Assembly (NCBI RefSeq): GCF_009914755.1
Contig: NC_060933.1
Reading direction: 5' to 3' (one strand)
Length of the DNA stretch: 64,000 nt
Origin: the human T2T-CHM13v2.0 reference genome, Homo sapiens
The notes beneath the pieces were generated by a model. It saw only the letters and a program-made list of their open reading frames with translations, had not been told where the DNA came from and made no database searches. The translations under genes and the position numbers were made by a program. Position 1 is the stretch's first letter. Every line of letters begins with the position of its first letter. This document shows positions 1 to 64,000 of this stretch, piece by piece.

Positions 1-587
1 TAAATGTTATGTTTTAGACTATTTCAACCCTAAAATATGGACACAGGTTGGAATGAGGATCCAATTCAACATAATAGCCTCTAATGGAATGGGAAACATA
101 TAAAATCCTGTGTTGCTTTATGAAATGTTGCTTATTTGCTGCATGGTTTTAAAAAGTATCAGTTTTATTTAATAGTGGGATCTTTATGTCAGTGATTACT
201 GATGTTTCCAGCAAGCTAATTCATACCAGGGAGACAATGTAAACATTTAGAAAGGGGATTATATTTCTGTACTAACTGCATATGTCAGATGACAACGAGA
301 GTTTCAAAGTACAATCTTATGAAGGGTTGTATTGCAGATTTGGCCTAGAAGCCCAAAACCATTAAATTTTTATCAAAATTATACCTGAAAATTCTTCATG
401 TTGTTTATTAGCAGTCATTATCTTTACAAAGATATAGGAAATAAAGTGATTTCCATCTGTTGCAATCACTTGCCTTTTACAATAGACAAAATTGTTATTT
501 TCATTAGATTTTACAAAAGGAATGATATATAAATTTTTAAAAGGCATGTTTAGGTTCTTTCACCAGAGAAATTTAGATTATTCTTGC

Positions 588-2910
588 ATAAAATCAATAA
601 ACATAATCCAGCACATAAACAGATCCAAAGACAAAAACCACATGATTATCTCAATAGATGCAGAAAAGGCCTTTGACAAAATTCAACAACACTTCATGCT
701 AAAAACTCTCAATAAATTAGGTATTGATGGGACATATCTCATAATAATAAGAGGTATCTATGACAAACCCACAGCAAATATCATACTGAATGGACAAAAA
801 CTGGAAGCATTCCCTGTGAAAACTGGCACAAGACTGGGATGCCCTCTCTCACCACTCATATTCAACATAGTGTTGGAAGTTCTGGCCAGGGCAATCAGGC
901 AGGAGAAGGGAATAAAGGGTATTCAATTAGGAAAAGAGGAAGTCAAATTGTCCCTGTTTGCAGATGACATGATTGTATATCTAGAAAACCCCATTGTCTC
1001 AGCCCAAAATCTCCTTAAGCTGATAAGCAACTTCAGCAAAGTCTCAGGATACAAAATCAACGTACAAAAATCACAAGCATTCTTATACACCAATAACAGA
1101 CAAACAGAGAGCCAAATCATGAGGGAACTCCCATTCAAAATTGCTTCAAAGAGAATAAAATACCTAGGAATCCAACATACAAGGGAGGTGAAGGACCTCT
1201 TCAAGGAGAACTACAAACCATTGCTCAATGAAATAAAAGAGTATACAAACAAATGGAAGAACATTCCATGCTCATGGGTAGGAAGAATCAATATCGTGAA
1301 AATGGCCATACTGCCCAAGGTAATTTATAGATTCAATGCCATCGCCATCAAGATACCAATGACTTTCCTCACAGAAATGGAAAAAACCACTTTAAAGTTC
1401 ATATGGAACCAAAAAAGAGCCCGCATCACCAAGTCAATCCTAAGCCAAAAGAACAAAGCCGGAGGCATCACGCTACCTGACTTCAAACTATACTACAAGG
1501 CTACAGTAACCAAAACAGCATGGTACTGGTACCAAAACAGACATATAGATCAATGGAACAGAAGAGAGCCCTCAGAAAAAATGCCACATATCTACAACCA
1601 TCTGATCTTTGACAAAGCTGACAAAAACAAGCAATGGGGAAAGGATTCCCTATTTAATAAATGGTGCTGGGAAAACTGGCTAGCCATATGTAGAAAGCTG
1701 AAACTGGATCCCTTCCTTACACCTTATACAAAAATTAATTCAAGATGGATTAAAGACTTACATGTTAGACCTAAAACCATGAAAACCCTAGAAGAAAACC
1801 TAGGCAATACCATTCAGGACATAGGCATGGGCAAGGACTTCATGTCTAAAACACCAAAAGCAATGGCAACAAAAGCCAAAATTGAGAAATGGGATCTAAT
1901 TAAACTAAAGAGCTTCTGAACAGCAAAAGAAACTACCATCAGAATGAACAGGCAACCTATAGAATGGGAGAAAATTTTCACAATCTACTCATCTGACAAA
2001 GGGCTAATATCCAGAATCTACAAAGAACTCAAACAAAGTGACAAGAAAAAAACAACCCCATCAAAAAGTGGGTGAAGGATATGAACAGACACTTCTCAAA
2101 AGAAGACATTTATGCAGCCAAAAAACCCATGAAAAAATGCTCATCATCACTGGCCATCAGAGAAATGCAAATCAAAACCACAATGAGATACCATCTCACA
2201 CCAGTTAGAATGATGATCGTTAAAAAGTCAGGAAACAACAGGTGCTGGAGAGGATGTGGAGAAATAGGAACACTTTTACACTGTTGGTGGGACTGTAAAC
2301 TAGCTCAACCATTGTGGAAGTCAGTGTGGCAATTCCTCAGGGATCTAGAACTAGAAATACCATTTGACCCAGCCATCCCATTACTGGGTATATACCCAAA
2401 GGATTATAAATCATGCTGCTATAAAGACACATACACACGTATGTTTATTGTGGCACTATTCACAATAGCAAAGACTTGGAACCAACCCAAATGTCCAACA
2501 ATGATAGAGTGGATTAAGAAAATGTGGCACATATACACCATGGAATACTATGCAGCCATAAAAAATGATGAGTTCATGTCCTTTGTAGGGACATGGATGA
2601 AGCTGGAAACCATCATTCTTAGCAAACTATCACAAGGACAAGAAACCAAACACTGCATGTTCTCACTCATAGGTGGGAATTGAACAATAACACATGGACA
2701 CAGGAAGGGGAACATCACACACCAGGGACGGTTGTGGAGTGGGGGGAGTGGGGAGGGATAGCATTAGGAGATATACCTAATGGTAAATGACGAGTTAATG
2801 GGTGCAGCACACCAACATGGCACATGTATACATATGTAACAAACCTGCACGTTGTGCACATGTACCCTAAAACTTAAAGTATAATAGTAATAAATAAAAT
2901 AAAACAAAAG
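588..2910 (+). mobile_element. 5'-truncated LINE-1 (L1PA3-L1PA5-like): 3' part of ORF2, 3' UTR and A-rich tail
   Basis: ORF 492-1919 has L1 RT motifs ([28 protein letters not shown]); ORF 2072-2683 has the Cys-rich C-terminus ending LIGGN*. Premature TGA at 1917-1919 and a frameshift near 2050. Typical 3' UTR with G-rich tract and 'aaacttaaagtataat' end. Confidence 0.97.
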
Positions 2911-4867
2911 AACTAGTTTGTTGAGTTCATTTAGGAACTAAGTTGTAAGAAATATTGCACCAGACAATTTGTTTTCTGAGATGAAGCTCAAGTAACTATG
3001 AGCACAGTATCAGGAATGACATTCATTTGTTCCCAGCTGTCTCTAGGCATTTTGCACTCTTGAAAAATACTAAGTTCCCTGGACCTGAAGAGATTCATGA
3101 ATCAGTAAGAATGTGAGCCCCTTGAGTGTTCAATATCCCTTCAAACCTTAGAAACTGTAAGTCAATGACGGTGATTATCATATCACAAGAGTATAGTTAG
3201 CTTCTTTTAAAAGACATAAAAGACCCCTCTGAGTTAGCCCTAGACACATATTACTCCAACTGCCTGAAGAAATGTTTAGCTATCCATACAGAATTACTCT
3301 CAATTAGATTTAGAGAAAACATTCTCTCTTTGAAGAACACTAGAATTGAGGAAAATATGGTAGAGCATATAGGTTATTTTGCCTTTGTTACTTTGTAGAC
3401 CTTAAATCATGGAGTGAGTTAGAACACAGTATATTTGTGACAACCATGACAGTTCAGAGAAATGCAGTGAGGTCATTTACTCTGAAACTGAAAGACACTA
3501 ATCTCTGCTCTGAGACCCACAAAGTCAGATTATCTGTTTTACCTGTGTGATTTCTATTCCTCTCATTTTGTTGTTCTTTTTATAAAACATCTTTGCTAAA
3601 TAATAAAGTTATTACTCTAAGGTAGTGTCCAGGTCTCTTTGATAATAATGAAATGTCCATGGCCAAATCCCATTGCTTTGTTTTGACAGTGTGCTCCAAG
3701 AAAATTACTTTGATATGCCCTCTCATATTAGAATAAACACATTCTACATACCTATTGCCTACATCAAGTTTTGAATTATACCATTTTCAGGTTTAACCTG
3801 GTCATACAGCAGATTTTCTTAATGGTTGGTGAACACGGAATAATAGTTTAATCATTCAGATAAACTATTTTGCAGAAACATTTAAAATCAGAAATTGCAG
3901 AACTACTATCTGAACTTTAAAGGGACACTCTTAACCATATTTTGTTTTATTTAGTACTCACGCTGACAAGTTGATTTACCACCTCATTTTCCCAACAAGT
4001 GTCAAGATTTCAATATGCAGTTAATGGTTTCTAAAAACAGTGACTATTTAATTACATCCTTATAGTTTCCCCAAATTGCTTATAGTTTGCCCTCATTTAG
4101 TTAGGTCTATAATATTTCTCAATTAGTGTAAAAATTTCTACTCCTTTTTAATCATTGATGCATATAATGATGTATAAAAATTATTATGTAGATAGCCCCT
4201 CCATGAAAACTTAAAATCAAAAGCTTTTAGCATCAAAGTATCAGAATACAAACTAAAGAAAACACACCAATTCAGAAAGATTTTCTTTAAATATATTAAA
4301 GTGAATAAAATGTTCACAGAGAATCACTCACATCTAAGGATATAGACTTTTTCCTAAAGTGAAACTATTTTTGGCTCACTCAGACTCTGAGTAGTGTTTC
4401 ACTGATTTTGAATTTCACTGGTCAGAACCAGTGTTGGTAGTAAGAATTATTGTCCCAGAAGAGAATGGAAATGCTTGCCAACTCTACTTTCAACCCTTGC
4501 TGGAATCCCTATGTTGTGGGTAGAGATATGACTAAATTAAGCAGTTTTAAGTCTAAGCCAGAAAGATTTAATTATTGATTTATTGGTTTTACAATTGTTA
4601 AATATTGCCTTTAACCGAGTATATGTTTTATCATGTAATAATCACTTTGGCAGCCTCAAATGTCATGGGTTCACAGGGTAAATGTTAAGGTAATAGCTAA
4701 ACAATTGAGCGTATAGGAGATCTATAGTAAGTGAAAAAAATTCAAGATGTAATACAGAGTCCAGTATGACAGACTTGAGAAACTTTCAAAAACTAGGAAA
4801 AGAAAACCAAAAGTCATTCTTGCAGTGTCTCTGATTGCACTGACTTGATGCAGAATTGGTGCATTAA

Positions 4868-5111
4868 CATATGTATACATTACATATGTATGCATGTGCC
4901 ATGCTGGTGTGCTGCACCCATTAACTCGACATTTAGCCTTAGGCATATCTCCTAATGCTATCCCTCCCCGCTCTCCCCACCCCACAACAGCCCCCAGAGT
5001 GTGATGTTCCCCTTCCTGTGTTCATGTGTTCTCATTGTTCAATTCCCACCTATAAGTGAGAACATGCGGTGTTTGGTTTTTTGTCCTTGCGATAGTTGAC
5101 TGAGAATGATG
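4868..5111 (-). mobile_element. Short L1PA fragment (end of ORF2 plus 3' UTR), no poly(A) tail
   Basis: Reverse complement of the L1 3' UTR seen at ~2610-2836 (gtgctgcacccattaactcg...cctaatgctatccctcccc...ctcattgttcaattcccacc). Confidence 0.93.
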
Positions 5112-5696
5112 AATTAAAATAAAAATGCATGCACTTTCAAATGTACTTAGTGCAACATATTGAACTTACATTCCAGTTTTCCTGGAATTACTTGTGTCTT
5201 GAGCTAAAGGCTGTATTTGGTATAACAGGGAAGGAAAGAAATTATTTTTCCTATAAAATTAGTTTAAAAACACATATAATTAAACAAAATAAAAATATTA
5301 TCCCATCTTTTAAAGAACATTTACTAAGTCACAGATATTACCCGAAGTTTAGAAAATCACCTAAGAACAATTGTTTAAAAATTATTTAGGGAAAATGAAG
5401 CAAAATTGTTTTTACAATCTGAGATTTTAACAGCCAGTGCACTCCTGTTCTTCAGCTGAATGTCCCCTTCATTCTGAATGTCTGCAGTAGAATTGAATTG
5501 GGGAGCAGTTAGGTTCCAGGAACATATTCACTCCTGTTTTGTTCTCTCCCCAATCTCAGCCTTTCGGTGACTGTTTGGGCAAAGCCTCCCTTGTGGTAGA
5601 AGATGCCTCACTTCTGGGGAGAGGAGACTCCTCATCTTGCAGACAAGAAGCAGCACCCACTGGTTCCTGCTCCAAAAGCCATTAACATTATAAACT

Positions 5697-5981
5697 GGCC
5701 AGGTGCGGTGGCTCAAACCTGTAATCCCAGCACCACTTGGGAGGTTGAGGCAGAAGGATTGCTTGAGCCCAGGAGTTTGAGAACAGCCTTGGCAACAAAG
5801 TGAGACCCAATCTCTACAAAAACTAGAGAAAAAATAGCTGGGTGTGGTGGCACTCACCTATACTAAGGAGGCTGGGCTGGGAGGATCTCTTGAGCCCAGG
5901 TGGTTGAGGCTTCAGTGAGCCAAGATCATGCCTCTGCACTTGAGCTTGGGTGACAGAGTAAGATCCTATCTCAAAAAATAA
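5697..5981 (+). mobile_element. Alu (AluJ-like)
   Basis: Dimeric Alu with 'gcttgagcccagg' AluJ-type diagnostics; TSD attataaact on both sides. Confidence 0.93.
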
Positions 5982-7915
5982 ATTATAAACTGATTCACAA
6001 TAACTTTGGTTTTGTCACTAATATGCTGAATATTTTCGTTACAACTAATATACAAAATGCAAACTGGCTATCATTACCATTCTGATAATGGAATTAGCTG
6101 TCCTACATACCTGATGACCTAATGCTTAACCTAATCTTCCTCTTTCCCACTTTGATTTGGAAACTTGTTACAATAGAGTTCTTTACCTCAAAGTCTTAAG
6201 GAATTCAAGACAAGACTAGAGTATGTTAAGATACCACAAAAAAAAAAAATATATATATATATAGCAAGAGCTTTCTTGAGTAAGCAAATTTTATACATAT
6301 AAAAATAATTTACATGCAAATGACCAAGAGGAAAGGTTAAGTGACTCTGGTGTAAATAATTAGTTTATTGATTCTGCCAGAGCATATTAAGAAAAATTCA
6401 CTTTGGAAAAATAATATGGATTTAAAGAAGTAACAAGTGGGTTTCTCTAAAGCACAGTTTGGCTTTTTACTAGAATATCAAGTCACCTTTTTGGGTGAGG
6501 AGAGTACAATGGGAGTGGGCAGCTGGTGCAAATAAACATTTACAATTACTTAAAACTTCAACAAATGGGATCTGTATTTAAATCTGTTTTGGTCTGTCTT
6601 CCCTTTGTTTTTTCTAATCCATTCCAACAATGCAAACCTCAGCCACTGTCAAGGGCAATCTCAGACTGGAGGTTGCTGCCTAGGGTGAGGTTCTAGCAAG
6701 ACTGACAAGCAGAGCTCAGGGAATAGTCTGCATGGGAAAACAGAGCCAGACTTAGAAGGCATTGCTGATGAATTCCATTTTCTTACTACAGAAGAGCTAG
6801 CAAAAACTGCAATATGATGTGTAAAGTCAGTGTAATCTTATGGACATTATACCAAGTCACAACATGAGGCATGAGATACCTCAGATGTTGTTCCCTCTAA
6901 ATCTCATGTTGAATTGTGATATCCCCAATGTTGGTGGTAGGTCTGGAGGGAGGTGATTGGATCATGGGGGTGGATTTCTCAGAAATGGTCTAGCATCCTG
7001 TCCCTGGTGCTGTCTTTGTGATAGTGAGTGAATTCTTGCAAGATCTATTTGTTTAAAAGTGTGTGGTGCTTCCCCTGCCTTGCCAGGTGATGTGCCTGCC
7101 TGCTCCTTCTTCATCTTCTGCCGTGAATAAAGCCTGCTGAGGCCTCACCAGGAGCTAGGCAGATGCCAGAATCATGTTTGTACAGCCTGCAGCTATACAA
7201 ACCTCTTTTCAAACCTCTTTTCTTTATAAATTACCCAGTCTCAGGTATTTCTTTATAGCAATGTAAGAATGACCTAATACAGAAAATTGGTACTGAGACA
7301 TGGGGCATTGCTATAAAGATACTTGAAAATGTGGAAGTGATTTTGGAACTAGGTAATGGGCAGGAGTTGGAAGAGTTTGGAGGGCTCCTAATACAGGAAG
7401 ATGAAGGAAAGTTCTGAATTTCTTAGAGACTAGTTAAATGGTTGTGACCAAAATGCTGATAGTGATATGGACGGTGAAGGATAGGCTGATGCGGTCTCAG
7501 ATGAAAATGAGGAACTTACTGGGACTTGGAATAAAGGTCATGCCTGTTATGCCTTTGCAAAGAACTTGGCTGCAGTCTGTTCATGTACTAGGGATCTGAG
7601 GAAGTTTGAACACTCAGATGCAGGAGCAAAAAAATGACTTAAAGTTGGAATTTACAATTAAATGGGAAGCAGACCATACAAGTATAGAAAATTTGCAGCC
7701 TGCCCATTTGGCAAAGGAAGATAAAGCATTTTCAGGGGAAGAATCTAAACAGGCTGTGGAGCAACCACTTATTAGAGACATTTGCATAACTGAAAAAGAG
7801 CTAGGTGCTGATAGCCAAGACAATTAAAAAAAGGCCTTGAAGGCATTTCAGAAATCTTTGCAGCAGCTCATCCCAGCACAGACCTAGAGGTCTAGGATGA
7901 AAGAATGGTTTCTTG

Positions 7916-8750
7916 TGTAGTGGGATTTTAAAAATTAATTAATTAATTAATTTATTTATTTATTTATTTTGAGACAGAGCCTCACTCTGTCTCCCAGGCT
8001 GGAGTGCAGTGGCACAATCTCAGCTCACTGCAAGCTCTGCATTCCGGGACATGCCATTCTCCTGTCTCAGCCTCCCAAGTAGTTGGGACTACAGGTGACT
8101 GCCACCATGCCTGGCTAATTTTTTGTATTTTTAGTAGAGACGGGTTTTCACTGTCTTAGCCATGATAGTCTCAATCTCCTGACCTCGTGATCTGCCCTCC
8201 TCAGCCTCCCAAAGTGCTGGGATTACAGGCGTGAGCCACCGTGCCCAGGCTGTAGCGGGATTTTTTAAGGAATCAGAGAGACTGATGGGGTTGAGGAGGA
8301 TATTTATTATTTAGGTGCACCGGCCCAGTCAGATTAACAACCAAAGGACTGAGTCCTGAACAAAGACTTAAGTTAACTTTTAAGCATTTTGTGGGGTGGT
8401 GGGGAGTGGGGAGATCTGTGCAGGGGGAAGCATATTACAGAAGTGAGAAACAAAGACAGTTATTCAATTAATTGAGACATGCATTATATCATTTCTTACT
8501 TTTCAAGGAAAAACATGTTTTACGACTTGAGTTTATCTGTCTAGTGACCTTGCAGCTGCACAGCTAGGGAAACAGGGTCTTCACAATGCCTGGGAAAGGA
8601 GGAGAGATGAAGCTCACTAGCCACAGAAAAACAGGCAGTTAATTTTTAAAGGGCTCCAGCTCTTTCTCTTTCTCAGGGGGAACTGGGTTTTCTCACATAC
8701 AACTGAGTTTCTGCTTACACATTCTTTAATTTCTTTTAATTCCTGTTCCA
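7916..8750 (-). mobile_element. Solo ERV1-class LTR (LTR15-like) nested in the MSTA internal region
   Basis: TG...CA bounded, ~500 bp once the Alu is removed; 4-bp TSD CTTG at 7912-7915 and 8751-8754; MaLR internal sequence resumes on both sides. Family name from recall. Confidence 0.75.
7930..8250 (-). mobile_element. Alu (AluY-like) inserted at the end of the nested LTR
   Basis: Reverse Alu with 'cactgcaagctc' and 'gccattctcctg' diagnostics; TSD tgtag(t/c)gggatttt at 7916-7929 and 8251-8264. Confidence 0.92.
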
Positions 8751-10282
8751 CTTGGACCAGGGCCAGGGCATCACTGTCCTGTACCACCCCCAGGAGGGTG
8801 TTCCTTGCATCCTGGCCCTTCTAGCTCCAGCCTTGGTTCAAAGGGCTGCAGATAGAGCTCAGGTCATGGCTTCAGAGGGTGCAAACTATAAGCCTTGGTG
8901 GCTTCCATGTGGTGTTAAGCCTGCAGGTGAGCAAAGTGCAAGAGTGAAGGAGGCTTGGCATTCTCTGCCTAAATTTCAGAGGATGTATGAGAAAGGCTGG
9001 ATGCCCAGGGAGAAGACTATGCACCACTGGAGCTCTCAAAGAGGACCTCTTCTAGCACAGTGCCAAGTAGAAATGTGGGGTTGGAGGCCCCACTCGGGGT
9101 CCTGACTGGGGGGGCTGCCTAGTGGAGCTGTGGGAGGGGGGCTGCTGCCCTCCAGATCCCAGAATGATAGAGCCACCAGCAGCTCATGCCTTCAGTGTAG
9201 AAGAGCCGTGGGAGCAGAGCAGCCCCAGGCCTTGGGAGCCCACCCTATGCATCGTGGGAATGCTCTATGTTCCCAGGATGTGGGACATGGTTTCAAAGCA
9301 GATTATTTTGGAACATCGAGTTTTAATGACTGCCCTGCTGGGATTTGAACTTGTGTGGGGCCTGTAGCCCCTTTCTTTTGGCCAATTTCTCTCTTTTGTA
9401 ATGGGAATGTTTACCCAATGCCTGTACCCCAATTTTCTTAGAAGTAAATAACTTGTTTTGATTTTACAGGCGCATCAGTGGAAGGGACTTGCCTTGTCTC
9501 AGAAGAAGCTGCACTTTCGAGTGATGCCGAAACAGGTTGAGACTTTTGGGGGACTATTGAGAAGGGATGATTGTATTTTGCAATGTGAGAAGAACATGAG
9601 ATTTGAAGGGCCAGGGATGGAATGAAATAGTTTGGATGTTGTACCCTTTAAGTCTCATGTCGAATTGTAATTCCCAGTGTTGGAGTCGGGGTCTGGTGGG
9701 AGGTGATGGGGTCATGAGAGCTGATTTCTCATGTTTAACACCATCCTCTTGGCACTGTCCTTGCAAGAGTGAGTGAGTTCTCATTACATCTGGCTGTTTA
9801 AAAGTGTGTGGCACCTCTCCCTGCTTGCTCCTGCTCTGGCCATGTGACATACCTTCTTTTGCTTCACCTTCTGCCATGTGTAAAAGCTCCCTGAGGACCC
9901 TTCTTGAAGCCAAGCAACTGCCAATGCAAAGCTTCCTGTACAGCCTGCAGAACTGTGAGCCAAGTCAATCTTTTTTTTCAGTATAAATTATGTAGTGCTT
10001 AGGTATTCCTTTATAGTAATGCCAGAATGCCATAATACAAGGCATAATGGTTTGCATTTTAAAAATGAAAATTAAATTTTTGTAATTTATCATGAAAAGA
10101 TGAAATGAGTTAATAATGAGCAATATCTACATGTTGTCTTAGAGGTGCTGACAATCTGTCAACGAATTACATGCATTGATCAAGCAGTTTACCTTCAAGT
10201 TGAATAACAAGATATTCCTATCTAACATAACAAAATTTTGACATTATTTGGGAGACTGGAAATAATGCTAAATAATATCAGA

Positions 10283-11050
10283 TTGTCAAAGTCAAATAAA
10301 TATAGAGACAAACATCTGAAATTAAAATGTTTTATTTGAGATACAAGTATTACAATTTCACACATACATGCAGAATGGGTGTCTTTAGTATGTCCAAAAC
10401 ATAAAGAGAAAGTTAGAGGTTTTATAAAAAAGGGAGACAGAGAGAAAAACGGTATGTATTTCTCTTTGAGAAAGTTCACTGACACCAGTAAGGTTTTTGA
10501 GAGCTGGCAGGCTCTGATAGGTGAGGGACAGTGGTGGGTAAAGCTAGTCTTAGTGTTCAAGAGGTTGTTTCAGTAACCATTTGATAAAACTGGTTTCAGC
10601 TTAAAGCAGGTAATTTCAGCAGCCAGGCATGCAGAGAATTACGCTTTTGGAGTGGTGTTTTTGCCCTGAATGCCTCCTCCCCCTGGCTCGTTGATGGTTT
10701 TATTTGGTGTGATAAGAATGACCCAATTCATATGATCAATTTTTACATTTAACCCTTTCCATCAAGATCTTTCTCTTAAAGCATCAACCATGTTTATAGT
10801 TGTACAATGACTACAAGTTAGGTTTAATCATCCCTTAGTGCTAGGATGGACCTGTCCCAGTTGCTCCGTCCCACATCTGGGAAAGGTATGGAGGTCTACA
10901 TCAGGTCTATGTCAAGATTTATGGCTTAAAATGTCTATCCAAGGAAAAAATAAAACTGACCAGTAATCCCAGGAGAGAAACATACCTTGGCAAATTCGAA
11001 GATATTTCTAATTTTATTTAACAATTTTAAAATTAATTAATGTATCAAAG
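10283..11050 (-). mobile_element. Degenerate ERV1/MER4-group LTR with adjacent internal remnant
   Basis: Starts 'tgtcaaag', has a minus-strand AATAAA and LTR-like composition; family not determined. Confidence 0.45.
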
Positions 11051-11149
11051 ATTCACCTAACTCATGTCAAATAAAATATGTTTGCACTAATTAATATATA
11101 TTTTATATGAACATTCCTTTATTTAAACCATCCTTTTTTCCTAGAATGA

Positions 11150-13500
<2,351 letters not shown>

Positions 13501-14073
13501 TGAAGGTAGGCAGTGAAGCAAATGCTTGCATTCTTGTGTGGCTCTGATTAGCATCAGGATATCTACATTTTACATAGGAAAGGAGGGAGCAGAGGAAACA
13601 GTTATGCGTTCATCTCACATTCAGTAAATCTCCATTTTACATAAGATAAAGTAAGCATGTGAATAGAGGGAGTGGAGTAGAGGAAAACTCAATGATTCAT
13701 TCATCTCAGGATAGGCAGAGGGATGATTTCTGGTCCTGACCTTGTCCCAGAACTATGAAAATAAGCTGGTAATTGAGATTGTCAGGGTGAAATTGAGCCG
13801 ACTCACTTTTAGGGATAGTTTAAGGTGGGATGTGCATTCTGAAAGATTTAGGGGTTCACAGCAAATTGTGAGGGAGGACATCTGAGGAGACATGCGGCCT
13901 TCTGTCACTGTGTGAACCTGGCTTATGGATGAGGCTATGACACAGGGTTGTGAAGTTATAGCTATGTGTTTGAGAACAAGGAAGGCAGTATTGCGTAACT
14001 CAGTTCCCAAGCTTAATTTTCCCTTTGACACAGTGAGCTTGGGGTTGGGGTCTCTATTCTCTTTTCTCTCACA
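13501..14073 (-). mobile_element. MER4-group LTR fragment (MER41/MER57-like)
   Basis: Ends 'aactcagttcccaagcttaattttccctttg...ttttctctcaca', the reverse of a MER41/57-type LTR start. Confidence 0.6.
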
Positions 14074-14266
14074 AAATCATATGGGAACATTCCAGAAAAT
14101 GTGAGGTTCTGTGCTCACTATTAAATAAAAATGACCAGGAGAGCCATGGGTAAGCTCCCTCCTCAGTCATCAGGACCCCAACAGAGAGTTTTCCCCTGTG
14201 TGGACAGGGTCCTGAATTCTGCAGGATCCCGTGGGGACACAAGTGTCAGGATAGAGGCACTCATTC

Positions 14267-14534
14267 AGCCAGGTACAGTGTCTCACGCCTGTAATGTCAG
14301 CTACACTGGAGGCTGAGGTCACCTTGAGGCCAGGATTTCAAGACCAGCCTGGGCAACATAGCAAGATCCCATAACTAAGAATAAAATTAGCCGGGTGTGG
14401 TGGCATGCACCTGTAATCCTAGTTAATTGGGAGGGAGGCTGAGGTAAGAGGATTGCTTGAGCCTAGGCGTTGGAGGCTACAACGAGCTAGGATTACACCA
14501 CTGCACTCCAGTCTCGGCAACAGTAAGACTCCAT
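14267..14534 (+). mobile_element. Alu (AluJ-like)
   Basis: Diverged dimeric Alu. Confidence 0.88.
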
Positions 14535-14645
14535 ATGTGACAACAACCAACCTATTCTGTGTTTTGAGCGTAAATTACCATAGCCTTTGTAACAGAAATG
14601 AGGCAGCAACTCTTATCATTCAAAATGCATAAGAAATTTGGCTAA

Positions 14646-14950
<305 letters not shown>

Positions 14951-17039
14951 CTAGGTCCCTAATTTAGAGCCATATTGTTTAATGTCTAAAAGCACTCTTG
15001 CATATTTATTACTGCATTGTTTGAACTTAAATATCCACAACAGGATAACAGGATAATTAAACAGTTAATTGCACTATGGCACATCCATCTGTTAACAAAA
15101 TGAAGTCGATCTTTTGTACTGTGGTGGAAAGATTTTCTGAACATAGTTCAGGTAAAAAAATGACCACTGTTGAATAATGCTTCTGGTATAACACAAAGTG
15201 TTTGAAAATGTACACAATACACTGTAATATCCAATGCATACATCAAAGTAAATATATTTTATTCTAGGATAATTATTAAAACATTAAGAAATATTCTTTA
15301 ATCATATATGTTAAAACTTGTAGAAAATCAATAACATACAAGTAAAGAAGATCAAGAAGCCAAAAAAAGTAATTCCAAGTGTAGAAAGCATGGTGAAAAG
15401 TGATGGAAGGAAACTGCAGAAATTTAAAATGTGAAATTAAAATATATAATTATTAATTAAAATACATAATTCTTAATTAAAATACATAATTCTTCATTGA
15501 ACCCCAAATCTGTCAGGACATATGTGTGATCTTGGATAACGCATTCAACCTCCTGAACACTGAATTTTCTTGACTGTAAAATGTTTTAGAGATGTTCCTC
15601 ACCTGGTTGCATGAAGCAAACCTCTGTGTGTTAAGGCACTTCCCACAGCATCTGCGACACAGAACAGTGGCAGCTGTGCTCTTCATAGTCCCTGAACACA
15701 GACCCACAGCAGTATATTGTGTGTTTTTTTTTATATAAAAGGCTTTGAAAATGTCCCACAGCTTCCTCAGTAACTGATTGTCAAAAGGGGCAGCCTTCAA
15801 AAGTAGAATTCTGGCCAATGTCTTCAAAAGACACAAAATTCTGGCAATGGGCACATTTCCCTCCCCCCTTGCTCTTCTGGATGCATCCATTCTCTCCCAC
15901 AGCATAGTCATTTTCTTCCACTCCACTGTAGAAATTTTCCTTCTAGTGGCAAGAGTGACGTGAGTGATATGTGGAAATTTCTTTCCAAGCGTGTTGGAGA
16001 AGCTTCCTCTGCCTGCTTCTTTTTGGCCACCTCCTGCCAGGGTAAGAGCAGAGGGCCTCCAGGGCTGCTCTGTCACCCCCAACAGCATGGACCTCACTGC
16101 AGTCACTCCGGAAGCTTCCCTCTAAAGGAAGCTTGTGCAGGAAACATCATGCATCGAGCAGCATGGGGACAGGGGCTGGCCAGCTGGGCAGGTCTCACAC
16201 TCCTGACACTCAGACTCCAGGATACTCCTCTGTCCCCACCCAGGGCAGATGCCTGCCCTAAAAGTTTTCCCCTCATGTCCAGCAAATGCTGCATGGAGCC
16301 CTGGATTTCTACGTGGAAAACTAGGAGGAGGGAGAGCTGAAATGAGGATGTAATCACCCTTTCCAAAGAGGTCAGTCCAGTACTACCCTGTGCTCCTGGG
16401 CAAGCTCTCCAGGTTGAGGGAACAGGAGCAGGGGTTATGTCAGGTGAAGGTTGAAGTGAGAGACCTCCCAGGAGGTGTAGAATATTCCACTAGGGACATC
16501 TCATACCCTTCCAGGATTAGACCTTGAGGCCTGGAGATCCCCAGGCAATTAGTATTGAAGGTCGAAAGGCCAATGACAGGAATAGGAAGGCCCACTGTGT
16601 CATTCACAAAGCACTTCCAAACCCATCACCACAGGTGGCCCTCACAACAACCCTGTGAGACCTGCAGGACAGGGGCTCTCACAAAGGAGGAGTCGGGAAT
16701 GTCAAGATTTTAACACCTTCTCCAAGTCAGGATCAGGAAATGCTGTTCCAGCACTGACCTATATTCCCTATGCTTCCTCCCACAAAACAGCTTAGGGTGA
16801 CTGCCAACTTGTGGGCAGAGATCCTCACTTCCAATCCCCACAAGGGGCTGTGCAGTGGGGAGGACGAGGCCCCCTCCTCTGACTGTCTCCTCCAAGACCC
16901 TGTTTTCTGAGGAAGGTCACTCTGGGAACTGTTGGCCTCTGCAGATGGGGACCTGGACCATGTGGAAAGATGATGTGAAGGTCACACCTGGCAGGCACCA
17001 GCGCTGGAGGGCAAACCTCACCTTTAAAACTCACACTTT

Positions 17040-17180
17040 TTTAAAAAATTTATTTTTATTTTTAATTTATATGAGTACATGGTAGGTGTATATATTTATG
17101 GGGTACATGAGATAGTTTGACACAGGCATGCAATGTGTAATAATCACATCAGGGTAAATGGGGCATTCATCACCTCAAGC
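17040..17180 (-). mobile_element. L1MA-like 3' end fragment
   Basis: 'gtatatatttatggggtacatgagat...taataatcacatcagggtaaatgggg' is the reverse of an L1MA 3' end. Confidence 0.7.
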
Positions 17181-17369
17181 AAGGGAAATGCCAGCTGCTT
17201 ATAAAACCATCAGATCACATGAGAACTCACTTACTATCATGAGAACAGCATGGGGAAACTGCCACCATGATTCAGTTACCTCTCACTGGGTCCCTCCCAG
17301 GACACATGAGGATTATGGAAATTACAGTTCAAGATGAGATTTGGGTGGCAACGCAGCCAAACCATATCA
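17181..17369 (-). mobile_element. THE1 LTR fragment
   Basis: Ends 'gatgagatttgggtggcaacgcagccaaaccatatca', the reverse of the THE1 LTR start. Confidence 0.85.
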
Positions 17370-18693
17370 CCTTATAAAATTAATAATGTGGAAATAGCAG
17401 TGGGCCTGAGTCCTGACACCTGCAGTGTGATGCCCCCTCTTGAGGAGGGCCTGGCTTCTGTGCCATGCAGAAACTTTCCTGTGCTTCCTGCTGGCTTGGG
17501 GTGAGCCAGGTCCTCCTGGGGGAGCTGGGCACTTGTGGGACAGGAGAGTCCCTGGCCTGGGGTCTCCATTTGCCTCCTTACCCCATCAGCAAAACACCAG
17601 AGGAGCCAACTCAACAAACCTCAATGCACGGCACTTCCTGGACCCTAGGTGCTCAGGGCCCCCTGAGCTGCCCTGGGGCAGAACACTGGGCAGTGGCCAG
17701 TGCTTTCCCAACAACTCCCCCATGCACAGATGCCTGGTGGACACACTTCCCTTAACCCTGCTCAGCTGGAGCTCAGCCCCCATCCTAGTACCTCTGCCTC
17801 CTCCTCCAGGGCAGGAAAAGGAAACCCAACTCCAAACCCATGGAGAATCCTCATCTTGGGTGAGGCCCTGGCTGGGACTCAGCCCCTTGTCAGGCCCTCG
17901 AGGAGCTCCATCTTCCCTTGTTTCCCTGCCCCATGGGACCCTGGGCCTCTGGGAAAGAGTTGAGGGTGTCATCCACTCAGCAGGTACCGCATGATCTTTG
18001 GGAAGGATTTGTGTTATACCTACTCCTGGTGGGATAGGAGCCTCCGGAGCTGGGCAGTATTTGGGCTGTAGAAACCTGAGAAGCCCCTGACCCATCATGC
18101 ATCAGAGCCCACTCCCAAGATGTGGAGCCATCAGCTGGAAGAGCTGGGCAGTGGCAGGGGACCCCGGACCCTGAGGCCTTCCTCCCTTCCATCAGGTGAC
18201 CCTACCATGTGGTCTCAGCTCTAGGGAGATGGGCCCTAGCTGGAGGCACTGCACAGCAGCATCCTGGGTAAAGGTGCCAGGAGGGCAGGCCTGCCTTTGA
18301 GGCTGTGAGGCAGGGCTGGGGCAGGCAGTGGCTAGTGGAGGGAACCGGGTGGGTGCTGAAGGACTACATGGCCATCTCCTGGACATGGGGTCTGGCTAGG
18401 GGACATGGGATGGGCAGACACTGCCATCTTGACTTCATTGGCCCATCTGTGGGCTAGGGGGGCAGCTGGGAGTGTGGCCAGCTGGGAGGTAGGAGGACTC
18501 TTGGGGAAGTGAGAGTCACCTGCATGAACTCAGGGCTAGAGGGCTGTGGCTCTGGGACACACAGGGTGGCCAGGGGGAGGCTGCAGCGCCCTCTGCTGTT
18601 GGGAATGAAAGGTGTCCACCTTGAAGTGAAAGGGTCCCTGTTCAGCTATGGGCCCCTCTGGGACCCCCAGCAGGGATGTCCTGAAGGCTCCTA

Positions 18694-18939
<246 letters not shown>

Positions 18940-21363
18940 TCACCATGGAAGCATGTCACCTGAGAGGGCTGAGGCCATCTGGGAGGACTCATGTCACTGG
19001 AGAGGACAGAGGTCACCTGGGAGACCTCCCTCAGGCCCCAGGGGATTTAGGGTGCAGACTCTGCACCCCTCCCCTGACCCTGGGCATGAGGACTAAGCAA
19101 GTCCCCCACAACTCAGTTGAAAAGGGACCTGGAGGGACTTCTGCAGTGAGTGTCCAACCTCACATGGTCTGAAGGGGCACAGGCAAGGATCATTCACATC
19201 CCCTATCCTGGGCCAGGCTGGGAAGGCCAGTGTGCCAGGACCGGGGCAGCACCTGTGAACTGCACCCACCACAAGGGCAGGTGGTGGGCCACTGATCTCC
19301 ACACAGTGGGTCCTCTGATGGCCCAGAGGCTGCCTGCCAGGCACAGGAGGGTGGCTGGGTCCAGACCACATGTGAGCAGCCCATGGAGTGATCTCAGCGG
19401 CTCTCCCTGCCTGGAATGGTCTGGGAAGTGGGGGCCAAGCAGGAACAGCCACCTGGGTGACCTCCTCCCTGTCTACTGTGCTCCTACGGGGTTAAGGCAA
19501 AGGGGAAATTGGATCCCTGCCAGGTTTCCAATAAAAAGGCTTCCTCACGATGCAAACTCATTTCATGAAAAAAAGCCTGGCCCCATCAGGCACCTCAGCA
19601 ACTTGTCAAACGTGTCTCCTGCAAGGACTATCCTGTGTGCAACACTGCTAAGCTCCTTGTTTGGGGTGGCACCAGGAGGGGAGTGTCATTTCTTCTTCTG
19701 AGACATGGTGGTTGGGTCCAGGTGACATCAACAGTCTGGGCCCTGAACCCTTTCCATCTCAGCGGGACCCCTTGAGACACCAGCTTCCCTTCCTTGCTTG
19801 GGTGTCGACGCCAGCAGTTCTACCTACTACGTTATTACAGTCAGATCAGGATAAATGTCCTCTCTCTGGAATAAATGCAGTGACCACTGTTCTTTGAGCA
19901 TTATTTATCTTAAATTATTGTTTTAATTAGAAATGTATCTAACTTACATTAGCCAAATTTCCTTTCAATGTAACCAAATTTATTTTAAGTGAAAATTAAA
20001 TATTTACCTTCATCAAGCATTCTATGAATATAAAATGTTTATTTTTTTCAACTTTAGAAGAAATTGAAAATGTCTACGTGCTACTAATCTAAAAAACAGG
20101 CTCTGGGTTTATATGGTGTTAACCTTTCTTCCAAATTTTAAGGAACAGATATTTAAATGCCATCCACTTTGTTTGAAAATACATAAAATGTTTTAAGCTT
20201 TTGACCTCAAAATTTACAATAGCACAGCTACTCCATAATGAATAAACCACAGAATCAAAACGAAGAAAGATTCTACAGACCAGTCTAACCAACAATACAA
20301 TTATAAACTAGTGGTTCAAATATCAAAAACCAATTTCAATGACAAATGCATGGTATGAAAACCCCGCAAATGTCAAGTAGAATATATTATACTTCTTATT
20401 GAATGAAATTATGAGTTGAGAGTAGGAAATCTATGTTTAACCAAGCAAATTAAATAAAGTTTATGAGGAAATTATACTGCTAATGTTTTATTCTTTGGCA
20501 AGCTATTCAGTGGAACACAAAGATATTCTTAATGAAGTCGAAAATATATTTTAAAATGTGACTGAAGTGGATTAAAAAATAATGAGGACATGAATAATTT
20601 TAAAAAGTATTCAGGGATAAAGAGAGAAAAATAAATTTAGATTTCATACATACATAAAATATATTTAAAAAGTTGTGTTTTTTGGTTGTTTGAATAAAAG
20701 GAGCAGATATTTAAATTCCATGCCTTTCATTTTAAAGTTTAGGAAATGCTTATAGCTTTCCACACTGACATTTATACTAACACAGTTAATCTAATCGAGG
20801 GATAACAAAATCAAAACAAGCAGAATTCTCTTGACCAATCTATTTTCTTGATTTTTAAAAGTTAATGTACTCTCAAAGAAACAAAACTATTATTCGTGGA
20901 TTCTGTTATTTGAAAATATTTACTGATCATTTTTACCTTACACCAAGTGATCTCCAGCTCGTGGAAAAATATGTAAAGTTGCCCAGCTTCATTAAGCTTA
21001 AACTCTTCTGAAGGAGAAAAGCAGCAATGGAGTAGGGACATTAAAGCAGGAGTGTGGTGATATGGCTGAGACTTCTACTTGCACACTGTGGTAGCTGTGT
21101 GGAGACTGGATTTAAAAAAGGGCAATGACAGAAGCTTAAATTAGTATCAAATATGGTAATCCTATAATTTTAAGGGTCCTTGAAATAAGAATGTATAATA
21201 GTTCTCATTATTTCCCCAAGAAATCTCTGCACTTGGCCTTGTGAGGGAAGCGCTATAGTTACCAAGTGGTGGGGGTGGGAATGTGAATTTGGAAACAACA
21301 TTTGGAATTATTACACTTTAAAGGTAAAGCTGGCAGGAATTCCATACACATCAGATCTGAAAA

Positions 21364-21515
21364 TGTGCGTGTGTGTGTGTGTGTGTGTCTGTCTGTGTTT
21401 GTGTGTGTGTGAAGCAGGGAGAGAGAGCAAGAGTGAGAGTGAGCAAGAGAGAGAGGAGAGAGAGGGAGAGAATCAGACAGATACAGGAAGAGAGTGACAG
21501 AGCTACAGAGACAGA
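21364..21515. repeat. (TG)n followed by GA-rich simple repeat
   Basis: Visible dinucleotide runs. Confidence 0.9.
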
Positions 21516-22257
21516 ATTAAAAGGGGACACCAAGAATATTGAGCTGAGAAACTATAAAATGGGAGTTGCCATTAAACAGAATGGGGAAGAGCAAATTTGG
21601 GGAGTTTCAGTGGCTCCATACAGACATATTAATTTTGAGATTCCTAACTGACATCCACGTGGATAAGTCAGGGAGTGTTGGGTGTAGTGTCCAGTGTTTA
21701 GGTGTAATATGAAATATCAGGAAATTAATGACACAAAAATTAGTAAGAAAGCAAAGATAAGAAAGATAAGAAGTGAAATTCCTGAGCCTAATGGTCCTCT
21801 AACATTTGAAAAATAGTAAAGATGAAACCTGCAAAAAAGGACTAGGGGTAATTTTCAAAAACGTGGTGGGGGGAAAGTAAGTTAAGTGTTCTGGAATTCT
21901 GTAAAAAAGTTTTACAAAGAGAAGGTGGAGATAGACTGTGTGAAATGCTGCTGATATATAAATTAAGATGAAGGCTGAGAAGTTATGGTTCAATTTATAA
22001 TTTAACAATATGGATAGCACTTATATTTTGATATGAGCAGCTCGTTGGAATGAGTAGGTGAGAAACCATATTGGAGTGGTTGCTGAGATGAAAGTCTGAT
22101 CCCTGGATTCTTAAGGAAAAATTTTATTGGACTGCAGAGGCATAAATTGGATTTTTAATTCTGGAGTCAGGATGTGCTCAGTAAACATGTGCCCATCAAT
22201 GCCTCCTCGCATTTTTTTTTAGCTAGGTATTCTGTTATCTTTTAATAATATAATAAT

Positions 22258-22690
22258 TACCTGCAAAACCTACACCCATGTTGCAGCAAACCACCATGAC
22301 ACATGTATACCTGTGCAACAAAACTGCATGTTCTGCACATTTATCCCAGAACTTAAAGTAGAGAGAGAGAGAGAGAGAGAGAAAACCCAGCCAAGTGCGG
22401 TGGCTCATGACTGTAATCCCAGCGCTTTAGGAGGCTGAGACAGGTGGACCATCTGAGGTCAGGATTGAGAACAGCTTGGCCAATATGGTGAAACCCTGTC
22501 TTTACTAAACATATAAAAATTAGCTGGGTGTGGTGGGGGGCACCTGTAATCCCAGTTACTTGAGAGGCCAAGGCAGGAGAATCACTTGAACCTGGAAGGC
22601 AAAGACTGCAGTGAGCTAAGATCACGCAGCAGCACTACAGCCTGGGTGACAGGGTGAGACGGTCTCAAAAAGAAAAACAAAAACAAAAAA
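22258..22690 (+). mobile_element. L1 3'-end fragment with (GA)n tail, followed by an Alu (22389-22690)
   Basis: 'ctgcatgttctgcacatttatcccagaacttaaagta', then a GA run, then a dimeric Alu. Confidence 0.85.
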
Positions 22691-22996
22691 ACACCCATTT
22701 AATTGACAAACTTTACAAAGACTGATACTAGAGGTTGTTGGAGAGGACGTTGTTCCACATATCTTATGAGTTACCGATGGACAAGTAAGATGGTAAAATG
22801 CCTTTGAAAAACTGACCATACCTGCTATACTTAAATATTCAGATACCAAACACCCAGAAATTCCATCTTGTCATTTATTTCCACAAGAAAAAACAAGAGA
22901 CCTGTATTAAAATATCCATTTCTATTAAAAATAATCACACTAGGTTTCCTGAAATTTTTTTATTGGTAGCTCTTGTTTTCAGCAGTACAACTTCTA

Positions 22997-23846
<850 letters not shown>

Positions 23847-24386
23847 TAACTTAAATAAGTTACTATTTATAACATCTATATACAAACAATATATTACCTG
23901 AGAATACAGTGATAACATTTGTTATGTATAAAATGATTTCAATCTCAGTTAAAAATATTTTTTGCATAAGTTATTGTCATATGCAGATGCTCACATTGTT
24001 TTGTTTAGATGAAAATGTTTGTAACTACTATGCACATTTTTGTTACTTAAGCCTTTTGGTCTTGCTGCCGTAGCAAATCCTGTGCCTCTTAAGAACATGA
24101 ACCTGTTTTACTTCATTTTTTAGCAGATTTCTTAATGAAATATATACCATACTATTTTGTTTAACACATAAGCAGACACCCTGTCAGAAGCAAAGAGATA
24201 TCTACTCCACCATTACCACCCATGCCTCTGCTAATGTGGCTGCTGAAGATGTTACCTAGAGCAGAGGACTTTGTGTTCAACCTAAGCACTTTATATCCTT
24301 TATTTTCAATTGGGTAGGAGATAAAATAATTCAGCAGCAATAAAAGTCACACTTCTTAAAGTTGCAGTCTCGCCAATGCACCACAA

Positions 24387-24952
24387 CGTAGCAGTCTCTC
24401 TTGTGAGGTATCACCTGGCGTTCTTCATCTCACCACCAAGATGATTAAGGGACGGGGACACACAGGTGAGGTGGGAGTGAAAGTTTAACAAGCAAAAGGA
24501 GGAAGCTCTCTGCAGCAGACAAGGGCGTCCAAGTGGATTGCCGTTTTTACAGTTGAATCAAAAAGCTTTTATAAGAAACTCCTCTCAGCTATATATAAAA
24601 CTGTCGGCACAATTCCCTTTATATATCCAGCTGTGGGTATGTCTCTAGTCAAGCACAAAGTGGGCTTCTCTTGTTTCTATAACTGTGGGTTTGTTTTAGG
24701 TAAGCCCCCCTCCTCCCTGCGCAAGTTCCCACAGAGACCGCCATGTATATGCCTGAAAAAGGGAGGAAAATTTTACCTGGGAGCTTGCCAAATACACAAA
24801 GAACAGAAGGCATCTGTGCTGGACCCTGCATGCTTATCTGTTCAGGGCTTATCTGTAGGTGCAGTAGTTGTGATTTTTCAGGCAGACAGCTTCCCTGAGG
24901 ACGAGTCTCTTACTTGTTTACTCAAATAATTTTCCTTTCCTTCTCCCTCAAC
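24387..24952 (-). mobile_element. Solo ERV LTR (LTR9-like)
   Basis: ~565-bp segment ending 'ttttcctttccttctccctca', with LTR9-like 'gttcttcatctcaccaccaagatgattaagg'; family from recall. Confidence 0.5.
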
Positions 24953-25425
24953 ATTGTGCAGCAAAACAGAGTACACTTCTCTTTCCCAGTAAATCAGTGT
25001 TGGTACTCCACTCTGAATACTTGTATTATTGGATTTCTTAGGAAAAAAATATTTGGGATCATAATTTAGATGCCATCAAACAATGAACAAAAATATGCTA
25101 CTTCGTTTCCCTTCTCTTCTCTTGTTACCAGACAATAGCTAGTTTTCTTTTCTCTCCAACTCCTTTTTTCTGTGCTTCTACCTGATTTTTAAAAAAACTT
25201 CTACACATTTCCAATCTTAGTATAGCAGACATCAAATATGTGGTCAAACTACATACATAAGAAGAGTTGAATTATATAATTATATTCAAGCATTTTAAAA
25301 TAATTCCCCTTCAGTTTGTTTTGCAGTTATTTTACATAATCAAATGTCTTCCTGATATACGTCCCAACCCAGTGGTTGTCAAGCTCTGCTTTGTTTTCTA
25401 ATTGCATCAGAATTATCCACAATTC

Positions 25426-25729
<304 letters not shown>

Positions 25730-26195
25730 TAAATCAGCACAACTCAAGATTTAATAAAAAATTCCAAGAGAAGAAACCCAGGAATATGCATTGAAAACGT
25801 CTCCCTCAGGTGATTCTGATGTGATATGTGGTCTGAGTTTAAAATGCAAGGAAAATTACCTTCCCTGCCCTCCAGTTGGCCCTTATGTCCAGATGTCCCT
25901 CTTCCCCTTTCTCACTGTGCTCTCTCCTTCTGTGCCTTTGTTCTATTCTCCCTCCACTTCTCATCCAGATGCCAAGCCCTCTTCCATCAATTGTCCTAAA
26001 ACTCCAAATGGTCAGTTGCCTCTATACTTCCCTCTGTCCCATGAACAAGTTACCCAGGCAAACGTAGAATTTCGGCTTGGACGAAGCTGAATCAAGAGCT
26101 GCAATTAAAGATTTCCCTAAGCCCAGAGGGGACCAGCAAATACTTATAGAAGATTTTGGATTTCCTCCGAATGCATAAGGCTCTGGGTAACCTGA

Positions 26196-26551
26196 TGCTA
26201 TAGACCAAATGTTATTGTCCCTCTCAAATTCAAGTGTTGAAATCTAATTCCCTATGTGATGATATTTGGAGGTAGGGCCTTGGGGAATGATTAGATCATG
26301 AAGGCAGGGACCACATGAGTGGGATTAGTAGCCCCTATTGAAGGCACCATAGAGAGCTCCCTCATCTCTTCTGTCATGTGAGGACATGGTAGAAACATGG
26401 CTATGAACCACAAAGCAAGCCCACACCAGACACAGAATCTGCTAACCACTTGACCTTGAATTTTGCCATCTCCAGAACTGAGAGAAACAAATTTGTTTAT
26501 AAGCTTCCTCATCTATGGCATTCTGTTTTGACCCCAGATTAGCTAAAAACA
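26196..26551 (+). mobile_element. MLT1A/MST-like MaLR LTR
   Basis: 'tgctatag...tgttgaaatctaattccc...tttggaggtagggcctt...catctccagaactgagagaaacaaattt'. Confidence 0.75.
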
Positions 26552-26859
26552 CCAAAATATCAACTTGTACACCAAATTTTCGAAATGGATGCTAAAACTT
26601 TGATGGCAAAAGGTGACTGATCTGCCTGAGAAATGAACCTACATGATCCCTCTTTCCACAAAGCTGGAGGGAGAGTCAACACAAGCAAAAATAGGTCAAA
26701 GTCTTCTAAAAGCCATACCTGAAGGGTTTTCGATATCACTTGATCAGATGGTAATTTAGTCACCCAAAGAACCACAACAAAACACACAACTATCAGAGGT
26801 TTTCAACGTCACCTCAAAAACACCATCTACAATATTAGGGAGTGAAAGAAGTCATAGAA

Positions 26860-28118
<1,259 letters not shown>

Positions 28119-28128
28119 CTAACTCTAG

Positions 28129-28738
<610 letters not shown>

Positions 28739-28879
28739 TGGTTACCAGAATTCTAAGTTCTGTTAGGGTCTGTTGCCAAGGAAGTGAGGTTGCTTCTTTA
28801 AGGTTCCATCCCCTCAGCCTCCTCCTTCCAGAAGACCTACTCAGGACCCCAGTGGGCTGCTGACTGCTCATCCTCCCCA

Positions 28880-31800
28880 CAGGTCAACTCCTTACCTGTA
28901 CACAGTTATGTCCACCCAGGGCCTACTTGGACACCTGCACCTGATGTTCACCAGGGGCCTAGGAATCCACTTGGGGCCTGGGATCCTACAGGGGCCTAAT
29001 GTTACCCTGCAGATTGAGTAGCCACCTGGGGACCAGATATCAACCTGGGGACTGTGGTTGACCTGTGGGTTAATGTCCACCTGGGGACTGGTTATTCAGC
29101 TGAGGCCTGATGCGTACCTGGGGCCGAATGTCCCCCTCAGGGTGAATTCCACCTCAGATCTGTATGTCCACCTGGGGCCTGATGTCTGCCTTAGATCTAT
29201 GTCCCACTGGGGCCTTGTGATCACCGGGGACTGGTATCCAGCTGTGGCCTGATGACCTACTGCATCCTGTTGCTCACCTACGGCCTGGTGTCTACCTGGG
29301 GCTTGGTGATCGCCTGGGAACTGGATATCAACCTGGGGCCTGGGTGTCCACTTAAGGCCTGATGTGTGCCTGGGGCCTGACTGTCCACCTGGGGACTGGG
29401 TGTCCACCTTGGGTCTGATGACTACCTGAAGTTAGGTATCTACCTAAGGCTTGGTGTCTACCTGTGGCCTGATGTCCACATGAGTCTGGGGTTCAGTTGG
29501 GGCCTGCTGTACATCTGGGACCTTGGTGTCTATCTGAGGCCTGATGTCTACCTGGTGACTGCCATCCTCTTGAGGCCTGATATCCACCTGGGAATGGTTT
29601 ATCCATGGAAATGGTTATGTCCGCCTGGGGCTGGATGTTGCCCAGGGGCTAGATGTCCACCTGTGGCCCCGTGTTCACCTAGTGCCTGATGTCCACCTGG
29701 GGCATGGTGTTCACCTGAGACCCGGGTATTTACATAGGGCCTGATGTCCAGCTGGTGCCTAGGTGCCCACTGGGGGCCTTGTGTTAACCTGGGGACTGGT
29801 ATCCAGCTGGGTCCTAATGACCACCTGGGTTGAATTATTCACCTAGAGTTTGGTATTCACTTAGGGCTTGAGTGTCAGCCTTGGACATGGTGTCCACCTG
29901 GGCCTTGGTTATCAAACAAGGGGTTTGGTATCCAGTTGAGACATCATTTGCACCTGGGGTCTGAGTGTTCGCATGAGGCCAGATGACCACTGGGGGCCTG
30001 AATGTCAACCTGGTGTCTGAAATTCACTGGAAGCCTAGGTATCTAGCTGGGGCCTGATGTCCACCTGGGACTAGGTGTCAACATGTGGCCTGATGTAAAC
30101 CTCTAGTTGAGTGTCCACCTTGGGCCTGATGTCCACTGGGGGACTGATGTTCCCCTTTGATCTGATGTCTACCTGGAAACCGTGTATTCACCCATGGCCT
30201 GATGGTCACCTGGGGTTGAATGTCCAACTGTGGCCAGATGTGCACCCGGATTCTGGGCATCCACCTGAGGCCTGATGTTCAGCTGGGGCCTGGAGTTCAC
30301 CTGAGGCATGATGCCTACCTGAAGCTTAATGTTCATCTGAGTGCTGGATGTTCACCTGGGGCCTGATATCCACCTGGACCCTTCTCAGGCCTGATGTCCA
30401 CAGGACCCTTCTCAGGCCTGATGTCCACAAGTTGGCCTGGTATTCATCTGGGGCCTTCGTGTTAACCTGTGGCCTAATGTACTCCTGGGTTCTAGTGTCC
30501 TCTTGGGACCTGATGTCTACCAGGATCCAGGTATCCACCTGGGGCTCGGTATCCACCTAGGGCTTGATATTCACCTGGGGCCTAGGAATCCACTTGATAA
30601 CTGGTGCCATCGGGGTCCTGATGTTCACCTTGGGACTGGGTAACCACCTGAGGCCTGATGTCCACTTAGGGTATAAGTGTTTATCTGGGGTCTAGTGTTC
30701 ACATAGGGTCTGATGTCAACCTTGAGACTAGGTATTCACCAGGGGACTAGTGTCCAGCTGGGGCCAGATGTTCGCTTGGGGCCTGGTGTCAACTTGGAGC
30801 ATGGTTGTCAACCTAGGACCTGATGTCCAGTCCAGTGTCCACCTTGGGCCTGTTTACTACCCGGGGCCTGTGTGTCCACATAGACCGTGGTGTCAATCTG
30901 GGGCCTGGGTATTTACCGGGTGCCTGGATATTCATTGGTACATTATGTCTACTGGAGTCTTTGTGTCAATCTGAGCTCTGATGTCCACCTAGAGATTGGG
31001 TATCCACCTAAGGCCTGGTGTTTACATGGGGCCTGTAACACGAGGTTCCAGATGAACTCAGATGTCCACCTGAGGCCTGATGTCCACCTGAGTTCTGAGT
31101 GTTCACATAGGGCCTGCTGTCAACTTGGGACCTAAGTATTTACCTAGGGCCTGGGTGTCCACCTGGTGCCTGACTTCCAACTAGATCTTGTGTCAACATG
31201 GGGCCTGATGTCCACTTTGGGCCTAGGTAACTTCCTGATGACGAATGCCCACATGGCTCCTAAGGACCATCTGAGGCCTGGTATTAATTTAGAGACTGGT
31301 ATCCACCTGGGGTCCAGGTATCCACTTGGGACCTGATGTTCACCTGGAGTGTAGGAATTCCCGTGGGGCCTGGTATCCACCTTCAGGGTGTGTATCCAAT
31401 TGAGTGCTGGTGTCCACCTGGAGTCCCATGTATACCTGGGGCCTGATGTACACATGGAGCCTGGGAGTCCATCTAGGACCTGATGTTCAGATAAGGGCTG
31501 GCGTTCTCCTGGCCTGGTGTCCACATGGAGCCTGGGTGTACACTTGAAGCCTGATATCCCAGGTGGATACCTGGGCCCCAGTGGTCATCAGATCCTAGGA
31601 ACCTCTCAGGCCCCAGGTGCACGTAAAGCTCCAAGTGGCCACCTAGGCCACAGGTTGATACACAGGGTCCAGGTGGACACTGGGTGCAAGATGAACACCA
31701 GGCCCCAGGTGTCTGCCTAGTCCTCAAGTGGACACCAGGCACTAGATTGACACACAGGTACCAGGTGGATATCAGGCCACAGGTGAACACCAGGCCCCAG

Positions 31801-34800
31801 GTGGTTGGGTTACTTATAGCATAGGTGGCCATCAGTTCCCAGGTCTATATCCACTCCCCACTTGAAAATCAGGATCCAGGTGGATACCCATGTCCTAGGT
31901 GAACACCAGGTTCCAAATGAACATCAGGCTCCAAGTGAACACACAGGCCCCAGTTCAATACCAGCCTCAGGTAGACATCAGGACCCAGGTGGACCCCAGG
32001 CCCAATGTGCATGCCTAGTCTCTTGGAATACATCATTTTCAAGGTGGACACCCAGATTCCTCAAAGACATCTGGTGCCAGGTGGATATCTGGCTGCAGGT
32101 GGACATCAGGCCCCAGGTGGAGACCCAGTACACAGGTGTAAATCAGGCTCCAGTATTTCATCAGGCCCCAGTTTAACACTTGACTAAAGGTGTGCATCAA
32201 GACCCAGGTTGACAGCCAGGCTTCAGGTGCACACTAGGCCCAAAGTGTACACCTGTGCCAAGGTGGGCATCAGGCCCAAGGTGTACACCAGACCCCAAGT
32301 GGACATCAGGTTCCAGGTTGACACCAGTCTCTAGGTAGATCCTTAAACCCCAGTTGGTCATCAGGCCCAAGGTGGATACCTTGACCCCAGGGGGTCACCA
32401 GGTCTCAGGTCGACACTAAGCCCTAGGTTCAAGGTCTGAGATGGTTTCAGCCCCCATGTGGACTTTAGTCATAAGGAGCTTACCTAGGCCCTAAGTGGAC
32501 ATCAGGCCCCAGGTTGACACAATGAACCATGTAGAAGTCAGGCTGTAAGTAGACACCCAGGCCCTAGGTAAATACTTTGGTCCCAAGCCAACATCAGGCC
32601 CTATGTGGACACCCAGACTCCAGGCAGATGTCAGGCCCCAGGTGAACACTGAACTCAGGGTGGTCATCAGGCCCTAGGTTGACACATAGGCCTCAGGTAG
32701 ACAACAGGCACAGGTGAACTTCAGGCTCCAGATGAACGTCAGGCTCCAGGAAGAAATCTGTGCCCCAGTTAAAACCGGGTCTTAGGTAGACATCAGGCCT
32801 CAAATGGATGCCCAGGCCCCAGGTGGATATAAGGCCTCAGGCAAACACCAGGCCCCAGGTAGACATTAGACACGAGATGGACACTCAAGCCACAAGCGAA
32901 CATCTGTCCCCAGGTGGACATCCACCCAAGGTGGACATCAGGCCAGAGATGTACACCCAGGCCCCAGGAGAACCCCAGGCCCCAGGAGGACACTCAAGTG
33001 CCAGAAGGACACCCAGTCCCTAGGTAACTACAAGGCCCCAAGTGGACATGATGTTCCAGATGGATATGAGGCCCCAAGTGGATACTAGGCCCAGGTGGAC
33101 CCAGATCTCAGGGGCACACCAGGCCCCAGGGGAACACCAGGCCCTAGGTAAGCATGCAGTCCCAGGTGGACATCAGTTGCCAGGAGGACACCAGGACCCA
33201 GTTGCTCATCAAGCCACAGCTGAACACCAGTTCCCCATGAACACCAGTCCTCAGGTGGGCACCTAGTCCTCTTGTGTGCATCAGGTGCCAGGCTGACATA
33301 GGCACCAGCTGAACTCTGGGTCTCAGGTGAACATCAGATCCCAGGTTGTCACCCAGGCCCCAGGTGAACACCAGGTTTTAGGTGGACATGAGGTCCTAGG
33401 TGGATGTCTATGCTCCTGGTGAACCTCAGGCCCTAGTGGACACTCAGGCCCTTTATAGACATCTGGCTCCATGTGCACTCCCAGGGCCCAGGTAGACATG
33501 AGGCCCCAGAGGAACGCCAGTCCTTAATCACCTAAGACTGAATTCCCCTAGGGCTGGAGACTGAGTATTCACCTTGGGCCAAGGAATCTACCTGGGGCCA
33601 GATGTCGATCTGGGGCCTGATGTCTACTCAGGTTCAGCTGTCCACCTAGGGCAGGGTGTTTTTCTGGGACCCAGAGTCTACCTGAAATCTTGGTATCAAC
33701 CTAGGGCCTATGTGTCCACTTGGAGTCTGATGTGCACCTGAAGCCTGAGTTTTCACCTGGGATCTGATGAGCACCTGGGGCCCAGGTTTCCATCTGAAAC
33801 ATCAGGCTCTAGTTATACATCTGGGCCCCAGGTATACACTAGGCACCAAAAGAACTCCAGCCCCTATCTTAACATGAGGTCCTAGGTGAATGCCCAGGCC
33901 TCATGTCTACATAAGGCCTCAGGTAGACATGACTCCAGGCGGGCATCAGGCCTGATATTGGCTCTATGTCTCCACCCAAATCTCATGTTGAATTGTAATC
34001 CCCACGGGTTGAAGAATGGGCCTGGTGAATGGTGATTGAATCATGGGGGCAGACTTCCCACTTGGTGTTCTCGTGATAGAGTTCTTACGAGACCTGGTTA
34101 TTTGAAAGTGTGTAGCACATCCCCATTCTGTCTCCCTCCTCCTCCCACATGGTAAAAAGGGCTTGCTTCCTCTTGGCTTTACATCATGATTGTAAGTGTC
34201 CTGAGCCCGCCCAGTCATGCTCCCTATTAAGCCTGAAGAACTGTGGGTCAGTTAAACCTCTTTTCCTCATAAGTTGCCCAATATCAGGTAGTTTTTTATA
34301 ACTGTGAAAATGGACTAATACAAGGCCTTAGGATAACAACCATGCTTCAGGCCATAGGTGGACATCTGGCTGCAACTGGACACTATTCCCCAGGTGGATA
34401 CCTAGGCTCAAGGTTGACATTAGTCCCCAGGTAAACAACAAGCCCCAGGTGAATACCTATGCCCTAGCAGACATCAGGCCTCAGGCTGACACTCAGTCTA
34501 ACCTCAACATTAGGCTCCAGGTGGACGCCCAGACTCCAGGTGGATACTAGACCCCAGGGGTACCAGACTCCTGGTAGGCATAAGACCCCAGGAGGACACT
34601 AGAATCCAGGTGTACATAAAGCCACTGGTTGACACCAAGCCCTCAGATGAACACCAGGCCAACTAGTGGACGTTAGGCACATGAGAATACTTGGGCACCA
34701 GGTAGGTATCAGGCCCCAGGTAAACATCAAACTTCAGGTGGACATCATTCTCCATGTGAACTCTAGCCCCAGCTAAACATCAGGCTCCAGGTGGAAGCCC

Positions 34801-36855
34801 AGACCCCAGGAGCACTTCTGGCCACAGTTGAACATCTGTCTCCAGGTGAATATCAGACCATGGATGGATAGCAAGTCCCCAGGTGGACATCAGGTCAAAA
34901 GTGAATATAAGTCTCTAGGAAGACATCTGGCCCCAGGTGGATACTGAACTAGAGGTTTACATCAGGCCCCAGGTTGACACGCAGGCTCGGGTGGACATTA
35001 GGCCCCAGGTGGATACCTAGGCCCCTAGTAAACCTCAGATTCTAGGTTGACATTCAGGCCCCCAGTAGTCATTTGGCCCCAAGTGGACACTCAGGAGCCA
35101 AGTTCACATGATGTCTTAACTGGACACCAAGGGGCCAGTTTGATACCCAATCCTATGTGGGTGCCAGGTCCAAGGTTACACTCAAGCCCCAAGTGGACAC
35201 CAGGCCCTAGGTGAATAATACAACCCAGGTGGTCATTAGGCCCCAGAATGACACCAGTCCCCAGGTTAACAGGAAGCCCCCAGTGGGTACCTAGGCCCCA
35301 GCTGGACATCAGGCCCAATGTGGACACCCAGGATCAAGATGGACATCAGGACTCAGGTGGACATCTGGTGACAGGTGGACATCAAGCCTGGTGTGTACCT
35401 TGTCCCCGGGTGGTCATCAGGCCCCAGTTCAACACCAGTCCCCGGGTGGACTCCTCGGCTCCAGGTGGACATCCGGTCTTCAGCTGAACATCAGACCCCA
35501 GGTGAACTCCAGGTTTTAGGTGGACATTAGGCCCCTGGTGGACATAAAGTATCAGTGGACATCCATGCTGCAGGTGGACACCCAGGGCCCAGATGGGCAT
35601 CAGGCCCCATTTGGACATTGAGGCCCCAGGTGGATATCAGGCCTCAGGTGAACCCTAGGTCCAACATAGACATCAGGCCTTAGGTTGACACTCAAGCACC
35701 AGATGGACTGCTGCACCTAAGCAGAAAACAGACCCTTATCTGGATATCTAAGATACAGGTATACAACAAGCCCCAGGCTGACATCCAGAACCCAGGTGGA
35801 CACCATACCCCAGGTGAACAGCAGGCAACAGTTTGGCACCAAGTACCTAAGTGAAACAAAGCCTTAGGTGATTACCAGGCCATAGGTAGTCATTAGTCTC
35901 CAGCTGGACAATAGTCCCTAGGTGGATACCCAGGCCCCAGGTGGACACTAGACCCCAGATTAACACAAAAACCAAGTAAAAAATCAAGCCCCAAGTGGAC
36001 AACCAGGCCCTAGGTAAATACACAAATCTCAAGCTGACACCAGGCCCTATTTGGACACCCAAGCCCTAGGTGGACTTCGGACCCCAGGTGAACACTGAAC
36101 TCTAGAAGGTCTTCAGGCCCTGTGTTGACTACCTGGCCCCAGGGAGACACCAGGCATAGATGAACTTCAGGCACCAGCTGTACATCAGGTTCCAGGCAAA
36201 TGTCCAGGCCCCAGGTGGGTATCACACCTCAGATGAACACCAGGCCCCAGGTAGACATCACAAACCAGGTGGACACTCAGGCCCCTACTGAATATCCGTC
36301 CCCAGGTGGACATCTGTCCCAAGGTGGACACGAGGCCACAGATGTACACTTAAGCCTAAGGCAGACCCCAGTCCCCAGGAAAACTCCAGGCTCCATGAGG
36401 GCACTCAGACCCCAGATGGATGCACTGGTCCTAGGTAAATACAAGGCCCCAGGTAGACAGCAGGCCCCAGTGAACACTGGAGCCCAGGTGGGTACCTAGT
36501 CCCCAGGTGTGCATCAGGCAGAAGGTTGACCCAGTCCCCAGCTGAACTCTGGGCCCCAGCTGAACATCATAACCCAGATGGTCACCCAGGCTCCAGGTGA
36601 ACACATGGTCTTAGGTGGACATCAGGCCCCACATGAACACCCAAGCCCCAGGTAGAGATCAGGCCTTAGGTGTACACCAGACCTCAGGTGGGCATCTGGC
36701 TCCAGATGGCCATAGGTGGATAACTAAGCCTCTCGTGGATATCAGGCCCCAGGTGGGCACCAGGCTCCAGGCGAACATCTAGCCCCAGGGGGACATCCAG
36801 CCCCTGGTGGACATCAGGGCTCACATGGATAAACAGTTTACAGATGGACACCTGC
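28880..36855. repeat. Degenerate GC-rich, CpG-poor satellite of ~19/20-bp units (consensus ~CCCCAGGTGGACATCAGG / CCCCAGGTGGACACCCAGG), mixed polarity
   Basis: Hundreds of diverged units. CCACCTGGGG polarity at 28880-~31558 and ~33540-33795; CCCCAGGTGG polarity elsewhere. I cannot assign a named family. Confidence 0.93.
33953..34322 (+). mobile_element. Solo MaLR LTR (THE1D/MSTA-like) inside the satellite
   Basis: TGATAT...GGACTAATACA, 370 bp; 5-bp TSD AGGCC at 33948-33952 and 34323-34327. Confidence 0.92.
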
Positions 36856-39800
36856 CACAGGTGCCTCACCTCTACTCCCTGAAACCTCACTTCCCCTCAT
36901 GGGCCTTCTGTCCGACTTGCGGTACCCCTAGCCGCCCTAGGCACACACTGGACTCGAACCAGGGGTGCCAGGGTCCCTGGGGCTCAGCGCAAGGGTTCAT
37001 GGGAATACACTTTCGTCCGTGGGGGACCCAGTCCTCACTTCTCGGCGGCGCAGTTTTTTTTTTCTCTGCCCCAGGTGCCTCACCTTCCCCTCATGGGCCT
37101 TCTGTCCACCTTGTGGTACCCCTGGCGGCCCGAGGCGCACCCTGGGCTCGAACCAGGGATGCCAGGGTCCCCAGGGCACAGCGCAAGGGCTGATGGGGAG
37201 ACACTTTCTTCCGTGGGGGTCCCAGGCCCCGCTTCTCCGTGGCGCGTTTTTTTTCCCTCTGCCCCAGGTGGGTCACCTTCCCCTCATGGGTCTTCTGCCC
37301 GCTTTGGGGTACCCCTAGTGGCCCCAGGCACACGCTGGGCTCAAATAAGGGTGGCCAGGGTCCCCGGGGCCCAGCGCAAGGGTTGATGGGAAGACACTTT
37401 CACCCGTGGGGGACCCAGGCCCCGCTTCTCCGCAGCACTGTGTTTTGTTTTTTTTTTTCTCTGCCCCAGGTGACTCACTTTCCCCTCATGGGCCTTCTGC
37501 CCACTTTGGGTTACCCCTAGCAGGCCAGAGGCGCACCCTGCATTCGAGCCAGGGACGACAGGGTCCCCGGGGCCCAGCACAAGGGCGGATGAGACGGCAC
37601 TTTCGTCCTTGGGGGACCCAGGCCCTGCTTCTCTGTGGCGCGGTTTTTTTTTTCTTTTATGCCACAGGTGCCATACCTCTCCTCCCTCAAACCTCACCTT
37701 CCCCTCATAGGCTTTCTGCCCGCCATGGGGTACCCCAAGAGGCCCGAAGCGCACCCTGGTCTTGAACCAGGGATGCCAGGGTCCCCTGGGCCCAGCTCAG
37801 GGGCTGATGGGAAGACACTTTCTTCCGTGGGGGACCCAGGCCCCGCTTCTCCGCAGCACAGTTTTTTTTTTTCTCTGCCTCAGGTGCCTCACCTACCCCT
37901 CATGGGCCTTCTGCCCGCTTCTGGGTACCCCTAGCGGGCCCAAGGCGCACCCTGGGCTCGAACCAGGGTCGCCAGTGTCCGCGAGGTCCAGCGCAAGGCC
38001 TGATGGGAAGGCACTTTCGTCAGTGGGGGACACAGGCCCAGCTTCACTGCGGCGCGGTTTTTTTTTTTTCCTGCCACAGGTGCCTCACCTTCCCGTCATG
38101 GGCTTTCTGTCCGCCTTGGGGTACCCCCAGCGGCCCGAGGCGCACCCTGGGCTCGAACCAGGGATGCCAGGGTCCCTGGGGCCTAGCACCGGGTCTGATG
38201 GGAAGGCACTTTCTTTCGTGGGGAACCCAGGCCTCCCTTCTCCGTGGCGAGGTTTTTTCCTTTTTTCTCCGCCCCAGGTGCCTCACCTTCCCCTCATGGG
38301 CTTCTGCCCACTTTGGGGTACGGCTAGCGGCCCGAGGCGCACACTGGGTTCGAACCAGGGTCGCCAGGGTGCACGGGGCCAAGCGCAGGGGCTAATGGTA
38401 AAGCACTTTCGTCCGTGGGGGACCCAGGCCCCCCTTCTCCGTGGCGCGTTTTTATTTTTTCTGCCATAGGTGCCTCACCTCTCCTCCCTCAAACCTCACC
38501 TTCGCCTCATGGGCCTTTTGCCCGCCTTGGGGTACCCCTAGTGGCCCGAGGCGAACCATGGGGTCGAACCAGGGACGCCAGGGTTCCCGGGGCCCAGTGC
38601 AAGGGCTGATAGGAAGACACTTTCGTCCGTGGGGGACCCAGGCACCGCTTCTCCGCGGCGCAGTTTTTTTTTTTTTCTTTTGGCTGCCCCAGGTACCTCA
38701 CCTTCCCCTCATGAGCCATCTGCCTGATTTGGAGGTACCCCTAGTGGACCGAGGCGCACCCTCGGCTCGAATCAGGGTCGTCAGGGTCCCCGGGGCGCAG
38801 CGCAAGGGCTGATGGGAAGACACTTTCGTCCGTGGCGGACCCAGGCCCCGCTTCTCTGCGGTGCGGTTTTTTTGTTTTTTTTTGTCTGCCACAGGTGCCT
38901 CACCTCTCCTCCCTCAAACCTCAACTTCCCCTCATGGGCTTTCTGCCCGCCTCGGGGTACCCCTAACGGCCCGAGGCGCACCCTGGGTTTGAGCCAAGGT
39001 CGCCAGGGTCCACGGGGCTCAGCGCAGGGCCTGATGGGAAGGCACCTTCGTCCGTGGGGGACCCATGCCCTGCTTCTCCGTGGCGCGTTTTTTTTTCTGC
39101 CACAGGTGCCTCACCGCTCCTCCCTCAAACCTCACCTTCCCCTCATGGGCCTTCTGTCTGCCTTGGGGTACACCTAGCGGCCCGAGGTGCACTGTGGGCT
39201 CGAACCAGGGAAGCCAGGGTCCCTGTGGCCCAGCGCAAGGGCTGATGGGAAGACACTTTCGTCCGCTGGGGGGACCCAGTCCCCGCTTCTCCGCGGCGAG
39301 GTTTTTTTTTTTTTTTTTTGTCTGCCCCAGGTGCCTCACCTTCCCCTCATGGGCCTTCTGCACACTTTGGGGTACCCCTAGCGGCCCGAGGCGCACCCTG
39401 GGCTCGAACCATGGAGGCCAGGTTCCATGGGGCCAAGCGCAGTGGCTGATGGGAAGGCACTTTCGTCCCTGGGAGACCCAGGCACCAGTTCTCCGCTGCG
39501 AGGTTTTTTTGTTTTTTTTTTTTTTTTTTTTTTTTCTGCCACAGGTGCCTCATCTCTCCTGCCTCAAACCTCAGCTGAAACTTTTGGGCCTTCTTTCCTC
39601 CTTGGGGTACTCGTAGCAGCCTGAGGCGCAGCGTGGGCTCGAACCAGGGATGTCAGCGTCCTCGGGACCCAGCTCAAGGGCTGACGGAAAGACACTTTCG
39701 TCAGTGGGGGACCCAGGCCCCGCTTCTCCGCTGCGCGGTTTTTCTTCTTTCTCTGCCGCAGGTGCCTCACCTTCCCCTCATGGGCTTTCTGCTCTCCTTG

Positions 39801-42722
39801 GGGTACCCCTAGCGGGTCCAAGGTGCACCCTGGTTTCCAGCCAGGGACACCAGGTTCCCCAGGGCCCAGCGCAGGGGCTGATGGGAAGGCACCTTCGTCC
39901 GTGGAGGAGCCAGGCCCCGCTTTTCTGCAAGCGCGGTTTTTTTTTCCTTTGCCCCAGGTGTCTTACCTTCCTCTCATGGGCTTTCTGCCGGCTTCTGGGT
40001 AACCCTAGCGGGCGCGAAGCGCACTTGGGGCTCGAACCAGGGTTGCCAGGGTCCATGGAGCCCAGGGCAGGGGCTGATGGGAAGACACTTTCATCCGTGG
40101 GGGACCCAGGTCCCGCTTCTTTGCGGCGCGGTTTTTTTTTTTCTCTGCCCCAGGTGTCTCACCTTCCCCTAATGAGCATTCTGCCCGCTTTGGGATACCC
40201 CTATTGGGCACGAGGCGCACCCTGGGCTCTAACCAGGGTCGCCAGTGTCCATGGGGCCCAGCGCAGGGGCTGATGGGAAGGCACTTTCGTCCCTTGGGGA
40301 CCCAGGCCCCGCTTCTCCGCGGCGTGTTTTTTTTTTTTTTTTTTCCTGCCACAGTTGCCTCACGTCTCCTCCCTCAAACCTCACCTTCCCCTCATGGGCC
40401 TTCTGTCCGACTTGGGGTACCCCTAGTGGCCAGACGCACACCCTGGGTTCGAAACTGGGACACCAGGGTCCCCGGGGCCCAGCGCAAGGGCTGATGCGAA
40501 GACACTTTCTTCCTCGGGGACCCAGGCTCTGCTTCTCTGCGACGTTTTTGTTTTTGTTTTTTTCGCTTTTCCCCAGGTGCCTCACCTTCCCCTCATGGGC
40601 TTTCTGCCCGCCTTGAGGTACCACTAGCGGGCCCGAAGCGCACCCTGGTTTCGAGCCAGGGACGCTAGGGTCTCCGGGGCCCAGTTCAGGGCTGATGGGT
40701 AGGGACGTTCGTCTGTGGGGGACCCAGGCCCCACTTCTGGGCGGCGCAGTTTTTTTATTTTTTTCTCTGCCCCAGGTGTCTCACCTTTCCCTCATGGGCC
40801 TTCTGTCTGCCTTGGGGTACCCCTAGCAGGCCGAGGCGCATGCTGGGCTCGAGCCAGGGATACCAGGGTCCCTGGGGCGCAGCGCAAGCGCTGATGTGAG
40901 GACAGTTTCTTCTGTGGGGGAGCCAGGCCCCGCTTATAGGCGGCGCGGTTTTTTTTTTTTTTTTTCCTCTGCCCCAGGTGCATCACCTTCCCCTCATGGG
41001 CCTTCTGCCCGCTTTTGGGCACCCCTAGCGGCCTGAAGCGCACCCTGGTCTCGAACCAGGAATGCCAGGGTCACCTGGGCCCAGCGCAAGGGCTGATGGG
41101 AAGACACTTTTGTCCGTTGGGGACCCAGGCTCTGCTTCTCCGTGGTGCGGTTTTTTTTTTTTTCTGCCACAGGTGCCTCACCTCGCCTTCCTCAAACCTC
41201 AACTGCCCCTCATGGGATTTCTGCCCGCTTGTCTTCCGAGGCTGCGGTGTGGATCTCGCACTGCGGCCGCCTCGCCTTGGCTGGGGAGAACCTCGGTGGG
41301 TAGGATTCAGAGGGGCTTTTGGTTTCCCATTTTCCACACTGAACCCTTCTAACTGGTCTCTGACCCTGATTATTAAGGGCTGCAAACAGGAAGGATTTTA
41401 TTCACCATTGATGCGGCTCCGAGTAGTCCCAAAGCGAGGCAGTGCCCACAAGGTCTGTGCTGAGAAGGCTGCTCTGCCTTCGCGGTGTCTCCCGGGTGTG
41501 TGCTGAGCAGAACGCAGCTCCGCCCTCGCGGTGCCCCTGGCCCGCCCGCCCGGGTCTGTGCTGAGGAGAACATGCTCCGCTTCGCTGTATCTCCGAAGTC
41601 TGTGCAGAGGAGAACTCAGCTCCGCCCTGGCAATGCTCTCCGGGTCTGTGCTGAGGAGAAGGCAGCTCCGCCCTCGCAAAGGCACAGGGCGCCGGCGCAG
41701 GCGCAGAGAGGCGCACGGGGGTACCCCTAGCGGGCTCGAGGCCCACCCGTGGCTTGAACCAGGGTCTCCAGGGTCCACAGGGCCCAGAGCAGGAGCTGAT
41801 GGGAAGGCATTTTCATCGTGGGGGACCCAGGCCCTGCTTCTCCGTGGCGCGGGTTGTTTTTTTTTCTTTTTCTGTGACAGGTGCCTCACCACTCCTCCCT
41901 CAAAACTCACCTTCCCTCATGGGCTTTGTGCTCCCAAAGCTCCCCTTGGGGTGCACGTAGCGGCTGAGGCACACCCTGAGCTCGAACCAGGGACACCAGG
42001 GTCCCCGGGTCCCAGTGCAGGGACTGATGGGAAGACACTTTCGTCCGTGGGGAATCAGGCCGCGCTTCTCTGCAGCGAAGTTTTTTTTTTCTCTGCCCCA
42101 GGTGCCTCGCCTTCCCCTTATGGGCTTTCTGCCCACCTTGGGGTAACACTAGTGGCCCGAGGCGTACCCTGGGATCAAACCAGGGACGCCAGGGACCTCA
42201 GTGCCAAGCGAACGGGCTAAGGAGAAGACAATTTCCTCCGTGAGGGACCCAGGCACTGCTTCTCGGCGGCGCGTTTCTTTACTTTCTCTGCCTCAGGTGC
42301 CTCACCTTCCGCTCATGGACCATTTGTTCGCTTTCTGGTACCGCAAGCGGTCCCGAAGCGCACCCTGGGCTCGAACCAGGGTCGTCACTGTCCACTCTGC
42401 CCAGGGTACAGCATAATGGGAAGGCACTTTCATCCATGGGGGACCCAGGCCCCACTTGTCTGAGGCGAGGTCTCCTGTTTTTTTCCTGCCCCTGGTGCCT
42501 CACCTCTATTCCCACAAACTTCAAATTCAACTCATGGGCCTTCTGTCCGAGTTGGGGTACCCCTAGTGGCCCGACGCGCACCCTGGGCGCCAACGACGGA
42601 TGCCAGGGTCCCTGGGGACCAGCGCAAGGGCTGATGGGAAGACATTTTCGTCAGTAGATGACCCAGAAACCGCTTGGCGATGCATTTTTTTCTCTGCCCC
42701 AGGTGCCTCAACTTCCCCCCAT
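36855..42722. repeat. Gamma-satellite array (GSATII-like), ~27 monomers of ~190-225 bp, interrupted at 41231-41716
   Basis: Tandem monomer 'gccccaggtgcctcaccttcccctcatggg...ggggtacccctagcggcccgaggcgcaccctgggctcgaaccaggg...gctgatgggaagacactttcgtccgtgggggacccaggcc...(T)n'. Tandem structure is certain; family name from recall. Confidence 0.82.
41231..41716 (+). repeat. TAR1 (telomere-associated repeat) fragment at an interstitial position
   Basis: About five 'gtctgtgctgaggagaac..agctccgcc' units and one 'gcgccggcgcaggcgcagagagg' 29-bp-type unit, matching the human subtelomeric 37/29-bp repeat block. Confidence 0.88.
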
Positions 42723-43518
42723 CAGCCTCCTGTCTCTCTGCACCTGCGCCGGCGCCGTGCTCTTCTCTGCGCCGCCACCGTTGCTGGGGGATGGGTCCCT
42801 GAGACTTGGCGAAGTAGGAGTACTGGACTCGTGCACAGGCCCTGTCTCGCAGGTTTTCAGGTGCGCTTGGCGTTTCCTCCGCTTTGAGGGGCAGGTCTCC
42901 AGTGGCCCCCGGGCGCAGGCCTGGACATCACTGTCCGTCTCATCGTCGCCCACTACGGCCTCAGAGACACAGGCTCACTGCATGTGCTCTTGGGGGACGT
43001 CAGTGCCACGTGTGGTCACACTGGCTCCGGCTCGGACTAGCCTCTGTCTCTCTTTGCCCGTGTCGCCGGAAGCCGCGTCGAGATGCCGGAGCCCCCGGGC
43101 CTTGGAGATGAAGGCAGGCCCCTGCTCCACCCAGGAAGGAGGGAGGCAGTGGGCTCGTGGGTCAGTGCCTTTGCAGGCGACAGCACGCCTTGCGGCCCTG
43201 GGGATCTTTCTGTGCCCCGGCGAGAGCCTTTCCGCCTCACTGCATTGTAACCCCATTCCCGATCACCGGGTGGGATCCATCATCGGATCCCAAGAGGAGT
43301 CCGCGCAGCCCAGCCGACACCCCGAAGCTCCTCCTTCACCGAGAACCCAAGCAGAAGACCGATCAAGGAGGTCCTGACGACAGGACTCCTATGGGTCCGA
43401 CCCTGGGTCTCCCGCAGGCCCCTCTGGTAGTCCTCTTCCCACCCGCCGCCCGGGGCTGCGCCGCAGCCGCCGCCGCAACCTCCAGCACCGCCGCCCCAGT
43501 CCCCGCAGCCGCCGCGTC

Positions 43519-43639
43519 GCCGCCATTTTTTAAAGGGTCCGCAGCCTGACTCTGCCGAGTAAGGGGGGGTGGGGCGGGTGAGTCGGCCTCGCCAGTGCGC
43601 ATGCGCGAGGCCCGAGCCGCCGCTTTGGTCACAGTGACC
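43519..43639. promoter_or_regulatory. Candidate CpG-island core promoter: YY1 (43519-43530), GC box (43571-43578), NRF1 (43596-43607), ERE (43627-43639)
   Basis: Motifs GCCGCCATTTT, GGGGCGGG, TGCGCATGCGCG and GGTCAcagTGACC within 121 bp. Activity not shown. Confidence 0.65.
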
Positions 43640-44045
43640 GCCACCGTCGCCGGGGGATGGGTCCCTGAGACTTGGCGAAGTAGGAGCCCTGTGTGATCGT
43701 GCGTCAGAGTCGGGGCTGAGACCAGCCCTGGCCAGGGCAGTTACCAGGACGGTCTCCGGAGGCCGGGATTCGCGGAGGGTCCACCAGCAGGAAGAAACCC
43801 CAGGAGGAAGAAACCTCAGACAGATCGCCGGGGAGGCAGCGCGGGATCCCAGCCTCAGGCGTGCGCGGACGGTGTGCGGGTGAGTCTCCCCAAAAGTGGC
43901 GCCCTTGTGATGTCGAGGACAGGTCTCCCTGTGTGCCCGTGGGCTGCTGTCTCACCGGTGGCTCGTAGTCGCGGAGACCAGAACCCGGCAGCTTCAGGGG
44001 CTGCCTGGGGGTGGGTGTTACCTGCTGTATGTCTGTGTCCATTAT

Positions 44046-44047
<2 letters not shown>

Positions 44048-44080
<33 letters not shown>

Positions 44081-44153
44081 TGTGTGTCTGCGTGTGTGTG
44101 CGCGCGCGCGCGCGCGTGCGTGCGTGTCTGTGTGCCCACTACCGTCTCTCTCT

Positions 44154-44210
<57 letters not shown>
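44048..44210. repeat. Compound microsatellite (TG)n-(CG)n-(TC)n
   Basis: Visible runs. Confidence 0.95.
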
Positions 44211-44213
<3 letters not shown>

Positions 44214-45149
44214 CTCTCTCCCTTCTCGCTCTTTCCGTCGCCCTCGCTTTCTGTCTCTGTCCGTCTGTGTGTGCGTGCGCCTTGGGACACATGTTCCCTG
44301 TGCGCCGGAGGCTGGGTTTCTTGCACGTCGGCCTTTCTTCTGGTCAGCCTCTCCCCGCGTCTCTGCCTGGGTGTTGTGGCCGGTTGGCAATCGTTTTCCC
44401 GGCGGTTCCGGCTTGGGGGTCTGTGAAGGCCTGGGCAACGTGGGCATCTGCGTCGGAGCCGCAGGGGTTTTCATTCCCTCCCCATCCGGAGCAGCCTCTT
44501 TGCTAGGCTAGATCCAGACGACCGCTCCCCAACCAAGGACAACGGCCTCCCAGGCGCTCATTGTCCACCCGCAGGAGGGTGCCCGCAGACCTTCCAGAAG
44601 ATGCTTCTCACGCCTCTTGCCCTGCCCTCTGCCCTCATGGAGAAATCTAGCCACAGCTCGACGCAGGGACGGAGAAGGAAGCCGGCAAGGGGATGGGGCA
44701 AGCCTCTCTCTCACTCAAAGGCAGTATAGAAGTCCACCACAGAGGCATATCCAGTATGGTGCCCACCACCTCATCTTGGGGCTGGGTGAAGGGCAAGTGG
44801 CACTGCAGGAAATAGTAGCCTTGTTCTCTGTCCTCAATTTGTTCCAAGATTGCGGCCCACACCAGTGCTTGGGCTTGTGAGAATGGAGGGCTCTCCAACA
44901 GTTCAGAAACAAGCAGTCTGCCGCAGAGGTGAGAAGAGCAAAAGACACCCCCACCTATGCTTTTCCATGGAACATCAAGTCCCTCAGAGTATAATGTCTG
45001 CTGGGTTCTTGCTTCCTTATTTTTCTGTGTTCAAATTTCTTCTTGTGGTGCTCTAGCACACTTCCGTCTATATAGATATTGGAATTAACGATTATTTATC
45101 CATAACTTTGCTTTCTCTTTCTGAGAATAACTAGAGTCAAATATCTATA

Positions 45150-48050
45150 GTCAGTCATATTGAAGAAAAACCTCAGAAATATACTTCTTAGTAACTCAAC
45201 ACCCAAGAGCAAATCATAATGGAAATTATAAAATATTTTTAATTAAAAAATGTATACTACATTATAAAATGTGTCATTTTAGAGGAAAATGTAGAACCTT
45301 AAATTCTTATTTTATGAGGACAACAAATTAATTTTTAAAATGTTTTGAATTTATTGGTAGAAGTTAGAAATATCAACAGAAATAAAAGGAAATAATAAAT
45401 ACATGCATAGTGATTAAGAATACAGGGAAAGAAAAGTCAAGAAATATGGCCAAAAGTTTGTTAGTTGTTGTAGGAGCCATACAATAACAAAACTCTGGAG
45501 AAATGGCTTGATAAAATTAAGAGAAGAAACAAGTATGCCATCTCAGGAATCAAAATAGGAAATAATTATACATCAGGTGTCAAGAATTTTTTTTGTTTTT
45601 TGGAAAGGATCTGTTGGTAATTATTTTAGGTTTTTGGGCTATATGGTTTGTTGCAACTAATCAATTCTATTGTTGTGGCATAAATTGACAGTATGTCAAT
45701 GAATGAGCATGACAGTGTTCCAGTAATACTTTATTTATAAATACTGTCTGGCTTATTTGCCACAGTTTATTGAGTTTTGTTATAAATAATACAAATATCA
45801 AGAAGGTAAATTAGTATAGTATGAAAACGTTTAATTCAATAAATTTGGAAATATATGTAAAATGTGTACAATTACTTGAAACATGCATTTTTCCAAAAGT
45901 AACCTAAAGTGAAAAGAAAAATCTGAATTGTGCTACAACAAATGCATGTAATCAGTAGTCAGAAATCATATCATAAAGATAATTTCAAGCCATGATGACT
46001 TTACTGGCAAGTTGTTTCAAACATGAAACAAAACAATAATTCCAATCTTACATACAATTCTTTCTGAGCATGAAACAGGAAAGAACATACTCTATTTTAT
46101 TTTATTATGCTATTATGACTCTGATATTATAACCTGACAAGGATAGTAAAGGGAAAGTAAATTAAACACCAATGTAATTTATGAAAATATTGAAGGAAAA
46201 CTTAAAAAAGTTCCATGCAGAAATAAGCAATGCATTAAAATGTAAGACATCACAGCCAATGTTTATTCTAAGAAACCCTGGGAAGCAATAATGGCCTCAT
46301 GTAAAGGTATCAATTAATATGATACACCACAACAAATAACTTAACAATATTATAAGCATATTTAATTTTATTTTCTTAAAAAGTCATACATTTTAACAAC
46401 CCGAAATTAAAAGAGAATCTAGTTTAACTGATAACATTTGTTTTCAAAAGTTCTATTGAAATTATAACACTTAACAATGGAATGTTCAAATATTTCCTTT
46501 GTGATTGGGAACAAAATAAACATAGATGGTACAAGCAATTTTATTTATCCTTTTGCAGGTCTTAGACACTGGGATAGGATTGTAAATATTAAAAAAATAA
46601 GAATTATGAAAGAGAAAACAGATTACTATGTTACCGATGACACTAAGTACACAGAAAATTCAAAATGATTCTAAGATACATTATACTAATGAATATGAGC
46701 TTTTAGCAAGATGCTTTGACACAAACGTATTATGCAATATTGAAATGCATTTCAAATAAGTAGAGAACTTTATTTAGATGTGTCAATGTGGCTTACTCTC
46801 ACAAACATAGTATTTAGTGGCATGATTAAGTCACAAAAGAATACGTACAGTATAACTCAGTTTAAATAAAGTTCAAATAAACATAGACATAACATTGACA
46901 TAAATATATTCTTAATTGAAAGACTTTAATGAAATCACTTCTCCCCAAAATTAATCTTTGTAACTAGTGCATCCAAAGTAAAACCCAGTAAGGTTTGATT
47001 TAGATATTGACAAGCTAATTCTAGAATTTATGTAAACTCTAAAAATATTAAAATTCAGTTAATAATTTATTGAGGAAGGAAAAATATATTACAGGAAATA
47101 TAAGAATTAATGCAATGTGGTATTAACAAAGTAATAAATAATCAATGAAATGGAATAGGTAGACTACAGTAAGGAAAATATAAGAACCCATGATATGTAA
47201 GAAAGCTAGTATTATAGATCAGTGGTGAAAAATAAATTTGCCAATAAATGAGAGTGAGAAAACTGGCTATACATATGGAAAATAATTAAAGTGATTCTTT
47301 ACCTTATATAATATTTAACAATCAATTCCTTGGCAATCAATATTTAAATGTAAAGCCAGGCAAAAATTACAGAAAACCCGACAGTAAAACAAAGAAAATG
47401 GCTTGCACATGTGCTTTATAAAATGTACAATGTAAGTGTCCACCATACCTATTTAGAATCACTTTAACTTATTTTTAACACAAAAATGCAAATGAAAATG
47501 TTTTATATGTACATTATTACTTATACAAGAGATTGACCAAAAACGGTCTGACAAGACAGACTTCTGGCAAACATATAGAGCAATAATAATTTCATATGCT
47601 TTCCTGGAAATGGAAATTATATCCGTTTTAAAAAGAGGCTTGTATTACCCAGTAATATTGAAGATGACCATATATTCTAATCAGCAATTGGCTTTCACTC
47701 CTTATTTTGTATGTACATGGTTGGCCATTAAGAAATGTAATCCAAAATATTTACAGGCTCAGTTAAGTACTATAAGCAATGCAAAAGTTAAACAACTGTA
47801 GAATGTGGTAGATTCATACAGTGGAATACTACACTTTAGAAAAAAAATAGATAACTTTATTTAGATATGTTAATGTGGCTTACTCTCACAAACATAATAT
47901 GCAGTGGTATGATTAAGTCACAAAAGGATATGTACAATATAATTCAGTTTAAATAAAGTTCAAGAACACAAAACAGCAAGTTGGATTGTTTATAAAAGGT
48001 TTACTGGACACTAAATCTACAAAGATAATAATAGAAATTATTTTAACACA
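45150..48050 (+). mobile_element. Highly degenerate old L1 (L1M/L1ME-like) remnants, with a probable MER58-like DNA transposon at ~45610-45780
   Basis: A-rich strand bias and recognisable L1 3' fragments such as 'aatgtggtagattcatacagtggaatactac'. Confidence 0.55.
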
Positions 48051-51000
48051 TCCTTCAATTACCTTTCATTCCTCCAGAAATTTGTTGAAACCTCTTGAAT
48101 GCCTGTGACCTTTCTCATTTCCTCCACTGTTTAATTTCCTTTTATACTTTGTTTAAAACTTTGAATGGACATATGAGAGATGAAGTCATATTTTTCTAAA
48201 TAAGTTCAAAAATATTTTGCTTTAAAATATAAGTAGTGATTAAATTTCTAAGAATTGAGCAATAGTTGAATGTTATAAATTTAGTTTTCATGAATATTTC
48301 TCTCTCCACATTTCTTCTTCTCAACTTGCTCATATCCCTTCAAATGACAAAATACTTAGAAGTATTTGAGTCAAGTTAGATATATTTTTGAAGATATTAT
48401 TTGCTTATTTATCTATGAGAGGTCAACAACAACTTCCATGAATATTAGGAAAGCAAATGTCGGTAGCTCTATTCACTTCAATATTGAATTCACCTATATC
48501 TGAAATTTAAATGTCAGTGATAAGACTGACAGAAAGCGTCACACACTTTAGGTAACACAGCACTAAGTGGCAACACTTTAATATTGTCACTATTACATTT
48601 TTCAGATATACAATATATACTTTACCAAGAATCCTAGTCTATTATGTTCTAAGGATGAGCTGTCTTTATACAAATTCACAATAAATAGCTGTGTAAATAA
48701 GAGTTACCATTTTTATTTTATAGCATAAAATGTATTTCAATTAGTTGTACAAATCAGATATGTTATAAAAGAAACATCTTTCCTATTATTGAATTACCCA
48801 AAGTTGCTTACCTAACATAGAATCTTGTGGAGGAAAATAGGCCAGTGAAATTCAGTGATTATTCATTATGATCAAGGTGATTAGTACAGAAATCTCCATG
48901 ACTATTCTGTGCAGTGTCTTTTCTTTAACAATATTTTATAATCATTCTTATTTTTACTTTCTGTAGACAAATCCTTTCTTGTTTTGCCTCCTTTTAGGTA
49001 CTTTTGAGATTATAAAAGTATATAGTAAAAACAAATGCACACACAAAACTATTCGGTTGGTATACTTAATTTTGTTAGAATAGATTTAGTCCAGGTATAT
49101 TCCAGTGGTTTCTTACTGAGAGTTCATCCTAGTCCCCTGATTATTACTTGAGTGTTCACTGATGGTTTTTCCTTCTTGTTAACAGGAAATAGTTTTGGTT
49201 TCTGCTAAAAATGGCAGTTGTGTGAGTTTTATTTCTTAGAAAATAACTATATTTTATATTTGGTGAATATCTTAGTTTTGCATTTAATTTGCTAAGCAGA
49301 ATCAATGCAATCACTATCATATTCTATAGTTTTTCCTAACAGATTGATAGAGTAAAATGTATGGTTTTTCTAATTTTTAGCATTTGTGTCCAATAAAATG
49401 ACTTTATATAATTTTTTTCTTGTTGGTTCATTTTTTTTCCGGTCAAAGTTTCTTCTTTAGTTTCTCATATAATTGATTCAAAACTCCTAAGTGATGATCA
49501 CAGTAACCTTAGGTATTTCTTAATTCTCCATAATAAATATAGCATCTGAGTCTAATTTCTTCTGGGAGATTTATTAACTTTTAAGATAGCATGTGTCACT
49601 TACATAATCTAACAATGCATTTTGCATACTAAAATGATGAAACATTCTTAATGAATTTAAATAGCTACTTTATCAGAAACAGGAGTCATAGGTTGAATTT
49701 TTATGTGGGTAGTAGAGCTAAGAATATTTGTAAAACAGCTCTCCATGATGGGCTCCAACAGGATGAAGTAAGACCACCTACCAAGGAAGTAAGATCAGTC
49801 CCAAAATGAACTGTACATGAAATTCTGCTCTAAGATCTTTTTGCTTTTTAACATGATTTCAGAAAAGGCTAATTTTTGTAATGGACTACAATACTTGTTT
49901 TGCTACATAAGCTTTCAGGATTTTTTTTCTTTTATTTTTATTTTAAAATTAATTTTTGAGCAGCATTCTTGACTGCAAGAAAGCTTCTGTCAGTTTCCCA
50001 AATTACTCAAATAACATGTATTTTACACTGAAAATCATGAGCTCCTTAACTCAAAGCTTTTCCTTGTTGTTTTTGTAACTATTTACCATACAATTACTTG
50101 TAAATGAAATGTATAACATAAATATGCGCTAACATAAAGGAAGATGTTTAAATATTTTTTAGACTTCTGAAAAAAGATAAAACTCTCGGTTTTTAAGAAC
50201 ATTGTATCTTTCATTTTATCTTTCTTTCTCCTCCAAATATATTAATAACTATCCTTCTATTTGTTACGTTCTTTTACTTAAAGGGACTAAAGTATAAATC
50301 AGGTAATTAATACACAAAACTTTATTCTGTCCCTTGCTTGTAGCACTACTTCATTCCAGTTTCCTCAGAGTTTATTATATAAATCAGACAGATTTGTAAA
50401 TAAGTATTTTACAGTCTACATTTATTTGATTATGAAAATGGAAACAGAATAAAATGTGAAAAGATAACAAACTTTACTTGTGTGTTTCTCCATCTTTTCA
50501 AGTTGATCAGGTATATGGATGGCATTTTAAATAATGTGTTAAATTTAGAGAATGCATTAAATAGAAAAGAAAATTGTGGGAAATAGGAAAGCCTTTCCAT
50601 TAAGGGTTTAGATATAAAATGTTCTATTCAGTTACAAACTAAACCTAAAATGAGAGGGTTTTTTTGTTTAACTGAAAGAGCTAGAGAGTAATTAAAGGTA
50701 ATTGGCATGTTATTATTCTTAAAAGGTTCGCTTTTCTGTTCTAAGAATACCAGGGAACAATTGAATAGATAAAAAGCAAACTATAAATTGCCAAATAGAT
50801 CTTTTGTATAATAATACATCTCCCAAGACAAAAGATATTTCAGACCCATAAAAAATAAGGGAAGTGTATTTGCCTGACTGGTCTTGCATCTTGCCTGACC
50901 ACAATGAATTTGCATCAGATTTTAAACTCACAGAGTTATAAAATATCTTAATGTGTTAAGAGGGAATCAAAAGTGAATGTGATTAACTTGAAGGAACTAG

Positions 51001-51196
51001 TTGGCAGACTTTAACATTAGGCTAGTAGAAACTATTTAATAAATAAAACTGAAAGCAGAAAAATACTTTTCTTAAATAATTATTAGTGGCAGATTGATAC
51101 TGTTAATATTATTGATTCAATCTGGGAAGTCCTCCCTCTTGCCTTTTCTCTACCCAGATCTTGCATTCTTTTGCAAAATAAGAACAATACAAACTC

Positions 51197-51524
51197 ATTA
51201 TTATTATTATTATTATTATTTTTTTTTTTTTTTTTTTTTTTGGAGACAGAGTCTCGCTCTATCGCCCAGGCTGGAGTGTAGTGGCGCGATCTTGGCTCAC
51301 TCAACCTCCGCCTCCCGGGTTCACGCCGTTCTCCTGCCTCAGCCTCCCGACTAGCTGGGACTGCAGGCTCCCGCCACCATGCCCGGCTAAATTTTTGTAT
51401 TTTGTTTAGTAGAGACGGGGTTTCACCGTGTTAGCCAGGATGGTCTTGATCCCCTGACCTCGTGATCCGCCCGCCTCGGCCTCCCAAAGTGCTGGGATTA
51501 CACGCTTGAGCCACTGCGCCCGGC
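51197..51524 (-). mobile_element. AluY-like, CpG-rich, with (TAT)n/(T)n tail
   Basis: 'gggttcacgccgttctcc' and 'tttcaccgtgttagccaggatggtc' diagnostics; TSD acaaactcattatta. Confidence 0.95.
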
Positions 51525-51738
51525 AACAAACTCATTATTAAGTCACTTATTTACTATTCTATTCCTCAATGAACTCTTTTGTAGACTTCTACCCCATCTA
51601 TAACCAATGCAGTGGTACTCCTCCCTCTCATATTTAGTTTCTCAGCTCAAGTAAGACTTCCTCAGAGGTTTAATCTAATTAATCTTAATCTAATTAAAAT
51701 AGAAACCCTTACCCGTTTATTCTGTCCAAAGCAACATG

Positions 51739-51913
51739 TTTCCCCTCCCCTCCCCTTCCCCTCTCCTTCCCCTCCCCTTCCCTTCCCCTTCTCTTCCCCT
51801 TCTCTTCCCCTTCTCTTCCCCTTCCCTTCCCCTTCCCTTCCACTTCCTTTCCTTCCCCTTCTTTCCCCTTGCCTTCCTTCCTGCCTTCTTTCTTTTCCTT
51901 CTTTCTGTCTTTT
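51739..51913. repeat. Polypyrimidine (CCCTT/CTT-rich) low-complexity tract
   Basis: ~170 bp almost entirely C/T. Confidence 0.93.
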
Positions 51914-52287
51914 CTAATACAAGGCTTGACCACTGGGGTAAAATTGTCAAAATGTAAAAAGGAGATAATTAAAAAATAAATAGTACCTAAGTAGTATGCT
52001 AAAATATACATGGGGCAAGATCATCTTTGCATTTTATGCTTGGGTGCATTCTGGACTACCTTAATCTTTTTTTTTCTTCCCTAAGACAGAGTCTCTCTCT
52101 GTCATGCAGGCTGGAATGCAGTGGCACCATGATGACTCACTACAGCCTCCACCTCCGAGGCTCAAGTGATTAATCTTAAATAGTGCAATTATTCTATTTA
52201 ATCACAAATGTCAGCATCTCTTTTCTTTAGTTTTGGCACATGGTTTTCACCTTTTATCCTCTCTCTCTCTCTCTCTCCATGCTTCAT

Positions 52288-53095
52288 TATATTAGTTCCC
52301 TAGGCTATCACAACAAATTGACACAAACTAAATGACTTCAACAACAGCAATGTATTCTAAAATAGTTCTAGAGGCTAGAAGTCCTAAATACAGTGGGGCC
52401 ACACTCGCTCTGAGGTCCCTAGAGAGAATCCATTCTGTGGATCTTCCAGCTTCTGGGGGCTGCCAGCATTCCTTTACTCATGCGAGCATTCCTTTACCCC
52501 AGCTTCTGGGGGCTGCACCACTCCAATCTCTGCTCCCTGGTCACATTGCCTCCTCTTCTGTGTGTCAAGTCTCCCTCTGACTCACTCTTAAAAGAACATT
52601 TGTCAGGCCAGGCACAGTGGCTCACGCCTGTAATCCCAGCAATTTGGGAGGCCGAGGAGGGCGAATAACTTGAGGTCAGGAGTTTGAGACCAGCCTGGCT
52701 AACATGGTGAAACCCTTCCTCTAATAGAAGTATAAAAATTATCTGGGCATGATGGCAGGCGCTTGTAATCCCACTCCTCAGGAGGCTGAGGCAGGAGAGT
52801 TGCTTGAACCTGGGAGGCAGAGGTTGCAGTGAGCAGAGATTGCACCACTGCACTCCTCCAGCCTGGGCGAAAGAACAAGACTCCATCTCAAAAAAAAAAA
52901 AAAAAGAAGAACATTTGTCATTGAATTAAAGACCCGTGAGTATATTTCAGAATAAGCCCCTTCCCTTAAAGTCCTTAACTTAATCACAAGCATTGCCATA
53001 TAAGGTAATATTCACTGTTTAACGTGTCATTATATTCAAACATTCCAAGGATTAACGCGTCACATATCTTTTAGAAAAAACTATTCGGCCTACTA
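52288..53095 (-). mobile_element. MLT1-type LTR interrupted by an Alu (52606-52907, + strand)
   Basis: 'tattagttccctaggctatcacaacaaatt...ttctagaggctagaagtcc...ttaatcacaagc'; Alu TSD aagaacatttgtca. Confidence 0.8.
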
Positions 53096-54199
53096 AACTC
53101 GATGAGTCTTCATCTAGTGAGACTCAGGCCGAGTCAGATAAAAAGCTTTACAATATTCCACAGCTCTCTCTACACGTGTTAAAAACAAGGAGAAAGAGTT
53201 TCTCTTAAAATTTTAAGTTCACTAAAAATAGAACAAAAGCAGAAACAATTGAGGTTTTTGTGGTTGTTGCTGTTTGTGTCTTTATTTTTAAAGATTCTAC
53301 TTTGTACCATATATACATGGTAAATTATTCATTATCATATCTGCTTCTTTTTTTTCATTTGAAGTAATCATATTCCATGGAAAATATTTAAATTCCCAGG
53401 CATTGTTAGCTGTAGAGCTCATAAAATGTTCAATGCTTCAGTGAGTTGCAAATTGAAAACAGAAATAAATTCTTGGAGAAAAACTTGACAGTATTCTACA
53501 CACTTTGCTCTTGATTGATGTCATGTGGTGATTCCAATAAATGACTTTTTTCAAACAACTTAAACTATAACTGATTTAAGTAAATGGGGGTGCAATGGTT
53601 CTTTCTTATAGATCTCATCTGCTGAGATGCTATACACAGAATTTCAATCATCTTACCCTATGATTTTTCAAAGATGTATAAGAATGAATAATAATATTAT
53701 TATTCATTATTATTTATTCTAAAAATAAAAATAATTATATTCATTATTCTAAAAATAAATTTTTGTTTATTATTAATAAAATAACATATAAGGATACATT
53801 TATTTATTACAATCATGAAGATATTTAGAATGTACCATTTTCTAGGTAGTAAACTATTGCTTCACATATTTTTGTTCATTTAATCTTTATTTTTATAAGT
53901 CAACAACTATAGATATTATTTTATATTATTTATACTTTATAAAATATAATAAAGACATTTTAAAATATATATCAAATATATATTATAAAGTATTACATTA
54001 TAAAATATATATTTTATAAAGTAGATGACTATCAATATAGTCATTATATAGATGAGTAAACTGAGGCATATTGTTTCTATAAAAACCTCAAGAGCGCACA
54101 TAAAATAAATGCTGCAGTCAATGAGCCAAAACATCATACTAAGGATTTTGCTTCCAGAAGCTGCACTCTTAACTACTAGGCTCTAATGCCTCTTTTTAT

Positions 54200-59028
<4,829 letters not shown>

Positions 59029-59520
59029 TGTGCACAAGACAAGGATGCCCTCTCTCACCACTCCTGTTCAACATAGTATTGGAAGTCCTTGCCAAAACAG
59101 TTAGGCAAGAGAAAGAAATAAAGGGTACCCAAATAGGAAGAAAGGACGTCAAACTATCCCTGTCTGTGGATTACATGATCCTATATGTAGAAAACTTTAT
59201 AGGCCCAAAAGCTTAAGGCCCGAAAGCTCCTTAAGATGAAAAACACCTTTGGCAGAGTCTCAGGATACAAAAAGAACATACAAAAATTACTCGCATTCCC
59301 ATACACCAACAAGAGTCAAGCGGAGAGCCAAATCAGGAATGCAATCTGATTCACAATTGCTGCAAAAAGAATCAAATACCTAGGAATACAACTAACTAGT
59401 GAGGTGAAAGATCTCTGTAAGAACTAAAAACACCAAAGATATCAGAGAGGATGAAACAAATGAAAAAACATTCTATGCTCATGGATAGGAAGAATCAATA
59501 TCATTAAAATGGCCATATTG
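59029..59520 (+). mobile_element. Internal L1 ORF2 (RT region) fragment, truncated at both ends
   Basis: Translates [20 protein letters not shown]...[15 protein letters not shown]; stops abruptly after 'aaaatggccatattg'. Confidence 0.9.
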
Positions 59521-60827
59521 TCCTTATTTTCAAGTATGCTATTGCGCTCTATGACTGATCCAAACTCCTGCCAGATATAATTCTAAAAATCTGTTTGTTA
59601 ATTTTATTATTTTATTTTTGGATTTTTAAATGCTTGGGAATTGGGAGATATGCACAATTGTCTTTGCTTTGTTCACAAAATTAAATGCGTATTTGGGTAC
59701 TTATAGGACACTATTTGTAAAAACATTTATTTCTTCAGACATTGATGGTCTTGTCCCAGTTATTAACAACATCTACATGTTTAAGAATAAATTTTCTATC
59801 TACTTCTTATTCCATTGAAAATTACCTTTCTATCCTCCTACTCTGGAAGTCTTTATGATTCTGTCCTAATCATTAGTATCCCATTGCTTCTTCAAGAGAT
59901 GTCTGTCAGTAGAATTTCTCCATTAATATAAGTTCATACTTCTATGAAAACTTTAAATCTCAAATCTACAGTATTTCTAGTTCTAAAAAATATTTAAATT
60001 AGTTCTTTAATTATTTCCATCTTTATGTTTACTTTCCTTTTTTTCTAGCATTTTAAACAACTTTACGTCAACAATTCTTTATCTTCACTTTACCTCCCTT
60101 TACCTTTCTTCATTTTTTCCTAGCCATTGGGTTCAGAGAAAATTATTCAACTTTTAAACTTCAAACTTGCTAGATCTATATTTAACTATGTCTATTGTTC
60201 TCTTCAGAACATCTGTTGAGTTTTTAATCCAAGAGCTATTATCAGTATTTTCTAAAATGTAACCTCTTCTTGCATGTCTCTGAAGATATGAATTACACTT
60301 ACTGTAATTACATTTGTTTCTTTTCTTAATTCTGATTCTCTGAAATTACTTATTCTGTTTGCTAAGTTTTGTATCTTCTTTCTTGTTTTTCTTAAAAGTT
60401 GGGTGACAATATTTTACATGGGTAGTTTTTCTGTTAATCATAGCTTATCTCCAATGATTAGGAAAATAACAACTATGAAGTAGGACAAAGTAACCTGGTT
60501 TCTTGTGTTTTAGCATTGCTGCTCCCTGTTCCTTCCTGGTTTTGTTAATTACCTGAGACTCTGCCCTGTTGATGTTAGTCAGATTCTAAGACTCACCTTG
60601 CCAAGCAAGCACTGCTTTGTTATTCCAAAGTGAAGTTCATTCTTACTTTGTCTGGAAAGCAGTCTCTGCATCTTTTACCTCATTATTTCCCTCCTTTCAT
60701 ATTATGTTTCTTCCTTTACCAATTTTAATGGAGCTTCCCCTTTTTTGTCTCTAAGATCTCCTTCTCTATCTCAAAAACAAAACAAAAAAACATTATCAGC
60801 ATTAACATATACAACAGAGAGCTTCAT

Positions 60828-62475
60828 TGATGTGGTTTGGCTGTGTCCCCACCCAAATCTCATCTTGAATTCCCATACGTTGTGGGAGGAACCTGGTGGG
60901 AGGTAATTGAATCATGGAGGTAGGCTTTTCCTGTGCTGTTTTCCTGATAGTGAGTAAGTCTCATGAGGTCTGATGGTTATTATAAGGGGGAGTTTTCCTG
61001 CACAAGCTCTCTTTGCCTGCTGCCATCCATGTAAGATACGACTTGCTCCTCTTTGCCTTCCACCATGATTGTGAGGCTTCCCCAGCTACATGAAACTGTA
61101 AGTCCAATTAAACCTTTTTTCTTTTGTCAATTGCCCAGTCTTGGGTATGTCTTTATCAGCAGCATTAAAACAGACTAATACAGTAAACTGGTATCAGTAG
61201 AGTGGGATGCTGCTGAAAAGATACCTGAAAATGCAGAAGCAATTTTGGAACTGCGTAACAGGCAGGGGTTGGAACAGTTTGAAGGGCTCAGCAGAAGACA
61301 GGAAAATGCAGGAAAGTTTGGAACTTCCTAGAGACGTTTTGAATGGCTTTGACCAAAACGCTGATAATGATGTGAACAATGAGATCCAGGCTGATGTGGT
61401 CTCAGATGGAGTTGAGGAACTTGTTAGAAACTAGAGCAAAGTTGACTCTTGTTATGTTTTAGCAAAGAGACTGGCAGCATTTTGCCCGTGCCCTAAAGAT
61501 TAGTGAAACTTAGAACTTGACAGAAGAATTAGGGTATCTGACAGAAGAAATTTCTAAACAGCAAAGCGTTGAAGAAGTGACTTGGGTGCTTTTAAAGGCA
61601 TTCATTTTATAAGGCAAGCAGAGCATAAAAGTTCAGAAAATTTGCAGCCTGACAATGTGATAGAAGAGAAAAACCCGTTTTCTGAGGAGAAATTTAAGCT
61701 GGCTGCAGAAATTTGCATAAGTAACGAGGAACTGAATGTCAATCCCCAAGACAATGGTGAAAATGTCTCCTGGGCATGTCAGAAGTCTTCACAGCAGCCC
61801 TTCCCATCACAGTCTCAGAGGCCTAGAATAAAATGGTTTTGCTGGGCCCAGGGTCCCCATGCTGTGTGCAGTTAGGGTGTTGGTGCCCTGCATCCCAGCC
61901 ACTCCAGCTGTGACTAAAAGGGACCAAAGTATAGCTTGAGCTGTTGCTTCATAGGGTGGAAGCCCCAAGCCTTGGCAGCTTCCACGTGGTGTTGAGCCTG
62001 TGGATGCACAGAAATCAAGAATTGAGGTTTGGGAACATCTGCTTAGATTTCAGAAGATATATGGAAACACCTGGATGCCCATGCAAAAGTTTGCTGCAGA
62101 GATGGGGCCCTCATTGATAACCTCTGCTAGGGCAGTGAGGAAGGGAAATGTTGGGTGGGAGCCCCCACACAGAGTCCCTACTGGGGCACCGCCTGGTGGA
62201 CCTGTGGGAAGAGGGCCACCATCCTCCAGACCTCAGAATGTTAGATCCACCAACAACACCATGTGCCTGGGAAAGCCACAGACACTCAACACCAGCCCAC
62301 AAAAGCAGCCAGAAGGCAGGCTATATCCCGCAAAGCCACAGGGGCAGAGCTGCCCAATACCATGGGAACCCACCTCTTGCATCTGCATGATCAGGATGTG
62401 AGACATGGAGTCAAAGGAGATCATTTTGGAGCTTTAAGATTTGGCTGCCCCTCTGGATTTTGGACTTGCATGGGG
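60828..62475 (+). mobile_element. THE1B-like element: 5' LTR (60828-61182) plus truncated internal region
   Basis: 'tgatgtggtttggctgtgtccccacccaaatctcatcttgaa...gactaataca' followed by THE1 internal sequence; no 3' LTR. Confidence 0.9.
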
Positions 62476-62919
62476 TTAAGAAATGAAAAGCATAAAAATT
62501 GAAAAGTGAAAAGAAAAAATATTTTTATTCACAGAACGTATATTGTATATGAAGAAAATCCTAATATATTTATTTAAAAAGCTGTGAATAATAAGAATCA
62601 AATTCAATAATGGTGCAGAATGTGTAGAATGCAAGGTCAATACACAAAATACAATATGGAAAATTAATGGAATTTCTAAATACTAGAAATAAACAATTGA
62701 GAATACATTTAAAAGTAAAATTTTAATGGTATAAAAATAGTTAAGAATAATTTAAGTGAAACCTTTAAAAATCTTTCACACTAAAACTTTTTAAAATTTC
62801 TTGTAGAGAAACATTACAGAAGACTTAAATAAATGTAAAGATCTACCATGTTCATAGATTTGAAGATGCAACATTGATGTGAATTCTCTGGAAGTTAATC
62901 TTTAGAATCAATGCAGTAG

Positions 62920-63230
<311 letters not shown>

Positions 63231-64000
63231 TCAATGCAATCTATAGTTTGTAATTTATTAACTACAATGAATTCTATATCTATTTACTACAACTCTGTAG
63301 TAAATTGTGGCAAACATTTTGAGAGAAATTCACAAGCTGTTTCCAAAATTTGTTTGGAAAATTCACAGGACCTAGAATTTTGAGAAAAAAATAGAGCCAA
63401 TTTTCAGACATCTAAGAAAGCTGCAGTATCAAAGCATCATAACACAAAAATAATAAGGATAAAGAAGGGTTCAAAATTAGACCTCCACCTATGCAGTAAA
63501 TTAAATGTTTATAAGGGCATGTAGATAATTCAGTGGGGAAAGTAAGTCTTTAACAAAGGCTTTTGAAATAAATGCATTCTCATATTAAAAAAATACATGC
63601 ATCAGTCCTTTGTATACACAAAACTAGTCCAATATTTTTAATGTAGGCATAAAAATGAAAAAGCAAAATTCAGAAAGCTTTTAAAAGAAAAAAATTAAAC
63701 AATATCTGCGAGCTATTATAATAGGAAAAATATTTCTGAACAGAGAAAGCACTATCATAAGAGTAAAAATTGATAAATTGTAGATATTAATTAAAAATGT
63801 ATCCTAATAAAACTGCAAAATGTAAGAAAATATAATTTTAAGCCATAGACTGTGATAAATGTATGAGAAAAAAATTGCGTGTTCAAAACGCACAGAGTAC
63901 TCCTGAGATCCACTAAATAGTTATAAGAATCTTGAACAGGTATTTCACAAAACAAGAGATACAAGTGGCTTATAGGAATGTGAAAAGATGCTCAGTGTTA

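What the first reader, a model, noticed from the sequence alone, without database searches (positions are those of the whole stretch)
28880..36855. 8-kb 19/20-bp satellite arranged as a large imperfect palindrome
Units read CCACCTGGGGCCTGATGT from 28880 and flip at ~31558 ('gcctgatatcc|caggtggatacc') to CCCCAGGTGGACATCAGG with no spacer. Because the unit is short, the 2.7-kb left arm could pair with the right arm in many registers, giving a hairpin or cruciform in DNA and long dsRNA from a transcript of either strand. Divergence between units would weaken pairing. I do not recognise this as a named satellite family.
Basis: partly seen in the sequence, partly recalled or inferred. Interest (0 to 1): 0.8.

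Follow-up and report, generated by a model that had tools for sequence, protein, structure and literature searches.

The report
Old 18-bp minisatellite with internal inversions
This is a real but old and decayed 18-base tandem repeat whose blocks point in opposite directions, copied passively to about 21 places near human centromeres and ribosomal gene arrays, with no sign so far that it does anything.

Summary
The repeat is real. About 417 degenerate units of 18 bp (not 19/20) lie at window 28880-36855, and the orientation switches without a spacer at 31558/31559.

It is not one simple palindrome. The layout is F 2.7 kb, R 2.0 kb, F 0.25 kb, R 0.15 kb, a 373-bp interspersed-repeat insertion, then R 2.5 kb.
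- Homology above the array background links 29672-30785 with 34348-35381, and 31407-31800 with 33554-33949. This is an old inverted duplication that already contained the 31558 switch.
- Around 31558 itself I found no inverted match above background.

The block lies in a segmental duplication with at least 21 copies on chr2, 9, 13, 14, 15, 20, 21, 22 and Y. All 19 compared copies share the F|R layout. Four older CDRT15-like paralogs carry only a short one-way array.

The arms group by arm type, not by copy. Within-copy arm identity (0.759) equals between-copy identity (0.758), so no arm-to-arm conversion is seen. Covariation is negligible.

A DNA cruciform is energetically implausible. An RNA holding both arms would fold into a long imperfect duplex, but no annotated transcript spans both arms.

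Best reading: a neutral minisatellite rearranged by inverted duplications and carried along by segmental duplication. Interest is low to moderate. Dfam and T2T repeat tracks could not be consulted.

The parts
28880..31558 (+). Block F1: about 147.5 units of the 18-bp repeat in forward orientation (consensus CCACCTGGGGCCTGATGT), 73.0% identity to consensus
31558..31559 (.). Orientation switch F to R with no spacer (...GCCTGATATCC|CAGGTGGATACC...). It is present in all 19 aligned paralogs.
31559..33530 (-). Block R1: about 108.5 units in reverse orientation, 73.4% identity to consensus. It forms the 1.75-kb spacer between the homologous inverted arms.
33550..33796 (+). Block f: about 13 units, forward orientation again
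33797..33952 (-). Block r: about 9 units, reverse orientation. The f|r junction is the inverted copy of the 31558 junction.
33953..34325 (.). Full-length interspersed repeat of about 365 bp inserted in the array. From memory it resembles a MaLR-type solo LTR; the family name was not tested.
   Evidence: 5280 first-look candidates. Of the 40 scored, 22 are dispersed full-length matches at 78-81% on unrelated chromosomes and 18 are the duplicon copies. It is present in 16 of 19 compared copies.
34340..36855 (-). Block R2: about 139 units in reverse orientation, 73.3% identity to consensus. It is about 1.3 kb shorter here and in two other chr9 copies than in the other complete copies.
29672..30785 (+). 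Arm A of the old inverted duplication; its partner is 34348-35381
   Evidence: ungapped blocks at 78-82%; 73.7% over 1116 columns, 696 bits; the next best alignment scores 260 bits; 0.78 in MAFFT
34348..35381 (-). Arm A', the inverted partner of 29672-30785
31407..31800 (.). Segment B, which contains the 31558 switch; its inverted copy B' lies at 33554-33949 (74% over 400 columns)
33554..33949 (.). Segment B', the inverted copy of 31407-31800

Best explanation
This is a decayed, non-coding, GC-moderate 18-bp minisatellite with no function of its own.

Proposed history:
1. It began as a short one-way array of 0.1-0.6 kb, about 0.6 kb upstream of a CDRT15-family gene copy.
2. In the lineage that gave the pericentromeric duplicon, the array expanded by slippage or unequal exchange.
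3. It was rearranged at least twice by intra-array inverted duplication. The likely mechanism is fold-back or template switching at short microhomology, made easy because the core CCACCTGG is nearly self-complementary.
4. The first event made the F|R switch at 31558.
5. A later event copied about 29672-31800, switch included, in inverted orientation to 33554-35381.
6. An interspersed repeat then inserted at 33953-34325.
7. The whole block was carried passively by segmental duplication to at least 21 pericentromeric and acrocentric sites.

Shown: the anatomy, the paralogs, the shared architecture, the order of events, and the lack of arm-to-arm homogenisation.
Inferred: the molecular mechanism of the inversions, neutrality, and the direction short-to-long.

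A by-product is that any RNA holding opposite blocks would form long imperfect dsRNA. The array also shows minisatellite-type structural changes between copies.
For: Anatomy.

Inverted homology above background occurs only for A/A' and B/B'.

At least 21 copies, identity to this window 92-99.8% in most array segments:
- Nineteen were compared, counting the window.
- Two more, at chr14:13.54-13.55 Mb and chr22:16.46 Mb, were seen only as matches.
- Identity drops to 77-88% in two segments (parts of A and A') where copies differ structurally.

Shared architecture:
- 19 of 19 compared copies share the F|R and R|f junctions.
- 16 of 19 have the inserted repeat and R2.

Arm relationships:
- 19 left arms and 16 right arms form two separate clades.
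- Left-right identity is 0.759 within a copy (n=16) and 0.758 between copies (n=288).
- Left-left identity is 0.959 and right-right 0.936.
- The inverted duplication therefore long predates dispersal, and the arms have not been homogenised since.

Divergence between paralogs is similar in the array (about 93-99.8%) and in the unique left flank (94-100%).

Four of four older CDRT15-like paralogs examined (chr4:132.43 Mb, chr9:30.69 Mb, chr17:15.67 Mb, chr22:23.21 Mb) carry only a 0.1-0.6-kb forward array. It is collinear with window 28736-29592 at 73-85% identity and lacks the Alu at 28145-28735.

Other negatives:
- No ORF above 167 aa in any frame.
- No Rfam family at gathering score in 20000-50000.
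- No tRNA.
- Covariation term -2.06 of -313 kcal/mol, and 3 of 257 pairs with two-sided changes.
Against: - Predicted RNA pairing between opposite blocks is strong, so a dsRNA role is physically possible.
- RefSeq predicts a lncRNA exon at 34945-43879 that starts inside R2 (hub table), so part of the array is probably transcribed.
- In the shuffle control, 0 of 500 shuffles reached the observed covariation score (0.033 against 0.030) or the 13 cells with two-sided changes. The tool warns that related sequences can give this result without any structure.
- Neutrality is inferred from paralogs of one genome only. No orthologs, population data or expression data were available.
- The short arrays in older paralogs could be contractions rather than the ancestral state. 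Only 4 such paralogs were examined; several others listed (chr17, chr12, chr1, chrY) were not.
Confidence: 0.75

Rival explanations
1. Hairpin-RNA locus. Transcripts through opposite blocks, in cis or between copies in trans, form imperfect dsRNA of about 1 kb that is a substrate for ADAR, Dicer or MDA5.
For: - Flip-centred 800-nt RNA folds with z -8.1.
- A with A' co-folds with a gain of -732 kcal/mol and 879 intermolecular pairs.
- The longest exact complementary word between the arms is 26 nt, and 24 positions have words of at least 20 nt.
- A predicted lncRNA exon starts in R2 (hub table).
- At least 21 copies could add up.
Against: - No annotated transcript in this window spans both orientations (hub table).
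- The longest perfect helix in the flip-centred fold is 16 bp.
- The arms are only 75-78% alike and show no homogenisation.
- Covariation is negligible.
- No Rfam match.
- Fold stability follows automatically from any inverted repeat.
Confidence: 0.07
2. Structure-prone DNA element. Hairpins forming on single-stranded DNA during replication make the array a hotspot for breakage and template switching, and so shape the duplicon's rearrangements.
For: - A 300-nt single strand at the flip folds with z -4.1.
- There are at least three orientation switches inside 8 kb.
- A junction to unrelated sequence at about 33651-33658 is shared by 3 copies. Their tails are 93-99.6% alike, so this is one event.
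- The chr20 copy is truncated inside R2.
- R2 differs by about 1.3 kb between copies.
- One whole 18-bp unit is gained or lost between copies.
Against: - 15 of 19 compared copies keep the full layout.
- Homology continues on both sides of the array in most copies, so the array is not the usual duplicon boundary.
- The number of events is small and was not compared with a control region.
- Cruciform extrusion from duplex DNA is energetically excluded.
Confidence: 0.12
3. Regulatory E-box cluster. The unit carries CACCTG, which I recall as the binding site of ZEB, SNAI and E-protein factors, so the array could act as a binding-site sink or an upstream regulator of the CDRT15-family copy.
For: - CACCTG occurs 155 times in the window against 42.1 expected. 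Most hits lie in the array and follow block orientation.
- The array is ancestrally upstream of CDRT15-like copies.
Against: - The excess is a direct consequence of the repeat consensus.
- The neighbouring gene copy is annotated as a pseudogene (hub table).
- No binding data were available.
- A recalled CTCF-like consensus is not enriched: 7 matches against 7.1 expected.
Confidence: 0.04
4. Remnant of a coding hexapeptide repeat, since 18 bp equals 6 codons.
For: - The unit length is a multiple of 3.
- RefSeq places a pseudogene (LOC100419926, 35303-35821) inside R2 (hub table).
Against: - The longest stop-to-stop frame touching the array is 167 aa and lies mostly in the neighbouring 197-bp repeat. 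Within the array the longest is 146 aa.
- Indels are frequent: about 163 insertions and 97 deletions over 417 units.
Confidence: 0.02

Closest known systems
GC-rich minisatellites (VNTR class)
   Same: Unit of 18 bp; head-to-tail arrays of 0.1-2.7 kb per block; degenerate units; whole-unit gains and losses between copies.
   Different: - The units are far more diverged (73% to consensus) than in typical hypervariable minisatellites.
- The blocks lie in opposite orientations.
- Length polymorphism between people was not tested.
Large inverted repeat of the acrocentric distal junction (Floutsakou et al. 2013, PMC3847771; passages read)
   Same: An old, imperfect inverted repeat next to rDNA arrays, shared by all five acrocentric chromosomes. 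The paper gives arm identity of about 80%; here it is 75-78%.
   Different: - The distal-junction arms are about 109 kb of complex sequence with transcription units.
- Here the arms are about 1-2 kb of minisatellite on the proximal side, and they also occur at non-acrocentric pericentromeres.
Cruciform-forming palindromes such as PATRRs, and the Y-chromosome palindromes (recalled, not from a call)
   Same: Adjacent inverted DNA with no spacer at 31558.
   Different: - Those have near-identical arms, and the Y palindromes have arm-to-arm gene conversion.
- Here the arms are 63-78% alike and show no conversion.
- GC is 0.46-0.60 across the region, so it is not AT-rich.
- The cruciform cost is +54 to +294 kcal/mol.
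Strand switches inside human satellite arrays, as described for T2T centromeric satellites (recalled; only search listings seen)
   Same: A tandem array whose orientation flips within the array.
   Different: Those are large, homogeneous satellite arrays. This is a small, decayed minisatellite inside a segmental duplication.
Inverted Alu pairs as ADAR substrates (recalled)
   Same: An imperfect inverted repeat that would give a long mismatched RNA duplex if both arms are co-transcribed.
   Different: No evidence here of co-transcription or editing. The arms are tandem-repeat sequence and can pair in many registers.

Membership tests
Minisatellite / VNTR | Tandem head-to-tail unit of about 10-100 bp | tested here: met
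   Period 18 by Tandem Repeats Finder. Lag-18 autocorrelation 0.47 against a median of 0.24. About 417 units.
Minisatellite / VNTR | Copy-number variation by whole units | tested here: inconclusive
   Between paralogs there is one 18-bp unit indel and a difference of about 1.3 kb in R2. Variation between individuals is not testable here.
Named human satellite family (Dfam / Repbase / T2T annotation) | A curated entry matching the unit | not testable with these tools
   - No Dfam, Repbase or T2T track is on hand.
- The unit core appears in no relevant paper text (1 paper found, unrelated).
- The Hoyt et al. preprint has no mention of 18 bp or palindrome, and its supplements are closed.
- The hub note lists no masked stretch among its 20 longest inside 28880-36855.
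Named human satellite family (Dfam / Repbase / T2T annotation) | Homogeneous units in long arrays | tested here: not met
   73% identity to consensus. Tandem Repeats Finder gives 56-62% matches for the long rows. The total length is only 7.6 kb.
Cruciform-forming DNA palindrome | Near-identical mirror arms around the centre | tested here: not met
   No above-background inverted match is centred on 31558. The best arms are 74-78% alike, and their centre is about 1 kb away, with a 1.75-kb spacer between the inverted duplicated segments (29672-31800 and 33554-35381).
Cruciform-forming DNA palindrome | Extrusion energetically within reach | tested here: not met
   Two hairpins minus the duplex give +54, +112 and +294 kcal/mol for 50, 100 and 300 bp.
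Gene-converting palindrome (Y-chromosome type) | Arms of one copy more alike than arms of different copies | tested here: not met
   0.759 within a copy (n=16) against 0.758 between copies (n=288). The arms form two separate clades.
Hairpin-RNA / edited dsRNA locus | Stable long fold of an RNA holding both arms | tested here: met
   z -8.1. Co-fold gain of -732 kcal/mol with 879 intermolecular pairs.
Hairpin-RNA / edited dsRNA locus | Both arms in one transcript; editing or small RNAs observed | not testable with these tools
   The hub's RefSeq table shows only an exon from 34945 on the + strand. No expression, editing or small-RNA data are on hand.
Hairpin-RNA / edited dsRNA locus | Pairing kept by compensatory change | tested here: inconclusive
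   3 of 257 pairs show two-sided changes, and the covariation term is -2.06 of -313 kcal/mol. The sequences are 92-99.8% alike, so power is low.
Pericentromeric / acrocentric segmental duplication | At least 1 kb at 90% identity or more in several non-allelic places | tested here: met
   At least 21 copies on 9 chromosomes.

The most novel reading that the evidence does not exclude
The inverted 18-bp blocks, present in at least 21 copies including one beside each of the five rDNA arrays, are co-transcribed in some cell type. They would then yield imperfect dsRNA of about 1 kb that feeds ADAR editing, small-RNA production or innate dsRNA sensing. This would be a multi-copy endogenous dsRNA source that older assemblies could not resolve.
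Probability: 0.07. Interest if true: 0.6.

Novelty: new member of a known kind. Interest (0 to 1): 0.25.

Why it matters
If my reading is right, this is ordinary: one more decayed minisatellite inside pericentromeric duplications.

It still has some use:
- It is a clean marker for the history of a duplicon shared by chr9, chr2q21, chr20, chrY and the proximal side of all five rDNA arrays. The order of events can be read from it: short CDRT15-upstream array, expansion, two inversions, repeat insertion, dispersal.
- Repeat annotators might add it as an unnamed 18-bp family.
- It would matter more only if transcripts spanning the flips exist, because the predicted RNA duplex is long.

Tried and rejected
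- Coding repeat: rejected, no long frames.
- Known RNA family or tRNA origin: nothing found.
- CTCF-site array, using a consensus recalled from memory: 7 matches against 7.1 expected, only 1 inside the array. Rejected.
- G-quadruplex array: 0-1 canonical motifs per block. Rejected.
- Mirror palindrome centred on 31558: no above-background match. Rejected.
- Arm-to-arm gene conversion: rejected.
- Faster evolution of the array than its flank. This was suggested by 84% against 96% identity. It was traced to local structural differences; segment by segment the array is 92-99.8% identical. Rejected.
- Covariation test at the flip: uninformative. The structure was derived from the same alignment, and the sequences are very similar.
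- The published version of the T2T repeat paper and its supplements were not held.
One search shows only that the chr13 rDNA begins near 5.78 Mb with 46.97-kb spacing (first 40 candidates scored). That the five acrocentric copies lie about 40 kb centromere-proximal of the rDNA arrays rests on array end coordinates that I recall, not on a call.
Full report
**Observation**

The tandem repeat is real.
- Tandem Repeats Finder reports period 18 all through 28950-36818. Examples are 29073-29829 (41.7 copies, 60% matches), 32812-33201 (21.6 copies, 62%) and 34708-36818 (116.3 copies, 56%).
- Base autocorrelation peaks at lag 18 (0.47 against a median of 0.24).
Shuffled sequence gives 51%.
- A 14-letter core with up to 2 mismatches hits the + strand only before 31750. 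After 31500 it hits the - strand only, except for two + hits at 33501-33750.

**Anatomy**

The region is not one two-armed palindrome. It consists of:

| Block | Window position | Orientation | Units |
|---|---|---|---|
| F1 | 28880-31558 | forward | about 147.5 |
| R1 | 31559-33530 | reverse | about 108.5 |
| f | 33550-33796 | forward | about 13 |
| r | 33797-33952 | reverse | about 9 |
| inserted repeat | 33953-34325 | not array | - |
| R2 | 34340-36855 | reverse | about 139 |

- The non-array stretch is a complete interspersed repeat. The own-genome search gave 5280 first-look candidates. Of the 40 scored, 22 are full-length matches at 78-81% on unrelated chromosomes. From memory it looks like a MaLR-type solo LTR; I did not test the family.
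- The F1|R1 switch has no spacer.

**Which parts are truly inverted copies**

- Because every block is built from similar units, any F block matches any R block at 63-69% in many registers. There are 64 minus-strand alignments and 242 inverted pairs of at least 30 nt.
- Only two pairs stand above this background. The first is 29672-30785 with 34348-35381, at 73.7% over 1116 columns and 696 bits, where the next best alignment scores 260 bits. Its ungapped blocks are 78-82%.
- The second is 31407-31800 with 33554-33949, at 74% over 400 columns.
- These two pairs are collinear in the inverted sense. A segment of about 29672-31800, which already contained the 31558 switch, was therefore duplicated in inverted orientation onto 33554-35381. 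The spacer between them is 1.75 kb.
- Around 31558 itself the inverted matches have centres from 31494 to 31831 and background identity. It is an orientation switch without detectable mirror homology.
- There is also an old direct duplication, 32459-33370 to 35905-36777, at 68%.

**Paralogs and origin**

- The window's genome holds at least 21 copies of the block: four on chr9, two on chr13, five on chr14, one on chr15, one on chr20, two on chr21, three on chr22, two on chr2 and one on chrY.
- I fetched 18 of them.
- With the window that makes 19 sequences. All 19 have the F1|R1 and R1|f junctions, 16 have the inserted repeat and R2, and 15 have the full layout.
- The 31558 junction aligns cleanly in all 19.
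- Most segments are 92-99.8% identical to this window, much like the unique left flank at 94-100%. The exceptions are 77-88% in parts of A and A', where the copies differ structurally.
- One copy on each acrocentric chromosome (chr13 9.39 Mb, chr14 2.86 Mb, chr15 4.75 Mb, chr21 5.65 Mb, chr22 5.76 Mb) lies, by rDNA end coordinates that I recall, about 40 kb on the centromere side of the rDNA. This is the 'proximal junction', which Floutsakou et al. describe as almost entirely segmentally duplicated (PMC3847771, passages read). A 2026 preprint calls it widely duplicated (10.64898/2025.12.22.696095, passages read).
- One search confirms only that the chr13 rDNA starts near 5.78 Mb with 46.97-kb spacing.
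- Four older paralogs of the left flank, which carries the CDRT15 pseudogene, were examined: chr4:132.43 Mb, chr9:30.69 Mb, chr17:15.67 Mb and chr22:23.21 Mb.
- All four continue collinearly into window 28736-29592 at 73-85% identity, lack the Alu at 28145-28735, and carry only a 0.1-0.6-kb forward array.
- The simplest order of events is therefore: short array upstream of a CDRT15-family copy, expansion, first inversion, inverted duplication, repeat insertion, then dispersal. Other such paralogs listed were not examined.
- Separate arrays of the same unit exist at chr7:57.87 Mb (3.1 kb, in R-F-R order) and chr3:128.4 Mb (1.4 kb). There are small ones at chr1:2.48 Mb and chr17:21.5 Mb.

**Tests for maintenance**

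- In a tree of 19 left arms and 16 reverse-complemented right arms, the sequences split by arm type, not by copy.
- Left-right identity is 0.759 within a copy (n=16) and 0.758 between copies (n=288). Left-left identity is 0.959 and right-right 0.936.
- The inverted duplication is therefore several times older than the dispersal, and the arms have not been homogenised since.
- At the flip, RNAalifold gives a covariation term of -2.06 out of -313 kcal/mol. Only 3 of 257 pairs have two-sided changes.
- In the pair count, the observed covariation score is 0.033 against 0.030 for shuffles. None of 500 shuffles reached it, which the tool warns can happen with related sequences alone.
- I read this covariation test as uninformative rather than as support.

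**Physical potential**

DNA:
- A 300-nt single strand at the flip folds at -69.8 kcal/mol against -53.3 for shuffles, z -4.1.
- Extruding a cruciform from the duplex would cost +54, +112 and +294 kcal/mol for 50, 100 and 300 bp. From memory, this is far above what perfect palindromes need.
- Hairpins on transiently single-stranded DNA remain possible.

RNA:
- 800 nt centred on the flip gives z -8.1 against 25 shuffles. One-orientation blocks give z +0.3 to -1.1, and the second flip gives z -4.3.
- The longest perfect helix in the flip-centred fold is 16 bp.
- The two best arms co-fold with a gain of -732 kcal/mol and 879 intermolecular pairs. Non-partner R blocks give -291 and -307, and a same-orientation block gives -26.
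- The hub's RefSeq table shows no transcript spanning opposite blocks. The only exon here starts at 34945.

**Other readings checked**

- No frame over 167 aa.
- No Rfam family and no tRNA.
- A recalled CTCF consensus is not enriched, at 7 against 7.1 expected.
- Canonical G-quadruplex motifs number 0-1 per block.
- CACCTG is enriched, at 155 against 42.1 expected in the window. This follows directly from the unit consensus.

**Instability between copies**

- One whole-unit indel.
- About 1.3 kb of R2 is absent from three chr9 copies, this one included.
- The chr20 copy is truncated inside R2.
- One junction at about 33651-33658 leads to other sequence. It is shared by three copies whose tails are 93-99.6% alike, so it is a single event.
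- This fits minisatellite behaviour, but I had no control region to call the array a hotspot.

**Literature**

- The unit core occurs in no relevant paper text.
- The T2T repeat preprint does not mention an 18-bp unit or a palindrome (passages only; supplements closed; the published version is not held).
- Searches on CDRT15 with duplications, on strand switches in satellites, and on 18-bp repeats with acrocentric or pericentromeric gave nothing on this array (listings only).
- The 2026 acrocentric preprint calls unknown satellites only above 86% identity between adjacent 2-kb windows. This array would not reach that.
- Dfam, Repbase and the T2T tracks could not be consulted.

**Verdict**

- The feature is real, but the description needs correcting. 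It is an 18-bp decayed minisatellite with at least three orientation switches, not a simple palindrome.
- It is most likely a neutral passenger of a pericentromeric and acrocentric duplicon (confidence 0.75).
- The cruciform idea fails.
- The dsRNA idea is physically sound but has no support from annotation or evolution here. I give it about 0.07.

Noticed in passing
window 36885-41183 (GC-rich sequence continues to about 43879): A GC-rich tandem repeat of 193-197 bp starts right after the 18-bp array. It travels with the same duplicon and also occurs at chr21:0.23 Mb, chr15:0.16 Mb, chr14:1.66 Mb, chr22:3.84 and 10.66 Mb, chr21:2.34 and 7.62 Mb, chr15:1.87 Mb, chr3:95.75 Mb and chr9:76.97 Mb. 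There is no Rfam or tRNA match. The family was not identified.
   Followed up: partly
window 28145-28735: The Alu between the CDRT15-like flank and the array is absent from the four older paralogs examined, where alignments jump from 28144 to 28736. It inserted after the pericentromeric lineage split off.
   Followed up: partly
G000 chr2:132,198,542-132,204,081 (-) and 132,229,423-132,234,031 (+): The two chr2 copies face each other about 25 kb apart, each with its flank. This suggests a much larger inverted duplication at that site.
   Followed up: no
L021 about 5107, L017 about 5305, L018 about 5287 (equivalent to window 33651-33658): Three copies (chr2:132.23 Mb, chr22:16.09 Mb, chr14:13.09 Mb) leave the array at the same point for a shared tail. 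That tail contains window 41229-41712 in inverted orientation at about 90% identity. It is a structural variant of the duplicon with a breakpoint inside the short forward block.
   Followed up: partly
alignment A1, columns 544-561 and neighbouring sites: The 18-bp unit deletion is shared by three chr9 copies and both chr2 copies, while other variable sites group the copies differently. This mosaic suggests gene conversion between loci.
   Followed up: no
L028 (chr7:57,869,400-57,872,600) and L033 (chr3:128,406,400-128,407,900): These are separate arrays of the same 18-bp unit outside the duplicon. The chr7 array has an R-F-R layout, and one of its flips aligns at 68% with the 31558 flip region.
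   Followed up: partly
window 35303-35821 and 34945: RefSeq's pseudogene LOC100419926 lies wholly inside block R2, where no long frame exists. The predicted lncRNA exon starts at 34945, inside arm A' (hub table).
   Followed up: no
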